Origin: an uncultured Anaerolineales bacterium
GTDB taxonomy: Bacteria > Chloroflexota > Anaerolineae > Anaerolineales > UBA11858
Length of the DNA stretch: 64,000 nucleotides
NCBI GenBank assembly: GCA_964582965.1
Contig: CAZOUN010000004.1
Coordinates: 923 to 64,922 of the forward strand
Direction of reading: 5' to 3'
Shown here: positions 1 through 64,000 of the stretch, piece by piece
How positions within the stretch are numbered: the first letter of the stretch is position 1
Layout: each line of letters begins with the position of its first letter
Notes under the pieces: model-generated
What the model was told of the DNA's origin: nothing
The model's input: the letters and a program-made list of their open reading frames with translations, nothing else
Databases searched by the model: none
Program-made: the position numbers and the translations under genes

Positions 1-1
1 T

Positions 2-2407
2 TTGCCAATTACCGGAATGGATTGCGCTAATTGCGCAACCGCTGTTGAGAGAAGCATCCTTAAGATCGAGGGTATTAACCAGGTACATGTAAACCTGGCA
101 TCCGAAAGGGCTACCTTCGAGCATGAAGATGGAAATAAGGCTATCTTTAAAGTGATTGAAAAAATAAAGAAAGCAGGGTACGGGATAGCAGTTGGAGAAG
201 CAAGATTTGTTATATCTGATTTGGACGACGAACAGAACAGTCTGACATTGGAAAACAAGATTAAGAGTATAGCGGGCGTAACTAAAGTTGGCATAAATTG
301 GGTAGCGGGCAAAGTTAGTGTTAATTACATACCAACCATTCTTACCCAGGTAGAGATTAGGGATCATATAAAAAACGCAGGCTTCGAAGCTGAAATTCTT
401 GGTGATCAGAATTTGGATACTGAGGAATTAATCCGCCAACAAGAATTTCAAAATCAACGCAAAGACCTATTGATCGGATTATTCTTGACTATTCCTTTGT
501 TCTTATTGTCCATGTCAAGAGACTTTGGTCTGCTAGGAGATTGGGCACATCAAACCTGGGTGAATTGGATGATGTGGGCGCTGGCGACACCTGTCCAATT
601 TTACGTTGGTAGAAAATACTACACAGGAGCTGTCCAATCTATTAGAAATAGAGCAGCCAATATGGATGTTTTGGTTGCGCTTGGATCTACAGCGGCTTAC
701 CTCTATTCTTTGCCAGTTCTTTTTGAATGGATCCCGGGTCATGTATATTTTGAAACGTCAGCAATGATAATCACCTTGATAAAAACAGGAAAATTCCTTG
801 AGACAAAAACTCGGGGAAAGACTAGCCAGGCTATTAAAAATTTACTACGTTTAACTCCTGCCATGGCTTTGGTTTGGAGAGAAGAAGAGGAAGTGTCTAT
901 TCCCGTAGCAGATGTGCTGCTGGGAGATATTCTCATAGTCAATCCTGGAACGAAAGTCCCCGTAGACGGGGTGGTCATTAGTGGGTATTCCTCCATTGAC
1001 GAATCCATGTTGACAGGTGAATCCCTCCCTGTTGAAAAGCAAATAGGATCGGATGTTATAGGTGGGACTCTGAACAAGCAAGGCGCATTTAAGTTTGAAG
1101 CGACAAAGATTGGCAAGGATACTGCGTTAGCGCAAATCATTCGCTTGGTTGAAGAAGCTCAAGGAAGTAAAGCTCCAATTCAGAGGATAGCTGATCGTGT
1201 TTCTGCTATCTTTGTGCCGGCTGTTGTGATTACAGCAATTATTACTTTCCTGGTCTGGCAGCTATTTGCGGTTTCTTTACCTGGGCTTGGAAATAGCCAG
1301 TTTTCTAGAGCTATGTTAAATGCGGTAGCCGTTTTATTAATTGCTTGTCCGTGCGCTATGGGTTTAGCTACACCAACGGCAGTGATGGTGGGTACTGGGC
1401 GAGGGGCGAAATCCGGAATTTTGTTTAAATCTGGCGCTGCTCTCGAGCTTTCCGGTCAAATATCCACAATTGTCATGGACAAGACTGGAACGATCACTAA
1501 TGGAAAGCCTATTCTCACTGATGTAGGTTTATCAAAGATCGGTGATAAAAATCTTGGCGAAAACCAGATCATTCAAATAGCTGCAATTGTAGAGCAACGA
1601 TCTGAACATCCCTTGGGAGAAGCGATCGTGGAGGAAGCCAAAAAAAGAGAATTGGAAATGGGAAACGCCGATCGGTTCACTTCGATTGCTGGGAAAGGTG
1701 TGAAGGCGATTGTAGATGGAAAACAAGTGATTGTTGGGAATACAACTCTCTTGGATGAAGAAAAAATTACTTGGTTAGAAAATGAAAAAGAAATTTCTTT
1801 GCTGCGGAACGAAGGAAAAACCGTGATGCTGGTTACAGTTGATGGGATTCTTGCTGGTTGGCTGGCTGTTGCTGACACAGTTAAAGCCAATGCTCTAGAG
1901 GTCATTACCGAGATTAGGGGAATGGGATTGAAAGTTCTAATGATCACTGGTGATAATCGGCAGGTAGCCGAAGCGATTGCGTCACAAGTAGGGATTGAAA
2001 ATGTAATGGCAGAGGTGCTACCTGGGGGAAAATCAGCTAGAATTAAGCAACTTCAGGAGCGGGGAGAAGTTGTTGCAATGGTGGGAGATGGAGTTAATGA
2101 TGCGCCTGCTCTAGCACAGGCAGATGTAGGTATATCACTAGGAACTGGAACCGATATAGCAATTGCAGCTGCGCCCATAACTTTGATCCGGGGAGATCTG
2201 GCTGGGATAACTAAAGCAATCAATTTATCAAAGATCACCTTAGCAACAATCAAGCAGAATTTGTTTTGGGCATTTTTCTACAATATTATTCTGATTCCCG
2301 TCGCTGCCATTGGTCTATTAAATCCGATGCTCGCTGCCGGTGCCATGGCGTTGAGTGACGTATTTGTGATTGGGAACAGCCTGAGATTGAATAAGAAAAA
2401 ATTGTAA
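2..2407 (+). CDS. copA: Cu(I)-translocating P1B-type ATPase (probably 5'-truncated by the window edge)
   Basis: HMA motif GMDCANC, TGES, CPC, DKTGT phosphorylation motif, [12 protein letters not shown] and YN in TM5. The reading frame is open from the window start. Confidence 0.93.
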
Positions 2408-2535
2408 TAAGAAAGAATTCGGATTCTCCACTCGTCAATTGACAAGATAGTAAAGCCGGATTTGCCCTCGTAGTCTAGTGTACTCATGTTTATATAAAAA
2501 GATATAATAGATAGGTCAACAAAGGCAGTAATCGT

Positions 2536-3618
2536 ATGGCAAAAAACAAAGTACGAACAGCGATAATTGGTGTGGGTAATTGTGCATCAGCCTTGGTTCA
2601 AGGGGTGCATTTTTACCAGAATGCAGCAGAAAACGAAAACATCCCAGGTTTAATGAATCCCGTTCTTGGTGGGTACCATATCAAGGATATCGAATTTTCT
2701 GCAGCTATTGATATCAACGTCCTTAAAGTTGGAAAGGACCTCAGTGAAGCTATCTGGGAAAAACCTAATAACACATATAAATTTTCGGAAGTTCCTTTCT
2801 TAAACATCCCGGTGAGCAGAGGGATGACCCACGATGGATTGGGAACGTACTTAAAAGATTTTATTCAAAAAGCTCCCGGACCTACCGATGATATCGTTAA
2901 GATCCTCAAAGATACCGGAACTGATGTAGTGATCAATTTTCTGCCCGTTGGCTCAGAGATGGCAACAAAATGGTATGTAGAACAAATTCTGGAAGCCGGA
3001 TGTGCATTTGTGAATGGTATACCGGTTTTTATTGCTACATCCGAATACTGGAGTAAACGATTCAGGGATAAAGGACTACCAATTATTGGGGATGATATTA
3101 AAAGCCAGGTTGGGGCGACGATAGTCCATCGAGTTCTTACGAATTTAATGCAGGATCGGGGAGTAAAACTTGAGCGGACATATCAATTGAATTATGGCGG
3201 AAATATGGATTTTTATAATATGCTTGACCGGAAACGCCTGGAATCCAAAAAGATTTCCAAAACCCAGGCTGTATCTAGTCAGATAAATTATGATCTAGAA
3301 GAAGACAATATCCATATTGGCCCAAGCGATTATGTTCCCTGGCTGGAAGACCGAAAATGGGCCAATATCCGGCTCGAGGGTACTGCTTTTGGGGATGTTC
3401 CATTAAATATTGAATTAAAGATGGAAGTCTGGGACTCACCGAACTCTGCAGGCGTTATGATAGATGCAGTCCGTTGTGCAAAAATCGGCCTGGACAGAGG
3501 CATATCAGGACCTCTTGAAGAACCTTCCTCATATTTTATGAAGTCGCCTCCTGTTCAGTATCCTGACGATATAGCGAAAATCAAGATTCAGGAGTTCATT
3601 GCAGGTAAAGCTAAATAA
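2536..3618 (+). CDS. ino1: myo-inositol-1-phosphate synthase
   Basis: N-terminal NAD-binding IIGVGNCAS, plus [24 protein letters not shown] and VWDSPNSAG motifs. Confidence 0.95.
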
Positions 3619-3645
3619 GTACTATACATATTAACAAGAATAAAT

Positions 3646-4719
3646 ATGAAAACTATCTCTAGAAAAGATTTCTTAAAAACAAGCAGTTTGGCAGCTGGCG
3701 CAATATTGTTAGCAAATAGATATCCTAATTTCAATGAAGAGTTTCCCGTGTCTGATCGTTTGGGCAGAATTGCTGTGGGAAAAGTTGATATCATGTTGAG
3801 GCCAGATTACGATTCTCCGACCGTGGGAACATATTACGAGGACGCAGTAGTTCCCTGGTTAAGAGAAGTAATTGGCCCTTGGCCATTCAGGAACAACCAG
3901 CGTTGGGTTGAAACTGAGGATGGATATATCTGGGGTCCAAACGTACAGCCTGTAAGGAATCTTGTAAATCAGCCAGTGGGTGCTATCCCAGAAGATATGG
4001 AAGGAATCTGGGTTGAAGTAACCGTGCCCTGGGTGAATGCGGTATTGGATAACCCGCCAGCCAGATCGTCCTGGTGGAGAATGCAAGATAGTAAAAACCT
4101 GCCCCCCAGGTTTTATTACAGCCAGATATTTTGGGCGGATCGGGTCAAGGAAGGAAGCGACGGTCGAATATGGTACCGAATAAACGAAAGGTACGGTAAT
4201 CCAGGAGATTTATTTTGGGCGCCAGCTGAAGCATTTAGACCGATTTCCAATGCTGAGGTGCACCCGATCAATCCGGATGCGGAAAATAAACAGATCGTTG
4301 TAGATGTATCGGATTCCAGACAGACATTGGCTTGTTATGAAGATGGTAAAGAAGTTTATTACTGCCGGATATCATCCGGAAAAGTTCCGAACACAACTCC
4401 GTTAACTGCAATTGGATCAGAAGGATTTCATATCTGGAGGAAATTGCATTCAGTCCAGATGTCAGGTGGGTCTAATCAAGCGGGATGGATGATCCCGGGG
4501 ATTGGTTGGGTATCGTTTTTCTACCTGGAAGGTGTAGCGATCCACTCAACTTTCTGGCATAACAATTTTGGAGAACCTTCATCACATGGATGTATCAACG
4601 TCGCTCCCGAAGATGCGAAATGGATCTTTAGGTGGGCTTCTCCTGTAACCCCTTATCAGGAAGGAGACATAGTCGTCTCTGGTACAACTGGTACTCCTGT
4701 CAAAGTGATAGAATACTAA
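3646..4719 (+). CDS. Tat-exported L,D-transpeptidase (YkuD family)
   Basis: Tat-like signal SRKDFLK; C-terminal catalytic motif AIHSTFWH...SHGCIN. Confidence 0.88.
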   Translation: MKTISRKDFLKTSSLAAGAILLANRYPNFNEEFPVSDRLGRIAVGKVDIMLRPDYDSPTVGTYYEDAVVPWLREVIGPWPFRNNQRWVETEDGYIWGPNVQPVRNLVNQPVGAIPEDMEGIWVEVTVPWVNAVLDNPPARSSWWRMQDSKNLPPRFYYSQIFWADRVKEGSDGRIWYRINERYGNPGDLFWAPAEAFRPISNAEVHPINPDAENKQIVVDVSDSRQTLACYEDGKEVYYCRISSGKVPNTTPLTAIGSEGFHIWRKLHSVQMSGGSNQAGWMIPGIGWVSFFYLEGVAIHSTFWHNNFGEPSSHGCINVAPEDAKWIFRWASPVTPYQEGDIVVSGTTGTPVKVIEY

Positions 4720-4762
4720 AATCGTATTTTCAGTGTCAATAGAAAAGTAAAAGGGTTCATTT

Positions 4763-5491
4763 ATGGATAGTCTAAGTTTATTCAGTTTAGGTACGGCCTT
4801 TATTGCGGGACTGGCATCATTCTTGTCTCCCTGTGTATTGCCTTTGGTGCCAGCTTATATTGGCTACCTTGGCGGAAGAACAGCTTTTGAGGAAGAGGGA
4901 AAGGAACAGGGTCGCTGGTCAGTATTCTCTCACGGTCTGGCATTCGTTATAGGCTTTAGCGTCGTATTCATAACTCTGGGAGTAGCCGCTTCTGCTTTGG
5001 GAAGCTTGCTGACCAATGTGCAGAATTGGATCGAAAAGATTGGCGGAATCGTCGTCATAATTTTTGGTGTCCATATGACTGGGCTCTGGAAAATCCCCTT
5101 CCTGCAATATGATACTCGGCAGCAATCTCAACCTGGCAGAGACAAAGGCTATTGGTCTTCTTTTTTAATGGGTGTGTTTTTCTCGGCCGGATGGTCTCCC
5201 TGTGTAGGGCCTGTATTAGGCGCAATTCTAACTTTATCGCTTAGTGGTGGATCTGTATTAATTGGTGGGGCATTGCTGGCTGCATACTCTGCCGGTTTGT
5301 CCATCCCGTTCCTGATCGCGGCACTGGGAGTCGGGTGGGTAACGGCAACACTTAAGAAATATGGAAAGGTTCTCCATTATTTGGAAATCGCCATGGGCGT
5401 TCTGCTTATCATAGTTGGTGTTCTGCTTTTCTCGGGATTATTTGAAAAGATAACGATTTACCTAACCAGATTTGGTAGCTTGTTCAGCTAA
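4763..5491 (+). CDS. ccdA: CcdA/DsbD-family transmembrane electron transporter
   Basis: Six hydrophobic segments with the two redox Cys in FLSPCVLP and WSPCVGP. Confidence 0.92.
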   Translation: MDSLSLFSLGTAFIAGLASFLSPCVLPLVPAYIGYLGGRTAFEEEGKEQGRWSVFSHGLAFVIGFSVVFITLGVAASALGSLLTNVQNWIEKIGGIVVIIFGVHMTGLWKIPFLQYDTRQQSQPGRDKGYWSSFLMGVFFSAGWSPCVGPVLGAILTLSLSGGSVLIGGALLAAYSAGLSIPFLIAALGVGWVTATLKKYGKVLHYLEIAMGVLLIIVGVLLFSGLFEKITIYLTRFGSLFS

Positions 5492-5512
5492 CTTTTATAG
5501 GAATGATTTAAG

Positions 5513-6490
5513 ATGCTAACTGTTACTCTCTATATGCGTAAGGATTGTCCTTTGTGCGAAAAAGCCGAAGAAGAATTAAACTCTCTTCAGGAGCAATTTC
5601 CTCATCGCTTAGTCCTTATTGATATTGAAAAGGAAGAGATTTTTAAATTTGTAGACAAAATTCCGGTTATTGAAGTGGGCCCTTATCAAATCAAAGCTCC
5701 TTTTGATAGCAAGGCAATTCAAATGACACTGGGTGCTGCAAATGATAGGATCCAGCAGCTTGATAATATCCAGGTAGAAAACAATCAAAAAAAGACCAAA
5801 CGGGGTAATGATATTTCTTTCGGTGACAGGCTTTTTAAATGGATATCGCACCGCTATATGTTGATATTTAATGCCTTTACTTTGCTTTATGTAGGACTTG
5901 CATTCCTGGCTCCGGTATTGATGAATAGCGGTCGAGTTGGTTCTGCAAATTTGATTTATTCTGTTTATGGAAGATTATGCCATCAGCTTTCATATAGATC
6001 ATGGTTCTTGTTTGGCGAGCAAGCGGCCTATCCAAGAGAAATCGCAAATTTGCCAGACTTGATTACATATGAAGAAGCAACTGGAAACGACCCCTATGAT
6101 ATTGAGGCAGCTTTCAGGTTCAAGGGAAATGAACAGTTGGGATATAAAGTGGCTTTCTGTGAGAGGGATATAGCCATTTATAGTGCTATCCTATTATTTG
6201 GGATTATTTTTGCAATCACTGGGAAAAAGATACCTGGCCTACCTTTAGCGGCTTGGTTTGTACTAGGCATAATGCCAATCGGATTGGACGGGGTAAGTCA
6301 GATCATTAGCCAGTTGCCATGGGACATTATTCCGCTGAGGGAAAGTACGCCACTATTGAGGACAATTACTGGGGGGTTATTCGGTTTTACCACTGCCTGG
6401 TTTGGTTATCCTATTGTAGAAGAAGCCATGGCCGATACAAGAAAAGTTATGGTTGTGAAGTTAAAAGCTGCTCAAATAGAAGAACGATAG
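5513..6490 (+). CDS. Glutaredoxin-like (CPLC) domain fused to a DUF2085 membrane domain
   Basis: N-terminal VTLYMRKDCPLC thioredoxin-fold segment; C-terminal LCHQ..RS and CERDIAIY motifs with TM helices. Confidence 0.75.
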   Translation: MLTVTLYMRKDCPLCEKAEEELNSLQEQFPHRLVLIDIEKEEIFKFVDKIPVIEVGPYQIKAPFDSKAIQMTLGAANDRIQQLDNIQVENNQKKTKRGNDISFGDRLFKWISHRYMLIFNAFTLLYVGLAFLAPVLMNSGRVGSANLIYSVYGRLCHQLSYRSWFLFGEQAAYPREIANLPDLITYEEATGNDPYDIEAAFRFKGNEQLGYKVAFCERDIAIYSAILLFGIIFAITGKKIPGLPLAAWFVLGIMPIGLDGVSQIISQLPWDIIPLRESTPLLRTITGGLFGFTTAWFGYPIVEEAMADTRKVMVVKLKAAQIEER

Positions 6491-6492
6491 GT

Positions 6493-7275
6493 ATGAAAGT
6501 TCAAAAAAAGAACGGTCTAAAAATTTTTCAATTCACGAATTTATCATTGCCTGGTATAAACCAGGCAATTTTTTCGCGGCACGGTGGACTAAGTCGGCCT
6601 CCCTGGTCATCTCTTAATTTGGGAGGAACGGTTGGCGATGACCCGGAAAATGTGAATGGAAATCTGGAATTAATATTAAAAACAGTCGGTTATAACCTAG
6701 GGCAGCTTGTTCAGGTAAGGCAGATCCATTTGGCAAAAGTGATAACAGCCAGAGGGCCTATGGATGCAATCCAAAATGGTGATGCGATTATTACAAACAA
6801 GCCCGGGTTGTTGCTATTAATGCGCTTTGCTGATTGTGTGCCAATTCTATTTTTTGATCCTGTAAAAAATGCTGTTGGAATAGCCCATGCAGGCTGGCAA
6901 GGAACTATAAAAGAAATAGCCCTCCATACAGTGCGTGCAATGGAAATACAGTTTCAAACAAATCCAGCTGATTTGATTGCAGGTATTGGCCCTTCTATTG
7001 GGCCGGATCACTATGTTATAAGAGAGGATGTGAGTGAACGGGTGGAGGCTGTTTTTCCAAAACAGGTCGAGGAGATTTTGATAAAGGACGATGATGGTGT
7101 AAAATTAGATTTATGGAAAGCCAATGCAATTTCCCTAAGGAAAGCCGGCGTGAAAATGATTGAAATAGCAGGAATTTGTACTGGGTGTAATATTATTGAT
7201 TGGTACTCTCATCGAGGGGAAAATGGGAAAACAGGACGGTTCGCAGCAGTGATTGGTTTGCGAGAAAGAGAATAA
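6493..7275 (+). CDS. pgeF: PgeF/YfiH purine nucleoside phosphorylase / peptidoglycan editing factor
   Basis: SRHGG, QVRQIH, ADCVPI, HAGWQG, GPSIG and YSHR motifs. Start taken as ATG 6493, just after the upstream stop, rather than 6319. Confidence 0.92.
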   Translation: MKVQKKNGLKIFQFTNLSLPGINQAIFSRHGGLSRPPWSSLNLGGTVGDDPENVNGNLELILKTVGYNLGQLVQVRQIHLAKVITARGPMDAIQNGDAIITNKPGLLLLMRFADCVPILFFDPVKNAVGIAHAGWQGTIKEIALHTVRAMEIQFQTNPADLIAGIGPSIGPDHYVIREDVSERVEAVFPKQVEEILIKDDDGVKLDLWKANAISLRKAGVKMIEIAGICTGCNIIDWYSHRGENGKTGRFAAVIGLRERE

Positions 7276-7277
7276 TT

Positions 7278-7997
7278 ATGGTTAACGAAAAAAATGAAAA
7301 TATCCAAAATAATGTTGAAGTTGTGCTAGAGAAAATTCAAAATTCTGCAAAAGCTGCAGGAAGAGATCCGGTAGGGATAGCATTGATTGCAGTCACTAAA
7401 CAAAAACCCGCAAATGTGGTTAAAACTCTCGTAGATTTAGGAATCTCACAAATAGGAGAAAGTTACCTCAAAGAAGCTTCTTTCAAAATCGATCTGTTGA
7501 AGGAATATCAAATAGAATGGCATATGATAGGATCTATTCAGCAGGGAAAAGAAAAAGAGATAGCTGCTAAATTTGCTGAAGTACATTCTGTAGAGAGCAT
7601 CAAAACTGCAATTAATCTTAATAAATATGCGAAATTATACGAACGGGTTTTACCGCTTTACCTAGAGTTCAATGTAAGTGGGGAGGAAACGAAGCATGGC
7701 TGGGATGCTTGGAATGAATCCCTCTGGAAGGAGTTGTTGCCGGATCTGAACGAGGTTCTCGACCTGCAGAATATATGTGTAAAAGGATTAATGACAATGG
7801 CTCCATATTCGAGTGACCCTCAAGATGCCAGGCCTTACTTCAAGCGCTTGAGACAGCTGCGGGATTATCTTTCCAGAGAATTACCTAAATCAAATTTAAA
7901 GGAATTGTCAATGGGAATGAGTGGAGACTTTGAGACTGCTATTGAAGAAGGTGCTACTGTTCTTAGGATTGGATCAGCGTTAGTGGGAGCACGGTAA
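7278..7997 (+). CDS. yggS: PLP homeostasis protein YggS/PLPBP
   Basis: LIAVTK (PLP Lys), IGESY, WHMIG, GLMTM and LSMGMSGDFE.AIEEGAT..RIG motifs. Start taken as 7278, after the pgeF stop at 7275. Confidence 0.93.
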   Translation: MVNEKNENIQNNVEVVLEKIQNSAKAAGRDPVGIALIAVTKQKPANVVKTLVDLGISQIGESYLKEASFKIDLLKEYQIEWHMIGSIQQGKEKEIAAKFAEVHSVESIKTAINLNKYAKLYERVLPLYLEFNVSGEETKHGWDAWNESLWKELLPDLNEVLDLQNICVKGLMTMAPYSSDPQDARPYFKRLRQLRDYLSRELPKSNLKELSMGMSGDFETAIEEGATVLRIGSALVGAR

Positions 7998-8010
7998 ATT
8001 AAGGAAAACT

Positions 8011-8253
8011 ATGATAATAGTGATTGTTGACGTACTCAGGCAAACAATTTATTTATTGGTTCTATTAAAGGTCGTACTGTCATATTTTATGGACCCATAC
8101 CACCCTTTCAGGCAATCAGTTGACCGGTTGATAGATCCTCTATTAAAACCAATTAGGCAGATAATTCCGACCGCAGGGCGGTTTGATTTCAGCCCGATTA
8201 TCCTTATAATATTGGTCGAAGTTATTGCCGGTATAATAAAGAGTTTGGTGTAA
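8011..8253 (+). CDS. yggT: YggT family membrane protein
   Basis: LLKPIRQIIP.AGRFDFSPII motif; position after yggS. Confidence 0.88.
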   Translation: MIIVIVDVLRQTIYLLVLLKVVLSYFMDPYHPFRQSVDRLIDPLLKPIRQIIPTAGRFDFSPIILIILVEVIAGIIKSLV

Positions 8254-8284
8254 GAAGAGATCAGGTCAAGGCGGGAGTGCGATT

Positions 8285-8590
8285 ATGATTGGTAGAGAGT
8301 TCAAGTTTCACGATGGTAAAAAAGGCGCAGCATTGGCATTGCGAATAATAAAAGATGCTGAGGAAGACATGATCCGAAAGGTATTGAAAGATGGTACCGT
8401 TGTCGTCCATTTGGAAGGGAATCCAGAAGATCAAAAAGAGTCAGTAATTAAATACCTATCAACTGAGTTAAATATGGACCGGAAACGATTCGATATTATT
8501 GAGATTAAAGACGATGTGGATATGCTGGTCTCCATTCTGGATATTGAACCTGGAGAAATACAAAACCTGATATTGGAAAAAATTGAGTAG
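8285..8590 (+). CDS. Divergent DUF167/YggU-like small protein
   Basis: Size and position after yggT, with ALALRI...DGTVVVHL pattern. The usual APP..GKAN motif is absent. Confidence 0.55.
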   Translation: MIGREFKFHDGKKGAALALRIIKDAEEDMIRKVLKDGTVVVHLEGNPEDQKESVIKYLSTELNMDRKRFDIIEIKDDVDMLVSILDIEPGEIQNLILEKIE

Positions 8591-8639
8591 AAAATATAAA
8601 AAAATCCTGGGAAACCAGGATTTTCTTATTAACGACCAA

Positions 8640-11096
8640 TTAATCTTCTTGAGTAGTCTGAAGAATGTATCCTGGGGGTGCACAATACCAAATACCGAGA
8701 GAGGCCAATTGCTTGAGATCTGGATCGGGCGAATTTATATGGTCTTGCATATGGGGGATCAAATATTGGTCTCCCGACCGGCCCAGATAGGTCATCGATG
8801 CTTGCTTTTCCTCGGCTGTACCTGATTCCAGAACGATTAAGAGGGAATCTAAGACATTTTCGGGGTCGGGTTTACTAAGACCATGCTTGATAGTAAATTT
8901 GTCGAGCCAGGCGGTCAAATGAGCAGGGGGTTGATGTTTTGGTATGTAGGGAGAACCAGATTCGTGAATTTCGAATATTTGTTGAGCGAGATCCCTGACA
9001 ACCCATTCATCTTCATCAATTCGCATTTTATCAATAATCTCAATTGCCCACGATTCGGGTATCAGACTCAATCCGTGAACAACAGCATAACGGACAAGTA
9101 GATCGTCCATTAAAATACCTTCTCGTAAGGCTGGGTGGCCCTCGCTGCGATTCTGGGCCAGCGATTCGGCGGAAGCCCTTCGAAGAAGTTCGTTACCATG
9201 AAGAAGCCCTTCTGCAATCGCTTCTAAGGATCGAGGTGATCCAATTCTACTAAGTGCATAACAGGCACTAGTGGAGGACGGAAACGTGTCGTTGAGCTGC
9301 TGGATCAAGAATGGCACAGCTGAAAGGTCTTGAAGCAAACCAGAACCGATTGACGCAGCTCTCCGCGTATCCGGATCTGACGATTTCATTAGATGTTGAA
9401 ATATTCCCTTGATATCTTTGTTCGGGGATTTTGATAAAGCAGTGACCAGCCGAGCTTTTATTAGATAATTGGGATTTGATTGAATTTCCCCAGTGATAAG
9501 TTTCAGCAGGTTTAACTCTGCGGAGTTGTTAGGCTCAATATTAACCAGCCACAAACTGGCTCGGAGTATTTTCTCCTTTAATAAACTTTCATCCATTTGA
9601 ATTGATTTTAAATATGGCTGAATATCGTTGAATGCGGAGAAAAATCGCATTGTTTCGTGCATTAATGACCAGTCAGGTTGAGCTAATATTTGAGTGATTG
9701 AATTTTCACCAGAGCGAGTCAAAGCCCTGGCAGCTAAATAACCTCCGAAAGTCGGATAATAAAAGAAATATTCATCGGAGGTTGACCTTTGGAGAATGTT
9801 CATATCCAGCGCTGACTGAATAACTGGATTAAGTTGTGCAATCTTCCCGTTAGCCAATTCATGGGATTGGTCTTCCTTGATTGTTAATAACCAGGAATTA
9901 ATATCTTTCCTTGAAAAGGAACTTTTTTGCTGTTCCAACGCGTGCAAAGCAATCGCTTCTAGTGTTCGCAATGCTTCTTTGGAAATTGTTGAGAGGCTGC
10001 GTTTCAGATAGGATTCAACGGATCGAATAGCTGAAGGTCCGGTTATATCGCCAGCGTAGGCCGCTAGGGATTTGAGTGTGAATTCAAGGGGGGTTAAAAA
10101 TCTATCACTGACAACAAGCATGGAATTGCGAATCGCGTTTCTGTCTGTTAAGTAGTCACCGTTCTCAGACTGGGTAGCTGGCCAAGCGCGGGATAGTTTT
10201 TGCAAATACTGATATTTCTCTGTGTTTCCCCAGGGCGCGACAGATAGAAGGGACAATGGGGTTTTTACTAGATTTCCAAGGCAGGTAGGGGTAGCAGATA
10301 CAACAACTTGAAGATTTGGGAGCTTCAGACACAGGGCATTGATAAAGTTAGCTATTCTGTTTGTATCTGTGTAGGTCAGGAGATCAACATCGTCAATGAA
10401 TAATACTGCCGAGCCGGCATTTACCGTCGATGTAAAATATTTGACAAAATTAGGCGATGTGAGGAATACCTTATTCGCTTGGATTGCAGAGAGAATGATG
10501 GCGGGTATATCACTTCCGGGAAATTGTGCTAGTATGTGATGCGCTTTTACATAAAATGGTATCTTGGCGGGAAATTCACTGTCCGAATCTTCACTCCTGG
10601 ACAAGGAAATTATACAATCTGCGATCGCAGTGGTTTTGCCGCTTCCGGGATATCCGATCAGGCATATATTCGTATTGCCAGCGAGAGCTTTGAGTAATGT
10701 GAAACTACGGCCAAAATATTCTGACGATAATTCCGGCAGTCTTGGATCGTAACCAAACGACTGCTGGATCAAGCTAGAATCAAGCCCTTTGGAACCGGGT
10801 TGTATTAATGGGGGTGAGGCAATGCATTTTGGGGGAACAAGAATGCTTTCGAGGGGATAAAAATCAGAGGCGATGTGTAAGCCCTGCGCAAAGCGATAAA
10901 CGACTTTGATGTAATCAGCGTCTGATGAAATTGATAAACTGTTTCTGAAATTAATTAAGCCGCTGCTGGCTCGTGCAAAGAAGGATCTTAATCTTCTCCT
11001 GAAAACGAAATACAGGACGATCAGGAACACAATAATTATTGCGCCTGCAAAAAACGAGCTGAAGTCCAAATATATCTTGGGTAAGAACCTATCCAT
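8640..11096 (-). CDS. Membrane-anchored NACHT-like P-loop NTPase with C-terminal HEAT repeats
   Basis: N-terminal TM helix, Walker A GYPGSGKTT, Walker B VLFIDD, and HEAT-like units (DPDTRRAAS, NELLRRASAESL, DLLVRYAVVHGL, EWVVRDLA). Confidence 0.75.
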   Translation of the reverse strand: MDRFLPKIYLDFSSFFAGAIIIVFLIVLYFVFRRRLRSFFARASSGLINFRNSLSISSDADYIKVVYRFAQGLHIASDFYPLESILVPPKCIASPPLIQPGSKGLDSSLIQQSFGYDPRLPELSSEYFGRSFTLLKALAGNTNICLIGYPGSGKTTAIADCIISLSRSEDSDSEFPAKIPFYVKAHHILAQFPGSDIPAIILSAIQANKVFLTSPNFVKYFTSTVNAGSAVLFIDDVDLLTYTDTNRIANFINALCLKLPNLQVVVSATPTCLGNLVKTPLSLLSVAPWGNTEKYQYLQKLSRAWPATQSENGDYLTDRNAIRNSMLVVSDRFLTPLEFTLKSLAAYAGDITGPSAIRSVESYLKRSLSTISKEALRTLEAIALHALEQQKSSFSRKDINSWLLTIKEDQSHELANGKIAQLNPVIQSALDMNILQRSTSDEYFFYYPTFGGYLAARALTRSGENSITQILAQPDWSLMHETMRFFSAFNDIQPYLKSIQMDESLLKEKILRASLWLVNIEPNNSAELNLLKLITGEIQSNPNYLIKARLVTALSKSPNKDIKGIFQHLMKSSDPDTRRAASIGSGLLQDLSAVPFLIQQLNDTFPSSTSACYALSRIGSPRSLEAIAEGLLHGNELLRRASAESLAQNRSEGHPALREGILMDDLLVRYAVVHGLSLIPESWAIEIIDKMRIDEDEWVVRDLAQQIFEIHESGSPYIPKHQPPAHLTAWLDKFTIKHGLSKPDPENVLDSLLIVLESGTAEEKQASMTYLGRSGDQYLIPHMQDHINSPDPDLKQLASLGIWYCAPPGYILQTTQED

Positions 11097-11116
11097 ATAT
11101 TATTCGAGTTTTCTGC

Positions 11117-11818
11117 CTAGCCCGGATGAAGGACTCTTCTGCAAGTTGGGCAAAAAGCCAATTTTACAGGAGACCTGGCTTCTTGTGCAATTGCTGAAGG
11201 AATATTGGCACCGCAGGAAGAGCAGCTGTCTGAGATCATCAGCGTAACAGCAATGCCCCCTGATGATTTCCTGATTGATTGATAGGTCGGGAGATCAGGA
11301 ATATCATTAGAGGAAATGAAGGTTTCCTTGTGATTTGTAAGCTCAACGATTGAATGCTTCAGGTCTACTTTTTCAGAATTCAAGGCAGAGGAATCAGATT
11401 CGATTTTTGATCTAATGGAAGCCATAATTGACGAGGTTAGATCAAATTCATTTTGAGCCTCTTCCATTTCGAGCATGGCTTCAAGCTGTCTTTCCTCGAG
11501 AACTGAGAGATGCCTTTTGAGAGATTCTGATTCCAATTGAATATCTTCCAGTTCTTTTGGATTGGTAACTGAACCACTATATAATTTTTTTTGATTTTGA
11601 TCGATTTTTAGGGAATGATCTCCAACCACAACTTCGGCGGAAGCCAGGACTTTCTTTTTTGTTAGCAAGGCAATCTCTTTAATGCTGTGGTCCTTTTGCG
11701 CATCATCAAGCGATTTGGTATCCCCCAGAAGTATATCGATATCTCGAATGCGCTTTGTTGCGTTATCGATTTGGGTATCTAATTGCTGTACTTGATAGAG
11801 AGTTTTTGATCGTCCCAT
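11117..11818 (-). CDS. Coiled-coil protein with C4 zinc ribbon (DUF164/CT398-like)
   Basis: LYQVQQLD start, long heptad region, C-terminal CSSC...CPTCRRVL. Confidence 0.88.
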   Translation of the reverse strand: MGRSKTLYQVQQLDTQIDNATKRIRDIDILLGDTKSLDDAQKDHSIKEIALLTKKKVLASAEVVVGDHSLKIDQNQKKLYSGSVTNPKELEDIQLESESLKRHLSVLEERQLEAMLEMEEAQNEFDLTSSIMASIRSKIESDSSALNSEKVDLKHSIVELTNHKETFISSNDIPDLPTYQSIRKSSGGIAVTLMISDSCSSCGANIPSAIAQEARSPVKLAFCPTCRRVLHPG

Positions 11819-11915
11819 TTTTCAATTAATTCCAATAAGATTTTGTCTGATGAGATTATAGATGTGTAAATCAATCGTAACAAGGGGCAGATTTAAAAGC
11901 TGATAAAATAAAACC

Positions 11916-13457
11916 ATGTTTGAAAGGCGATTGCCCTTTTTTATCTGTGCCATTGTGATTGTGATGATAATCGCGCCTTATTTGTTTGCGGTGCAAATGA
12001 ATACGGTCGATACTGTCTTCGGTGGATTTCTAATTAATCCGATCGATGGGCATTCATATCTGGCAAAGATGCAGCAAGGTTTCCGAGGCGATTGGAGATT
12101 TGTTCTTCCCTATACCGCTGAGGCAGGTAATGGCGCGTATTTATTCCTTTTTTACCTTGGGCTGGGCCATCTTGGCAGAATTCTGGGACTGCCGCTTCTT
12201 GTTGTATTTCATGTATTTCGATTGATTGGCGCGATCTTGCTTCTTGGCGTTCTGTTTGTTTTTACCGATCGGCTATTTGAAGAAAAACGTTTAAAGAACC
12301 TTGCATTTGTGATCTGCGTTTTGGGATCAGGCCTGGGTTGGCTAGCGATATTCGCTGGAATGTTTACGAGCGATTTCTGGGTAGCTGAAGCGTACCCATT
12401 CCTGTCAATGTATACAAACCCCCATTTTAGCATCGGATTAGCGCTGATGATCCTGGCGTTTATGCCAGATAGAATACCTTCCATATTCGAAGAACTAACA
12501 CTTGGATTAACATTGGGTATTATCCAACCTTTTGCTGTAGCGATAGTCGTCATCGTTAAGGTAGTTAAATATCTCCTGGATTTGGTTGAAGATGTTAAAA
12601 AGGATAGGGGAGATAGGAAAGTGTTAAAAACAGGAGCTTTATTCCCACTAGTTGCATTTGCTAGCGGGGGAGGTTTGATCCTGGTATATCAGTATTGGAT
12701 CATCAGAACTGACCCCGTACTTTCTTTGTGGAACAACCAAAATATTACCGTATCTCCTAATCTAATTGATTTGGTAATTTCTTTATCTCCGGTTTTGATC
12801 CTAGCTGGGGTAGGTGTCGGAGCAGCATGGCAAAAGGAAAAAGGAAAGATTTTGGTGATATGGGCCCTGACCAGCCTGCTTTTGATTTTTGTGCCCTGGA
12901 ATTTACAGCGCAGATTTTTAACAGGAATATATGTGCCGCTAGCCGTATTAGCTGTCTACGGGCTAATAGATCTAGATCGGCATAAGCGTCTACCTCTGCG
13001 CTCGGCTGTAATAATACTTATAGTATTAATCATTCCAACTAATATCATAATCTTGGTATCTGGTATCCAGGCAGCGGTGTTGACAGATGAAAAGATTTAC
13101 CATGAGAGAGAAATATATTCCGGATTGGATTGGATCAATGAGAATACTGCTCCTGGTGATTTGATTCTGGCCGACGAGGAAGTTGGTTTGCTGGTCCCTT
13201 CGATCACTGGCAGAAGAGTAATATATGGACATCCATTTGAAACGGTAAACGCTGAAATTGAGACGCAATTCCTGCGGGAATTTATGGATAATAATCAAAC
13301 AGACCAGTTCTATGAAATGAACATCGCTGAAAGAGAAATAGATGTTATATTTTTGACCAATGAAGTATCAGATAATCTGGAAAGATGGATTGCGGCAAAT
13401 GGGTTTACAGTAGATTATGAAAATGAACTGGTGCGAATTTTCCTTATAGGGGAGTAA
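11916..13457 (+). CDS. Multi-TM membrane protein, probable GT-C glycosyltransferase (type A)
   Basis: First loop DGHSYLAKM, many TM helices, soluble C-terminal domain with DLILAD...TGRRVIYGH. Confidence 0.6.
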   Translation: MFERRLPFFICAIVIVMIIAPYLFAVQMNTVDTVFGGFLINPIDGHSYLAKMQQGFRGDWRFVLPYTAEAGNGAYLFLFYLGLGHLGRILGLPLLVVFHVFRLIGAILLLGVLFVFTDRLFEEKRLKNLAFVICVLGSGLGWLAIFAGMFTSDFWVAEAYPFLSMYTNPHFSIGLALMILAFMPDRIPSIFEELTLGLTLGIIQPFAVAIVVIVKVVKYLLDLVEDVKKDRGDRKVLKTGALFPLVAFASGGGLILVYQYWIIRTDPVLSLWNNQNITVSPNLIDLVISLSPVLILAGVGVGAAWQKEKGKILVIWALTSLLLIFVPWNLQRRFLTGIYVPLAVLAVYGLIDLDRHKRLPLRSAVIILIVLIIPTNIIILVSGIQAAVLTDEKIYHEREIYSGLDWINENTAPGDLILADEEVGLLVPSITGRRVIYGHPFETVNAEIETQFLREFMDNNQTDQFYEMNIAEREIDVIFLTNEVSDNLERWIAANGFTVDYENELVRIFLIGE

Positions 13458-15592
13458 TGACGAATTTAGTGGACGGCTATCAAGCAAAATCCCGAAATAA
13501 AGATACCGCTGGCGTTTCTCGCTGGCTGATTGTCCTAATATTCTTAATACCGATAGTGATATATTTACCGGGGATCTTTGGCAAAATTCCATTTCCTTCA
13601 GAATCAGCATTATATTCGGACCTGATGCTAACGCATTATCCCAACGCTTTATATTTGAAAAACTCCATACTGGAATTTCAACAAATTCCGCTATGGTCGA
13701 CTTTTATACATTCAGGATCGCCTTTTGCGGCCAATCCATTGGCAGGGCTGTTCTATTTACCAGGCTGGTTGGCCATTTTATTCCCGCTGCCAGCAGGTAT
13801 TAGTGTCATCCTGGCCGCGCATGCTGTGTTTGCTACCTGGGGAATGTACTTATTTTTGAAGGATGAGAATATTGGGGAATTAAGCGCGATAGCTGGGGGA
13901 TTAATAATGGGTCTAATGCCCAAAGTGGCGGCGCATTACGGTGCAGGCCATGTATCTTTGATCTACGCAATTAGTTGGACACCGTGGCTATTTCTGGTCA
14001 GCAGGAATGATCAAAAGGGTTGGAAGACAGGAATCATTGCCGCGCTCTTATTTCTAGCAGATCCGCGTTGGGCTGTTTATGCAGGGCTAATGTGGGTGAC
14101 CTACGATATTGCGCATAGACACAATATAGGGCTTAAGGCTCTTGCAATTTATTATCTGAAATCCGGAATTACCGCATTGTTGATTGCTTCGCCTATCATT
14201 ATTCCCCTTTATGAATTTGTTGGTTTATCTACTCGACCCAAAATGGTTGTGGAAGATATCCTGACACATTCACTTTCACCAGAAAAAATATTAGGTTTGA
14301 TCATACCAAAAGGTGGAGGAAATCCAGAATGGGTTCTCTATTCTGGCGGGATTGTGTTCGGATTAACTATATTTCAGGTATTTGTAAAACAAGTCAGAAG
14401 GGATAATAAATTTTGGAATATTTGGGTTCTGATAAGTTTGTTGTTTTCTTTTGGTTCTTGGTGGATTAATCCTGATTGGTTTATCAATATACCGATTCTT
14501 TCATTGCTCCGTGTACCAGCACGTGCGTTATTTTTAGTGGGATTCTCTTTAGCGGTTATTGCTGCCAGGTCAATAGATTTTCTGGGTTCCAGCGATCTAG
14601 ATATAAATAATATTTCAAAAATTGCTTTTGGAATTGGGCTAACTTCTCTCGGTCTGGCTGTTCCAATTTCTTTTCTGCTGGGGGAAATTTCATTATTTGT
14701 TATTTGGGGTTTTGGATTTCTGTTTATCCTGTCTATACTAATACTGGTAAAAAGAATAGGATTTAGCGCCGAAAAATGGTCCTGGGCAATTATGGGATTA
14801 ATCGTAATAGATCTCCTCGGGGCAGGACTGCAAAGTTATCATTTAAAAGATTTGGATAAGAATCTGCCAGAAATATTGGCCTGGATAGAAGAAGACCCGG
14901 ATAATTTCCGCATTTATTCTCCTTCATACAGTCTCCCTCAATATTTAGCGGTAGATAATGGGATAGAGCTAGCTGATGGCGTAGACCCTTTGCAGTTAAC
15001 AGACTATTCGGAATTTATGGCTAAAGCTACAGGTGTAACTACGGCTGGGTATTCCGTTACTATTCCTTCTTTTAGATCTGGTAATCCTGCGGTTGATAAC
15101 ATCAGCGCAGTACCAGACGCTTTTTTATTAAGCTTAATAAATGTAAAATATGTAATATCTGAATTTACTGTAGAGAATTCAAATTTGCAGGAAATAATCA
15201 CGAATGACCAACAATATTTATATAGGAATAACTACTTATCGGAAAGGGCCTGGGTTGAACAAGTTCCTAATAATTACCAGGAATATCAAAATGAGGGTTT
15301 AGGGCATGTTCAGAATATAGAGCTAACACCTAATCGGATTCATTTATTAGCAACTGGTCCGGGAAAGCTGGTTTTGTCTGAGGTTTTTTACCCTGGTTGG
15401 AAGGTAATGGTAGACGGAGAGAAAAAAACTGTAGAAAAAGCCTATGGATTATTACGAGGGGTTTATCTGTCAGAGGGCGAACATGAAGTTGAGTTTTATT
15501 TTCAACCGCTCCCTGTTTATTTTGGAATTGGCCTGGCGTGGATAGGCTGGATAATAGCATTGTGGCAGATATTAAAAAATAATGATGATTGA
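13457..15592 (+). CDS. YfhO-like GT-C membrane glycosyltransferase (type B)
   Basis: PLWS...SGSPFAANP loop and C-terminal LVLSEVFYPGWKVMVDG YfhO motif; TAATG overlap with the upstream gene. Confidence 0.75.
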   Translation: MTNLVDGYQAKSRNKDTAGVSRWLIVLIFLIPIVIYLPGIFGKIPFPSESALYSDLMLTHYPNALYLKNSILEFQQIPLWSTFIHSGSPFAANPLAGLFYLPGWLAILFPLPAGISVILAAHAVFATWGMYLFLKDENIGELSAIAGGLIMGLMPKVAAHYGAGHVSLIYAISWTPWLFLVSRNDQKGWKTGIIAALLFLADPRWAVYAGLMWVTYDIAHRHNIGLKALAIYYLKSGITALLIASPIIIPLYEFVGLSTRPKMVVEDILTHSLSPEKILGLIIPKGGGNPEWVLYSGGIVFGLTIFQVFVKQVRRDNKFWNIWVLISLLFSFGSWWINPDWFINIPILSLLRVPARALFLVGFSLAVIAARSIDFLGSSDLDINNISKIAFGIGLTSLGLAVPISFLLGEISLFVIWGFGFLFILSILILVKRIGFSAEKWSWAIMGLIVIDLLGAGLQSYHLKDLDKNLPEILAWIEEDPDNFRIYSPSYSLPQYLAVDNGIELADGVDPLQLTDYSEFMAKATGVTTAGYSVTIPSFRSGNPAVDNISAVPDAFLLSLINVKYVISEFTVENSNLQEIITNDQQYLYRNNYLSERAWVEQVPNNYQEYQNEGLGHVQNIELTPNRIHLLATGPGKLVLSEVFYPGWKVMVDGEKKTVEKAYGLLRGVYLSEGEHEVEFYFQPLPVYFGIGLAWIGWIIALWQILKNNDD

Positions 15593-17192
15593 ATACTTCA
15601 GAGAACGAAAAAAAATTATATTATTTGCAGTGATTGTAATGGCAATCACTCTAATTCCCTACTTAATTGGCTACGCCCAACAGGGAGAAGAATGGCGTTA
15701 TACCGGATTTACAATTGGTGTTGAAGACGGAAATTCTTACCTTGCAAAGATGCTTTCGGGGGCATCGGGAAACTGGCTATTTAGATCACCTCACAGCGCA
15801 ATTGACCAGAAAGGTGTCGTTGCATTTTTGCCGTATATAATACTTGGAAAACTCGCTGCGGGAACTGCTCAGCACGATCAATTAATTGTTTTATATCATC
15901 TGGCCCGATTGGTATTTGGGGGATTTGCTATCCTGGCTACTTATGATTTTATTTCTATATTTTTAAAGAAAGAAAATTTGCGGTGGTGGGCGTTGATGCT
16001 AATTACATTGGGAGGAGGACTTGGTTGGATACTGGTAGCGATCAGTCAAAAGGATTTCTTAGGTTCTCTGCCACTAGAGTTTATATCCCCTGAAAGTTTT
16101 GGATTCCTTGGGATATTTGGTTTCCCTCATCTAGCGGCTGCCAGAGCGTTTTTCTTGTGGGGTTTATTCTTATTTATCAAAAAAAAGGATGGATACTTGG
16201 CGGGAATATTATGGCTGATAATGGGGTTCTTCCAGCCTATGGTTGTGTTTATCGCTTGGGTGGTCATTGGCGGCTATGTTATTACTGTTGTATTAGTCAG
16301 CTATGTTGATACTAAAAAGAGTTTCTGCATTTCTGACGAATTTATTAAGAATTTATTTGTCAAAGCCATCCAGGCTGTTTTATTCTCGGCTCCAATTGCG
16401 ATCTATACGGCATACATATTTTTAGTTGATCCATATCTTAAGGCCTGGGCTGTGCAGAACCGGGTCCTATCTCCGCATATTATTCACTACGTTATTGCCT
16501 ACGGTCTGGTACTTCCATTTACGATCTCTGGAGTTTGGAATTTTATTAAAGCTAAAAAAGTAGAAAGCTTATTATTGGCCAGTTGGTTAATTTTGTCACC
16601 TATTTTAATATATGCACCAGTTGTTACGCAGAGAAGATTAGCAGAAGGGATTTGGGTAGTATTAATTCTTGGGTTGATTGGGAACTATACCGAAACGGGC
16701 AAAATACCAACGGCTATAAAAGGATTGGGACTAACCCTTTTACCATCAACCCTCTTTATTGTCTTAGGATCGATAATGATGGCTGCAAATCCATCTGAGC
16801 CGGTATTTAGGAATATTGATGAAGTAAGCGCTTACGAATTTATAGCATTATCGGCGGAAAAGGATGATATCGTTTTATCTTCATTTCAAATTGGAAATAA
16901 TCTGCCTGCCTGGGCACCCATTCGGGTAGTAATGGGGCATGGACCAGAAACGATAGGGCTGATAGAAATTGAAGAACGAGTGAACGACTATTTCAACCGG
17001 GAAGGAAGACACTGGGAATGTGGACAAATATACTCGGAATTCAATGTAGATTATTTATTTTGGGGACCTGTAGAGCAAATGACATGGAATACAGATCCAA
17101 TGGACTACGATTGTCTGACCCGGATATATAATAAAGGGGATTATTCTATCTTTGAAGTGGATCATCAAGATGTGAGAAATTTACCAGAATGA
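15582..17192 (+). CDS. Multi-TM membrane protein, probable GT-C (type A paralogue of 11916..13457)
   Basis: DGNSYLAKM loop, TM helices, DIVLSS...PIRVVMGHGPET C-terminal domain. Confidence 0.6.
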   Translation: MMIEYFRERKKIILFAVIVMAITLIPYLIGYAQQGEEWRYTGFTIGVEDGNSYLAKMLSGASGNWLFRSPHSAIDQKGVVAFLPYIILGKLAAGTAQHDQLIVLYHLARLVFGGFAILATYDFISIFLKKENLRWWALMLITLGGGLGWILVAISQKDFLGSLPLEFISPESFGFLGIFGFPHLAAARAFFLWGLFLFIKKKDGYLAGILWLIMGFFQPMVVFIAWVVIGGYVITVVLVSYVDTKKSFCISDEFIKNLFVKAIQAVLFSAPIAIYTAYIFLVDPYLKAWAVQNRVLSPHIIHYVIAYGLVLPFTISGVWNFIKAKKVESLLLASWLILSPILIYAPVVTQRRLAEGIWVVLILGLIGNYTETGKIPTAIKGLGLTLLPSTLFIVLGSIMMAANPSEPVFRNIDEVSAYEFIALSAEKDDIVLSSFQIGNNLPAWAPIRVVMGHGPETIGLIEIEERVNDYFNREGRHWECGQIYSEFNVDYLFWGPVEQMTWNTDPMDYDCLTRIYNKGDYSIFEVDHQDVRNLPE

Positions 17193-19495
17193 AACGATTG
17201 CTAACAAAACCATATCTACCGATAATAATTGCGCCACTAATTCTTTTTGCTCCCTTGATTTTGGCGAAAAAGGCGCTTGTTTGGGGCACCGTATCAACCC
17301 AGTTTATTCCCTGGTGGGATTTTGCTTGGGAAACCTTATTGCATGGCCGGCTTCCATTATGGAATCCATGGGTTGGGATGGGGGCTCCACTGCTAGCCAA
17401 TTATCAATCAGCAATCTTCTATCCTCCTTACTGGTCCCTCCTATTGATTTATGCTATTGCCGGCGTAAAATGGATGAGCTGGAGTATTTCTGGTGTTGTG
17501 GTTTTCCATTTGATTTGGAGCGGATTGGGGACAGTTAAACTGCTGGAAGAACTGGAACTTGGAAAGTTAGCACAGGTCGTAGGAGGACTGGCTTTTTCGC
17601 TTTCCGGGTATTTGATTGCCAGAGCAAGCTTCCTCAGCATCAATGCGGCTGCTGCATGGCTCCCCTGGATATTGTTGTACAGCTTGCGATTGATCAAAGG
17701 AAAGAAAAAAGCTTTCTGGGCCTTGAGTATAGTTATGGCTTTTCAACTGCTTGCGGGACATGCTCAGACGGCCTGGTACTCGATTCTTCTTGGCGGTATT
17801 TGGGTTTCTTTCCTAGCTGTCAAAAATCATTTAGTGAAAATCAAAAACAAAAAAGCCTGGCATTTTATCTATAAGTACATCCTTGCTGGATTATTAGGTG
17901 CAGGCCTAAGCGCCATACAATTGATACCCACCGCAGAATATCTTCTTCAATCCCAAAGATCAGGAGAATATGGATATGTTGAGGCCATGACATATTCCTT
18001 TTGGCCCTGGAGGTTCCTGACTCTGCTTGTGCCAAATCTGTTTGGGAACCCTGCAACTGGAAACTATTGGGGTTATGGTAATTTTTGGGAAGATGCTGTA
18101 TATATCGGTTTGCTGCCTATACTGATAACCGTGGGAATCGTAATAAGATCTATTTTGGGCCAATCAAAAAGTGATCGCGGGAAAAAGGAAAATTATCAGC
18201 GAGGGATAATCGCGTTTTTCAGCAGTATCGTTTTTATTAGTTTCGTGTTGGCACTTGGATCCAATACATTTCTGTTCCCGTTTTTATATCGGCACATTCC
18301 GACCTTTGGAACTTTCCAGGCACCAACGCGGTTCAGTTTGTGGGCTGAAATTGCTCTGGCGGTATTAGCCGGGATGGGAATAGACCAATTAACACAAGTG
18401 TCGGGGAAAAGGAAATACTGGATTAGGTTGGCTGCCGCAGGGTGTGTCGCAGTTATTGGGGCTGCTTTGATTGGATGGAAATTCTTGATAGATGTAAAAA
18501 CGACTTTTTTCATCCCCATCGGAGTGGCAGGAATATTCGGTCTGGGAACCGCGTTATTGATATTGTACCAACCTGATCGGGACAAAATATTAAAATTCAA
18601 AATTTGGAACGGTCTGGTGATATTTCTGGTTGCTGTGGATCTAATTATCGCAGGTTGGGGCTTGAACCCGGGTGTTGATATTGATTTTTACGAAAAGGAT
18701 TCCCCGCAAAATAGAGAAACAAGAACTTTTATAACTTCAGATCTGGAATATGACTTGAAGTTCAGAAAGTATTTCAGATTTGAAACGTTTTCTCCTGAAG
18801 TTCCCTGGAAAGACATGCGCCAGGACTTGCTTCCAAACCTGCCGATGCTACAACGAATGGAAATGGTGAATAATTTCGATCCTCTGGTTCCGGTACGATA
18901 TCAAACCTGGATGGAAGAGTACAACAAATTAACTGGGAAAGATCAACACCAAATGACTGATCTGATGCGCATTGGAGAAATAGTTTCCGAATCTGACGGC
19001 CAAGTGCATAAGTTTTACAATCAACCCGTTGAGTTAAATAATGAAGTTAAAATAAGCAATTTGATCGAAATCTCAAACGACAACCAAAAAATCCTTGATC
19101 AAATTATCGATCAAAGGATAGATTTTTCAAATAATGTGATCTTGTCTTCATCTTCAGCTGCTGTCGAAGCTGATTGCCAGAGCAAAGGTGATGGAGAGGT
19201 GTGGTTAAATGAAAAAGCCCCGGGGTATATTAAAGTCAACGCTGAACTTAATGAAAACAGTTGGCTGTTCTGGTCTCAATCCTGGTATCCCGGATGGATA
19301 GCAATTATCGATGGAAAACAGCGCACAGAAGTAGAAAGGGCTAATTATCTTTTCCAGGCTGTATGTGTTCCGAAGGGTGAACACATCGTGGAAATAATAT
19401 ATCGTCCATTAGCTTTTTACGTAGGAGCGGGAATAACTTTAGCGTGTCTAGCCTTTATGGTATCAGCGGGGTTAATTAATAAGAAGAAAAACTAA
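17189..19495 (+). CDS. YfhO-like GT-C membrane glycosyltransferase (type B paralogue of 13457..15592)
   Basis: PLWNPW..MGAPLLANYQ loop and WSQSWYPGW.A.IDG motif; ATGA overlap with the upstream gene. Confidence 0.75.
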   Translation: MKRLLTKPYLPIIIAPLILFAPLILAKKALVWGTVSTQFIPWWDFAWETLLHGRLPLWNPWVGMGAPLLANYQSAIFYPPYWSLLLIYAIAGVKWMSWSISGVVVFHLIWSGLGTVKLLEELELGKLAQVVGGLAFSLSGYLIARASFLSINAAAAWLPWILLYSLRLIKGKKKAFWALSIVMAFQLLAGHAQTAWYSILLGGIWVSFLAVKNHLVKIKNKKAWHFIYKYILAGLLGAGLSAIQLIPTAEYLLQSQRSGEYGYVEAMTYSFWPWRFLTLLVPNLFGNPATGNYWGYGNFWEDAVYIGLLPILITVGIVIRSILGQSKSDRGKKENYQRGIIAFFSSIVFISFVLALGSNTFLFPFLYRHIPTFGTFQAPTRFSLWAEIALAVLAGMGIDQLTQVSGKRKYWIRLAAAGCVAVIGAALIGWKFLIDVKTTFFIPIGVAGIFGLGTALLILYQPDRDKILKFKIWNGLVIFLVAVDLIIAGWGLNPGVDIDFYEKDSPQNRETRTFITSDLEYDLKFRKYFRFETFSPEVPWKDMRQDLLPNLPMLQRMEMVNNFDPLVPVRYQTWMEEYNKLTGKDQHQMTDLMRIGEIVSESDGQVHKFYNQPVELNNEVKISNLIEISNDNQKILDQIIDQRIDFSNNVILSSSSAAVEADCQSKGDGEVWLNEKAPGYIKVNAELNENSWLFWSQSWYPGWIAIIDGKQRTEVERANYLFQAVCVPKGEHIVEIIYRPLAFYVGAGITLACLAFMVSAGLINKKKN

Positions 19496-20781
19496 TTGAG
19501 TTTTCCCGATGCACGGTCTTCGAGAATAGAATGCATCTTTTCCATATCTTTCGGAAAATAAAAAATTCCAACTCCCAGTATTACAGCTGTAATCAACCAG
19601 GCAGTAAGGCTGATGGTCAAGAGCGCTGTGTGGAGTGATGATATTACGCTGATAGCGCCAGCCAGGAGGGGAGCAAAAGCGGAGCCGATATTTCCCAGGA
19701 AATATTGTATTGAAGTAGCTGTGCTGCGGACTTCCGGAAGAACAACATCATAAACTGATGTGGCTATATTGGGAGAAGCCAGTGGGATAAAGAAACAGGT
19801 AATTGATAGTAAAATCCGGAAAGCAAAAACTTTCTCTACGGGTATGGCAAGTGTGATAGTCAAGAAAATTGCCCCTAAAACGATTCCGGCAATAGATACG
19901 ATCAATCTGCCTGTCTTGAATTTTTTATAAGCTAGATCACCAAATAATCCTCCCAGAAAATAACCAGCCCCTATCATAAGAACTGCCGGAACCATGGTTA
20001 ATGATATCAAATCGGGTCCGTAATTCCTTTCTACTTCGAGGTACCGGAAAGACCAGAAAGTGATCACCTGCCAAGGAAGCACGCCAAACAATCCTTGAAG
20101 ATATAAATATCTTAAGCTGCGTATCTTCAATAAATCGGGAATATTTTTCCACTGAACTTTGGCTGGCTCTAGTTCGCTGATTGAAGAAAGCAGTGGTTCG
20201 CTTGATCCTCTGGGAGTGTCTTTTACTCCAAAATATATCAGGAGTGCCAGAATAACCCCAAGTGTTCCTGTAAATAAGTAGATCGTCCTCCAACCATACC
20301 TGGGGGAGAACTTTAACGCTAGTAGTAAACCGAGCAAATAACCCAGGGGGATAGAAAGTTGTAAAAAACCGAAGATCCTGGAACGCTGATTCGGTGGAAA
20401 ATAATCAGAAATCAAGGTGCCAATGCCGGGATAGCTGGAATCGTCAATTCCTGTAGAGGCTCTTGAAATGAGAAAAAATCTAGCAGTAGGCGCGATTGCG
20501 CTTAGCCAGGTAGTGATTCCCCAGATAAGGGAAGCAAGTGAAAGTAATTTTGGTCGGGCATATCGATCATAAAGGAAACCCCAGATCGGATAAAAAATAC
20601 TACCCAGAATCAACGAGCCAGTTATAATTCCGCCCATTTGGACTTCGGTTAGATTGAACTCTTCCATGATAGGGGATGTTAATGGGCCGATGAGCAATCG
20701 ATCAGTCTGGTGGAGAAGCATAAAAAGAAAAAATATTGCAACAGCTGACCAACGTTGGCGGTTGTTTTTCAAATTACCCAT
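19492..20781 (-). CDS. MFS transporter, Spinster-like
   Basis: About 12 TM helices, TM1 HQTDR, motif A GFLYDRYARPK, TM4 SRASTG. Confidence 0.8.
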   Translation of the reverse strand: MGNLKNNRQRWSAVAIFFLFMLLHQTDRLLIGPLTSPIMEEFNLTEVQMGGIITGSLILGSIFYPIWGFLYDRYARPKLLSLASLIWGITTWLSAIAPTARFFLISRASTGIDDSSYPGIGTLISDYFPPNQRSRIFGFLQLSIPLGYLLGLLLALKFSPRYGWRTIYLFTGTLGVILALLIYFGVKDTPRGSSEPLLSSISELEPAKVQWKNIPDLLKIRSLRYLYLQGLFGVLPWQVITFWSFRYLEVERNYGPDLISLTMVPAVLMIGAGYFLGGLFGDLAYKKFKTGRLIVSIAGIVLGAIFLTITLAIPVEKVFAFRILLSITCFFIPLASPNIATSVYDVVLPEVRSTATSIQYFLGNIGSAFAPLLAGAISVISSLHTALLTISLTAWLITAVILGVGIFYFPKDMEKMHSILEDRASGKLN

Positions 20782-20786
20782 TTTTC

Positions 20787-21506
20787 CTATAGGATTTCAA
20801 GATAGATACGTTTGTTTTCGCGACCTTTGCTTTTGTAATCATTGATTCTGACCAAGCCGACTTCGTTTGTATTTTTGACATGGGTCCCCCCATCTGCCTG
20901 CAGATCCAGCCCTTCAATCTCTACTACCCGAACTTCAGCAATTTGTTTAGGAAGAAGGTTGATTTTCGTACGAATCAAATCTGGAATCTGAAAGGCTTCG
21001 GCTCGAGGAATGCTTCGCCAGGAGATTGACAATGATTTGCTAATCTCAGCATTAACGGAATCTTCAATAACTTGGACAAGTTCTTTTTGAAGAGAGGCAA
21101 ATTCAAAATCCATTCGACCCTGGAGGGGGGCCATATTTCCTCCAGTGACAGAAGCGCCATAATCACGGAAAATTGTGCCGCACAGGATATGCATAGCGGT
21201 GTGAGTGCGCATCAATTGATATCGTAATTCCCAATCCAGCATAAAATTTTGTGTGGACCCAAGTTCAGGAAGAGATATTTCTGGCGGTATAAAATGAACA
21301 ATCTGGCCAGAGACAACTTTTACTTTCAAAATAGGCGTTGAGCCTGACGGTGAAATTAACGACCCCTTGTCGTTTGGCTGACCGCCGCCTCCGGGATAAA
21401 ATGCGGTCCGGTCTAGAATAAATCCGTGGTTTTCCAAATCGTGTTTGATGAGTTTGGCTGAAAATTCGTGAAGGTAGCTGTCATCATGATAAAGTTTTAG
21501 TGTCAT
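20787..21506 (-). CDS. alaX: Free-standing alanyl-tRNA editing protein (AlaX-M)
   Basis: LDRTAFYPGGGGQPND, HTAMH and DGGTH motifs. Confidence 0.92.
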   Translation of the reverse strand: MTLKLYHDDSYLHEFSAKLIKHDLENHGFILDRTAFYPGGGGQPNDKGSLISPSGSTPILKVKVVSGQIVHFIPPEISLPELGSTQNFMLDWELRYQLMRTHTAMHILCGTIFRDYGASVTGGNMAPLQGRMDFEFASLQKELVQVIEDSVNAEISKSLSISWRSIPRAEAFQIPDLIRTKINLLPKQIAEVRVVEIEGLDLQADGGTHVKNTNEVGLVRINDYKSKGRENKRIYLEIL

Positions 21507-21595
21507 TGAATAGCTCCTCTTTAACGAAGGCCTGGATTAAACAACACCCGAACACAGTTGCGTTCAGGCGTGGAGAATGTTTATGAATTCCACAT

Positions 21596-22777
21596 TTAGT
21601 GAATTAAACCAAGTTCTTTTCCTACTTTCTCGAGGATGACCAAAACTTGATCAAGTTGTTCGTCTGTGTGTGTTGCCATATAACTCGTCCGAAGAAGCTG
21701 TCTGCCTGGAGGAGTAGCCGGACTAATGATAGGATTAACAAAAACGCCGTTTTCGAAAAGCAATTTCCAGGTTTGCAGCGTGAGAAGATCGTCACCGATA
21801 ATAATAGGGATTACTGGTGTTTCTGAACAACCGATATCAAATCCGAGAGTTTTGTATTCTTCACGCATACGATCAGCAATTTTATTCACTCGCTCTATTC
21901 GTTCTGGTTCACGGCGTATGATGTTAAGTGCTGCAATGACGGCAGCAGCATTGGGGCCTGGAATAGAGGCGCTAAATATCAATGAGCGAGCATTATGTTT
22001 AACAAAATCGATTACATCTGCGTCGCCTGCCAGGTATCCACCAATGGAGGCGAATGATTTACTGAATGTTCCCATTATCAGATCGACATCATCTGTCACG
22101 CCGAAATGGGCAGCTGTTCCCCGGCCGCCGCCAAGAACACCAACTGCATGCGCGTCGTCAACCATTAAACGCACTTCGTATTGTTTGCAGAGGGGGATAA
22201 TCTCTGGCAAACGGGCGATATCACCTTCCATGCTGAAAAGACCATCGACTACTAGCAACTTTCCTTTGTCAGCGGGAAGTCGGGACAATTTACCTTCTAG
22301 ATCCTCCATATCATTGTGCTTGTAACGGATTAATTCTCCGTAACTCAACCTGGCGCCATCAACAATGCTGGCGTGGTCTTCCCTGTCCAAAATGACATAT
22401 TCCTTTCTGCCAACCAGTGAACTGATCGTGCCAAGATTGACTTGCATTCCCGTTGAAAATACCAGTGCCTTATCTTTTTGGACCCAGTCGGCCAACTCGT
22501 TTTCAAGACGTTCGTGCAGCTCCAGTGTGCCATTAAGAAACCTGGAACCCGTGCAACTGCTGCCAAAGCGGGAGATAGCTTCTCTGGCGGCTTCCTGGAC
22601 CTCTGGGTGAGTAGTCAGACCGAGGTAGTTATTTGAACCGCACATAATTAGACTTTTGCCCTTATACTTAGCGATAGTTCCTTCGCTTTCAGTTAGCGGG
22701 ATAAAATAAGGATAGAGACCAGAAGCCTGTGCATCGCGGGCAGCGGAATAATTTTTGCATTTTGTAAAGATATCCAT
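21596..22777 (-). CDS. spt: PLP-dependent alpha-oxoamine synthase, most similar in pattern to serine palmitoyltransferase
   Basis: SNNYLGL, GSRFLNGT, DHASI, DDAH and GTFSKS (PLP Lys) motifs; N-terminal YPYF; SPATP loop. Confidence 0.72.
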   Translation of the reverse strand: MDIFTKCKNYSAARDAQASGLYPYFIPLTESEGTIAKYKGKSLIMCGSNNYLGLTTHPEVQEAAREAISRFGSSCTGSRFLNGTLELHERLENELADWVQKDKALVFSTGMQVNLGTISSLVGRKEYVILDREDHASIVDGARLSYGELIRYKHNDMEDLEGKLSRLPADKGKLLVVDGLFSMEGDIARLPEIIPLCKQYEVRLMVDDAHAVGVLGGGRGTAAHFGVTDDVDLIMGTFSKSFASIGGYLAGDADVIDFVKHNARSLIFSASIPGPNAAAVIAALNIIRREPERIERVNKIADRMREEYKTLGFDIGCSETPVIPIIIGDDLLTLQTWKLLFENGVFVNPIISPATPPGRQLLRTSYMATHTDEQLDQVLVILEKVGKELGLIH

Positions 22778-22890
22778 AAAAAGAATCCTGTTAAATAGTA
22801 TAAATAGGAAAGAATAAGTGGTGTTATGAATGTAATTTTGCGTAATAATGTGGGTTTAGCAAGCTGTCAGTTATTAGCAAGGTGTGTTGC

Positions 22891-22919
22891 TTGACACAGT
22901 TATACCATTATGTTAACCT
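22891..22919 (+). promoter_or_regulatory. Putative sigma70 promoter for the roadblock-V4R-GT2 operon
   Basis: TTGACA (22891-22896), 17-nt spacer ending TGT (extended -10), TAACCT (22914-22919). Confidence 0.5.
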
Positions 22920-22978
22920 TTTTTAGGTAATTTTAGTACTCATGAAAAATCGCGGCATCATAGCAGGGAGAGTGACAA

Positions 22979-23350
22979 TTGCCTGGATCACGATCCAAAC
23001 AAATGGTTGAAGAATTGAAAAAATTGCAAATATCATCACCTGATATTCAGGCATCCGCAGTAGTAAGTGTTGATGGATTGATCATTGCCTCAGCGCTGCC
23101 GGGAAGTGTTGAAGAGGATCGTGTATCTGCTATGTCCGCCGCTATGCTGTCATTGGGGGAGAGAATATCTATAGAACTCCGGCGAGGTGGATTGGATCAG
23201 GTATATATCAGGGGAGATAATGGTTATGTTATGCTGACTTCAGTGGGGCAAGAGGCGGTACTAACTGTTATGGCAAGTGTCAATGCAAAACTTGGGCTGA
23301 TATTCCTGGACATAAAAAGGACCGCCGAAAAGTTGTCTGAATTGATCTGA
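22979..23350 (+). CDS. Roadblock/LC7 (MglB-like) protein
   Basis: SAVVSVDGLIIAS...DRVSAMSAAML.LGE...LDQVYI.G..GYV pattern; TTG start after AGGGAG. Confidence 0.9.
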   Translation: MPGSRSKQMVEELKKLQISSPDIQASAVVSVDGLIIASALPGSVEEDRVSAMSAAMLSLGERISIELRRGGLDQVYIRGDNGYVMLTSVGQEAVLTVMASVNAKLGLIFLDIKRTAEKLSELI

Positions 23351-23366
23351 TAGGTTTGTCTAGACC

Positions 23367-24002
23367 ATGAAAATTATTCCTGATAGTGGATATTTCAATA
23401 CAAATAAATTTGCCAGAATTTATCTCGAATCAATAAGGGAAATTACTGGCGATAATGGATTAAAAGCAATTCTGAATTTTGCGCATCTGCCGGATTTATG
23501 CGAAACATTGCCACCGGATAATTTGGAAAGAGCGTTTGATTTTTCCTATTTTTCTATGATTAATCAGTCACTGGAAGAGATATATGGAGAAAGAGGAGGA
23601 AGAGGGTTATCTTTGCGAATTGGGAGAACCACTTTTGATGATGTGCTAAAGGATTATGGAGCGCTAGCTGGTGTAGGAGATTTAGCATTTCGATTACTGC
23701 CGCTGGAAAAAAAGATCAGATTTGGACTAAATGCAATGGCCAGGATCTTCTCTGAAAAAAGCGATCAAAAAACTTCAATTGAAGAGACGAATGATCATTT
23801 TTTGTATCTAGTTGAGCGCTGCCCAGTTTGTTGGGGAAGAATTAATGAGGACCACCCCGTCTGTTATTATGTTGTGGGTTTGCTGAAAGAAGGGCTGCAT
23901 TGGGTTTCTGGGGGGAAGGAATTCAGCATAACGGAAACCCGTTGTATTGCCCGTGGAGATGAAATTTGTGAGTTCAGAATATTAAAATCACCAATAGAGT
24001 GA
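23367..24002 (+). CDS. V4R (4-vinyl reductase-like) domain protein
   Basis: CPVC...CYY..GLL...ETRCIARGDEICEF V4R signature. Confidence 0.88.
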   Translation: MKIIPDSGYFNTNKFARIYLESIREITGDNGLKAILNFAHLPDLCETLPPDNLERAFDFSYFSMINQSLEEIYGERGGRGLSLRIGRTTFDDVLKDYGALAGVGDLAFRLLPLEKKIRFGLNAMARIFSEKSDQKTSIEETNDHFLYLVERCPVCWGRINEDHPVCYYVVGLLKEGLHWVSGGKEFSITETRCIARGDEICEFRILKSPIE

Positions 24003-24022
24003 GACATGAAACAGGCAAAGCT

Positions 24023-24745
24023 ATGATTAAATCGATAGTTATCCCCACTTATAACGAAAAAGATAATTTACCGCTGATCGTTGCTTCCTTATTTGAACTT
24101 AATATTCCGGATTTACACATCTTGATTGTTGACGATAATAGCCCGGATGGTACTGGGAATATAGCAGAGGGCCTTAAACAGCAATATTCAGATAAATTAT
24201 CCGTTTTGCATAGAGAAGGGAAAAAAGGTCTCGGTACGGCATATTTGGAAGGATTTAAATACTGTCTTGATCGAGGTGCAGACCAGATAGTGCAAATGGA
24301 TGCTGATTTTTCCCATAACCCGAAGAAAGTAATCAATCTCCTGGATGGGCTAAAAGAAAATGATATGGTTTTAGGATCCAGATACATTTCCGGTGGAAAA
24401 CTGGATGATAGATGGGCTGCCTGGCGTAAAGGGTTATCATCGTTTGGAAATTTCTATACCAGGATGATTCTAAGGATGCCTATTCTCGATGTGACTGGTG
24501 GATTTCGAGCCTGGAGGAGGAATACCTTGCTGGGAATTCCTTTGGAACGCGTAAGGTCCCAGGGTTATGCATTTCAGGTTGAGATGGCATATATCACTCA
24601 TTTATCCGGGTATTCAATCAAAGAGATACCAATTTACTTTGCAGATCGAACAAGGGGAGATTCAAAGATGTCCTTGAATATTCAATTAGAAGCGGCTCGT
24701 CGTGTTTGGTCGATTTTATACGAATACCGGGATCTTAAAAAGTAA
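24023..24745 (+). CDS. Polyprenol-monophosphomannose synthase-like GT2
   Basis: IVIPTYNE, VDDNSPDGT, GLGTAY, QMDADFSH, DVTGGFR and GYAFQVE motifs. ATG 24023 preferred over GTG 23999. Confidence 0.9.
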   Translation: MIKSIVIPTYNEKDNLPLIVASLFELNIPDLHILIVDDNSPDGTGNIAEGLKQQYSDKLSVLHREGKKGLGTAYLEGFKYCLDRGADQIVQMDADFSHNPKKVINLLDGLKENDMVLGSRYISGGKLDDRWAAWRKGLSSFGNFYTRMILRMPILDVTGGFRAWRRNTLLGIPLERVRSQGYAFQVEMAYITHLSGYSIKEIPIYFADRTRGDSKMSLNIQLEAARRVWSILYEYRDLKK

Positions 24746-24751
24746 CCAACA

Positions 24752-24788
24752 AAAAAACAGGCCGCGATATTAATTTGGCCTGTTTTTT
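24752..24788. terminator. Bidirectional intrinsic terminator between convergent operons
   Basis: AAAAAACAGGCC-N13-GGCCTGTTTTTT. Confidence 0.85.
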
Positions 24789-24810
24789 GATTTAAGTAGT
24801 CGGTTCTTAT

Positions 24811-25344
24811 CTAATCAGAGTCCATTCTCTCCAGGATGCTGTAAAGAAGTTCAAGAAGTGCATTTTTGACCGATTCTTTATCGGTGGCTGTGCATGGAAG
24901 AAGCTTGACGTCGGATGCAAGCCGAAGAGCTATGCGCATGTCTTCGGGATCCCAGGCATCTTCTAAATCCTGTTTATTGGCGGTCACTACATAGGGAGTT
25001 GGTGCATAAGCCCGGAAAGTTTCAAGAATGCGCCGGGCTTCTCTGAATGTTTCAGGCCTAGAACTGTCCACCATAACGACAAAGCCTAACATACCTTCGG
25101 AAAGTATTTCCCACATGAAATCAAATCGTTTCTGGCCGGGAGTTCCAAATAGGTATAAAACGAGATCGTCATCAACTGTGATCCTGCCAAAATCCATAGC
25201 AACCGTTGTGGTCTCTTTGATCCTTTCTGATTCAGAAGAAATTTTGCGTTCGGTGGCAACCACGTCAATTTCACTCACGGTTTGAATGAATTGAGTTTTA
25301 CCAGAGCTAAATGGACCGGTGACAACCATTTTAACGGTTTGCAT
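24811..25344 (-). CDS. MglA-like small GTPase
   Basis: G1 GPFSSGKT, G2 TTTVAMDF, G3 GTPGQ, G4 NKQD. Confidence 0.9.
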   Translation of the reverse strand: MQTVKMVVTGPFSSGKTQFIQTVSEIDVVATERKISSESERIKETTTVAMDFGRITVDDDLVLYLFGTPGQKRFDFMWEILSEGMLGFVVMVDSSRPETFREARRILETFRAYAPTPYVVTANKQDLEDAWDPEDMRIALRLASDVKLLPCTATDKESVKNALLELLYSILERMDSD

Positions 25345-25384
25345 AGGGTACTTCCCTTTGGGGCGATAATAACAAATTCAAAAC

Positions 25385-26203
25385 TTATAAAGAGCGTATC
25401 CGGGTGATAAGCCTGTTAACGAGAGATTTCTGTTGTTCCGCTCCTTCTACGGGGAGAGTAGGAACTTTTGGAGTAGGTGGAGCAACACCTTCTGGGCGAA
25501 TGATCTCAACCAGACCAGCCTGGATCAGACTGTAGACAATCCTTCTAAATTCAAAGTCTTCGAGTTTTGTGGTTTTGGCAATTTGTTTCATGGAATTTTT
25601 AGGATTTATGAATGAAACAACTCGCCATTCTTTAACGCTAAGATTGACATTCCGGATATTTGTTCCAGGAGTTTCGGTGAATTTTAAAGCCATATCGAGG
25701 CTGGGAAGTTCATCTTGCAGGCGTTCCATTTCTTGCAGTTGGCGAGAGCCTTCGATAATGATATTTTCGAGGCTTATTAAAAGAGAAATCTTGTCAGCAG
25801 CCGGTTCAAGATTATTTTCGAAATGAAAAATACCTTCTTCCCAGGAGAAGAGGTCGTTGGCTGTGGAAACAAATTCGTTTTTTAGGCTGTTAAGGATTTC
25901 GTCCTGGGTGACATAATTGGAATTAATTAGCATCAACCCCAATTCTTTATCGCCGATATTATTAGCTTTGTCTTTGATAACCTGATATTGTTTGTCGGTA
26001 AGTTTTTCGCTGCGGAGTAGAACAGAAGCCAGTCCATGGTCTTTTTTGTTGTTTTGCGCATAGCTTAACTTGCCAGCATCAAACGAGATCGATGCGGCTT
26101 TTTCAGGACCGTGGACCTGAAGGGTGCCAGTCTTTTTTGCCAGACTGATTAGATTTAAAAGCTGAGAAAACGAAAAGTCTCTCAGATTCCCTTTTAATGC
26201 CAT
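25385..26203 (-). CDS. DUF4388 (PatA N-terminal-like) domain protein
   Basis: ALKGNLRDFSFSQLLNLISLAKKTGTL start and FSWEEGIFHF motif. Confidence 0.85.
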   Translation of the reverse strand: MALKGNLRDFSFSQLLNLISLAKKTGTLQVHGPEKAASISFDAGKLSYAQNNKKDHGLASVLLRSEKLTDKQYQVIKDKANNIGDKELGLMLINSNYVTQDEILNSLKNEFVSTANDLFSWEEGIFHFENNLEPAADKISLLISLENIIIEGSRQLQEMERLQDELPSLDMALKFTETPGTNIRNVNLSVKEWRVVSFINPKNSMKQIAKTTKLEDFEFRRIVYSLIQAGLVEIIRPEGVAPPTPKVPTLPVEGAEQQKSLVNRLITRIRSL

Positions 26204-26367
26204 TAATACCCCAATTGGATTTGAATACCTATGGGATTATACATTTAAGCAAGTTATCCGTCAAACAAATGATGTTTGCATAACTGCAAAATGTGATGAA
26301 GATTTGTCTAAAGCCAAAGAGTGCTTAGGCGTCTTATGATGAAATGATGTAGAATTGGCGGATTGGC

Positions 26368-26396
26368 TTGACACACCTATCATCTCTGTTTATAAT
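26368..26396 (+). promoter_or_regulatory. Consensus sigma70 promoter of tRNA-Asn
   Basis: Perfect TTGACA-N17-TATAAT followed by a GC-rich CTTGCCGC discriminator, 17 nt upstream of the tRNA. Confidence 0.85.
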
Positions 26397-26413
26397 CTTG
26401 CCGCAGTAAAAAT

Positions 26414-26485
26414 TCCCCGGTAGCTCAATGGTAGAGCAATCGGCTGTTAACCGATAGGTTGCAGGTTCGAATCCCGCCCGGGGAG
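26414..26485 (+). tRNA. tRNA-Asn(GTT), CCA not encoded
   Basis: Acceptor stem TCCCCGG/CCGGGGA, D-arm TAGCTCAATGGTAGAGC, anticodon arm ATCGG-CTGTTAA-CCGAT, T-loop GGTTCGAATCC. Confidence 0.97.
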
Positions 26486-26488
26486 CAG

Positions 26489-26519
26489 AAAAAACACTTT
26501 CTTGCAGAAAGTGTTTTTT
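26489..26519. terminator. Bidirectional intrinsic terminator after the tRNA
   Basis: AAAAAACACTTTC-TTGCA-GAAAGTGTTTTTT, between the tRNA and the convergent MATE-like gene. Confidence 0.88.
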
Positions 26520-26523
26520 TGTT

Positions 26524-27843
26524 TTAAGCAGGATAGCTAATTTTTCGAACTGCGGATCTGATTTTTATTTTTAGCCATACGGCCTGGCAAGCCATCCCTA
26601 AAGAAAAACCGAGAATGCCCACATAAATCCCTGGATATTTTCCTTGTAAGATTCCAGCAATATAAGTAACTATTGTGATCAACAAGAAAATGCCTACCGC
26701 TTCTGGGATTCCCTTTGTGTCTCCTGATTGGAGCAGTATTCCCTGATACCAGCTTTGAAGTGCGTTGGCGCCTGGAATCAACAAGCTGAACCAGAGAGCT
26801 ATGTTTCCCAGATTGATCAATGTGGCCGGGAGAGCTGATATTTTTAAATAATAAAATGTGGAAAGAGGAGTGATCGTAATGATGAATAAGAGGATAGATG
26901 TTACAAAAGTTATGATAAAAGCAAATTTCTTCAGCATTCGATAAGAGCTTTGGTTGTGGAGCATAGTGACAACGACTTCGTTATATGCAATTCCCGGCGC
27001 CCGGAAGATGAAAAGCAAACCCGACATTATCGGCCAAATAGCAAGGGAGTCCAACGCCATCGGCATCCTGCTTAATGCCATACTGATCAGGGGTTGTGAT
27101 ATCAGTGTGATTAGTGAAGTAAGTGCCAGAGGTATGTAGTAACGCAAAAATGAAGCTTTCGTAAGACCGGGATTGGCTACCGGTTCATGGAGGAGCTGGT
27201 TGTTTATAACGGGCTTTACTTTTATGCCAATAAAAATGGCCTCACTGACAACTCCAGCTGCAACGGCTGATGTAGCTACGATAATACCCGGGATTGAACC
27301 AATGAGATAACCTGCTATGAGAACTATTACATCAGCAGCAAGTCTGATAAAGGTGCCCTGACCAACGATAATTGAATGGCCGAATCGGATTAAGACTCCC
27401 TGGTTAAACCGTCTGTAAGCGATCGACCATGTCCAGGGGATCATTATTGCCAGGCCGTATCTGGCTGGCAGGATTATCTCTTCTGGGGAGCCAATGATCT
27501 GTCTGGTTATAAAGAAGTATAACGGAGTGCTGACAACGATAATGTGGAGTGCTGTCAATAACCCAGCGGTCGTATTCATAAACTTGCGAATTTTTCTATA
27601 TGATTCCCAGTCTTTGCTTAAGGCTGTAGAAGCTGCTAGCAGCATGATTATGGGGGCTTCAATAATCAAGGCCAAAGGAAAGACGATTCCACCATATGCG
27701 GCTAAATTAATTTTAGGATCAGCGAGTCTTGCAACAACGGCACTCAGCGCTGGTAATTCAAGGGCCATCAATAACCAGCTGAGTGCTAACGGCCACCAGG
27801 TGACGAATATACTTATTAGAGTGGTTTCCGGCTTTTTATCCAA
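26524..27843 (-). CDS. MATE/MOP-superfamily membrane protein (ANKH-like pattern)
   Basis: About 12 TM helices in two internally repeated halves (WWPLALSWLL / YIPLALTSLI). Confidence 0.65.
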   Translation of the reverse strand: MDKKPETTLISIFVTWWPLALSWLLMALELPALSAVVARLADPKINLAAYGGIVFPLALIIEAPIIMLLAASTALSKDWESYRKIRKFMNTTAGLLTALHIIVVSTPLYFFITRQIIGSPEEIILPARYGLAIMIPWTWSIAYRRFNQGVLIRFGHSIIVGQGTFIRLAADVIVLIAGYLIGSIPGIIVATSAVAAGVVSEAIFIGIKVKPVINNQLLHEPVANPGLTKASFLRYYIPLALTSLITLISQPLISMALSRMPMALDSLAIWPIMSGLLFIFRAPGIAYNEVVVTMLHNQSSYRMLKKFAFIITFVTSILLFIITITPLSTFYYLKISALPATLINLGNIALWFSLLIPGANALQSWYQGILLQSGDTKGIPEAVGIFLLITIVTYIAGILQGKYPGIYVGILGFSLGMACQAVWLKIKIRSAVRKISYPA

Positions 27844-29008
27844 TTGGTGTCTGGTCCGGGTTAAAAGCCGGAAGCAATTTCATCACCGGGATGGATAGAA
27901 TGGCTGCGATAGAGCCGATCCAGTATGCTAGGCTTAGACCAAAATTATCACCGATGATTCCGATGACGATCAACATCAAAGCATTGGACAGAAAACTTAA
28001 CAGAATATAGATACTGTTGCCTGTTGCACGGTGATGTTGGAAATTATCCTGAACAAGGGCTAAAAAGATTGTACCGGTGGACAGACTGAAAAATCCAATC
28101 AATACTAATAAAGGAAATACACTCCATCCTGATAATTGGAGGAAAACAGGTACCAGGATAGACGAGATGGTAATTGATATCGTGATGACTTTTTTCCGGC
28201 CAATTTTATCGCTGAAAGGTCCTAGTACTAGGGCTCCGATTACTCCTGAGATCTCGAGTATTGAGAGGGCTGCCCCGGCTAGCCAAAGGGGAGTTCCTGA
28301 TTGGACCATGAACACTGGCAAGTAGGTACTTAGACATGCTGTCAGGGCAGAGCGCAAGATCAAAACAAAAGCAAGTGGGATGAAAAAACGCTTAAAGAAC
28401 GGTATTTCTTTACGAAGTGAATACCTCTCTTTTGGTTTGAATTCAAAGTTGCGGAATTGAAAATATAGAATAAGGCTGACTCCCCATCCTAAAAACATAA
28501 GACGCCAAAGACCCGATAAACCCCAGGTAGACAATGCCCAAACGGCCAAAAGGGGCCCAAGGCCTCTTCCAATTCCACCGCCAGCCATGTAAACACTTAA
28601 GCCGAACCCTTTCCTGGACTCCGTAGCCTTAGCTACTAGCCCCGGGGATGATGCGTGAAAGGTCGTCGAACTGGCACCAGATAAGAAAAGGACAATTCCG
28701 AGAGAAATTGGTGAATTAGTGCTGCCTATCAGGCTCATAAGGGTTGCCGTAAATGCTGGTGCGAAAATTACAAAATAGCGGGCGCCTGTTTTGTCTGCTA
28801 GGTAACCGATAAAAGGATTTAATATCGAGGGTAATCTGGAAATGCTGGTAAGGATGCCCGCGCCCGTTAGATTTATGGATAGATTATCCATCAGTGTTGG
28901 GAGAAGGGGGGCTAAAAAAGATGTATAAAGATCGTGAAAGAGATGCCCACCCGCGATTGAGTAAACCTGCTTTTCGGATAATTCTTTTGAAGTTTGATTT
29001 GTGTCCAT
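27836..29008 (-). CDS. MFS transporter (Fsr-like)
   Basis: GGHLFHDLY..FLAPLLP start and motif A GYLADK / GPFSDKIGRKK. Start taken as ATG 29008 because a terminator overlaps the longer ORF start at 29056. Confidence 0.85.
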   Translation of the reverse strand: MDTNQTSKELSEKQVYSIAGGHLFHDLYTSFLAPLLPTLMDNLSINLTGAGILTSISRLPSILNPFIGYLADKTGARYFVIFAPAFTATLMSLIGSTNSPISLGIVLFLSGASSTTFHASSPGLVAKATESRKGFGLSVYMAGGGIGRGLGPLLAVWALSTWGLSGLWRLMFLGWGVSLILYFQFRNFEFKPKERYSLRKEIPFFKRFFIPLAFVLILRSALTACLSTYLPVFMVQSGTPLWLAGAALSILEISGVIGALVLGPFSDKIGRKKVITISITISSILVPVFLQLSGWSVFPLLVLIGFFSLSTGTIFLALVQDNFQHHRATGNSIYILLSFLSNALMLIVIGIIGDNFGLSLAYWIGSIAAILSIPVMKLLPAFNPDQTPIG

Positions 29009-29045
29009 TACTGGGTCTCGATTCGTATTGTTTTGTAAAAAATAC

Positions 29046-29067
29046 AGAGCACCCATTTGGGTGCTCT
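29046..29067 (-). terminator. Intrinsic terminator of the cyclase gene
   Basis: 9-bp stem AGAGCACCC/GGGTGCTCT with a 4-nt loop, followed on the minus strand by GTATTTTTT. Confidence 0.75.
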
Positions 29068-29093
29068 AGAAAAATATTCAGGAAGACCTGAAC

Positions 29094-30566
29094 CTACTGT
29101 TTGTCAAGATTTAATTCATAGATCTTTACATGGCCTTTCCTGCCTTTGATAATAATTGAATCTAGTTTCGTCAAATTGTAATCATTGGATACAGCTTTAT
29201 AGACTTCATCACCAACCATAATACTGTTCGGCCCGCCAAATGGATTCATTCCTTTAGCGACGTTGACAAGATCCCCGAGGACAGTGAACTCAACTCTTTC
29301 GCTTGTGCCAACGTAACCAACTACCGCCCGGCCTGCTTTGACGCTGAGGCGGAGATTGATCGGTTGATCAAACTCGCTTGAAAGGGATTTCATACGTTTC
29401 AGAATGGCAACCCCGGATTTTACTGCCAGCTTTTTGTGATTTTGTTTCTCGTCGGACATACCAAAGACAGCCAGTACCCCGTCACCCTGATATCTGACCA
29501 CGCCGCTATCACCAAATATAATATCAGTTACACCAAGATAATAGTTATTGAGCATTTTGCCAAACTCTTGAGCCCCCATGGATTCTGCAAGCCCGGTTGA
29601 GTCAGTTATGTCTGCAAATAGGACAGAGACTTTCCTCTCTTTTAGACCGGGCAGGGTTCCGTGAAGATCATAATCTCGGAGTACGTAATCAACTTCTTGG
29701 GGTGAAACAAACCGTTGGAACATTTGCCGTAGACTTTGTTCTTGCTGAACCTTGTTGAGTAAATTAACTCGTTGAATTGTAAGTGCGGCTTGATGGCTGA
29801 TGGCAATTGCGACCTGGAGATCTGTATTTGTGAAGGGGAGGGAATCAGGTCTGGATTTATACATGTAGATTAAGCCAATGATCTCATTTTCAGACATGAT
29901 AGGAACGCATAGGGCGCTTTTGATTTTTAGCAGAGTAGCGCTTTCACTATCCTGAGCTGCATCACTCTGAGCCATATCCGGAATCACTACAGCAGATTTT
30001 TCCGTAATAGCTGATTGGGCGAGGGTTGACGGGAACCCAAAATCTTCCATTTCGTCAAACTGTTCTTTGAGGATCACTTTGCATTTGTCAGCGCCCATCG
30101 CTTGTTTCATCAGGAATGCGATTTCCTCGAGACAGTCGGCAAGGTTCATGACCGTGTTGAGGCGTTCTGAAATTTGGTACATCAGAACTGTGTGGTGGTC
30201 GAGAGCTTCGAGCAAGCGCTCGCGGGTAAACTTTTGGGGACCGCGTACCGTATCAAGCGGTTCGTCAGTGCCGCGAATGACAACGTTAATAGTTGAACTG
30301 CCTATGCGGATCATATCCAGATGTTGAAGCCTGTATGTATACGAGAGGCGGCGGCGGTTGATATAGGTTCCGTTAGTGCTTGTGAGATCTTGCAAAAGAG
30401 CCGTATCGGTACTGCGATTGTAATCAATTCTGGCATGCTGTCTTGATGCGGAAGGCTCGGCAATAACAATGTCATTGTTGGGGTGCCTGCCGATGGTATT
30501 TCCCCCTGGTTTCAGGGTGTATTTCTGAGGTTCCTTACCTGGCACACGAATTGTTAACAACCACAT
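29094..30566 (-). CDS. FHA-GAF-class III nucleotidyl cyclase
   Basis: FHA motifs GRHPNND/SRQH/STNGT, GAF LCVPI..IGLIY, cyclase LFADI..ST, QGDG and FTVLGD.VN. Confidence 0.88.
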   Translation of the reverse strand: MWLLTIRVPGKEPQKYTLKPGGNTIGRHPNNDIVIAEPSASRQHARIDYNRSTDTALLQDLTSTNGTYINRRRLSYTYRLQHLDMIRIGSSTINVVIRGTDEPLDTVRGPQKFTRERLLEALDHHTVLMYQISERLNTVMNLADCLEEIAFLMKQAMGADKCKVILKEQFDEMEDFGFPSTLAQSAITEKSAVVIPDMAQSDAAQDSESATLLKIKSALCVPIMSENEIIGLIYMYKSRPDSLPFTNTDLQVAIAISHQAALTIQRVNLLNKVQQEQSLRQMFQRFVSPQEVDYVLRDYDLHGTLPGLKERKVSVLFADITDSTGLAESMGAQEFGKMLNNYYLGVTDIIFGDSGVVRYQGDGVLAVFGMSDEKQNHKKLAVKSGVAILKRMKSLSSEFDQPINLRLSVKAGRAVVGYVGTSERVEFTVLGDLVNVAKGMNPFGGPNSIMVGDEVYKAVSNDYNLTKLDSIIIKGRKGHVKIYELNLDKQ

Positions 30567-30607
30567 AGAAATTTTCCTCTAAATCATAAGAATGTTGTTA
30601 AAAATTT

Positions 30608-30635
30608 ATTATAACCCAGGTTACTAATCTCGGAA
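30608..30635 (-). promoter_or_regulatory. Possible promoter for the cyclase gene
   Basis: Minus-strand TTCCGA-N16-TATAAT, with the -10 about 40 nt upstream of the ATG. Confidence 0.4.
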
Positions 30636-30659
30636 GAAACAATTACTAATTTGTAAACT

Positions 30660-30935
30660 TTATGATATTTGCTCGAAATGCTCAACAGCAAATACCATGA
30701 TTGTCGCACTCTTTTTGAATGGATTAACGCTGGGGGTGCATTCTTGATTGATAAGCTCAATGACTTTATCTACGTCGACTGAATCAACGCCTGCGATTAA
30801 TGTACTGGTGCCGCGTCGTAATAAGCCACCCGTTGAATCAATTAATGTCAGAGGGTGGCCCGAGTCATGCATCGCTCGCATGACAGAATCAGATTCGGCG
30901 TCTTCTAGAATGGCGAAAATCATCTTTTTATCCAT
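30660..30935 (-). CDS. DarA/PstA-like (DUF970) PII-like protein, copy 2
   Basis: MIFAIL...TLIDSTGGLLRRGTSTLIAGV...SATIMVF..EHFEQ, matching the YaaQ/DarA pattern. Confidence 0.85.
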   Translation of the reverse strand: MDKKMIFAILEDAESDSVMRAMHDSGHPLTLIDSTGGLLRRGTSTLIAGVDSVDVDKVIELINQECTPSVNPFKKSATIMVFAVEHFEQIS

Positions 30936-30936
30936 A

Positions 30937-31209
30937 TCACACTCTCTCGAAATCTTTAGCAGGCATGACGTAGATCGTTACTCGTGCATGAGCTGCATCT
31001 GTAGGCGCTGAGGGGGGAACAAGATTTCTGATCAATTCCAAGGCGTTTTCCACTTTGTCGTCATCAGCAACAGCCATTAATGTAGTAGTACCTCCAGACA
31101 AAAGGCCAGCCGTTGAAGCGAATTTTGTAACCCTGTAATCTGCTTCCAGTAATTCAGCTGAAACAAGTTCACTAATATTTGTAGGCATGATAGCAAGAAT
31201 CATTTTCAT
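30937..31209 (-). CDS. DarA/PstA-like (DUF970) PII-like protein, copy 1
   Basis: MKMILAIM...YRVTKFASTAGLLSGGTTTLM...VTIYVMP..DFERV. Confidence 0.85.
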   Translation of the reverse strand: MKMILAIMPTNISELVSAELLEADYRVTKFASTAGLLSGGTTTLMAVADDDKVENALELIRNLVPPSAPTDAAHARVTIYVMPAKDFERV

Positions 31210-31211
31210 AG

Positions 31212-33239
31212 TTATAGTTCCTCGTAGCGCTCAATATCAAGACTGAATATTGTCGCTCCTTCGTGGGTGAGTCCCGATGTCGGTTTAGGATCTTTGGAAT
31301 CAATCTTGAGCTTTGAGACATTCGCAGATTCCAGTAATTTTTTAATCTCTAAACGTTTCCCTCTTGGGTGACCAATTAAAACAGTCGCGTTCCGATGGCC
31401 CAGGAATCCACCAGTGCTTGCTATATGAGTCATCGGATAACCATATGGTTCAAGAAGTGCGGATATTTTTTGAAAATCTTTCTCCTGAATGACAATGGTC
31501 ATTAAGACTTCAATATTTTTGATAGTGCGCATCCTCAAAATCTGAACCAGCTCTGATTGATTTTCCATTAATGCGCTATCAACTTCGTGAACGAGACTAG
31601 AGAAAATTTCTTCAGAGATCCGGCCGTCCCGGAGTAATGATCGCAAGGTTGCTCTTTCGCTGGTTAGTACGGCTTTAATTGCTGACTCCAGTTCTTTGGT
31701 TTCAACGTTAGGATGAGCTCGCATGGTTTTGGCAGCAGTGTCAGCCAAGGTGGCTGCGCGAGAAGTGATAGGTTTGGAGAGAACATTCCAGACATGCTTT
31801 GACAGCAATCCATCCTTATACATTGTCTCAAGTTGTATAAAAGCAGTTCTAGCCATTACTAGTCTCGCATTTAAGCTTTCGTATTCTTCCTGGGCAGGAT
31901 TTTTTTCTATTAAACCCATACGGGCAATAAAAGGCTTCATGGTTAATCCCTGAACAAGTAGGGTAAAGAGAACAACACCAAATGCCATTGATTTGATTAT
32001 TGTTCCTTGTTCGCCAAGGCTGGCGGGTAAGCTGAGAGCAAGCGCAAGAGAGATAGCTCCTCTTAATCCACCCCAATATAAAACGTGTTTATAGCGGCGG
32101 GGGATACCAGGGCCGATCCATGACAATCCGTATATGGAAGCAGCTCTAGCTACCAGAACAGCTAGGATCGCCCAGAGGACTGCTTTCCAATCAGTTAATA
32201 AAATGTTCAAATCAATTTGGAGGCCAATCAGGAGAAATACAAATGAATTGGCTAAAAATGCAGCATATTCCCAAAAATTATATACCAAGATGCGAGTTGT
32301 TGGAGTCATTCGTTTCGGTCCAAGATTACCGCTGACAATTCCCGCAGCGACAACTGCTAAAACACCACTAACGTGAAATTGTTCTGCAATAATATATGAG
32401 CCGAATGCCAGTACAGTGGTTAGGGTAGTTTCAATCAACGAATTGTCGATTACGCTGATCGCTAAAGAGATAATTAAACCTAGGAGCACGCCAATAATTA
32501 ACCCTCCACCAGAGACGACGATAAAATTCAGTACACTCTCGCCGAGGTTGAAATATCCCGTGACTGCGATCGTAACCATCATATTGAAGAGAACTATAGC
32601 CGTGCCATCATTAAATAGGCTTTCTCCTTCAAGAAGCATTTGCAGGCGATGAGGTACTCCAAGGGAACGGAAAAGTGCTACGACTGCGACAGGATCAGTT
32701 GCTGCGATCAACGAGCCAAATAATAAGGCTGTTGTTAGGGAAAAATCGGTTCCCCAATAAAGAACACCCCCAACTAAAAATGTAGTTAATAAAACACCGG
32801 GGATTGCCAGGCTTAGAATGGGAGTCAGGTCTTTAAAAAGATCCTTGGCCTTGACCTGAAATGCAGCCTCGAATATCAATGGCGGTACAAGTAATCCTAA
32901 AAAGAGTTCCGGACTGACATTGAGGTTAATTTGGCCAATTAATGCCAAGACAAGGCCAATCACGACCAGCCCAGCAGTGTAGGGTACCCTGAGCCTCTCT
33001 GTGATAATGCCCACCAATGAGGAAATCAATAGTAAGCCAATCACGATTTCGATTATGAGTATGATATTAGATTCTTCCTCAGCTTCGTCCTCGGCGAGGG
33101 GGCCTGGATGAGACTGTCGGAAAGTTATTGCGTCTGAAGCAGAAACATAAGTGAAATTGAGGCCAGCAGCCAAGATGACAACTGTTAAGGCAATCAGGGA
33201 TAAAAGCAAGACATTTTTTATGTAAGATATGTTTTTCAT
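31212..33239 (-). CDS. CPA1 (NhaP/NhaK-like) cation/H+ antiporter with fused C-terminal DarA-like domain
   Basis: ATDPVAV, GESLFNDG and GLRGAISLALAL CPA1 motifs; helical cytoplasmic tail; last ~100 aa (about 31212-31520) contain THIASTGGFLGHRNATVLIG...EGATIFSLDIERYEEL. Confidence 0.9.
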   Translation of the reverse strand: MKNISYIKNVLLLSLIALTVVILAAGLNFTYVSASDAITFRQSHPGPLAEDEAEEESNIILIIEIVIGLLLISSLVGIITERLRVPYTAGLVVIGLVLALIGQINLNVSPELFLGLLVPPLIFEAAFQVKAKDLFKDLTPILSLAIPGVLLTTFLVGGVLYWGTDFSLTTALLFGSLIAATDPVAVVALFRSLGVPHRLQMLLEGESLFNDGTAIVLFNMMVTIAVTGYFNLGESVLNFIVVSGGGLIIGVLLGLIISLAISVIDNSLIETTLTTVLAFGSYIIAEQFHVSGVLAVVAAGIVSGNLGPKRMTPTTRILVYNFWEYAAFLANSFVFLLIGLQIDLNILLTDWKAVLWAILAVLVARAASIYGLSWIGPGIPRRYKHVLYWGGLRGAISLALALSLPASLGEQGTIIKSMAFGVVLFTLLVQGLTMKPFIARMGLIEKNPAQEEYESLNARLVMARTAFIQLETMYKDGLLSKHVWNVLSKPITSRAATLADTAAKTMRAHPNVETKELESAIKAVLTSERATLRSLLRDGRISEEIFSSLVHEVDSALMENQSELVQILRMRTIKNIEVLMTIVIQEKDFQKISALLEPYGYPMTHIASTGGFLGHRNATVLIGHPRGKRLEIKKLLESANVSKLKIDSKDPKPTSGLTHEGATIFSLDIERYEEL

Positions 33240-35002
33240 TGGTTTTTCAAATATCTATAAAATCCAGATGAATAGAGATTGATCCATTTGTTATTCCATT
33301 TTGAAGCGCTGTAGAAATCCTCAAGAAATAAAATTTCCTCTTGGTCTGTCATTACGCGAGGGTGAGCGTTGTCGATAAACTGCAGCGGAATTAGCCTGGT
33401 ATTGATATATCTGCCATCATAGAAATAATGGAAATCAATAAAAGCTTTGTCTTTGTTGAGGTGTACTTCTGGTTCGTTTATTGCCAGATACCATTGATCA
33501 AAAAACAAATTTCCCAAACCATAATGAATGAAATTTGATCCGGAAAGCTCAATTCCCTGGGGGTGGTGAGCCTGGCTGCCGCTGACTATTGAAGCACCTG
33601 CTTCTGAGAGCCGGCGGAAATCGTACATCTGAATTGCTATGGGTAGAAAGCTATCTACTTCTTCGTGCTGCATGGTAGCAATCACAATGTAACCCTCATT
33701 TGAAAGGCGAGTTATTTTCGGGATCATCCATTCAAAATCACATCTGGCTGCGCCAGGAACAGTCTCAGATGCGGTGGCGTATCCCTCGTGAATTTTAGCA
33801 TTACAACCAATAAAAACGAGTTTGTTCCCATTATGGACGATGACGACAGGATTGAGGCCATCCAGTAAATTTGAGCCACCGCCGTAGGTAATAAGATTGT
33901 GTTGATCGTATAAAACTAAAGAGTGAAACATGGCTTCGGGACCAAAATCCGCAAAATGATCACCACTCAGTTCAACTATATCGGTACCTATTGATTCTAG
34001 CAATTCAATATAGGAATCGCTCGAACAGAAAAAAAGGTCATCCTGAATAGAATCGGGTATAGGACAATCATCTGCAAAGGGAACTTCGTTGCTGATATGG
34101 GTAATATCAGCTGATAGAAGCAAATCCCTAATATCATCTGCTGGATAGAGTACTCCTTTTTTCTCAATGATCGAAGCCGTGCTTCTAACAAGTGCAGTAA
34201 CACCAGTCAAAACAACGGAGGTGAGTTTTGAGGAGTCGAAATTAGAAATATTAGTCATCTCAAAAGGGTGGAACAATGAGGGATTTGGGGTGGAAAGGTA
34301 GATCGGAAATGTCAAAGGATAGAGACCGTCGTCAATTGAAGAAGTTAGCGGGTCTAGATTATCAACGGAAATAACCTTGTACGATGGTTCCAACTGATCG
34401 AAGGGAATGATAGCTAATGTAGTTGTGTTATACCAAATATTTTCTAATATCTGATCAGGCTCAGTAATTATGATCCCTTCTTCAGCGGGTGCGCCCCAGT
34501 GTTGAGATAGGTGATTTGTTGTTTCTTCACTAACTAGCAGCCTGTCATAATCAGGTATTTCATTGGAAACGGATTTCCAAATAGCAGTGAGATCAGACGA
34601 TTGGATATTTTTTAGATTGGAATAAAAGGGGGCTACAACTACATAGGTCCACGAACCAATAAGCATATCGGACCGTGCTGACGAGAAAGTCATCAGAGCT
34701 TGATCTTTGGATGTTGTTATATTGAATTCTGCTTGTTGAGAAATCATATTTCTTGCGGAATCAGGAAGTGCAGGGTCCACCCAGGAAAAATAAGGAGCCG
34801 GAATCAATTGCGGAGTAAATGAAAGCGTCAAGGTAGATTCGGGGGTTGGCTCGAGATATACAGGGGTATGTGTGTCGGGAATGAAAACTTCCGGTTGAGG
34901 AGAGCAACCAGATAAAAAGAAAACCATAATTAACAGAGAAAGAAAGATAAATAGGAAGTTTATATTGGTGAAATTAGAAGATTTATTAAGGTTGATGATC
35001 AT
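33236..35002 (-). CDS. Lipoprotein with a CapA/PGA_cap (metallophosphoesterase-fold) domain
   Basis: Lipobox FLSGC, Pro/Thr-rich linker, HISNE, GDHF.D, GSQAHHPQ and YGLGNLFFD motifs; ATGA overlap with the antiporter start. Confidence 0.8.
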   Translation of the reverse strand: MIINLNKSSNFTNINFLFIFLSLLIMVFFLSGCSPQPEVFIPDTHTPVYLEPTPESTLTLSFTPQLIPAPYFSWVDPALPDSARNMISQQAEFNITTSKDQALMTFSSARSDMLIGSWTYVVVAPFYSNLKNIQSSDLTAIWKSVSNEIPDYDRLLVSEETTNHLSQHWGAPAEEGIIITEPDQILENIWYNTTTLAIIPFDQLEPSYKVISVDNLDPLTSSIDDGLYPLTFPIYLSTPNPSLFHPFEMTNISNFDSSKLTSVVLTGVTALVRSTASIIEKKGVLYPADDIRDLLLSADITHISNEVPFADDCPIPDSIQDDLFFCSSDSYIELLESIGTDIVELSGDHFADFGPEAMFHSLVLYDQHNLITYGGGSNLLDGLNPVVIVHNGNKLVFIGCNAKIHEGYATASETVPGAARCDFEWMIPKITRLSNEGYIVIATMQHEEVDSFLPIAIQMYDFRRLSEAGASIVSGSQAHHPQGIELSGSNFIHYGLGNLFFDQWYLAINEPEVHLNKDKAFIDFHYFYDGRYINTRLIPLQFIDNAHPRVMTDQEEILFLEDFYSASKWNNKWINLYSSGFYRYLKNQ

Positions 35003-35260
35003 AAAAATAGGTAGCTAATAAATAACAGTTTTCCCTTTAGAATGCATTTGCGCATAGGAATAACAAATGAAATAGATTATTGCATGCAAAGCAGATGATG
35101 AAATAATGAATGATTGATCTGAAATAGTAGTGTAGCTTATGGATACATGCAAGTCAACCAGCCATTCAAGCAAGGTAGAGGATACCCTTAGAGGTATAAT
35201 TAATACCATCAATTCTTTGACAAAGTCAAACATTTAATGTTCTGGACAGGTCAAACGTGA

Positions 35261-37474
35261 ATGAAGACTTCTAAATATGTAGAATCTCTTTCGGAAAAAT
35301 ATTCTCCTATTGAAAAAGAGCTTCTTCAGCGCGCCTTGGATGTTGCAGAAAAAGCACATAAAGGACAAAAGCGAGCATCTGGCGAACCTTATATCAATCA
35401 CTGTAAAGCAGTTGCTAGCATCCTTGCAGACCTTCATATTCCACCGGCTGTTGTCGCGGCGGGTTTGCTACATGATACTGTTGAAGATACGGGAATAGAC
35501 ATTAAAGTCCTTAAAAGGGAATTTGGTAAAGAGATCTTCGATCTCGTGGATGCCGTAACAAAATTAGGGTCTTTACCGCGGGTCTCAAAAAAATCTGAAG
35601 GGACAAGGGGTAAAGGTAAAAAATCGAAAAAAGAAAGCCAGGATAATATTGATCAAAAACAATGGCGAGCTGAACTAGCCTCTGAAAATTTGAGAAAAAC
35701 TTTCCTGGCGATGGCAGAAGATCCCCGGGTCGTATTGATCAAGCTAGCTGATCGGCTCCATAATATGCGGACTTTGGGGTACTTACCAGAAGAGAAACAA
35801 CAAAGAATAGCACAAGAAACGATGGATCTCTTTGCGCCTCTCGCCAGCAGGATTGGTATCTGGCAAATGAAATGGGATCTTGAGGACATGGCGTTTCGAT
35901 ATCTTGAACCTGCGATCTATCACGATATAGCCCGTCAACTTGATGAGAGGCGATCGGAACGTGAACGAAAAATGGAGGAGATTACTAGCAAGATCACTAA
36001 ATTGATGAACCAGGCTGAAATGCATGCTGATGTTTCCGGTAGGCCTAAACACATTTACTCGATCTATAGAAAAATGAAAAGGAAGAAGATTCCTTTTACT
36101 GATTTATCCGATATTCGTGGTGTGAGGATCATCGTACCTACGGAAGAGGAATGTTATGCTGCTGTAGGGATAATCCATATGCATTGGCGACCATTGTCTG
36201 GAGAATTTGACGATTATATAGCTGCGCCTAAGCCCAGTCTGTATCAATCCATTCATACGGCTGTAATTTATGAAGATGGGGAGAATTTAGAAGTTCAGAT
36301 AAGGACTCCAGAGATGCATCGCAAGGCAGAATATGGAATTGCGGCACACTGGAGATATAAAGAAGGACAAAAAAGAGATAAAGATTTTGAGCAAAGGGTT
36401 GCCTATCTAAGGCAAATGCTGGAATGGCAGCAAGATGTAGAATCTGCCCAAGAATTTGTTGATGGGTTGAAAGACGAGATATTTGGTGACCGAGTTTATG
36501 CATTTACTCCGAGAGGAGATATATTGGATCTTCCGGTTGGAGCCACGCCAATTGACTTTGCCTATAATGTACATACGGAGGTGGGACACCGCTGTCGGGG
36601 CGCAAAGGTTAACGGACGGTTGGTATCCCTGGATCATAAATTAGCGACGGGCGATCAAGTTGAAATCTTAACAGCAAAAAGAGGTGGACCAAGCCGGGAT
36701 TGGTTGAATGAAAACCTGGAATTAGTAAAAACAAAATCTGCCAGAAGTAAAATCAAACGCTGGTTCAAGCTGCTTGAAAAGGAAAAAAATGTAGAAAGTG
36801 GTGTCCAGCTACTTGATAAGGAAATTTCTCGTCTTGCATTAGGACCAGATATAGACTATGACGATTTGGCAAGATCGTTTAACTACGAAGAGGCAGAAGA
36901 TCTATATGCTGCAATAGGTTGTAGCGATATATCTCTCGGTAGAGTAGTTCATGCGCTGGTTGTACTGAAGGAAAAAGACTCACCTGATTTTCCTGGTCAC
37001 TATCAGGAAGAGATCAGCCGCGAGACTTCGGGAGATGTAGCAGTAGTCGGGCTAAAAGGTTTAAAGAATCAACTGGCAGGATGCTGCAGCCCTACACCAG
37101 GTGACGAGATAATTGGCTTTATTACCAGAGGGAGAGGGGCAACTATTCACAGGAAGGACTGTTCAAATATTCTCAACGTAAAAGATCAGGAGAGATTGGT
37201 CGAGGTATCATGGGGGTCTCCGATTAGGACTTTTCCTGTACCAATAATTATAAAAGCATACGATCGTGATGGTTTAACAAAAGATATTGCGACTGTTCTA
37301 TCAAATAACAACGTTAGCTTGACTGAATTGCGGGTTGAAGTCAACGAAGGCCAAGGTGAAGCAATCTTTCATTTGGTGCTGGGTGTAAAGAATGTCGCCG
37401 AATTGCGAAGGACACTGGATTTACTAGAGCGTATAAATAATATATACGAGGCTCGGAGGGTTCGATCCGCGTGA
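35261..37474 (+). CDS. rel: Long RelA/SpoT homologue, (p)ppGpp synthetase/hydrolase
   Basis: HD domain LLHDTVED and KLADRLHNMRT, synthetase GRPKH/YQSIHT/EVQIRT, TGS DFAY.VHT, CC motif, ACT domain. Confidence 0.96.
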   Translation: MKTSKYVESLSEKYSPIEKELLQRALDVAEKAHKGQKRASGEPYINHCKAVASILADLHIPPAVVAAGLLHDTVEDTGIDIKVLKREFGKEIFDLVDAVTKLGSLPRVSKKSEGTRGKGKKSKKESQDNIDQKQWRAELASENLRKTFLAMAEDPRVVLIKLADRLHNMRTLGYLPEEKQQRIAQETMDLFAPLASRIGIWQMKWDLEDMAFRYLEPAIYHDIARQLDERRSERERKMEEITSKITKLMNQAEMHADVSGRPKHIYSIYRKMKRKKIPFTDLSDIRGVRIIVPTEEECYAAVGIIHMHWRPLSGEFDDYIAAPKPSLYQSIHTAVIYEDGENLEVQIRTPEMHRKAEYGIAAHWRYKEGQKRDKDFEQRVAYLRQMLEWQQDVESAQEFVDGLKDEIFGDRVYAFTPRGDILDLPVGATPIDFAYNVHTEVGHRCRGAKVNGRLVSLDHKLATGDQVEILTAKRGGPSRDWLNENLELVKTKSARSKIKRWFKLLEKEKNVESGVQLLDKEISRLALGPDIDYDDLARSFNYEEAEDLYAAIGCSDISLGRVVHALVVLKEKDSPDFPGHYQEEISRETSGDVAVVGLKGLKNQLAGCCSPTPGDEIIGFITRGRGATIHRKDCSNILNVKDQERLVEVSWGSPIRTFPVPIIIKAYDRDGLTKDIATVLSNNNVSLTELRVEVNEGQGEAIFHLVLGVKNVAELRRTLDLLERINNIYEARRVRSA

Positions 37475-37546
37475 GAACGGCTTGGTCCTAAAGTAATCCC
37501 TAGAGTGACAAGGACATTAAATATTATCTCCGGATACCATACTGGA

Positions 37547-40036
37547 TTAATTGCAAAGAATTTTCAAAATAGCCTGTGTCTCCTGTTTGCCCCCCGACCC
37601 CATTTCTCCGCCTGGCCCGACACAAGCCGGGCAGCCCGTATCGCAGGGGCAGTTATCTACTAAATCTTTAGCTGACAATAATAACTCTTGAAGGCGGTCG
37701 TATAGTGATTTACTGAATCCGATTCCTGCGGGTATCTGCTCGTGGATCAAAACAATGGGGCGATTGTCACCAAAAGGGGATTGGAAATCAGCAAATAGGC
37801 CCAAATCTCCCGAATCACACATCAACAATAGTGGCGCAAGTCCGTGGAGGATATGTCCCAGTCCTCGGATTCCGCTGTTTACCCGGACGATGGCTTCGGC
37901 GCGCTGGTGACAGCGCGGGCATAAACTGATCAGGTTTGAGAGCTGATTTGCATCCTCCAGGGATGAAAAACTACGAAGAGGTTGCTTGTGGTGTATGTGT
38001 AAAACTTCAGAAGGATTGTTTTTTTTACACATCTGGCATCTATATTGATCGCGTTTGAGAACGATATTCCTGATCTGGTCCCATCCAGTTCCGTAATTGT
38101 TTGGACTACTGGACCATAGGCCCTGGTTCCTTATCTGGGATTCTGTATCTTCCGAAAGGGTTAACCAAATACCAGCTGACCGCAATGTCGTTGATGGTAA
38201 ATCCAGGGTATCTCTGCTTAAGACTTCAAAAGGACGCCACTTGATCTTCTTAAAACCTGTTACTTTGGTAGTGAGTTGGATCTCTCCCAAATATTTCATG
38301 CCACCCGGAATAGGATCTTCTTCATGACGTTCTAGTTCCAGATACTTGGATTGTTTTTCCGCTTCAGTGTAGTAATCGACAGAAGTTGGTTGGAGAAATG
38401 CGCGAAATTGTTCCAGGTCTAAATCCCTTACTATATACGGATTCCCAGCATGTAAGTACACTGCTCCAGGATGCACCATCCAATAGGCGCTTTCGATATC
38501 TACTTGACCAATTGAAATTGGTTTTGTGTCCTTCTGCTCAGCTATTAATGTAATTTGCTGAGCGGAGGCATTTCTCAAAGAGATCAGAGCTGCTGGATAA
38601 TCTTCGGCCATCCAGAAATATTTATTATTTGTTTTGTGGATTTTACCGAGAGTTGAAAGTGCATCGAGCAATTCTTCTGTTTCTGATATTGTGAAAGATC
38701 CAAATTTGTTTGATTTTGAAAAGGGTAGTTCGTAAGCTGCGCATTGAATATGAGCAAGGGCTATCAGAAGATTATTGGCATCAATTAATCCGCTTTCAGG
38801 GTTGTTGTTGAATAAATAATCAGGATGCAGAGCAAGGTATTGATCAATAGGGGAAGAAGATGTAACAAGGATAGAAAGAGATGGTTTATCAGATCTTCCT
38901 GACCTACCAGCTTGCTGCCATGTGCCAGCTATTGTTCCAGGATAACCAGCAAGAATTGCTGCATCCAATCCGCCGATATCAATACCCAGTTCAAGGGCAT
39001 TGGTTGCTGTAATACCACGAATTTTTCCGCTTCGTAGGCCAGCTTCAATACGTCTGCGTTCTTGGGATAAATAACCGCTTCTATAGGACTGGACAGGAAA
39101 CGGAGCCAGGATGTCTTTTTCTTTTAATCCCCGAAGCATAAACTCAATTGATCTTCTGGAACGGCCAAAAATGATAGTTTGATTTCCGCTTGCTATTAGG
39201 TCTGAAGACAAGCGGATGGTTTCGTTTTGCATACTTGCACGAAGGCCAAGTTTTGGATCAATTATTGGAGGGTTGTAGATCAAAAAACTTTTCTTCCCAC
39301 GCGATGATGCATCATCTTTGATGAGTATAAGATCCTCTTCAATAAGGGAGGTAGCCAGAGATAATGGATTTCCGATGGTCGCAGATGTAAGAATGAATTG
39401 AGGAGAGGATCCGTAATGGGCAGTGATCCTTTTTAGACGTCTGATCACATTGGCAACGTGGGATCCAAATACTCCCCGGTAAATATGCATTTCGTCAAGG
39501 ATTATAAAATCGAGATTGGAAAAAAATTCAGCCCATTGTATATGATAGGGAAGGATCCCAAGGTGAAGCATATCGGGATTACTAACCACGATCCGTGCAT
39601 TCTGTCGAATATTGGGACGCGCATTTGTAGGCGTATCACCATCATAAGAAGATGATAGGACATCTGGAAAACGTTTTAACCAGTTTAGCTGATCCTGGGC
39701 TAATGCTTTAGTCGGGAATAATAATAGAGAACGGCTAAGGCCGTTTTTGAGGAAACGAGACAGGATCGGCAATTGGTAGGCCAAAGATTTTCCTGATGCG
39801 GTACCCGTTGCTAAAACAACATGCTGTCCGGATTCAACAGCATCCCATATCGCTCTTTGATGTGAGTATAAAGACGAGATATTCATATCGCCAAGAATAT
39901 CTATAATCCTTTGATCGAGACCATCTGGAAAATCCTCGAATTCAGGTTTTCTTTTTGGGATCTCTTGCCAGGCGGCGATATTTGGCGCTATTGCAGGATC
40001 TGTGTTCCAGCGTGCGAGAACTTTATTTATTGACAT
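37547..40036 (-). CDS. Hrq1/MrfA(YprA)-type SF2 DEAH helicase with DUF1998 and an inserted HNH domain
   Basis: GTASGKS, DEMH, SAT, LELGIDIG and QQAGRSGR helicase motifs; terminal CPCDTGCPACVG; insert CQMC...HIHH...N...CPRCH. Confidence 0.9.
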   Translation of the reverse strand: MSINKVLARWNTDPAIAPNIAAWQEIPKRKPEFEDFPDGLDQRIIDILGDMNISSLYSHQRAIWDAVESGQHVVLATGTASGKSLAYQLPILSRFLKNGLSRSLLLFPTKALAQDQLNWLKRFPDVLSSSYDGDTPTNARPNIRQNARIVVSNPDMLHLGILPYHIQWAEFFSNLDFIILDEMHIYRGVFGSHVANVIRRLKRITAHYGSSPQFILTSATIGNPLSLATSLIEEDLILIKDDASSRGKKSFLIYNPPIIDPKLGLRASMQNETIRLSSDLIASGNQTIIFGRSRRSIEFMLRGLKEKDILAPFPVQSYRSGYLSQERRRIEAGLRSGKIRGITATNALELGIDIGGLDAAILAGYPGTIAGTWQQAGRSGRSDKPSLSILVTSSSPIDQYLALHPDYLFNNNPESGLIDANNLLIALAHIQCAAYELPFSKSNKFGSFTISETEELLDALSTLGKIHKTNNKYFWMAEDYPAALISLRNASAQQITLIAEQKDTKPISIGQVDIESAYWMVHPGAVYLHAGNPYIVRDLDLEQFRAFLQPTSVDYYTEAEKQSKYLELERHEEDPIPGGMKYLGEIQLTTKVTGFKKIKWRPFEVLSRDTLDLPSTTLRSAGIWLTLSEDTESQIRNQGLWSSSPNNYGTGWDQIRNIVLKRDQYRCQMCKKNNPSEVLHIHHKQPLRSFSSLEDANQLSNLISLCPRCHQRAEAIVRVNSGIRGLGHILHGLAPLLLMCDSGDLGLFADFQSPFGDNRPIVLIHEQIPAGIGFSKSLYDRLQELLLSAKDLVDNCPCDTGCPACVGPGGEMGSGGKQETQAILKILCN

Positions 40037-40418
40037 GAGGAATATCTGGTACTCAACATAAGTAAACTAATCAGAAAATTTCCAGCGCACTTCGGGCCGT
40101 TTGATCTCGGCGAACGTTGAAATCTTAGGTGGTTTTAATTGCAGTCTGGCCTACGAGTAAGTCAGTGGTCAATTTGGGTCTGTAAATAGATTAAACAAGA
40201 AGCCTCAAATTGGGTAAAAAAGTTCCGGTAATTAGAGTGTCAGATAAGAGGGCATCTATCCTAACCTTGTTGATCTGAATATCTTCCATGATCCTTGAAG
40301 CGAGGGGATCGATAAGGAGTTTATCAGCCCGGTAAAATAAAGGGTGAATACAAAGGGTAAGGCGCTAGCCAGAATTCGCTGTCTTTTTTGATGCTTTATT
40401 TACATTGAACCACCTGAT

Positions 40419-42242
40419 TTACGATCTTGAAGATACGAGAGACAGCGTACCAAATTCTTGAGCCATATCCTGTCGGAATTGTTGTGTATATAAACGATAG
40501 TACAAACCCTTTAGCCTGAGCAAGTCCTGATGTGATCCCATTTCTGCGATCTTGCCATCCTTAATAAATAGGATTCTGTCAGCTCTTCGAATTGTAGAAA
40601 GGCGATGAGCGATAATAAAACTTGTTCGCTTTTCCATTAGATTTTCCATACCCTGTTGAATCAGGGTTTCAGTGAGGGTATCTACTGAACTGGTGGCTTC
40701 ATCCATAATGAAAATATCCGGTTTACGCAGGACAGCCCTGGCAAGGCTGATAAGTTGTTTTTGGCCAACTGATAATAAGTTACCACCTTCGCCGACCTCT
40801 TCTATATAACCGTTTTCAAGATTTGAAATAAACTCATGCGCTCCTGCTAATTTAGAAGCGTTTATGACCTCATTTTCCGTTGAATCAAGTTTGCCGTACC
40901 TGATATTGTCTTCAATCGATCCAGAGAACAAGTGGGGTGTTTGCAGGACAATACCAATCTGAGATTGAATTGAGTCGAGTGTGAAACCAGTATAGTCGTG
41001 ATTATTAATGAAAATTTTTCCATCGCGTGGCTCGAAGAAACGACATAATAGATTTACGATGGTGGATTTACCGCCGCCTGTAGGTCCAACGAGGGCGATA
41101 GTTTCGCCTTGTTTTATCGAAAGGTCAAAATTTTCAAGAACCATATCATCGTCATCGTCGTAATAGAAGGACACGTCTTTAAATTGAATATCCCCGGAGA
41201 TTGAATCCTGCGTTACGGCTCCAGGAAGGTTAACGATGTCTGGTGTGGAATCCAGCAATGAGAAAATCCTTTCTGCTGAAGCTATTGAACGCTGCATCTC
41301 GGCATATACTCTGGCGAGGTCTTGTATCGGCCAGATCATAAAAGTGATATACGAGATAAATGCCTGGATACCACCGATAGAGATGCCGCCGATCTCGGCT
41401 TGCAACCCGCCGTACCAGATCACGGAGCCAAGTGCTAGCGCGCTGATGACCATCACTATCGGAAGGAATAAAGCAGATAGCCATGCCGCTCTGAATCCAG
41501 CCTTGTACATTTTGTCTGTCAGGATGCCAAATTCTGCCATGTTTTGAGCTTCGCGGTTGAAGGCTTTCGTTACTCTAACTCCAGTGATATTTTCGTTGTA
41601 AGATCCAGTGATCTTTGAATTGATTTTCCTTACCTGACGATATTCTCCAATAATCTTCTTTTTAAATTGGGCAGCAACAATAATCAAGATCGGAATAATG
41701 GCAAACACAATCAAACCCAAGCGCCAATTGATTGTGATCATAAAATAGGTCGATGTGATGATATTTAATGCACCCCAGACCATGTCGAGGAAACCCCAGG
41801 TGATCAATTGGGCAACTCTTTCTGAGTCAGAAGAAACCCGGGACATGATCCAGCCCACAGGAGTTTTGTTATAGTAGGAAAGTGATAACTTCTGGAGTTG
41901 ACTGAACATTATTTTTCTAAGGTCGTATTGAACTCGTTCACCAAGTATCCCAGCAAAATAGATGAAAAAGAAAACTGCGATTGCCTGGATGACGATTAGT
42001 CCTCCATATTGGAACAATATTTCTTTGAGGACAGTGAAATTCCCAACCCCGATCCCTTCGTCAACTATGCGTTTATGCAAAAAAGTAAAATAGGAATCAA
42101 GGACTGAGACCAATCCGATTGCCAGAACAAATCCAATCACCCAAGTTCTATAGGGTTTGACCTGGGCCAGAATTCTCAACATAACCTGACCTGTAAACGT
42201 CCCTTTAAATTCTTCTTCTTTAAAATGGTGGGCTTCAGTCAT
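40419..42242 (-). CDS. ABC exporter subunit (TMD-NBD), heterodimer partner B
   Basis: GPTGGGKST, non-canonical LSVGQ signature, DEATS, IAHR. Confidence 0.93.
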   Translation of the reverse strand: MTEAHHFKEEEFKGTFTGQVMLRILAQVKPYRTWVIGFVLAIGLVSVLDSYFTFLHKRIVDEGIGVGNFTVLKEILFQYGGLIVIQAIAVFFFIYFAGILGERVQYDLRKIMFSQLQKLSLSYYNKTPVGWIMSRVSSDSERVAQLITWGFLDMVWGALNIITSTYFMITINWRLGLIVFAIIPILIIVAAQFKKKIIGEYRQVRKINSKITGSYNENITGVRVTKAFNREAQNMAEFGILTDKMYKAGFRAAWLSALFLPIVMVISALALGSVIWYGGLQAEIGGISIGGIQAFISYITFMIWPIQDLARVYAEMQRSIASAERIFSLLDSTPDIVNLPGAVTQDSISGDIQFKDVSFYYDDDDDMVLENFDLSIKQGETIALVGPTGGGKSTIVNLLCRFFEPRDGKIFINNHDYTGFTLDSIQSQIGIVLQTPHLFSGSIEDNIRYGKLDSTENEVINASKLAGAHEFISNLENGYIEEVGEGGNLLSVGQKQLISLARAVLRKPDIFIMDEATSSVDTLTETLIQQGMENLMEKRTSFIIAHRLSTIRRADRILFIKDGKIAEMGSHQDLLRLKGLYYRLYTQQFRQDMAQEFGTLSLVSSRS

Positions 42243-42254
42243 AATATGTTCTCT

Positions 42255-44069
42255 TTATGCTAATCCGAGTTCTTTCTCAAGGGCGGAGTCAATTTTTGTT
42301 TGAATATCAAAAATTTCTTTGTATTTTCCTTGCTGATGAATCAGGTCATTATGAACACCTTGTTGAATGATCTTTCCATCATCCAGTACCAAAATGAGAT
42401 CTGCTTGCATCAAACTTCGGATCCGGTGAGCGATGATAAATGTGGTTCTACCTTGCATCAGATGATCCAGGGCTCCGTGAATTTGAGCTTCTGTTTCAAC
42501 GTCAACGGATGATGTTGCGTCATCCAGAATCAAAATCTTTGGGTTTTTTAGCAAAGTCCGCGCAATTGCTATTCGTTGTTTTTGTCCGCCGGAGAGTGTG
42601 ACGCCCTTTTCACCTACGAGCGTATCGTACCCCTGAGAAAATCCTAGAATTACATCATGGATTGCGGCTGCTTTGCTGGCTTTGAATAGCTCCTTGTCGC
42701 TCACTTCCCTGTCAACTCCATATGTGATATTTTCTTTGATCGACCGGCTGAATAAAAATGGTTCTTGTTCAACCATACCGATATGATTCCGAAGGAAATT
42801 ACGGGGATAATTCTTTAAGTCTATCCCATCAAGGGATAACTGGCCTTCTGTATAATCGTAAAACCTAGGCAGTAAATTGATCAATGTTGATTTTCCCGAG
42901 CCTGGTCCACCCAGGAGGGCGATCATCTGTCCGGGTTCGCAAACAAAGTTGATATCATTTAAAACTACCGGGTGGTCATCATACGCAAAAGAAACATGAT
43001 CGAAAGTGAATGCACCGGTAATTGTTTCAGAAAGAGGTTGATGCTCTCCCTCGGATAATGGTTCTCTTTCTTCTTTGATAACCTCGACGATCCTACCGTA
43101 CGAAACCAACCCAGACGACATTTGGACAATAAGGCGGCCTAAATTTCGGATGGGCCAAATGATCCATATAATCATTCCGGCATAAGCGAGGTATGTACCG
43201 ATGGATATTTCTCCGTTAATGGCCATTGTTGCACCGATGTAATAGCCAAATAACATTTGGGCACCAGTTAGAATATCTGAGAACGGCCAGAAAAGGGCAT
43301 GCATGGTAAAGAATTTCTTACCCTTGTTATATTTCTCTTTATTTTCTTTATCAAATTTCTTTTTTTCGAATTCCTGCCGAGCAAACGCTTTAACAACCCG
43401 AACGCCTGTCAAATTCTCCTGCAGCGTATTTGATAAAACAGCTTCCTGATCCTGGTACTCCTCATAGGCGTCAGAAACCTTGCGGAAGAAGAATAAAGAC
43501 AGAATAATCGTCAGGGGAACAACAATAATCGATAGCAAAGCAAGTCGGACATTTAATGTTAGAAGTACTATCAGGTTGACAATGAACAGCAAAAGAATTC
43601 GGCCCATTCCAATCAACCTGTCAGCGAAAAAGAGACGGACTGCATCAACGTCTGATGTGGTCCTTTGAATCAATTCACCTGTTTTTGCCTTATCGTGATA
43701 TGAAAAGGATAGACGCTGGATGTGATCGAAGAGAAAATTTCGTAAACGGCGAGTTATACCTTCAGAGGTTTTTGCTGCCAATCTTCCACTGAAATAAGTA
43801 AAAACTCCCTGCAGTGCGGCAAGTACGAAAAACGAAATTGCGATGAGGGGAATGTAGTAGCCTGGCAGTTCTTGGGCAATAAGAGCGTCAATGAACTTGC
43901 CGAGGATCAAATAGGTGCTTGATCTAAATGCGGCTGCAAAACCCAGACAAAGAGCAGCGACAAGATAGATAGACTTGTAGCCGCGCATTAAATGCCACAA
44001 GCTTTTCAGTTTATTTTCTGAAATTGTTGATCTGATATCAAAAGGTTCGGGATATTGAGCCATAATCAA
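42255..44069 (-). CDS. ABC exporter subunit (TMD-NBD), heterodimer partner A
   Basis: GGPGSGKST, LSGGQ, degenerate Walker B LDDATS, IAHR. Confidence 0.93.
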   Translation of the reverse strand: MIMAQYPEPFDIRSTISENKLKSLWHLMRGYKSIYLVAALCLGFAAAFRSSTYLILGKFIDALIAQELPGYYIPLIAISFFVLAALQGVFTYFSGRLAAKTSEGITRRLRNFLFDHIQRLSFSYHDKAKTGELIQRTTSDVDAVRLFFADRLIGMGRILLLFIVNLIVLLTLNVRLALLSIIVVPLTIILSLFFFRKVSDAYEEYQDQEAVLSNTLQENLTGVRVVKAFARQEFEKKKFDKENKEKYNKGKKFFTMHALFWPFSDILTGAQMLFGYYIGATMAINGEISIGTYLAYAGMIIWIIWPIRNLGRLIVQMSSGLVSYGRIVEVIKEEREPLSEGEHQPLSETITGAFTFDHVSFAYDDHPVVLNDINFVCEPGQMIALLGGPGSGKSTLINLLPRFYDYTEGQLSLDGIDLKNYPRNFLRNHIGMVEQEPFLFSRSIKENITYGVDREVSDKELFKASKAAAIHDVILGFSQGYDTLVGEKGVTLSGGQKQRIAIARTLLKNPKILILDDATSSVDVETEAQIHGALDHLMQGRTTFIIAHRIRSLMQADLILVLDDGKIIQQGVHNDLIHQQGKYKEIFDIQTKIDSALEKELGLA

Positions 44070-44734
44070 TCTTTGTTTATAGGAATGATCGCGGTTTGAT
44101 TTTCGGAAATTAATTGGACCGGGATCTGTCCTTTAGTAAAATCTTTAAGTTGGCCAGTCAGTTTATCAAAAGAATCAACGGGAATTGAAAATTGGATGGA
44201 GACTTGTTCGACAAACTCTTCCCCGGTGATATTGCTGCCTGCTTTTTTTATATATCTGGCAATCTGTTCATAAAGGTTATAGGGTACAGTTATCTGGCAC
44301 TTATGAACGATTACTTTCTTTGCCTTAGGTACTGCCTGAATGACTGATCTGGCTGAATCACTATAGGCTTTGACCAAACCGCCAGTGCCTAATTTTTTTC
44401 CTCCAAAATAGCGGGTAATAACAATGACTGCATCACCAAGTTCACTGCCTGCCAATACTGCCAGGGCGGGGCGGCCAGCAGTTCCCGAAGGTTCTCCGTT
44501 GTCGCTTGAGTGAGCGATGACTGATGTTCCGGCGCCAATTTGGTAAATTGGGACATTGTGAGAAGCGTCAGGATATTGTTTATTAATTTCTTTAATGAAC
44601 GCCTTCGCTTCCTTAACAGAAAAGGCAGGGGCGATGGTTGCTATAAAACGGGAGTTTGATATCCGGGTCTCTGTGCTGAATCGTGATGCCGGAATTAATG
44701 TACCCTTGTCGGTTTTGTTGATAATTGAATTCAC
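44066..44734 (-). CDS. yigZ: YigZ/IMPACT family protein
   Basis: SRFIA, ASHN, SDNGEPSGTAGRP and TRYFGGKKLG.GGLV.AY motifs. Confidence 0.93.
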   Translation of the reverse strand: MNSIINKTDKGTLIPASRFSTETRISNSRFIATIAPAFSVKEAKAFIKEINKQYPDASHNVPIYQIGAGTSVIAHSSDNGEPSGTAGRPALAVLAGSELGDAVIVITRYFGGKKLGTGGLVKAYSDSARSVIQAVPKAKKVIVHKCQITVPYNLYEQIARYIKKAGSNITGEEFVEQVSIQFSIPVDSFDKLTGQLKDFTKGQIPVQLISENQTAIIPINKD

Positions 44735-44862
44735 AAAAACCTATTGTACATCAGGCTTAGAGTGCTGTGTAGGTGGTAAAAAAGGGATGGCGCGAATTTA
44801 GGGGCTAATTGCAGGAGGTATTAACGAATCGTCGACTATTGGCAGAAATTAAATAAATTTGA

Positions 44863-45162
44863 TCAGCGGGGTTTCTTGATGTGTAAAATTACTTTTCCTA
44901 ATATATCGGAGTAGGGGATTGGACCCAATTTATGGCTGCTGATGCTATTCTCGTGGATTCCGATTACATTCAATGTTTTGGATGCGGGGTTATTCGTAAG
45001 AACGCGTTTTATCAATTGTCCATATTTGGGATGCTCGAATACTACTGTAGCACCCGGTTTAACGGCTTGCGTTATTGAACGGTTAGTTCTAACTATGACA
45101 TAGTCGCCTGGTAAAAAAAATGGTGACAGACTGTTGCCTGTCACCTTGATGATTTTAAGCAT
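44863..45162 (-). CDS. sodX: NiSOD maturation protease (S26-like)
   Basis: V.GNSLSP...GD and LIKRV Ser/Lys dyad; TAATG overlap with sodN. Confidence 0.85.
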   Translation of the reverse strand: MLKIIKVTGNSLSPFFLPGDYVIVRTNRSITQAVKPGATVVFEHPKYGQLIKRVLTNNPASKTLNVIGIHENSISSHKLGPIPYSDILGKVILHIKKPR

Positions 45163-45662
45163 TAGAGAACCGGGTAGACCATCTCCAGTCCCGGAGCATA
45201 AGGAGCTTTTGCTTTCTTGATTTTGATATCTTTGAGTGACCAGAATATTTCAGCAAACTGATTGATCGCCTCTACAAAAGCGAGCCCATTTTCTCTGGTG
45301 GCTGTTTGGCGGCAATTTGATCCTAATTGCATGATCTTGTGAACGAGACCAGGAAGTTCTGGATATTTTTCAACGTGGGCGTCTTTGATAAAATCTCCCC
45401 AGATGACACGTATTTCGTGTTTGGCTTTTTCGGCGTGGTCTTCTTTTACAGCAATATAGCGGGACATTGAGTTTTGGAATTCCACTTTGGATTTATCATC
45501 AACATCGGCCAAATTGGCCATCAGATCCATCATGCGTACAACAGTTAGGGCATTGATCTGTGCTGTGATCGGATCATAAATTCCACAAGGAACATCACAA
45601 TGAGCCTGTGCTTTAGGGAAAGGGCGAAAATGGTCAATAGTCTGGATAAGTTTATAAAACAT
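45162..45662 (-). CDS. sodN: Nickel superoxide dismutase precursor
   Basis: 20-aa leader ending AQA, then Ni-hook HCDVPCGIYDP (His codon at 45600-45602). Confidence 0.95.
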   Translation of the reverse strand: MFYKLIQTIDHFRPFPKAQAHCDVPCGIYDPITAQINALTVVRMMDLMANLADVDDKSKVEFQNSMSRYIAVKEDHAEKAKHEIRVIWGDFIKDAHVEKYPELPGLVHKIMQLGSNCRQTATRENGLAFVEAINQFAEIFWSLKDIKIKKAKAPYAPGLEMVYPVL

Positions 45663-45749
45663 GGTTAGCTCCTTGGTTAACGAATAATTTACTCTGACAT
45701 TCTATCGTACTGAAAATAGTAAATTATTATAGATTTGTTAATTTAGCAA

Positions 45750-46499
45750 TCAGTGTATCTCGCCTTCTACCTCACCCTCAACGAGGTTCTCCCAGGGATA
45801 TAGTTCTGTGCCTTTTGCAGATTCCCGGGTTGCTTGATCTTCTGACAGAAAGCCGCGGTATTGGTCAGGAATGAGAGCTGCGATGGCTTTCATTAATTCA
45901 AGACCGATTTGGTCAAGCTGTTCTCTGCGTTCCCTTCCCCGGCCTATTGCTTTGAATGGACCTACAGGCTTGCCAATCCGGACAATAGCTTGGGGGCGCT
46001 GTCCGAGCCGGATAGGAAAGATGCCATTCAGACCATGGATCCCGAGAGGTAGGACTTTAGCGCCTGTTTGAGCTGCCAGATAAGCCGCGCCTGGTCGGGC
46101 AGGGCGCAAAACTTCAGCCCAGGATCCGCCTTCAGGCATGATCCCAAGCACGCCGTCTTGTTTCAGTATCTCTACAGCTGCGCGGAGAGCGAAGCGGGCA
46201 CCCGTTCCTCGAAAGACAGGGTAATATCCCCAAAGCTCAGGAAGTAATTTAACGATGCCTGGGGCATGAGGAAATTCAGCACCACCAACATACTCTATCG
46301 GGTAAGGAAGGGCATGCAAAACTGCTACAGGATCTATAAAGCTAAAGTGATTGGCGATTACCAGAAGAGGGCCACTCTTCGGTAGATTTTCCTTACCTTC
46401 TATTTTGAGATCGCTCAACAAACCGAAAGCACCCTTTGCTAGAAGTTTACAGATCCTGCGGATGACCACTCTTCGAGGATAAATGATTTCTTTCGTCAT
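45750..46499 (-). CDS. Lysophospholipid acyltransferase (PlsC family)
   Basis: NHFSFID (HX4D) and MPEG motifs. Confidence 0.88.
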   Translation of the reverse strand: MTKEIIYPRRVVIRRICKLLAKGAFGLLSDLKIEGKENLPKSGPLLVIANHFSFIDPVAVLHALPYPIEYVGGAEFPHAPGIVKLLPELWGYYPVFRGTGARFALRAAVEILKQDGVLGIMPEGGSWAEVLRPARPGAAYLAAQTGAKVLPLGIHGLNGIFPIRLGQRPQAIVRIGKPVGPFKAIGRGRERREQLDQIGLELMKAIAALIPDQYRGFLSEDQATRESAKGTELYPWENLVEGEVEGEIH

Positions 46500-47806
46500 T
46501 GGTCGGAGTAAACTTTTGTTGGATCTTTTACAGCAATCAAGATCAATAAACCGGCGATAAGAAAGATTACGATCGAGCCTAACGCTACTCGCTGGCCAGC
46601 CTGCTCTGCTAGTATGGTAGACAATCCCCTCGTATTTTCAAAATATTTAAAAGCTTCGAAAGCAAGAAAGCCGTAAATGGTAGGACCGATGAAAGAGGAG
46701 GTCCTACCGGTTACAGCGAAAATTCCATAAAACTCTGCGCTTCTGCCTTCCGGTGCAAAGTAGCTGACCAAAGTTCTGCTCACTGATTGAACACCAGTTA
46801 GGGCAAACCCTGCCAGAGCGCCGATGATGTAGAACTGGGTTACATTTTGAGCAAATATCATAAAGATCACTACTAATGTCATCATCAGAATGGAATAGAC
46901 CAGCGTCCGCTTGAAACCAATTTTATTACCAAGCAAGCCTGCTGCATAAGCGCCGATCACTGACGTTACTTGAACGATGATCATGAAAATGATCAATTCT
47001 GTTTGTTCCATGCCAAACATAACAGCACCGATGATGGAGGCAAAATTGAGAGCCATTAAAATACCGTCATTATAGATGAGGAAAGCAATGATAAACCGGA
47101 GGAAATCTTTGAAATCTCCAAGAGCTTTTGCTGTTTCAATTAATCTTGCGAATGCTATGGATAGGTAGGTTTCACCTTCTGGAAGCTCTTTTGCGACCGC
47201 TCGCTCCTTGATCCATAACCAGGCAGGGATAGCAGAGATGGCAAAATATATAGAAGTGAAAACGAGAGAAAGGCGGATTATTAATGTTCCTCCAAAAATA
47301 ATAATTAGGGGAAGCAAAATGAGAAGGATTAGGATTCCTCCAAGGGAACCAATAGCCCATCCATTGCCAGATACACGCCCCCGGTCTTCAGGTTCGGCAA
47401 TTTCAGGAAGGAGTGAGTTGTAGAAGACCTGACCGGAGCGATATCCGATCTCGGCGATAATAAAAAACAGCATACCGAGTAGAACATCTCCCTTTTCAAC
47501 AAAAAATAGCAACCCGGTGAAAATCCAGGTGATCACTGAAAAAATGAAAAGAAAACGTTTCTTTGAAGCTGAAAAATCAGCAATTGCCCCAAGAATTGGA
47601 GAGATAATGGCAACAGTTAACATCGCTATGCCGACGGCGATACCCCAGTACCTGGATCCTTCAGCTCCGCCAACAACTGTGCCCTTGAAATATGCTGAAT
47701 AAATCGCTAACAGGATTACGGCAGCATATGCCGAGTTCCCAAAATCGTACATATACCAGGCAATATGTTCGCGATTTCTAGTTTTTTTGATTGATGGTTC
47801 AGACAT
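46496..47806 (-). CDS. MFS transporter, UMF1/Atg22-like
   Basis: AWYMYDFGNS, FYNSLLP and VSGNGWAIG motifs. Confidence 0.85.
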   Translation of the reverse strand: MSEPSIKKTRNREHIAWYMYDFGNSAYAAVILLAIYSAYFKGTVVGGAEGSRYWGIAVGIAMLTVAIISPILGAIADFSASKKRFLFIFSVITWIFTGLLFFVEKGDVLLGMLFFIIAEIGYRSGQVFYNSLLPEIAEPEDRGRVSGNGWAIGSLGGILILLILLPLIIIFGGTLIIRLSLVFTSIYFAISAIPAWLWIKERAVAKELPEGETYLSIAFARLIETAKALGDFKDFLRFIIAFLIYNDGILMALNFASIIGAVMFGMEQTELIIFMIIVQVTSVIGAYAAGLLGNKIGFKRTLVYSILMMTLVVIFMIFAQNVTQFYIIGALAGFALTGVQSVSRTLVSYFAPEGRSAEFYGIFAVTGRTSSFIGPTIYGFLAFEAFKYFENTRGLSTILAEQAGQRVALGSIVIFLIAGLLILIAVKDPTKVYSDQ

Positions 47807-47845
47807 GAGATCTCCTTATGAATTTTAATAAAAAAACGAAATAGA

Positions 47846-49273
47846 TTATGAACGTTTATTTCTCCGGGCCAAGAGTGACCGTATTCGGGTGTGTTTCTCT
47901 CTAGTGAGTGGATAGAACCAGGCGATGACAATTGAACTTAATAAAAGTAGTGCTCCAAATGGACCGGTCAGGATCCGAATTACTGTAATAGTGACGTCGC
48001 TTTGTTGGAACACTGTTGCTCCTTGAGAAGGGGATTGATAACCGAACCATCCTAAAAGCTGCAGAACAAGGAATATTGTAACTGCTCCTGACATTTTCCG
48101 GGCGAAATTTTTAATTCCATAATAAACGCCTTCGTGACGGCTTCGAGTACGGAGTTCTTCCCATTCAATAACATCAGGAAAAATCGCGTCAGGCAAAACA
48201 TGAGCCGTGGAGATACTGATGCCGGCCAAAATAGTCAATATCAGAATAAATATGGTCTGACCAGGTTTGACGATTATGATTAATGATTGCACAACCATCC
48301 AGAATAGCATGCCAAATATATACGCCTTGCGCTTGCTGGTTTTTTTTGATAACCAATTCCAGACTGGCAAAGCGGCAATAGCGGTGATGAACATCAGGCC
48401 AAGGATGACAGAATCCTGGGAGATGTTAGAGCCAAAAATATTCATTTCTGCTGCTAAATCTCCCTGGGCAATCCAATAAGTCAAAAAATATGGAAGCATC
48501 AACGAGACCATATCTACTGTCATCCAATTCAACATATAGAGTCCTGTTGCAAAACGAAAAGGAATATTTTGCCAGGCAGTTTCAGTTATTTCTCTAAGAG
48601 AATGGGTTTCTTTGGGAGGATTGGGATGGCGCTCACGAACAAAAAAGAACATAACCAAAAAGGGTATGGCACCAATGCCGCCGAAAAGGCCTGAAATGAG
48701 CAAATAGCTTTGACTGAGAGTCAGTCCGGATTGAAGGGCTGCATTTTTTATCATGGGAGCTGCAACGGCTACAACAAGAGAGATTACGAGATTGAAGAAC
48801 ATTCGATAAGTGGTTAATTCAGTTCTTTCGTCATAATCTGGTGTCATTTCGGGGGTCAGAGTGTAAAAGGGAACGGCAACTAGTGTCTGAAGAGTATCAC
48901 TGATAATGTAGGCCAGAGTCATGTGAATGGCCAGAACGATCTGGTTATTCCAGGGAGGGGCCCACCACATCAACAGAAATGCCAAACCAAATGGGATTGA
49001 GAAAAACAATAAGAAAGGTCTACGGCGGCCCCATCGGGTATTAATCCTATCGCTCAACATACCAACAAGGGGGTCGTTAATGGCGTCCCAGATGACGCCG
49101 ATCAATGCTGCATAGGATGCTAATCGGGCTTCCAAACCTACTACATCGGTGAGGAAGATTGCGTAAAAGATTTGACGTAGTGTTCCCCAGCCGGCGATAC
49201 CTAAATCGCCTGATCCGTAGATGATTTTTGTAAATAGGGATAGGGGTTTATGATCGGAGGATGTAGCATCCAT
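47846..49273 (-). CDS. Glycoside-pentoside-hexuronide (MelB/MFSD2-like) transporter
   Basis: YGSGD, IWDAINDPLVG.LSDR..TRWGRRRP, PDVIEW.E and EGVYYG motifs. Confidence 0.9.
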   Translation of the reverse strand: MDATSSDHKPLSLFTKIIYGSGDLGIAGWGTLRQIFYAIFLTDVVGLEARLASYAALIGVIWDAINDPLVGMLSDRINTRWGRRRPFLLFFSIPFGLAFLLMWWAPPWNNQIVLAIHMTLAYIISDTLQTLVAVPFYTLTPEMTPDYDERTELTTYRMFFNLVISLVVAVAAPMIKNAALQSGLTLSQSYLLISGLFGGIGAIPFLVMFFFVRERHPNPPKETHSLREITETAWQNIPFRFATGLYMLNWMTVDMVSLMLPYFLTYWIAQGDLAAEMNIFGSNISQDSVILGLMFITAIAALPVWNWLSKKTSKRKAYIFGMLFWMVVQSLIIIVKPGQTIFILILTILAGISISTAHVLPDAIFPDVIEWEELRTRSRHEGVYYGIKNFARKMSGAVTIFLVLQLLGWFGYQSPSQGATVFQQSDVTITVIRILTGPFGALLLLSSIVIAWFYPLTREKHTRIRSLLARRNKRS

Positions 49274-49329
49274 AAAAAGCCTTTTTGGAATGTTTCACTG
49301 ATGGGGTTAACTGAAAACTCTATCAAAAG

Positions 49330-50448
49330 TTACAGGTCTAATTGATAGATTCGGTGAGTTTTTACCCAATTCATATTGAAATGGCTTGATTCGCCCAAGC
49401 TGGCGATATTGTCCTCTCTGGTTTGAACAGTTTCAACGAAATCGAAATCGAACTCGTTAAAAGTATTTTCAAGTTCTGTGTATATTACAGCGGTGGACCC
49501 AAGCCCTTGATATTCAGGTAAAATTCCAATTCCATTGGAATCCATATATTTTGTGGTTTTGAATTCGCGCATAATATGAAACCATCCAAATGGGAATAAT
49601 CGCCCGTTAGTTTTTTGGAGTCCGCGGCAAATATTTGGATAGCTGAAGAGGAAACCAATGATTTTGTCTTCCTTGTAAACAAGTTTGATAAGACGGGGAT
49701 CAGCGATAGATAGCATTCGCTCAGCAATGACTACGATCTCTTCTTCGGAAATGGGACTGAAGCCTTCGGACCCACCAAATGCGCTGTTATAAACCAACCG
49801 CAGTTCTGATGCTATTGCCATGATCTCATCTTTGGTTTCAAATTTTCTAACCCAGAAACCACTGCGCTTCTTTACTTTTTCAGCGACACGTCTTACTTTG
49901 TCAGAAAGACCGATTTTTGTATCTACGTAACCGGAAAAATAATCGAATTTCTTTTCAAATCCTGCACCTTTTACCAATCGGTCGTAATAATTAAAATTAT
50001 AGGGAATACCAACTGCAGGAATGTGATCAAAACCGTCTACCAGAAGTCCGATACCGTCACCTTGAAGTAAGCCTTTTGGACCATACACTTGTTTGTGACC
50101 TCTTTCCCTGGACCAGATGAATAACTCTTGAAAAAGAGCGTCAGATACTTCGCTGTCATCGATAGAATCGAAATAATAGAAGAAAACTGTATCCGTGTTA
50201 TTTGCAGTATTAGATCTGGAATTGGAAATTGCGGCAATTCTGCCTATGGTCTTATTGTTGTCTTCAGCCAGGAAAAAATCTGCATCTGAATGCTTGTAAA
50301 ACGGATGTTTACTTTTATTCAGGACTTTTTTGGTATCATCCCGTAATTGAGGAACCCAATAGGGATTATCTTTATATAGGTCAAAAGGAAACTGAATGAA
50401 TTTCCGAATATCTCTTCTGTTTTGCGGGTCAAGTTTACGAATCTTCAA
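49330..50448 (-). CDS. Tandem-GNAT N-acyltransferase, bacterial ceramide synthase (bCerS)-like
   Basis: FIQFPFDLY....WVP, GRIAA, GP...G.LVDGF and YNFNYY motifs; TTG start 7 nt after AGGAG. Confidence 0.7.
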   Translation of the reverse strand: MKIRKLDPQNRRDIRKFIQFPFDLYKDNPYWVPQLRDDTKKVLNKSKHPFYKHSDADFFLAEDNNKTIGRIAAISNSRSNTANNTDTVFFYYFDSIDDSEVSDALFQELFIWSRERGHKQVYGPKGLLQGDGIGLLVDGFDHIPAVGIPYNFNYYDRLVKGAGFEKKFDYFSGYVDTKIGLSDKVRRVAEKVKKRSGFWVRKFETKDEIMAIASELRLVYNSAFGGSEGFSPISEEEIVVIAERMLSIADPRLIKLVYKEDKIIGFLFSYPNICRGLQKTNGRLFPFGWFHIMREFKTTKYMDSNGIGILPEYQGLGSTAVIYTELENTFNEFDFDFVETVQTREDNIASLGESSHFNMNWVKTHRIYQLDL

Positions 50449-51023
50449 TCACGGACTCCTATTTATTGAGGGAATAAGGAAATTATACCTTGATAAATAA
50501 TACGGGTAATAATCTATAGAAAAGTTAGAATTACTTGAGAAAAGTTGGATCTTGACCCCCGTGTATGAATAAAGATGGGTGAAAAAATTACAAGATTAAT
50601 AGCTATTCAAGGTTATTAGGGGAATTTTCAACTGTTTGATATCTGGAAATTATATTTGTGTTGGGAGGGCAGTGGAATTAAATCAAGTTTCCACAACGCC
50701 AAACAAAAAATGTGTCGCTGGAAATCTGAAATCGTCTCAGGGTGTCTTATACAGACGTGATGTTATATTATTTATAATCATGCCCTAATGAGCTTTCGGG
50801 AAATTGCGTATAGGCATTAATTTGCATAATCTGGGTTTCTAAATAAAGAGAATTAGTATATCGCTAAAATTTGAGGCAATAAATAAATATGGACTTCACT
50901 CAATATCAGAGAGGGTTATTGGATACGTTGATGGAAATTATGGTAAACTCAAAAAGGCACGAATAAATAATTCGAACTAAGATAAAAACCGGATAAATCT
51001 GGTCACTCCGAGGAGAAATCATC

Positions 51024-51401
51024 ATGAAATACCATATCCTGGTGATTGACGATAATGCAAAAACCCTAGACGTTCTTAGACTATCGTTAGAGCGGTCGGG
51101 CTTTAGGGTCTCCACTGCAAATTCCTGGGAGACTGTTGAAGATAAGATAAAGATCGGATATAGGATAAAAGATCCATACGATTTAATTGTGTTGGATCTA
51201 ATGATCCCTGAAAGATCGGGTTTTGATATCTTGAAAACGCTTCATGTTATTTTGGTACCGATGCCTCCTGTGATCGTTTTGAGTGCGATAACAGATGTGA
51301 AGAAGAAAATTCAAGCCAGGAATATGGGTGTAGCTAAATACCTTACCAAACCTACCACTCCTGATAAGTTAGTGAAAGCTATTAGAGACGTCCTGCTATA
51401 A
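51024..51401 (+). CDS. Single-domain response regulator receiver
   Basis: LVIDD, LDLMIP (phospho-Asp), LSA and TKP motifs; SD GAGGAG. Confidence 0.9.
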   Translation: MKYHILVIDDNAKTLDVLRLSLERSGFRVSTANSWETVEDKIKIGYRIKDPYDLIVLDLMIPERSGFDILKTLHVILVPMPPVIVLSAITDVKKKIQARNMGVAKYLTKPTTPDKLVKAIRDVLL

Positions 51402-51437
51402 GTTCTAATAGTTGAGAAGTTATTTAAAGATGGGGGA

Positions 51438-53461
<2,024 letters not shown>

Positions 53462-53499
53462 TCAAGTTAAATTAACAAAATATTGAGTAATACTGTACT

Positions 53500-55062
53500 A
53501 TGAATTTTATGCTACCCGATCACCGAATCCGGCAGAGAGATTACTTGCTGGAAATAACCCGAAGTTTAACTCAAGAGTTGAATCTTGATATTTTGCTGCA
53601 AAGAATCTTGGAACTAGCGGCTGAATTATTAGCTGGCAAAGCAGGACTGATCGCCCTTCGTGAAGAAGAGGGAGGCTGGAATATCGGAGCTTCGTATGGT
53701 ATCCAGCCAACATTTCTACAATACCTGAACCCCATCCTGGCAGAAGTTCCTGAGAATGAAGACCAGGCTGGCCAAGAACTTCCTCAGGTTAATAGAATGC
53801 TCCAGTTATTGACGAAGCGTGCCAGCATGAATTTACTAACTGGTGTTGGTCTTCCATTGATCTCTGAAAAAAGAGTCATTGGCTTGATATTTATTTTTCG
53901 TGGGTACGAAGGCGTTTTTTCAAAGAACGATAAAGCGATCCTGCAAAGTTTTGCCGACCAGGCTGCAATCGCAGTGATCAATGCCCAGCTGTACACCCAG
54001 GTATCAAGAGAGAAATCACGGCTCGATGCGTTACTGGACTCAGCAGCTGACGGAATAATAATCATGTCTGCAGACCATAAAATAGAAAAATGCAATCAAG
54101 CCTTCGCCAGGATAATGCGGAAGGATGTTTCAGAAATTGAAGGGTCGGCCCATGAGGAAATATTTAATTGGGAATCTCTTCAGCAGGGCTCCTCGTTGGA
54201 GGAAGCTGAATTAAGCGGCTGGCCATTAACCGCAAAAGCAAATCTTTATGTTGAGGGTGATTTAAAAAGACCGACAGGAGAATTTATTCCGGTAGGTGTT
54301 ACTTATGCGCCATTGCTTTCTGGCGAAGGAAAGTTGATAAATATCATTGCGTCAATCCGAGATATCTCGCATTTTCGAGAAGCAGAAGAAATCAAAAGCG
54401 TTTTTGTATCTATTGTTAGCCATGAGCTAAAAACCCCAGTTGCGCTGATCAAAGGGTATGTAGGAACCTTGAGGCGGAAAGATGTATCTTGGGACAGTGA
54501 GATCGTTCAAGACAGTCTTGAGGTTATTGAAGATGAAGCAGATAGGCTTACTGAGTTAATAGAAAATCTACTCGACGCTTCTCGTTTACAAGCCGGGGAA
54601 TTCAGTTTGAATTTAGCTGAAATAAGGATGGATAAATTAGCCCAGGAAATGGTCGATAGGTTTCAAACACAAACAGATAGACATCGGATATCTGTGCAAT
54701 TCCCAGAGGAATTCCCTGTAATCGTGGGTGACGAAAATAGACTTGAGCAGGTTTTTTATAATTTGCTATCTAACGCAGTCAAGTATTCTCCAGATGGAGG
54801 AGAGGTAATCATAAGCGGCCAGATCAGATCCGAGCAGATTATAATTTGCATCCAGGATCAGGGTTCTGGAATTTCTCAAGAGGATGTACCGCATATATTT
54901 GACAGGTTTTTTAGAGCAGATGAAGCAGCAAAAAATACCCAGGGCGCTGGACTGGGATTGTATTTGAGCAGAGCTATTATTGAAGCACATAACGGTAGGA
55001 TATGGATAGAACCACGTCCAAAATCAGGCACACGGGTTTGTTTTTCAATAGCTAGAGGCTAG
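53500..55062 (+). CDS. Cytoplasmic GAF-PAS sensor histidine kinase
   Basis: H-box SHELKTP, N-box NLLSNAVKYS, G1 DQGSG, F DRFFR, G2 GAGLGL. Confidence 0.93.
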   Translation: MNFMLPDHRIRQRDYLLEITRSLTQELNLDILLQRILELAAELLAGKAGLIALREEEGGWNIGASYGIQPTFLQYLNPILAEVPENEDQAGQELPQVNRMLQLLTKRASMNLLTGVGLPLISEKRVIGLIFIFRGYEGVFSKNDKAILQSFADQAAIAVINAQLYTQVSREKSRLDALLDSAADGIIIMSADHKIEKCNQAFARIMRKDVSEIEGSAHEEIFNWESLQQGSSLEEAELSGWPLTAKANLYVEGDLKRPTGEFIPVGVTYAPLLSGEGKLINIIASIRDISHFREAEEIKSVFVSIVSHELKTPVALIKGYVGTLRRKDVSWDSEIVQDSLEVIEDEADRLTELIENLLDASRLQAGEFSLNLAEIRMDKLAQEMVDRFQTQTDRHRISVQFPEEFPVIVGDENRLEQVFYNLLSNAVKYSPDGGEVIISGQIRSEQIIICIQDQGSGISQEDVPHIFDRFFRADEAAKNTQGAGLGLYLSRAIIEAHNGRIWIEPRPKSGTRVCFSIARG

Positions 55063-55109
55063 CTGTAAAGAAATAATTTTGTGATTAATATAAGGGAAAT
55101 GGAGTAATT

Positions 55110-56486
55110 ATGGCAAGAATCCAAACAAGTTGTCCAAATTGCGGTCAGCCACTGGTCGCGGAAATATTCCAGGTAGTTGATGCGAATAAGGACTTGAAAC
55201 TAAAAGAAATCTTATTAGCTGGAGGGCTGAACTTAGCTCAATGCCAGGCATGTGGTTTTAAGGGACAGCTTCCTGTACCGCTTGTTTATCATGATAATGA
55301 GAAGGAATTATTATTAACATTTTCACCTCCTGATACAAACAAAACAATGGAAGAAAAAGAGGCTGCGCTTTCGCCATTATTAAAACAAGTGATTGACAAT
55401 CTGGAACCGAAAGACAGAAAGGGTTATTTATTTCAGCCGCAAGCTATGCTGACTATGAATAATTTAGTAAAAAATGTTCTTATGTCTGACGGTATTACCG
55501 AGGAAATGATTCAGGACCAACAGGAAAAAATGAAATTGTTGGATACCCTATTTAATCAAGAAGGAGAACAACTAAAAAAGACGGTCCTTGATAATGATCA
55601 AAAGATCGATAGAGAATTCTTTGCAATATTTGCAGAAATCGCTCAAAGGATCATCACTAGCCAGGATGAAAAATCTATTGAGAAAATCAAAGCTGTGCAA
55701 GACGTATTGATGGCGGAAACGGATATTGGGAAAGAGATCCTTGCAGAAAGCCAAGAAATACAGGCAGCTACAAAATCTTTGGAAGCCTTGGGCGAAAATC
55801 TAACAAGGGGATCTTTATTAGAAATAGTGATCAATGCTCCAAATCTTGAAAGGGTAAAGGCGTTGGCTGGATTAGTTCGGCCTGCGATGGACTATGAATT
55901 CTTTCAGAATTTCACAGAGAGGATTGAGGCAGCAAATGAAAGCGAACGAAAGGATTTGGTTGAGAAGCGTAACCTGATGTTAAAAGTTACCCAGGAAATT
56001 GATGAGCAGCTTCAGCAAAGAGCTGCAGCGGCTGTGGAAACAATAAATCGAATCATCGAAAACGATTCTGTTGAAGAAGGGCTCATGCAAGATATTGGCC
56101 TTGTGGACCAGCTATTTGTGCAAGCTTTATCGGGCGAGATCAATCAGGCTGAGGAAAATAAGAATGAAGAGCGCAAAACAAAACTGATCGAATTATTCCA
56201 GATAATTCAAGACATGAGTACTCCACCCGAACTGAAAAAAGTAGAAGAGCTTGTTACATTGACTGACGATAAAAGCAAGCTTGAATTGGCTTTAGATGAT
56301 ATCGATCCAGAATTCAGCGAAAAGATTATTGGTTATTTGACTTCGATAATCAGTAATTATGAAGAGCAAGCAATAAATGAGGAAGCTGAAAATTTAGAGC
56401 AGTTGAATGAAACTCTGAGCAAGCTAAAAATCGTGTTTAATGAACTGCTGCGCAAATCTATGAAGAGCAAGATGGGACTAGGATAA
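55110..56486 (+). CDS. CpXC domain protein
   Basis: N-terminal CPNC...CQAC, LVYHD.EKELL motif, acidic helical C-terminal region. Confidence 0.75.
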   Translation: MARIQTSCPNCGQPLVAEIFQVVDANKDLKLKEILLAGGLNLAQCQACGFKGQLPVPLVYHDNEKELLLTFSPPDTNKTMEEKEAALSPLLKQVIDNLEPKDRKGYLFQPQAMLTMNNLVKNVLMSDGITEEMIQDQQEKMKLLDTLFNQEGEQLKKTVLDNDQKIDREFFAIFAEIAQRIITSQDEKSIEKIKAVQDVLMAETDIGKEILAESQEIQAATKSLEALGENLTRGSLLEIVINAPNLERVKALAGLVRPAMDYEFFQNFTERIEAANESERKDLVEKRNLMLKVTQEIDEQLQQRAAAAVETINRIIENDSVEEGLMQDIGLVDQLFVQALSGEINQAEENKNEERKTKLIELFQIIQDMSTPPELKKVEELVTLTDDKSKLELALDDIDPEFSEKIIGYLTSIISNYEEQAINEEAENLEQLNETLSKLKIVFNELLRKSMKSKMGLG

Positions 56487-56519
56487 TAAAAGATTGGAAT
56501 AGAAAGGTCCTAAGGGGAA

Positions 56520-57209
56520 TCAGGTTGAAAGGCCCTGGGTGAACGGTGGATTTTCAAGCCGAAAGCCTTGTCCGCGAACAGTTATTATGTAGTCATGATC
56601 AGGGTCAAATTCAATAATTCGCTCTCTTAGTCTCCTTACCAGGGCGTCAAGAGCCTGATCTGTAACGCCTAGAGATTGTTGGGATCCCCAAACACTATTG
56701 ATGACTTCGGAACGAGATAGAACCCGACCCCTAGATTCCGATAACAAAGAAAGAAAGCTGAATTGCAGTGCAGATAATGGAGGGTTCAATTCTCGGTTCA
56801 TGATCCATGTTCTGCAAGATTCTTTTTCGAGTCTTATTCGGCGAAAATATGAGATTACAGAGGATTCGAAATCTCCAGGAGCAAGAGGTACCGTTGCATC
56901 TTGGCCGAGGAAAATAAATTCCTGAGCAAGGGCAATTTGGATTACGTCGCCATCTTCGAGGGCGATCGTGTCAGTGACGGGTTTTCCATTGTGGAAGGTA
57001 CCATTTTTGCTGCCAAGGTCTTCCAGGGACGGGATATCGTCAATAATAGTAATTCTGGCATGCTCTCTGGATACTTGCTGATTTGTGATCGCGATATCAC
57101 AAGCTCCGGTTCGTCCTATGATAAGCTGATTGGCTAAAGACCAGCGATACCCATTTAAGGGGCCACCTTGACCTACCAATACCGGTTGAGCATGATTTCG
57201 ATCTGACAT
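56520..57209 (-). CDS. FHA domain plus OmpR-type winged-helix transcriptional regulator
   Basis: IGR...VSREH...SKNGT FHA motifs; VWG...LDALVRRLR.RI...ITVRGQGFRL wHTH. Start taken as 57209. Confidence 0.88.
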   Translation of the reverse strand: MSDRNHAQPVLVGQGGPLNGYRWSLANQLIIGRTGACDIAITNQQVSREHARITIIDDIPSLEDLGSKNGTFHNGKPVTDTIALEDGDVIQIALAQEFIFLGQDATVPLAPGDFESSVISYFRRIRLEKESCRTWIMNRELNPPLSALQFSFLSLLSESRGRVLSRSEVINSVWGSQQSLGVTDQALDALVRRLRERIIEFDPDHDYIITVRGQGFRLENPPFTQGLST

Positions 57210-57289
57210 AAGATGTATTTCAATAATTGAAAATCCAATTGGATTATAATGCAATTGAACGATCATTAAGTAGAGATAATGAACTAATA

Positions 57290-58279
57290 ATGAAAAAAAA
57301 TTTAAACAAAGGCGATGTAATAAAAGATCGCTATAAAATCAATGACGTCATAGGGCAAGGGGGAATGGGATGCGTTTATCTTGCTGACGATTTACGGTTG
57401 GCTGGAAGGCAGTGTGCTTTAAAAGCCGTTCATTACGAGCAAAATTTTCCCGAAGATGTCATCAACCAAACTAGAGATCAATTCAAACGTGAAGCAACTG
57501 TGCTGGCGATGCTTGACCACCCTAATTTACCCAAAGTATCTGATTTTTTCTCAGATGAGGAAAAAGATTACCTTGTTATGGATTATGTACCCGGTAAGGA
57601 TTTGCGAACTTTGATGCAAGAGGAAAGGAAAAAAGGAAAATTCCTGGCTGAAAGAGAAGTATTGAATTGGGCGAGCCAAATTGCAGATGCGTTGATCTAT
57701 CTCCACAATCAATCACCAGTAATTCTACACAGGGATATTAAACCCAGCAATATCAAACTTACGCCAACCGGGATCATAAAATTAGTGGATTTTGGATTAG
57801 TAAAATTATTGGTTTCAGGAGAGAATACGATCACTGTCGTTCATGGTCATGGATCGGCTTATTACACTCCGCTGGAACAATATGGTGGAGATACGGGACA
57901 TACTGATCCAAGGAGTGATGTTTATTCATTTGGCTCAACGCTATATCACCTGCTTACGAATAAGGCACCCCTGGAGGCGAGGCAGAGGTTTTTGGAATCT
58001 GCAGAAGATCAGCTAATTAGTGAATATAACAAGAAAATTAGTCCCAGAACTGAGCGGGCGATTGCTCTGGCAATGAATGTTCATCCTGATAAACGGATTC
58101 AAAGTGTTGGGGAATTTAAGGAATCGTTATTGGGGGACTGGAATCCGAGACAAAAACCGAATGGTGCCATGCCTGCACCCAAAATTCGAGAATTGATAAA
58201 GGCTACTGAAGAACAGGTATTAGCTTGGATAGCGTTGTTGATGTTTATGATCAGCATCGTAGCAACCTTGACGAAATAA
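57290..58279 (+). CDS. Hanks-type Ser/Thr protein kinase with C-terminal membrane anchor
   Basis: GQGGMG, ALK, HRDIKPSN, DFG and SDVYSFG motifs; terminal hydrophobic helix. Start taken as 57290. Confidence 0.93.
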   Translation: MKKNLNKGDVIKDRYKINDVIGQGGMGCVYLADDLRLAGRQCALKAVHYEQNFPEDVINQTRDQFKREATVLAMLDHPNLPKVSDFFSDEEKDYLVMDYVPGKDLRTLMQEERKKGKFLAEREVLNWASQIADALIYLHNQSPVILHRDIKPSNIKLTPTGIIKLVDFGLVKLLVSGENTITVVHGHGSAYYTPLEQYGGDTGHTDPRSDVYSFGSTLYHLLTNKAPLEARQRFLESAEDQLISEYNKKISPRTERAIALAMNVHPDKRIQSVGEFKESLLGDWNPRQKPNGAMPAPKIRELIKATEEQVLAWIALLMFMISIVATLTK

Positions 58280-58281
58280 GA

Positions 58282-61068
58282 TCAGGAATCGAAGAGCTTT
58301 TGGTAAAGAACAGCCAAGAACCAGGCAATTGAAGATCCCAATAATACTGATAACCCCAGGCCAAATATGGTTACACCATTTGAGAATATTGACGAAACGC
58401 CAGGCAGATCTAATGTTATGTAGTTATAAACAAACAAACCGGCGACCAGGCTCGATAAACTCCATCGTATACCCCATCGCACCAATCCACTTGTGGTTCC
58501 CACCTGATAGGCTATCACCGACACAAATACAATAATAATCAGAGAGAACCCCCAATTTCTCCATGAGGTGATTTGAGGATCAGCATTCTCGGAAGGGCTG
58601 CCAGTAGGACTGTCTTCTGAAGATAAATTATCTGAAGGCTGAGCAGTCTCATCCAATGCGGTGCCCTGAGAATCGTTATTGGTACCGGTCATTGAATTGC
58701 CCAATATATTAATCTCAACGGACGAGGATTTGGCCAGTGAACTTTGTGCTGAAACGATAATGTTGGCCTCCTCAACTACGATGTAACTGGTAGTTGCCGA
58801 ACCGTTTACGGTCGTTACGGTTGGAATACCGGTAGAATTGCCGCGTAATGTGACGATAAAATCTACAGGAGTCCCATCAGGTACCGGGTTTCCGTTATGA
58901 TCCAAAATAATGCTCGTGTGGAATTCGATAATATCTTGCACATGGTAGATAGGCGCAATAGGTGTGCTATCTGGTGGGTCAGTTGAGCTGGACGGATCAG
59001 GGATTTCTCCAATGTGTATCTGAAACTCAAGATCGGGATCTGGTGAAGTTGCGGAGATAAGATCGTAGTTAGCACCAGGAACTGAGACTGGTAAGCTTCC
59101 AGGGAAAGAAGGTAGCTCTTTAAATAATATTCGGGCCGAGGTATCAAGCGCAGCAGGCAATTTGCTATAGAGCGCAAAGAAAGCTGATATCTTAGATATA
59201 TTTGTGGCATCCAGATAGTATGGCGCTCCATAAGCGAATAAAATAATTCTTTTATCACGAAGAAGGTCCTGGCGTTCAGCCAGGAGTCTTGGCAGTGCGG
59301 ATGAGTAAGGGCGAGCTTCATTAACGTCTAGCGCAGCGATGATAATCCAATTTGCGTTATACAGATCAATTACCATCTGCTCAACTTCTTCAGGAAAATC
59401 TAATAATAAAGTTAGATCTTTAAATGAGTAAGAAGTAATGTTTGCACGAACCAAATGCCTTCCTGAGAATGGACCGTACAAACGAATAATCGCATCTTCG
59501 AGAGAAGTAGTGGAGAGAGTGGAAATTTCTGGGCAACCACTGCAAGCCGTTGTGGATTCTGTATCAGATAAGATAACAAGCCGGTCAGAGGAATTTGGGG
59601 CTGATTGGATAACTGAATCGAGCTGGGAGAGATCAGGATTGATCAATGTGGCGCTTTCCCTAGAAACAATTTCGGAAATATCGTTGTTGCCAATAGCAGA
59701 GAGGGTGTTTTCAGATGTAATGACATCAGAAATATCAAAATTTGGATATATAGAGTTCTTGAGAGTTAAAATTCGCAAAACTGATGTGTCCACACGGTCA
59801 GCAAAATCTTGATCCTCGCTATATTTCAAAGCGAAGAACTTTAGTGTTGAGATAATCTCAAAAGTGGGGATAGGATTTTGTTCATCGGTATAATTTCCAA
59901 GGTATAGAATATCATTCCCAGCTATAAAAGCATCAACTGCAACCCTGTCAACATTATAGGATTCTCCAGAGGGATCATATAACTGCCGCAATGCGACGCT
60001 TCCAAGATTGTCGCTAATGATCAAACCTCCATCATCCCGCCAAGTACCCAAGGATTCGAGTCCCATAAGGAGCTCAAATGCTTGAGGGTCTAAACTAATA
60101 GGACGTGTAGTAGAGCGAATATTACCTTGGAGACCTTGATATCGGATATGAGAATTTAATAAGGCGTCAGCTGTCGAATAGGGATCGGGCGCATTTCCGG
60201 TAACGGCAAAGAATGGCGCGAGATCGATTTGTTTTAGTTGTTCTAGAGATTTTCTTACGGTAGCAATTTCTTCTTCGGGGAGGCGATCAGAGCTGCCAAG
60301 TCCGGGAAAGTACTTAGCAACAACGGCGATATTATTAAGGCTTCCATTGTGAATTCCACGGATATAAGCCTGGCCAAATTTCCCCACCCAATAAGGATCA
60401 CCCCCAAACGAACGCACACCAAGGTCGCTCTGACCGGGTGAAGGATTTGAGACAACATCAAGGCTGGGACCAAATAATAAATTAATTCCCAGAGATGATA
60501 GTTCTCGGCCCACCTGTGAGCCGACCTGTTCGGCAAGAGAAGGATCCCATGTAGCGCCAAGAGACATTTGGCTTGGAATAGGACTAAGGCCGGTGATCAA
60601 TTCGGAGAACTCAGAACGATCTCCTTCCTGAGATATTCCAATTAGAAGGGGAATGTATTCTGAGGACTTCCCACCGAGTGATGCGGAATCTTCGGTCGTT
60701 AGATCAGAGGTATCAAACTCGATCATTTGAAGTTCTTTAACTAAATTCCAACAATCCTCAGGCATATTGTTTGGGTTTTGAAAATTGTCATTGTCTCGGT
60801 TGAGGATAACTCCACCAATGTGATAGTTTGAGATTAATTCAAAAATCGGTGAAGCTGGGCTGGTATCTACTCCTTTGAACGTGATCAAAAATAATTGACC
60901 GACCTTTTCTTCAGTAGTTAAAGTTGCCAGCTGAATAAGGGCCGTTTCTGACGGAAACTCAGAAAACTGCCCGGCCGAGGCTGAATTAACAGGTAAAACA
61001 GATAGTAAAAACGATCCAATGATCGAACAACTTAAAATGGTCTGTTGAAAGCGGTTTTGAAATTTCAT
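58282..61068 (-). CDS. Exported, C-terminally membrane-anchored GH3 (NagZ-like) protein with degenerate active site
   Basis: Signal peptide, EEKVGQL, RSFGGDP, KYFPGLG and ISDNL motifs; Ser/Pro/Asp-rich linker; C-terminal TM helices. Confidence 0.8.
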   Translation of the reverse strand: MKFQNRFQQTILSCSIIGSFLLSVLPVNSASAGQFSEFPSETALIQLATLTTEEKVGQLFLITFKGVDTSPASPIFELISNYHIGGVILNRDNDNFQNPNNMPEDCWNLVKELQMIEFDTSDLTTEDSASLGGKSSEYIPLLIGISQEGDRSEFSELITGLSPIPSQMSLGATWDPSLAEQVGSQVGRELSSLGINLLFGPSLDVVSNPSPGQSDLGVRSFGGDPYWVGKFGQAYIRGIHNGSLNNIAVVAKYFPGLGSSDRLPEEEIATVRKSLEQLKQIDLAPFFAVTGNAPDPYSTADALLNSHIRYQGLQGNIRSTTRPISLDPQAFELLMGLESLGTWRDDGGLIISDNLGSVALRQLYDPSGESYNVDRVAVDAFIAGNDILYLGNYTDEQNPIPTFEIISTLKFFALKYSEDQDFADRVDTSVLRILTLKNSIYPNFDISDVITSENTLSAIGNNDISEIVSRESATLINPDLSQLDSVIQSAPNSSDRLVILSDTESTTACSGCPEISTLSTTSLEDAIIRLYGPFSGRHLVRANITSYSFKDLTLLLDFPEEVEQMVIDLYNANWIIIAALDVNEARPYSSALPRLLAERQDLLRDKRIILFAYGAPYYLDATNISKISAFFALYSKLPAALDTSARILFKELPSFPGSLPVSVPGANYDLISATSPDPDLEFQIHIGEIPDPSSSTDPPDSTPIAPIYHVQDIIEFHTSIILDHNGNPVPDGTPVDFIVTLRGNSTGIPTVTTVNGSATTSYIVVEEANIIVSAQSSLAKSSSVEINILGNSMTGTNNDSQGTALDETAQPSDNLSSEDSPTGSPSENADPQITSWRNWGFSLIIIVFVSVIAYQVGTTSGLVRWGIRWSLSSLVAGLFVYNYITLDLPGVSSIFSNGVTIFGLGLSVLLGSSIAWFLAVLYQKLFDS

Positions 61069-61097
61069 TTGTTTTGACTAAAATGCTTTGAAGCGAA

Positions 61098-61862
61098 TTA
61101 TTTATTATTGTACCCGCTCATGCTCAGGGTTCGTAACCCAAGTACAGGATCGTCTGTAAAAAAACCGTCCACTCCGCACTTCAAGGCATGAAGGATATCA
61201 GCAGGGTAGTTCAAGGTATATGCGTACACTTTTTTACCGAGGTCATGAAGTGCATTTACACGATATTCAGTTATGAATGCTAAGGACGTGCTAATGGTTT
61301 GAACATCTGAAATCAAAGATGGAAAGAGCAGGCATAGATCGATATGAGCAGGCTTATGAAGCAGCAGCTCTCTGGGAACTGATGAAAGGTGTCGATACAT
61401 TCTTGAAAGGGCGACTGGATTAAATGAAGAAATTAAGACACGATTTACGGCTTGATATTTTTGAATTAGTTCTGCGACCTTCTTGGGTAACGAGTCGAAG
61501 GGAGAAATAATATTTTTGAGCTCAATATTCATGAAGATAGCTGGATCGACGTCGTTGAAAACTTCTTCAAGGGTTGGAATTTTTGAATCAGGATAGGCAG
61601 TCCCAAAAGAGGTACCGGCATTCAGTGTTTTTAGCTGACCAAGGGTTTTTCGCTGGATTCGACCGGAACCATTTGTTGTTCTCGAAACAGTGAAATCATG
61701 AAAAACGACTACTTTGCCGTCAGCCGAAAGTTGGACATCTAGTTCAATCGCTGGCGCTCCCTGGCTGATTGCTAAGTGAAAGGCGGGTAATGTATTCTCA
61801 GGGGCATGAGCGCTGGCACCCCTGTGAGCGATTAGAACAGGGTTGGGAAGTGAGTTAAACAT
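61098..61862 (-). CDS. Glycerophosphodiester phosphodiesterase
   Basis: AHRGAS...PENT, ELDV, HD, NIELK and FTDDP motifs. Confidence 0.93.
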   Translation of the reverse strand: MFNSLPNPVLIAHRGASAHAPENTLPAFHLAISQGAPAIELDVQLSADGKVVVFHDFTVSRTTNGSGRIQRKTLGQLKTLNAGTSFGTAYPDSKIPTLEEVFNDVDPAIFMNIELKNIISPFDSLPKKVAELIQKYQAVNRVLISSFNPVALSRMYRHLSSVPRELLLHKPAHIDLCLLFPSLISDVQTISTSLAFITEYRVNALHDLGKKVYAYTLNYPADILHALKCGVDGFFTDDPVLGLRTLSMSGYNNK

Positions 61863-61883
61863 TAAAGACCGGAAAGTAAATTA

Positions 61884-63233
61884 TTATAAATCCACAAAGA
61901 AGGCATCTGCAGCTTGGTCAATCAACTCCCTGGTCATCTCTGGTTTACAACCAAGGAATTTTGATATATCAAGAATTTGATTGCAAATTTCTCTCGGATG
62001 TGACCCGCGTAAATTACGACCAGGTTTGATATACCAGTTTTTGATCAAGTAAGCCAGATTTTCTTCAATGAATGGAATTTTCTTAGAATCGGCTACTGAT
62101 TTGAAGATAGATCGATATTCTTCGAAAGAAGGATCGCCAACCCGTATCTTGTGGCGAAGACGCCTCAAGAAAGCCTCATCAACGAGGTCTCTGGGAGGGA
62201 GATTAGTAGAGAAAACGATCATTTCATTAAAGGGGACTTCAACTTTTCGGCCTGTGTGAAGGGTGAGAAAGTCGATCTGATTTTCAAGAGGGATGATCCA
62301 GCGATTCAAAAGATCGGTTGGCCTGACTTGCTGTCGGCCAAAGTCATCAACCAACAAAATGCCGCCAGCTGCTTTTAGCTGGAATGGTGCTTCATAGAAT
62401 TTTGATACCGGGTTGAAGACCAGGTCAAGATCCGTTAAAGTCAATTCGCCACCTACAACAATGAATGGCCTCTTGATGCGTATCCAGCGGGGATCGCGTC
62501 TTAGACCGGTTTTTAATTGGCCCGTCCCGGATTCCGCTACATCACGTTCAGGTATGATCTCGTGATTTACCGAATCGTATAGCTTTACAACCTGACCTTC
62601 GATAAAGATAGCGTAGGGGATGTAAATACTTTCCCGAAGGATCATCGAGCCTATTGCCCTAGCAATACTGGTCTTACCGTTGCCGGGAGGACCGTAAATA
62701 AAAACGGAAGTTCCTGAATTGATTGCCGGACCTACTCGGTTGATGATATCTTCTGATAAGGTCAAATCACCAAGGTAGGATCGAAGAGCTCGAGGAGAAA
62801 CATTCAATTTTCCGAGACTTTGGCGAACAATTGCTTTGTTGTAATCTTCAAGAGTGACAGGGGCTTGTGCGGCGTACTGGCTGCGTTCCAAAGCTTCACG
62901 GGCCCGGTTAATACCAGCTTGAGTGATCCCGTACTGATATGAACCTTCGCCGAGGCCCATTGTGGAAGCCTTGACTTCGATGAATTTCTCACGTTTAAGG
63001 GATTCTACAATCTTGTCAATAATTGCTGTATAAGGCAATGAGATTTTCTCGGCAATTTCATACCCTGTTAAGTAGCCCTGATAGTAGAAAATCTTGAGAG
63101 CGAGATCCTGGAGCCAGAGTTTGGATAGACCAGTATCGCTAATTTGTGTTATAGGAGGTGGGCCAAAAGGCTTTGTACCAGTGTGGTGAAATTCAGCTTC
63201 AGTATTAGAGGGCTGTATTCTGGGAGGATTCAT
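61884..63233 (-). CDS. AAA+-type ATPase of unknown function
   Basis: N-terminal wHTH-like region, Walker A GPPGNGKT, Walker B LLVDDFGRQ, DEAFLRR. Confidence 0.8.
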   Translation of the reverse strand: MNPPRIQPSNTEAEFHHTGTKPFGPPPITQISDTGLSKLWLQDLALKIFYYQGYLTGYEIAEKISLPYTAIIDKIVESLKREKFIEVKASTMGLGEGSYQYGITQAGINRAREALERSQYAAQAPVTLEDYNKAIVRQSLGKLNVSPRALRSYLGDLTLSEDIINRVGPAINSGTSVFIYGPPGNGKTSIARAIGSMILRESIYIPYAIFIEGQVVKLYDSVNHEIIPERDVAESGTGQLKTGLRRDPRWIRIKRPFIVVGGELTLTDLDLVFNPVSKFYEAPFQLKAAGGILLVDDFGRQQVRPTDLLNRWIIPLENQIDFLTLHTGRKVEVPFNEMIVFSTNLPPRDLVDEAFLRRLRHKIRVGDPSFEEYRSIFKSVADSKKIPFIEENLAYLIKNWYIKPGRNLRGSHPREICNQILDISKFLGCKPEMTRELIDQAADAFFVDL

Positions 63234-63335
63234 TGACCATCTCCGATTATGTTAAAAGTTATTGCAGTATAATAAACAAAAATACCAAAGAAATTATAGC
63301 ATGGTTATCGAGGAAGTATATAAATAAAGGATTTT

Positions 63336-64000
63336 ATGAAACTGTCAGTGATTATTCCTATCTACAATGAAATTCATACGCTGGAAGAAATAATTTCCAG
63401 AGTTAAAAAAACCAATCTCGCTGATGAGATTATCCTGGTTGATGATGGATCTGTCGATGGTACCCGAGATATTGTGAAGAAATACCATGACCAAAATGGT
63501 TTTGTAGTAGTTATACACGAGAAAAACCAGGGCAAGGGAGCTGCGGTACGAAGCGGTTTTGAAGTTGCCAAAGGTGATATCTTTTTAATCCAGGACGCAG
63601 ATCTTGAATATGATCCACGGGAATACCCAAATCTTCTGAAACCTTTGGAAGAAGGATTGGCAGATGTTGTTTACGGTTCGAGGTTCTTGGGTTCTTCAAG
63701 AAGAGTAGCCATGTTTTGGCATATGATCGCTAATAAATTGCTTACTCTATTTACGAATATTCTATATGACACAATATTGACTGATATGGAAACAGGATAC
63801 AAAGTCTTTAAACGCGAGGTTGTAGCTGATATGCCACTCCACGCCAAGAGATTTGAATTTGAACCCGAATTTACAGCGAAGATATTGAAAAGGAAGTACA
63901 GGATATTCGAAGTACCTATAACATTTAATCCTAGAGATTATGAAGAAGGAAAAAAGATTGGTATAGCCGATGCTTTTGCAGCGATTTGGGCTCTGGCTAA
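63336..64000 (+). CDS. GT2 glycosyltransferase (DPM1-like), 3'-truncated; absent from the supplied ORF track
   Basis: My own translation from ATG 63336: MKLSVIIPIYNE, VDDGSVDGT, NQGKGAA, QDADLEYDP, VYGSRF, DMETGYK. No stop before the window end. Confidence 0.92.
   Translation, partial: MKLSVIIPIYNEIHTLEEIISRVKKTNLADEIILVDDGSVDGTRDIVKKYHDQNGFVVVIHEKNQGKGAAVRSGFEVAKGDIFLIQDADLEYDPREYPNLLKPLEEGLADVVYGSRFLGSSRRVAMFWHMIANKLLTLFTNILYDTILTDMETGYKVFKREVVADMPLHAKRFEFEPEFTAKILKRKYRIFEVPITFNPRDYEEGKKIGIADAFAAIWALA

Follow-up and report, generated by a model that had tools for sequence, protein, structure and literature searches.

We consider it somewhat probable that three adjacent genes in the 64-kb window (the whole stretch of DNA from an uncultured Anaerolineales bacterium that was analysed here) encode a regulated CPA1 cation/proton antiporter with a DarA/PstA-type PII-like sensor that is built from all three gene products in a mixed trimer. 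The first of these genes, here called F (31212..33239, minus strand), specifies a 675-aa CPA1 antiporter with a DarA/PstA-like domain, and it is followed on the same strand by the genes of the free paralogues A (30937..31209, minus strand; 90 aa) and B (30660..30935, minus strand; 91 aa). The junctions read TAA-CT-ATG between F and A and TGA-T-ATG between A and B; each free copy starts after the stop codon of its predecessor, and the intergenic gaps of 2 and 1 nt given in the preliminary description are matched. No terminator was found between F, A and B in the 64-kb window.

All three products exceed the Pfam gathering score of 27 for PF06153 (CdAMP_rec), with 33.4 bits for residues 579-637 of F, 50.6 bits for A (E 2.5e-13) and 58.3 bits for B (E 1e-15). 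Three significant matches to one small family side by side rule out chance. The preliminary description had recognized a DarA/PstA-type domain in the antiporter tail and two free paralogues next to it, which is borne out by this HMM check, and all motifs that it quoted were found (STGGFLGHRNATVLIG...GATIF...YEEL in F; STAGLLSGGTTT and STGGLLRRGTST in the free copies). The scores for the NCBIfam DarA equivalog NF058593 amount to 32.0 (F), 54.0 (A) and 52.6 bits (B), all of them far under the cut-off of 140 bits.

The transmembrane exchanger domain of the antiporter (residues 71-438; 31926..33029, minus strand) is a PF00999 Na_H_Exchanger (E 5.9e-78), and the 675-aa protein matches the NCBIfam model TIGR00831 (a_cpa1) with 305.3 bits at a cut-off of 279.6. 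The transport motifs TDP (181-183, TM4) and ND (210-211, TM5) are conserved, and D182, P183, N210 and D211 are invariant among 59 homologues; the relatives with solved structures are SOS1/NHE exchangers. A cytosolic helical tail (residues 448-570; 31530..31898, minus strand) links the exchanger to the sensor. It consists of four long helices in the AlphaFold2 model, with 10-residue block means of the pLDDT between 81 and 90 over residues 451-560 and lower values at its ends. The TIGR00831 profile covers the tail to residue 556, and the alignment with plant SOS1 reaches residue 561. RCK_C/TrkA_C domains were not detected in the antiporter, A, B or their neighbours with Pfam or NCBIfam.

The tail is followed by the PII domain of F (residues 577-675; 31215..31511, minus strand), which is supported by PF06153, secondary structure, Foldseek and the residue table. 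The AlphaFold2 model shows the PII-like order beta-alpha-beta-beta-alpha-beta at only moderate quality (pLDDT 65-70 for the models, 65 for the F domain, with a poor C-terminal third and last strand). In a Foldseek search of the PDB with the model of the last 100 residues, the best 15 matches are all PstA, DarA or PEPE_1480, including 4rww, 4d3h, 4wk1, 4rle and 3m05, with query-normalised TM scores of 0.58-0.69. F keeps T604 (T28), the short T-loop G610-G611-F612-L613 (GGFL), N617 (N41), G623 (G47), T663 (T97) and F665 (F99); positions 26 and 108 are occupied by P and E674, respectively.

The family divides into a long-loop class L, which includes F, and a short-loop class S, which includes B. 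The sequences of A form a cluster of their own that is limited to loci in which the fusion is followed by A and an S copy, whereas B groups with the short partners that occur singly in every other type of locus. This clustering indicates that A is peculiar to this clade and that B is the usual short partner of the family. The median length of the B-loop is 26 residues in L, 10 in A and 8 in S, i.e. A is ~16 and S ~18 residues shorter than L, and the long B-loop of ~30 residues with a GGA kink that characterizes PF06153 is not found. The corresponding positions 94-96 read E-G-A in F, A-R-V in A and K-S-A in B, and A and B are matched by the HMM only up to profile position 62-65 of 109. The T-loop and position 41 are GGFL/N41 in F, AGLL/T41 in A and GGLL/T41 in B.

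The c-di-AMP pocket of PstA lies between two monomers, and we assigned its half-site residues to monomer A or B according to the SaPstA structure (PMC4316997); the statistics are based on distinct sequences (124 of L, 75 of S from other loci and 30 of A). Half-site B is conserved in L, with F36 in 100%, N41 in 91-98% and F99 in 96-100% of the sequences, whereas R/K26 is present in just 0-2%, T28 in 35-87%, and position 108 is largely Glu. The S class from other loci shows the reverse pattern with R26 in 91%, T28 and G47 in 100% and Q108 in 97% (99% if Q, H, R and K are counted), whereas N41 occurs in just 24%. One example is the subset of S genes located immediately 3' of a free L gene, all 42 of which encode R26 and none N41. 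The A sequences have R26 and T28 in 100% and R/K108 in 93%, N41 in 0% and F99 in 3%; T28 is also fully conserved in the B class, and Q108 of B is 100% conserved within its own class. In the window, A retains most of half-site A (R26, T28, R108; V47 replaces G47) and has lost half-site B (A34, L36, T41, Y99), while B keeps T28, G47 and Q108 next to P26, L36, T41 and M99.

None of the three chains accordingly holds a full pocket of its own (R26/T28/G47/Q108 plus GGFL/N41/F99). The preliminary description confines the complete set of residues to the fused copy, which is correct for one half of the pocket only, as F lacks R26 and Q108 of the other half. Both halves are kept by homotrimeric relatives (two Firmicute pairs) and by both domains of tandem proteins; R/K26 is missing from the Firmicute pair, and this residue is dispensable in LmPstA. 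Binding by SaPstA is abolished by T28A and by the exchange of GGFL to AAAA and weakened by N41A (PMC4316997), and the N41A variant of LmPstA has a Kd of ~140 uM. The mutants of both proteins and the class patterns taken together imply that neither an L3 nor an S3 homotrimer would hold a complete pocket. The residue patterns indicate that the half-sites have degenerated in complementary fashion between the L and the S/A classes, which indirectly supports a PII-like trimer that is mixed and has a single composite pocket, with F→A→B as the simplest order.

The link between the antiporter and the DarA-like proteins is conserved. PF00999 and PF06153 are combined in 118 of the 120 best homologues, and the fusion is retained, with A and B present, down to 59% identity; it constitutes a large conserved family of Anaerolineae. 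Our survey of ~120 related loci revealed the fusion followed by A and S in ~30 loci, by S alone in ~18 and by S, L and S in ~14; an unfused antiporter next to an L and an S gene is present in ~15-18 loci, and ~10 loci harbor an L-S pair without an antiporter in the flank. The unfused antiporter of locus L079 is 56% identical to residues 73-561 of the window protein, and the antiporter of locus L037, which is 54% identical to that of the window, adjoins a tandem two-domain DarA-like protein. A Na_H_Exchanger gene is located at most two genes away in three of the seven tandem DarA-like proteins sampled. A genetic linkage of PII protein and transporter is thus apparent in the fused, unfused and tandem forms, all of which adjoin the same CPA1 subfamily, and the functional link between DarA and the antiporter that had been proposed initially is borne out. 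The same survey contradicts a 1:1:1 stoichiometry as a family rule, because the related loci contain 0, 1, 2 or 3 free copies, and seven of them harbor the fusion without any adjacent free copy. A 122-aa ORF between a short exchanger gene and the L gene of locus L122 was considered as a detached helical tail and rejected, since it has no BLASTP similarity to the tail of the window protein; it is 41% identical to a 117-aa ORF of locus L036 that bears a weak P-II match. A paper on a DarA-antiporter fusion or on mixed DarA/PstA trimers was not found in the literature searched.

In our preferred scenario, each antiporter protomer would carry one mixed PII-like trimer composed of F, A and B. The sole complete pocket would combine the T-loop half of F (GGFL, N41, T97, F99) with the R26/T28/R108 half of A in a ring that runs from F to A to B, and no functional pocket would exist at the A-B and B-F interfaces. 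The three non-equivalent pockets envisaged in the preliminary description are unlikely, as the residue pattern predicts one working and two dead pockets. One trimer per protomer would also settle the mismatch between a dimeric CPA1 exchanger and a trimeric PII fold. Binding of a nucleotide, most likely c-di-AMP, would move the module with respect to the helical tail and alter antiport, thereby adjusting the efflux of K+ or Na+ and hence the osmotic and potassium balance. The most specific version of this scenario, an obligate heteromer of one tethered long-loop subunit per CPA1 protomer and two short-loop subunits with a single c-di-AMP pocket made from gene-divided half-sites, is quite possible, and we propose it tentatively. 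A counterpoint to the F-A pocket is V47 in the A protein of the window, at a position where G is usual, and G47 is retained in just 63% of the A sequences. The conserved T41 and Y99 of A may reflect a new ligand instead of a dead site.

Separate homotrimers are an unlikely alternative, in which the F domains trimerise or stay monomeric, while A and B each form homotrimeric signalling proteins that affect the antiporter in trans, stack on the F trimer or have other targets. Every solved PstA/DarA protein is a homotrimer (including PMC4316997), seven loci have no free copy next to the fusion, and the gene numbers of L and S are mostly equal; the latter observation and the existence of a two-domain tandem family, three chains of which would make two trimers, could fit stacked homotrimers, too. 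However, an L3 homotrimer would join an intact half-site B to a half-site A without R26, often without T28 and with Glu108, and S3 would combine an intact half-site A with a half-site B that misses N41, which conflicts with the effects of T28A and N41A in SaPstA. It would also be hard to explain why A conserves its half-site A (R26 and T28 in 100%, R/K108 in 93%) beside its own dead half-site B. An F3 trimer also clashes with the dimeric state of CPA1 exchangers; the entries of the solved relatives of this exchanger contain two chains each. A very improbable reading is that A and B are decaying duplicates without a role and that the fused domain alone matters. The copies of the window have indeed lost F36 and N41, B has also lost F99, and A has Tyr99 and lacks G34 and G47, but both ORFs are intact and still translationally coupled to the antiporter. 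Moreover, A and B are kept in ~30 loci of this type in spite of fused domains that are just ~40% identical, and T28 in both copies as well as R26 in A and Q108 in B are 100% conserved within their own classes.

The mixed trimer could also respond to another ligand, and we regard it as rather unlikely that the same architecture senses ATP/ADP/AMP, cAMP or a further nucleotide instead of c-di-AMP, e.g. the product of the neighboring FHA-GAF-cyclase. Several adenine nucleotides are ligands of SbtB-type PII proteins, and SbtB with bound cAMP or AMP is among the weaker Foldseek matches of F. The gene for an FHA-GAF-class III nucleotide cyclase (29094..30566, minus strand; Pfam) is located 93 nt downstream of B and is syntenic in loci L001-L010 wherever downstream sequence exists (L003 and L005 end early); a terminator-like hairpin follows it at 29068-29045. 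The low DarA equivalog scores point in the same direction, as do several negative results. No DAC-domain motif DGA...GxRHR was detected in six frames of the window or in the ORFs of the fetched loci, no c-di-AMP riboswitch in the window or 32 related loci at Rfam gathering scores, and no c-di-AMP metabolism gene in a Pfam survey of ~50 genes of the window; within the genome, these results apply to the window. The literature searched contained nothing usable on DAC in Chloroflexi. These arguments are opposed by the conservation in F of every half-site B side-chain contact that is specific for c-di-AMP in PstA, including the short GGFL T-loop; the long T-loop of classical PII proteins would clash with the second adenine. 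Furthermore, the cyclase, RelA and PGA_cap genes are absent from loci L011-L035, many of which still have DarA-like partners.

The last observation also bears on the extent of the system. The PGA_cap (CapA-like) gene upstream (33236..35002, minus strand; PF09587, E 2.6e-29) is overlapped by 4 nt by the antiporter start; it is present in L001-L010 but missing from L011-L035, which are more distantly related, and it probably lies outside the sensor. We considered FHA-GAF-cyclase, RelA/SpoT and PGA_cap as family-wide functional partners and rejected them, because they are syntenic in the close clade L001-L010 only. This distribution is indicative of clade history and not of a family-wide link.

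A comparison with known systems illustrates what the proposed sensor shares with them. PF06153 connects F, A and B with DarA/PstA (YaaQ of Bacillus subtilis, PstA of Staphylococcus aureus and Listeria monocytogenes), and F shares their fold with the short GGFL T-loop, N41, G47, T97 and F99. In the DarA/PstA proteins known to date, each chain of the free-standing homotrimer has ~109 aa and both half-sites, whereas the window encodes one copy as part of a transporter and two copies with short B-loops, and the half-sites are split between classes. The PII paralogues GlnB and GlnK of Escherichia coli can form heterotrimers; their mixing is facultative with a full site per subunit, whereas the half-site pattern described here implies an obligate heteromer. 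GlnK and SbtB are likewise PII-superfamily proteins that bind and gate the transporters encoded with them, AmtB and SbtA, and an action on the transporter upon nucleotide binding is presumed in our case. These pairs combine trimeric regulators with trimeric transporters and operate via long T-loops, in contrast to the dimeric transporter family, the short T-loop, the covalently attached subunit and the putatively mixed trimer of the current study. The order of CPA1 exchanger, helical tail and nucleotide-sensing domain is also found in plant SOS1/NHX7 and sperm SLC9C1, which are the best relatives of the exchanger among solved structures and the sensor of which is a CNBD in the same chain, whereas the PII-like domain of F appears to need two extra subunits. 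CpaA and KhtT/KhtU of Firmicutes also combine a cation/proton antiporter with a cytosolic nucleotide module, and their K+/osmotic logic would match (PMC10636490), but they bind c-di-AMP via RCK_C domains and not via a PII-like module on an a_cpa1-type CPA1 antiporter.

Since 2015, no consensus has been reached on the role of DarA/PstA as a c-di-AMP receptor, and its partner is still described as unknown in reviews from 2023 and 2026 (PMC10636490, PMC13508791). This agrees with the statement of the preliminary description on the Firmicute target, which is in part outdated by a preprint from July 2026 reporting a PstA-GlnR-GlnA complex in S. aureus with a weak GlnR interaction (PMC13484208). Because GlnR is the partner that this preprint puts forward for PstA of S. 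aureus, an extension of our scenario to Firmicutes is uncertain. The fusion of the receptor domain to an antiporter, and its position beside the same antiporter in sister lineages, provide a hypothesis for the target in this branch. The literature searched contains no account of a PII-type sensor like the one suggested by the complementary losses, which would work as a mixed ring only and have one live pocket. If the proposal is true, the PII superfamily would gain its first obligately mixed member, and a DarA/PstA-type receptor its first direct transporter target. The control of ion balance by c-di-AMP would then reach Chloroflexota by a non-RCK mechanism, and the tails of CPA1 antiporters would represent a candidate class of partners for free DarA proteins elsewhere.

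Three genes on the minus strand are arranged head to tail, namely, F, which encodes a CPA1 antiporter of 675 aa with a C-terminal DarA/PstA-like domain (33239..31212), and the free DarA-like paralogues A (90 aa; 31209..30937) and B (91 aa; 30935..30660). The junctions TAA-CT-ATG (F/A) and TGA-T-ATG (A/B) leave gaps of 2 nt and 1 nt, and the stretch from F to B has no terminator-like site. A strong hairpin (29068-29045; 10 bp, GC-rich, terminator-like) first appears 3' of the gene that follows B, which encodes an FHA-GAF-class III nucleotide cyclase (29094-30566, minus strand, 93 nt 3' of B).

F matches PF00999 (residues 71-438, E 5.9e-78) and TIGR00831 (a_cpa1; ~305 bits, cut-off 279.6), and its CPA1 transport motifs are kept, with D182, P183, N210 and D211 invariant among 59 homologues. 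Among solved structures, those of plant SOS1 and animal NHE exchangers are the most closely related to the exchanger, and the alignment with SOS1 reaches residue 561, thereby spanning the helical cytosolic tail. In the full-length AlphaFold2 model (pLDDT 69.5) this tail comprises four long helices (10-residue block means of 81-90 over residues 451-560), followed by a beta-alpha-beta-beta-alpha-[disordered loop]-beta domain. The 15 best Foldseek matches of a model of the last 100 residues are all PstA/DarA structures, and classical PII, SbtB and CPII rank lower. PF06153 (CdAMP_rec, cut-off 27 bits) is matched by all three domains, i.e. by residues 579-637 of F (33.4 bits), by A (50.6 bits) and by B (58.3 bits), yet none of them is a DarA equivalog, their scores of 32-54 bits with that model falling short of its cut-off of 140. 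Domain matches, gene spacing, motifs and the model with its Foldseek matches thus confirm the antiporter-DarA fusion with two free paralogues of the preliminary description.

The fusion is conserved. Of the 120 proteins most similar to F (59-100% identity), 118 combine PF00999 and PF06153 and two are truncated, and all named sources are Anaerolineales or Chloroflexota metagenome-assembled genomes; the operon including A and B is also present in two relatives (70% and 59% identity). With the C-terminal 235 residues of F as query, 33 loci (31 Chloroflexota, two Firmicutes) were retrieved from genomes sampled at one per GTDB species, and 452 additional sites were confirmed in metagenomes, of which the best 80 were kept. 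ORFs were called in the fetched loci, PII-like domains were identified by HMM and exchangers by phmmer. When 291 domains were clustered over 88 core columns, they fell into four classes. Class L, with a long B-loop, contains all fused domains and all free copies of 108-116 aa; class S, with a short B-loop, contains B of the window, the single partners of all other loci and the Firmicute pairs of full-length DarA; class A is confined to loci of the window type; and class T comprises both domains of a separate tandem family. The architectures (slashes separate genes) are CPA-L/A/S in ~30 loci, CPA-L/S in ~18, unfused CPA/L/S in ~15-18, CPA-L/S/L/S in ~14, an L/S pair whose flank lacks an exchanger in ~10, CPA-L alone in seven and CPA-L/L/S in ~5. 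One contig carries CPA-L/A/CPA-L/S (L016 4669-9099, same contig as L055), the second CPA-L being shorter (616 aa), and the number of free copies per locus ranges from 0 to 3. By class clustering and architecture counts, B is thus the ordinary short partner, and A is what the window's clade has added.

Some loci deviate from this scheme. The 617-aa fusions of L020-L022 harbor Ile for Asn at position 41 and lack a neighbouring paralogue; they may represent a ligand-blind branch or have partners encoded elsewhere. The gene call of P0091 (732 aa) reads from the antiporter through a garbled sensor domain into gene A, which is probably a frameshift or assembly error and not a natural fusion. The two Firmicute loci, from Dethiothermospora (L033 5995-6665) and a Thermohalobacteraceae MAG (L034 1223-1892), contain a tandem-duplicated full-length darA without an antiporter in the canonical tmk-darA-holB-yaaT locus, and mixed trimers might also form from these pairs.

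The association with antiporters extends beyond the fusion. The L079 exchanger, which is not fused, shares 56% identity with residues 73-561 of the window protein and belongs to the same subfamily, helical tail included. Free L proteins display a strongly conserved B-loop (CRQRIEYxTLPLEGSPMPMPxPVPVTVGGATVF, e.g. L079 3445-3783), which is variable in Firmicute PstA and shorter and variable in the fused domain of the window's clade; it may serve the antiporter tail as a docking surface. Exhaustive profile searching of 1.84 billion representative proteins revealed ~40 clusters of two-domain tandem DarA-like proteins of 206-260 aa from Chloroflexota (L036-L041; P0127-P0168, P0280-P0392), whose domains are joined by a Pro/Ala/Ser-rich linker. 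A Na_H_Exchanger gene is at most two genes away in three of the seven neighbourhoods fetched, and the one in L037 is 54% identical to the window exchanger; B12-binding-domain neighbours occur in three neighbourhoods. The complete Anaerolineales genome CP129480.1 (L122 4377-6612) and L036 (2927-5693) encode a shorter Na_H_Exchanger of another kind (406-419 aa). Next to it come an ORF of ~120 aa that matches P-II weakly and then an L+S pair or tandem protein; the ORFs of the two loci are 41% identical and possibly encode a third PII-like component. In four Anaerolinea-type genomes (L029-L032) the L+S pair shares an operon with a glycoside hydrolase gene and is located directly 3' of it (e.g. L030 3581-6587); Pfam scans of L030 and L031 identify this gene as mannosylglycerate-hydrolase (MGH1)/trehalase-like, which points to a link to compatible-solute turnover. 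Regulation of the antiporter by the DarA-like module is, in our judgement, quite probable.

A PGA_cap (CapA-like) protein of 588 aa is encoded at 33236-35002 (minus strand), in a 4-nt overlap with the start of the antiporter gene. Like the RelA/SpoT and FHA-GAF-cyclase genes, the PGA_cap gene is common only to the close clade L001-L010, where the cyclase gene is syntenic wherever downstream sequence exists. The PGA_cap gene may connect poly-gamma-glutamate with glutamate/K+ balance, or its position may be plain synteny; in L002 a gamma-PGA hydrolase gene is present upstream as well. The genes at 22979-26203 (Roadblock/LC7, V4R, GT2, Ras-like small GTPase and DUF4388/PatA_N) form a cluster that resembles an MglA/MglB-type polarity module, and part of it lies beside the operon in relatives (L001 13090-14028, L002 11576-12976). 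At 56520-58279 the genes of an FHA + OmpR-type DNA-binding protein and of a Ser/Thr protein kinase overlap, which together with the FHA-cyclase suggests phospho-threonine signalling in the source genome. The window further encodes a myo-inositol-1-phosphate synthase (2536-3618, plus strand), possibly for osmolyte synthesis, a nickel superoxide dismutase (45162-45662, minus strand) and a DEAD-HNH-MZB (MrfA-like) helicase (37547-40036, minus strand).

PstA of S. aureus binds c-di-AMP at the interface of two subunits, monomer A supplying R26, T28, G47 and Q108 (half-site A) and monomer B the GGFL T-loop, N41 and F99 (half-site B; PMC4316997); the L. monocytogenes structure adds the neighbour's T97 and G94 (PMC4475381). 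Binding is lost in T28A and GGFL-to-AAAA and weakened in N41A (PMC4316997, PMC4475381), and R/K26 is dispensable according to LmPstA. These positions were mapped on all distinct sequences, with percentages that ignore kinship; positions 94-109 rest on a MAFFT alignment, and with respect to F99 the C-terminal register of DarA and of the window's F, A and B contains no gap. Class L (n=124) retains half-site B (F36 100%, N41 91-98%, F99 96-100%) and has lost much of half-site A (R/K26 0-2%; T28 35-87%, with Val commonest in free L; 108 mostly Glu). S proteins of other loci (n=75) retain half-site A (R26 91%, T28 100%, G47 100%, Q108 97%, or 99% as Q/H/R/K) and have N41 in 24%; those directly after a free L (n=42) have R26 in 42/42 and N41 in 0/42. 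Class A (n=30) mostly keeps half-site A (R26 100%, T28 100%, R/K108 93%, G47 63%), with N41 in 0%, F36 in 40% and F99 in 3% (Tyr instead). B (n=28) has T28 100%, G47 89%, Q108 100% and R26 0% in half-site A and N41 43%, F36 43% and F99 29% in half-site B. The window proteins carry P26, T28, GGFL, N41, G47, T97, F99 and E108 (F), R26, T28, AGLL, T41, V47, Y99 and R108 (A; most A sequences have G at 47) and P26, T28, GGLL, T41, G47, M99 and Q108 (B). The complementary pattern recurs in several architecture classes with domains only 30-40% identical. Both domains of the tandem proteins retain both half-sites with the full c-di-AMP contacts, and the Firmicute pairs retain both halves except R/K26.

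From these residues we infer that a complete pocket would be absent from an L3 or S3 ring and present at the L-S interface; in the window, just one interface would have two good halves, namely, that of F (half-site B) with A (half-site A). A ring of the order F -> A -> B with one live pocket is favoured because A has a conserved half-site A without another live partner, and the decay of B's half-site B would be expected if it faces the dead half-site A of F (P26, E108). One such mixed trimer per antiporter protomer would reconcile the dimeric CPA1 exchanger with the trimeric PII fold, and would differ from PII-transporter pairs of the GlnK-AmtB type, where trimer sits on trimer. The half-site pattern thereby lends support to the heterotrimer proposed earlier, in which, however, one working and two vestigial pockets would take the place of the three non-equivalent ones of that proposal. 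Stacked homotrimers would also fit, given the equal L:S gene numbers and the existence of two-domain tandem proteins. Neither a DAC motif in the window or fetched loci nor a c-di-AMP riboswitch in the window or related loci was seen. The full mechanism, a mixed F, A and B trimer with a single pocket and nucleotide-controlled antiport, is in our estimate a little likelier true than false.

The established c-di-AMP control of CpaA and KhtTU is mediated by RCK_C, which was not found in F, A, B or the neighbouring genes, and the partner of DarA/PstA is not known according to reviews (PMC10636490, PMC13508791). Firmicute DarA/PstA may have a role other than antiporter control, since a preprint of July 2026 describes PstA of S. 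aureus as interacting weakly with GlnR and as part of a GlnR-PstA-GlnA repressor complex (PMC13484208). Neither a DarA-antiporter fusion nor mixed DarA/PstA rings were found in the published literature searched. The fusion system is real and conserved and is a variant that has apparently not been described before, and its reading as a mixed ring yields a specific structural prediction that is cheaply testable.

What the first reader, a model, noticed from the sequence alone, without database searches (positions are those of the whole stretch)
37870..38130. HNH nuclease inserted inside an Hrq1/MrfA-type helicase
Seen: between WLTLSEDTE and the GLGHILH...DUF1998 segment lies an ~80-aa in-frame insert, WDQIRNIVLKRDQYRCQMC...LHIHHKQP...NQLSNLISLCPRCHQ. 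It has His-Asn-His residues and CxxC..CxxC zinc ligands. Established: Bacillus MrfA works with a separate exonuclease, MrfB, in mitomycin-C adduct repair, and DUF1998 helicases also occur in defence systems. No mrfB flanks this gene. Inference: a single-chain helicase-endonuclease for repair or defence, or a captured HNH homing domain.
Basis: partly seen in the sequence, partly recalled or inferred. Interest (0 to 1): 0.65.

Follow-up and report, generated by a model that had tools for sequence, protein, structure and literature searches.

The report
Repair helicase with built-in HNH nuclease
A DNA-repair helicase of the MrfA type carries a small, apparently active DNA-cutting (HNH) domain spliced into its tail; nearly every MrfA-carrying member sampled of the bacterial class Anaerolineae has it, always together with the partner exonuclease MrfB, so it may supply the unidentified cutting step of this repair pathway.

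Summary
Window 37547-40036 (- strand) encodes an 829-aa orthologue of B. subtilis MrfA/YprA (PDB 6ZNP, E 1e-177). An 82-aa in-frame insert (residues 639-720, window 37877-38122) is a Cys4-zinc HNH domain (Pfam PF01844, above threshold). It sits between the CON element and the DUF1998/MZB domain.

The insert is not sporadic or mobile. In a 301-genome Chloroflexota sample it was found in 24 of 28 genomes of the same order and 5 of 6 others of the class. It was found in 1 of 267 genomes of other classes, whose MrfA proteins show a clean gap there. Its length is fixed at 97 aa in all 22 sampled slices from the window's order; deeper branches add a loop of up to about 10 residues. It evolves at the same rate as the helicase body. 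The motif CxxC..HH..P..N..CxxCH is kept in 217 of 221 long homologues, and three of the four exceptions were not inspected. AlphaFold gives a beta-beta-alpha core whose best structural matches are almost all HNH nucleases.

A 411-aa MrfB homologue lies on another contig. It is the immediate downstream gene in 36 of 81 related loci. In 61 class genomes, all 42 with HNH-MrfA also have MrfB.

Best reading: a translocation-coupled nickase added to a pre-existing MrfAB excision-repair pair. It is a new variant of a known kind and was not described in the papers searched.

The parts
37547..40036 (-). Whole gene: 829-aa MrfA/YprA-type SF2 DNA helicase with an inserted HNH domain (P0001)
   Evidence: ORF and translation. 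PDB 6ZNP MrfA, E 1.3e-177. AF2 pLDDT 87.3, pTM 0.86. Foldseek top hit 6ZNP, TM 0.69/0.75.
39371..39865 (-). RecA1 (DEAD/DExH) domain, residues 58-222, with Walker A GTASGKS and motif II DEMH
   Evidence: Pfam PF00270, E 7e-29. T79, S81, G82, K83, D181, E182 and H184 are invariant in 107 homologues.
38891..39202 (-). RecA2 (Helicase_C), residues 279-382, with motif VI QQAGRSGR
   Evidence: Pfam PF00271, E 2e-14. Q374, Q375, G377, R378, G380 and R381 are invariant.
38570..38785 (-). Winged-helix domain (WHD_HRQ1), residues 418-489
   Evidence: Pfam PF22982, E 1.5e-9.
38153..38569 (-). OB fold plus CON beta-sheet ('canopy'), residues about 490-628
   Evidence: Colinear with MrfA residues 491-630 (domain limits from PMC7797055). 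The AF2 model shows long beta strands at 494-627.
37877..38122 (-). The 82-aa insert (residues 639-720): a complete small Cys4-zinc HNH endonuclease domain
   Evidence: Clean gap in HNH-less MrfAs. Fixed length in all 22 sampled slices from the window's order. W641, Y648, G649, W652, D663, C667, C670, H682, H683, P686, A696, N701, L702, C706, C709, H710 and E714 are invariant. Insert GC is 0.467 against 0.435 for the gene.
37898..38038 (-). HNH catalytic core, residues 667-713. Zinc ligands are C667/C670/C706/C709. H683 is the likely general base, with N701 and H710 completing the motif. Predicted strands 680-683 and 702-705, helix 707-717.
   Evidence: Pfam PF01844, 37.3 bits, and 22 of 22 sampled inserts hit PF01844. 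Secondary structure. Foldseek hits to the insert model are almost all HNH nucleases. Profile against PDB sequences: 5H0M 4.6e-8, IscB 7.8e-6, McrA 1.2e-3. Residue roles are assigned by me from the Pfam HNH consensus.
37619..37861 (-). MZB/DUF1998 zinc-binding domain, residues 726-806, with four-Cys cluster C796/C798/C802/C805
   Evidence: Pfam PF09369, E 1.2e-16. Aligns to MrfA 648-734. The four cysteines are invariant.

Best explanation
The gene is the Anaerolineae version of the DNA-repair helicase MrfA (YprA/SftH/Hrq1 family). In the ancestor of the class, a complete small Cys4-zinc HNH endonuclease of the phage/McrA/IscB type was inserted in frame at the CON-MZB junction, into an MrfA that already worked with the 3'-5' exonuclease MrfB. 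The insert has been inherited vertically ever since with its active site intact. The inferred mechanism is as follows. The motor translocates 3'-5' on ssDNA. In B. subtilis MrfA, the CON and MZB elements help form the funnel through which DNA enters at the leading edge. The HNH would therefore sit at the front of the motor, where it could nick DNA at or ahead of a blocking lesion or junction. MrfB, which strictly co-occurs, would then degrade the freed strand 3'-5'. On this reading the HNH supplies, in cis, the incision step that published MrfAB models leave unassigned. Shown here: the domain's identity, boundaries, conservation, predicted fold, distribution and MrfB linkage. Inferred: nuclease activity, which strand and which side are cut, coupling to ATP-driven translocation, and the lesion repaired.
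For: Identity: MrfA 6ZNP matches at E 1e-177 over the whole body plus MZB. The full-length AF2 model has pLDDT 87 and Foldseek TM 0.69-0.75 to MrfA. Helicase motifs and the four MZB cysteines are invariant.

HNH: the Pfam hit is above threshold and 22 of 22 sampled inserts hit PF01844. H682, H683, N701, H710 and the four cysteines are invariant in 107 homologues. The motif is intact in 217 of 221 long homologues, including deep branches. A beta-beta-alpha arrangement is predicted in two models. All but a handful of the 50 listed Foldseek PDB hits are HNH nucleases, including the Gme nickase, GVE2 HNH, McrA, Cap5, ZRANB3 and Cas5-HNH.

Selection and vertical descent: the insert has a fixed length in the window's order. 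Insert and body have the same mean pairwise identity (57%), with Spearman 0.72 between them. A tree built without the insert separates HNH-plus from HNH-minus proteins with support 1.0.

Distribution: the insert is in 24 of 28 same-order and 5 of 6 same-class genomes, but in 1 of 267 genomes of other classes, although most of those (about 180 of 267 by my count) have an MZB helicase. All named relatives are Anaerolineales, Leptolinea, Anaerolinea, Ardenticatenales, Thermoflexales or Roseilinea.

Partner: an MrfB homologue (8UN9, E 1e-38) lies on another contig. It is the immediate co-directional downstream gene in 36 of 81 loci. In 61 class genomes, 42 of 42 with HNH-MrfA have MrfB, and only 1 of the 19 without it does (Fisher p 1.4e-14, not corrected for phylogeny). 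HNH-less MrfA next to mrfB is common in other Chloroflexota classes, so the HNH was added to an existing pair.

Open incision step: the published model has MrfA unwinding and MrfB degrading, with no nuclease assigned to create the entry point, and the authors' genetic screen found no further candidates (10.1101/426304; PMC11194089). Funnel geometry comes from PMC7797055.
Against: No activity data exist for any member. I had no model coordinates, so the position of the HNH active site relative to the DNA path is inferred from the insertion point, not measured. HNH-region pLDDT is only 63-85 in the full model, and the linker at 711-720 is low. Foldseek E-values for the 97-aa model are weak (8e-3 to 0.2). 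B. subtilis and most other lineages run MrfAB without any fused endonuclease, so an incision nuclease may not be needed at all. UvrC is present in this genome, so the HNH does not compensate for a missing NER nuclease. The substrate (MMC-type adducts or something else) is unknown for these mostly anaerobic bacteria.
Confidence: 0.55

Rival explanations
1. The HNH makes the helicase a structure-specific endonuclease for branched DNA, such as stalled or reversed forks, D-loops or interstrand-crosslink unhooking. This would be analogous to human ZRANB3 (SNF2 motor plus HNH) or to yeast Hrq1 working with the Pso2 nuclease, rather than a nickase for mono-adduct excision.
For: The ZRANB3 HNH domain is among the structural matches (5MKW, TM 0.56). 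Hrq1, the eukaryotic family member, acts in ICL repair by stimulating a nuclease (10.1101/773267 and PMC13586618, abstracts listed). The insert sits at the duplex-facing funnel (inferred from PMC7797055).
Against: Strict co-occurrence and an operon with MrfB tie it to the MrfAB excision module. In B. subtilis that module does not contribute to ICL repair. Nothing in the sequence distinguishes nicking from structure-specific cleavage.
Confidence: 0.15
2. The HNH fold is kept as a non-catalytic zinc-binding or DNA-clamping module. This would resemble the extra zinc-binding modules that accumulate in the canopy of other YprA-family helicases, tuning DNA binding or canopy movement without cutting.
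For: Bell et al. report many small Zn-binding inserts in the OB-CON-DUF1998 region of YprA relatives (PMC12458937). The four cysteines are invariant.
Against: The catalytic histidines H682, H683 and H710, and N701, are not zinc ligands, yet they are invariant in 107 homologues, and the motif is kept in 217 of 221 long homologues over deep divergence. A purely structural module would be expected to lose them in some lineages.
Confidence: 0.12
3. The protein is an anti-phage or anti-plasmid helicase-nuclease effector, like DruE, DrmA/B or ARMADA YprA proteins.
For: YprA-family helicases are the core of several defence systems, and these often carry fused nucleases (PMC12458937). PADLOC models for DruE, DrmA, BrxH and ZorE give partial hits.
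Against: The PADLOC hits cover only the generic helicase core or the HNH. Similarity to repair MrfA is far higher. Neighbours are housekeeping genes: RelA/SpoT, ABC exporters, an antiporter. The own genome has one copy, and the insert matched once in all but one of the sampled genomes. It is inherited vertically across a class. There is no methyltransferase, PLD or BrxA-like insert. The fixed partner is the repair exonuclease MrfB.
Confidence: 0.06
4. The insert is a currently selfish element: an in-frame homing endonuclease or mini-intein-like parasite of the helicase gene.
For: The closest free-standing relatives are small phage HNH proteins, some annotated as homing endonucleases, at 33-38% identity over nearly the whole insert.
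Against: At 82 aa it is too short for a Hint splicing domain, and no Hint/intein family appeared in the Pfam scan. The position is identical throughout, and the length is constant within the order, with only a short extra loop in deeper branches. There is no presence/absence polymorphism among MrfA-bearing relatives. It co-evolves with the host protein. Its GC content is not anomalous.
Confidence: 0.02

Closest known systems
Bacillus subtilis MrfA (YprA), PDB 6ZNP/6ZNQ/6ZNS, with its partner exonuclease MrfB (PDB 8UN9)
   Same: The domain order is the same: NTR-RecA1-RecA2-WH-OB-CON-MZB with a four-Cys zinc site. The match is E 1e-177 and Foldseek TM is 0.69-0.75. An MrfB homologue co-occurs and is often the next gene in an operon.
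   Different: An 82-aa HNH nuclease domain is inserted between the short helix after CON and the first long MZB helix (MrfA residues about 635-647). In this genome mrfB is unlinked. Function in mitomycin-type adduct repair is untested here.
Human ZRANB3 (SNF2-family translocase with a C-terminal HNH endonuclease domain, PDB 5MKW)
   Same: An SF2 ATP-driven DNA motor and an HNH nuclease sit in one polypeptide. The HNH domains match structurally. From my own knowledge, ZRANB3 is an ATP-dependent, structure-specific nickase.
   Different: The motor family is unrelated (SNF2 dsDNA translocase against a DExH ssDNA 3'-5' helicase). In ZRANB3 the HNH is terminal and not inserted. The fusions arose independently. 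This is an analogy, not homology of the fusion.
Small phage-type Cys4 HNH endonucleases (Geobacillus virus E2 HNH, PDB 5H0M) and the IscB and McrA HNH domains
   Same: These are the best sequence and structure matches of the insert: 5H0M at E 4.6e-8, IscB 9K2Z at 7.8e-6, McrA 6GHC at 1.2e-3. The CxxC..H..N..CxxCH layout is the same. The phage proteins are about the size of the whole insert.
   Different: Those are free-standing proteins or parts of RNA-guided or modification-dependent nucleases. Here the domain is embedded in a repair helicase and fixed in a bacterial class.
Nuclease-bearing defensive YprA-family helicases (DruE of Druantia III, ARMADA, TALON; Bell et al. 2025, PMC12458937)
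   Same: They belong to the same helicase family (OB-CON-DUF1998 canopy) and combine it with a nuclease.
   Different: Their nucleases are C-terminal PLD, Vsr/PD-(D/E)xK or RNase H-like domains. They carry BrxA-like, beta-barrel and MarR-like inserts and sit in defence operons. This protein belongs to the repair (MrfAB) branch and has an internal HNH, which that survey does not mention.

Membership tests
MrfA/YprA/SftH/Hrq1 family (DUF1998-containing SF2 DNA helicases), repair branch | SF2 DExH helicase core with intact motifs I, II and VI | tested here: met
   Pfam DEAD and Helicase_C. GTASGKS, DEMH and QQAGRSGR are present and invariant in 107 homologues.
MrfA/YprA/SftH/Hrq1 family (DUF1998-containing SF2 DNA helicases), repair branch | WH-OB-CON-MZB accessory array with the four-cysteine DUF1998 zinc cluster | tested here: met
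   PF22982 and PF09369 hits. C796, C798, C802 and C805 are invariant. The protein is colinear with 6ZNP, with Foldseek TM 0.69-0.75.
MrfA/YprA/SftH/Hrq1 family (DUF1998-containing SF2 DNA helicases), repair branch | Association with the DEDDh exonuclease MrfB (MrfAB sub-branch) | tested here: met
   An MrfB homologue is in the genome (8UN9, E 1e-38). It is adjacent in 36 of 81 loci. Co-occurrence is 42 of 42.
MrfA/YprA/SftH/Hrq1 family (DUF1998-containing SF2 DNA helicases), repair branch | 3'-5' ssDNA translocase/helicase activity and a role in mitomycin-type adduct repair | not testable with these tools
   This needs biochemistry and genetics.
HNH / His-Me finger endonucleases (Pfam PF01844) | Profile match above the curated threshold | tested here: met
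   37.3 bits against a cutoff of 21.4 in the full protein. 42.1 bits for the isolated insert, and 22 of 22 sampled homologous inserts match.
HNH / His-Me finger endonucleases (Pfam PF01844) | Catalytic His (general base), Asn and metal-binding His, plus the CxxC..CxxC zinc site of this subclass | tested here: met
   H682, H683, N701, H710, C667, C670, C706 and C709 are invariant. The motif is kept in 217 of 221 long homologues and in deep branches.
HNH / His-Me finger endonucleases (Pfam PF01844) | Beta-beta-alpha-metal fold | tested here: met
   This rests on predicted models only. Strands 680-683 and 702-705 and helix 707-717 appear in the full model and in the insert-only model (pLDDT 80). 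Almost all listed Foldseek PDB matches are HNH nucleases, with TM 0.45-0.58 and weak E-values.
HNH / His-Me finger endonucleases (Pfam PF01844) | Divalent-metal-dependent DNA cleavage | not testable with these tools
Inteins / in-frame homing endonuclease elements | Hint splicing domain flanking the endonuclease, and sporadic presence/absence among close relatives | tested here: not met
   The insert is only 82 aa, and no Hint/intein family appeared in the Pfam scan. It is fixed across the class at one site and co-evolves with the host protein.
Defensive YprA clades (DISARM, Dpd, Druantia, ARMADA, BRIGADE, TALON) | Conserved defence operon partners (methyltransferase, BrxHII, PLD/Vsr/NERD nuclease) and the BrxA-like, beta-barrel and MarR inserts described by Bell et al. 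| tested here: not met
   Neighbours are RelA/SpoT, ABC exporters, PGA_cap and an antiporter. Recurrent neighbours in 81 loci are MrfB, ABC exporters and RelA/SpoT, plus clusters I did not annotate. PADLOC gives only generic helicase or HNH partial hits. The architecture equals repair MrfA plus HNH.

The most novel reading that the evidence does not exclude
HNH-MrfA plus MrfB form a self-contained two-protein excision-repair machine. One polypeptide verifies damage by stalling its 3'-5' motor at a bulky adduct. It then uses the HNH at its DNA-entry funnel to incise the tracked (or displaced) strand. This would be a one-chain functional analogue of UvrB plus UvrC, and it would reveal the incision logic that is missing from the Bacillus MrfAB model.
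Probability: 0.3. Interest if true: 0.65.

Novelty: new variant of a known kind. Interest (0 to 1): 0.5.

Why it matters
The MrfAB pathway (Burby and Simmons 2018/2019; Roske 2020; MrfB structure 2024) is a UvrABC-independent excision route. Its published model has a helicase and a 3'-5' exonuclease but no assigned enzyme for making the DNA end that both need. A whole bacterial class that has hard-wired a conserved, apparently active nickase-type domain into MrfA is a natural experiment on this gap. It offers a tractable protein for asking where and when incision happens relative to the motor, and cultured, partly thermophilic sources exist (Anaerolinea thermophila, Leptolinea tardivitalis). 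It also adds an internal-HNH architecture to the repair branch of the YprA family, which the 2025 family-wide survey did not list. Helicase-nuclease fusions are common, so this is an interesting variant and not a new principle.

Tried and rejected
(1) Intein or active homing element: rejected on size, absence of a Hint domain, fixed position and co-evolution.

(2) HNH as a replacement for a lost MrfB: rejected, because MrfB is present and strictly co-occurs.

(3) HNH as compensation for a lost UvrC: rejected, because uvrC is present at 644 bits.

(4) Defence island: rejected on neighbourhood and PADLOC results.

(5) Occurrence outside Chloroflexota: the 80 best of 514 genome loci and all named database hits are Chloroflexota. 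The other 434 loci were not shown. Ten divergent 50%-cluster representatives carried no organism names. Rare occurrences elsewhere are therefore not excluded.

(7) Foldseek with the full-length model returned only helicases, as expected. A separate insert-only model was needed.

(8) Earlier-findings look-up by sequence found nothing.

(9) The first MAFFT run timed out and was repeated with faster settings.
Full report
**What is there.** The window has one long ORF at 37547..40036 on the minus strand. Pfam finds five domains:
- DEAD, residues 58-222
- Helicase_C, 279-382
- the Hrq1-type winged helix, 418-489
- HNH (PF01844), 667-713, at 37.3 bits against a gathering cutoff of 21.4
- MZB/DUF1998, 726-806

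NCBIfam's best model is the YprA-type 'DECH_helic', matched over residues 24-631. The HNH region separately resembles the IscB and ZorE HNH domains. Against PDB sequences the protein matches B. subtilis MrfA/YprA (6ZNP) at E 1.3e-177. There are two colinear blocks: query 18-629 with MrfA 19-634, and query 723-810 with MrfA 648-734. About 93 residues therefore stand where MrfA has about 13.

**Boundaries of the insert.** I fetched MrfA genes from other Chloroflexota classes, plus an HNH-less paralogue from one Anaerolineae genome, and aligned them with HNH-bearing proteins. The HNH-less proteins show one clean gap equal to residues 639-720 of this protein, which is window 37877-38122. The gap lies between the short helix that follows the CON beta-sheet (629-637) and the first long helix of the MZB domain (722-738) (secondary structure).

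**The insert as an HNH domain.**
- In 107 full-length homologues (48-84% identical to the query), the residues W641, Y648, G649, W652, D663, C667, C670, H682, H683, P686, A696, N701, L702, C706, C709, H710 and E714 are invariant.
- A strict pattern for CxxC..HH..P..N..CxxCH is met by 217 of 221 long homologues from two searches. The one exception I inspected differs only in spacer length. The other three were not inspected.
- Deep Anaerolineae branches keep the motif and add a loop of up to about 10 residues.
- All 22 sampled inserts from the window's order are exactly 97 aa in the slice used, and all hit PF01844.
- AlphaFold2 on the 107-sequence alignment gives a confident model (pLDDT 87.3, pTM 0.86). 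It has strand 680-683, strand 702-705 and helix 707-717, which is the beta-beta-alpha arrangement. The HNH part scores pLDDT 63-85.
- An insert-only model (pLDDT 80) shows the same elements.
- Its Foldseek matches in the PDB are almost all HNH nucleases: McrA, the Geobacillus-virus E2 HNH, Cap5, ZRANB3 HNH, Cas5-HNH, the Gme nicking enzyme, T4 endonuclease VII and Cas9. TM-scores are 0.45-0.58 and E-values are weak, from 8e-3 upward.
- A sequence profile of the insert finds 5H0M (4.6e-8), an IscB (7.8e-6) and McrA (1.2e-3).
- In phage genomes, 251 records encode small HNH proteins that are 33-38% identical over nearly the whole insert.

The insert therefore corresponds to a complete small HNH endonuclease.

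**Distribution.**
- The first homologue search returned 120 clusters, all with the same DEAD-HelC-WHD-HNH-MZB architecture. Named members are Anaerolineales or Chloroflexi.
- An exhaustive HMMER search of 1.84 billion cluster representatives with residues 600-829 found 71 clusters at E<=1e-30. The listed full-length hits among them align across both the HNH and the MZB. It found 6644 at E<=1e-3, and the weaker listed hits align to the MZB part only.
- In species-representative genomes, 514 loci encode a relative of the insert. The best 80 are all Chloroflexota: Anaerolineales, Anaerolineaceae, Leptolinea (including L. tardivitalis YMTK-2 and the complete genome of HRD-7), Anaerolinea thermophila and Ardenticatenales.
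- A search seeded from a deep branch adds Thermoflexales and Ca. Roseilinea.
- In an even sample of 301 Chloroflexota genomes, the insert lies next to the MZB in 24 of 28 genomes of the same order and 5 of 6 other genomes of the class. It does so in only 1 of 267 genomes of other classes, and that one is a contaminated MAG.
- By my count about 180 of those 267 genomes have MZB helicases, in ORFs of roughly 755-800 aa.
- Three of the four same-order genomes without the insert have no MZB helicase at all. The fourth has only weaker MZB matches.

**Vertical inheritance.** A tree of the helicase body with the insert columns removed separates HNH-plus from HNH-minus proteins with support 1.0. Pairwise identities of the insert and of the rest of the protein correlate (Spearman 0.72) and have the same mean (57%). 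The insert's GC content (0.467) is close to the gene's (0.435). This is the pattern of one ancient insertion inherited vertically under purifying selection. It is not the pattern of a mobile homing element or an intein.

**The partner MrfB.**
- The window's neighbours are housekeeping genes: RelA/SpoT, two ABC exporters, PGA_cap, an antiporter and Ni-SOD.
- The genome nevertheless has a 411-aa RNase_H_2/DEDDh protein on another contig. It matches the MrfB crystal structure 8UN9 at E 1.3e-38.
- Clustering all ORFs in the 80 related loci plus the window's own region shows that a 404-425-aa protein is the immediate, co-directional downstream gene in 36 of 81. This protein is 35-40% identical to the genome's MrfB. 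Most intergenic gaps run from a few bases of overlap to about 50 bp, which is typical of operons.
- The window's closest relatives instead share the synteny ABC-ABC-helicase/RelA.
- In 61 genomes spread over the class, 42 have HNH-MrfA and 43 have MrfB. All 42 HNH-MrfA genomes have MrfB, and 18 genomes have neither. Fisher p is 1.4e-14, although these counts are not phylogenetically independent.
- In other Chloroflexota classes, MrfB frequently sits right after an HNH-less MrfA (coordinates).

The HNH was therefore added to an existing MrfAB pair and did not replace MrfB. UvrC is also present in this genome.

**Mechanism (inferred).** Roske et al. (PMC7797055) show that ssDNA enters MrfA through a funnel formed by RecA2, OB, CON and MZB at the 5' end of the bound strand. 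For a 3'-5' translocase that end is the leading edge. They also propose that the displaced strand runs along the MZB. An HNH inserted at the CON-MZB junction should therefore sit at the front of the motor, next to the duplex or lesion being approached. The Burby and Simmons model has MrfA unwinding the adducted strand and MrfB degrading it. It names no enzyme that makes the required DNA end, and the authors' screen found no further factors (10.1101/426304). The 2024 MrfB paper places the 3' end leaving MrfA at the MrfB active site (PMC11194089). My best explanation is that the Anaerolineae HNH is a translocation- or stall-coupled nickase that provides or completes incision for MrfB-dependent excision.

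I could not determine which strand is cut, on which side of a lesion, or whether cutting precedes loading.

Three alternatives remain: a ZRANB3-like structure-specific nuclease, a non-catalytic zinc module, and a defence function. The last two are disfavoured. The catalytic residues are invariant, which argues against a purely structural module. The context is housekeeping and the inheritance vertical, which argues against defence.

**Comparison with what is known.** The protein passes every testable criterion for the MrfA/YprA repair branch and for the Cys4 HNH family. It fails the criteria for inteins and for the defensive YprA clades.

I searched full text for MrfA, DUF1998, YprA, SftH and Hrq1 together with HNH. 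I then searched within the family papers. The 52,000-protein YprA survey (PMC12458937) lists C-terminal PLD, Vsr and RNase H nucleases and several zinc modules, and mentions HNH only in its reference list. The MrfA structure paper does not mention HNH. A search of the SftH paper for insertions, nucleases and Chloroflexi showed nothing about such an insert. None of the papers I opened describes this insertion. The domain combination is, however, implicit in precomputed Pfam annotations. I therefore rate it a new variant of a known kind and moderately interesting.

Noticed in passing
own genome, other contig: G000:C2:5857-7089 (-) = L002:1051-2286 (-): A 411-aa MrfB-like DEDDh exonuclease (PF13482; PDB 8UN9, E 1e-38) is unlinked from mrfA here. 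It sits between an aminotransferase gene and a phosphoglycerate kinase gene. In family f3 of the same order and in many other Anaerolineae it is the gene directly after HNH-mrfA.
   Followed up: yes
own genome, G000:C129 = L094:758-2473 (+): The genome's only other match to the HNH insert profile is a 571-aa group II intron protein with reverse transcriptase, maturase and HNH domains, on a 5.5-kb contig.
   Followed up: partly
L086 (G210:C6) and L092 (G210:C1): One Anaerolineae-class genome carries both an HNH-bearing MrfA (851 aa) and an HNH-less MrfA paralogue (774 aa). The paralogue groups with the MrfAs of other classes, which suggests a second copy acquired or retained separately.
   Followed up: partly
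L089 (G015:C541), a genome of another Chloroflexota class: This is the only HNH-MrfA found outside the class in the 301-genome sample. It lies on a 28-kb contig of a MAG with 8% contamination and 640 contigs. It could be bin contamination or a lateral transfer.
   Followed up: no
L084-L089 (deep Anaerolineae branches): Outside the order Anaerolineales, the HNH insert carries an extra loop of up to about 10 residues (consensus about GYIPGENxxY) between the HH..P..R segment and the AN..NL segment. The catalytic residues are unchanged.
   Followed up: partly
window 31212-33239 (-): A Na+/H+ exchanger is fused to a C-terminal cyclic-di-AMP receptor (DarA-like) domain. This is already the subject of an earlier finding of this scan.
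   Followed up: no
window 29094-30566 (-): A 490-aa protein combines FHA, GAF and adenylate/guanylate cyclase domains.
   Followed up: no
window 45162-45662 (-): A nickel superoxide dismutase (Sod_Ni, E 3e-45) is present in a member of a lineage usually regarded as anaerobic.
   Followed up: no
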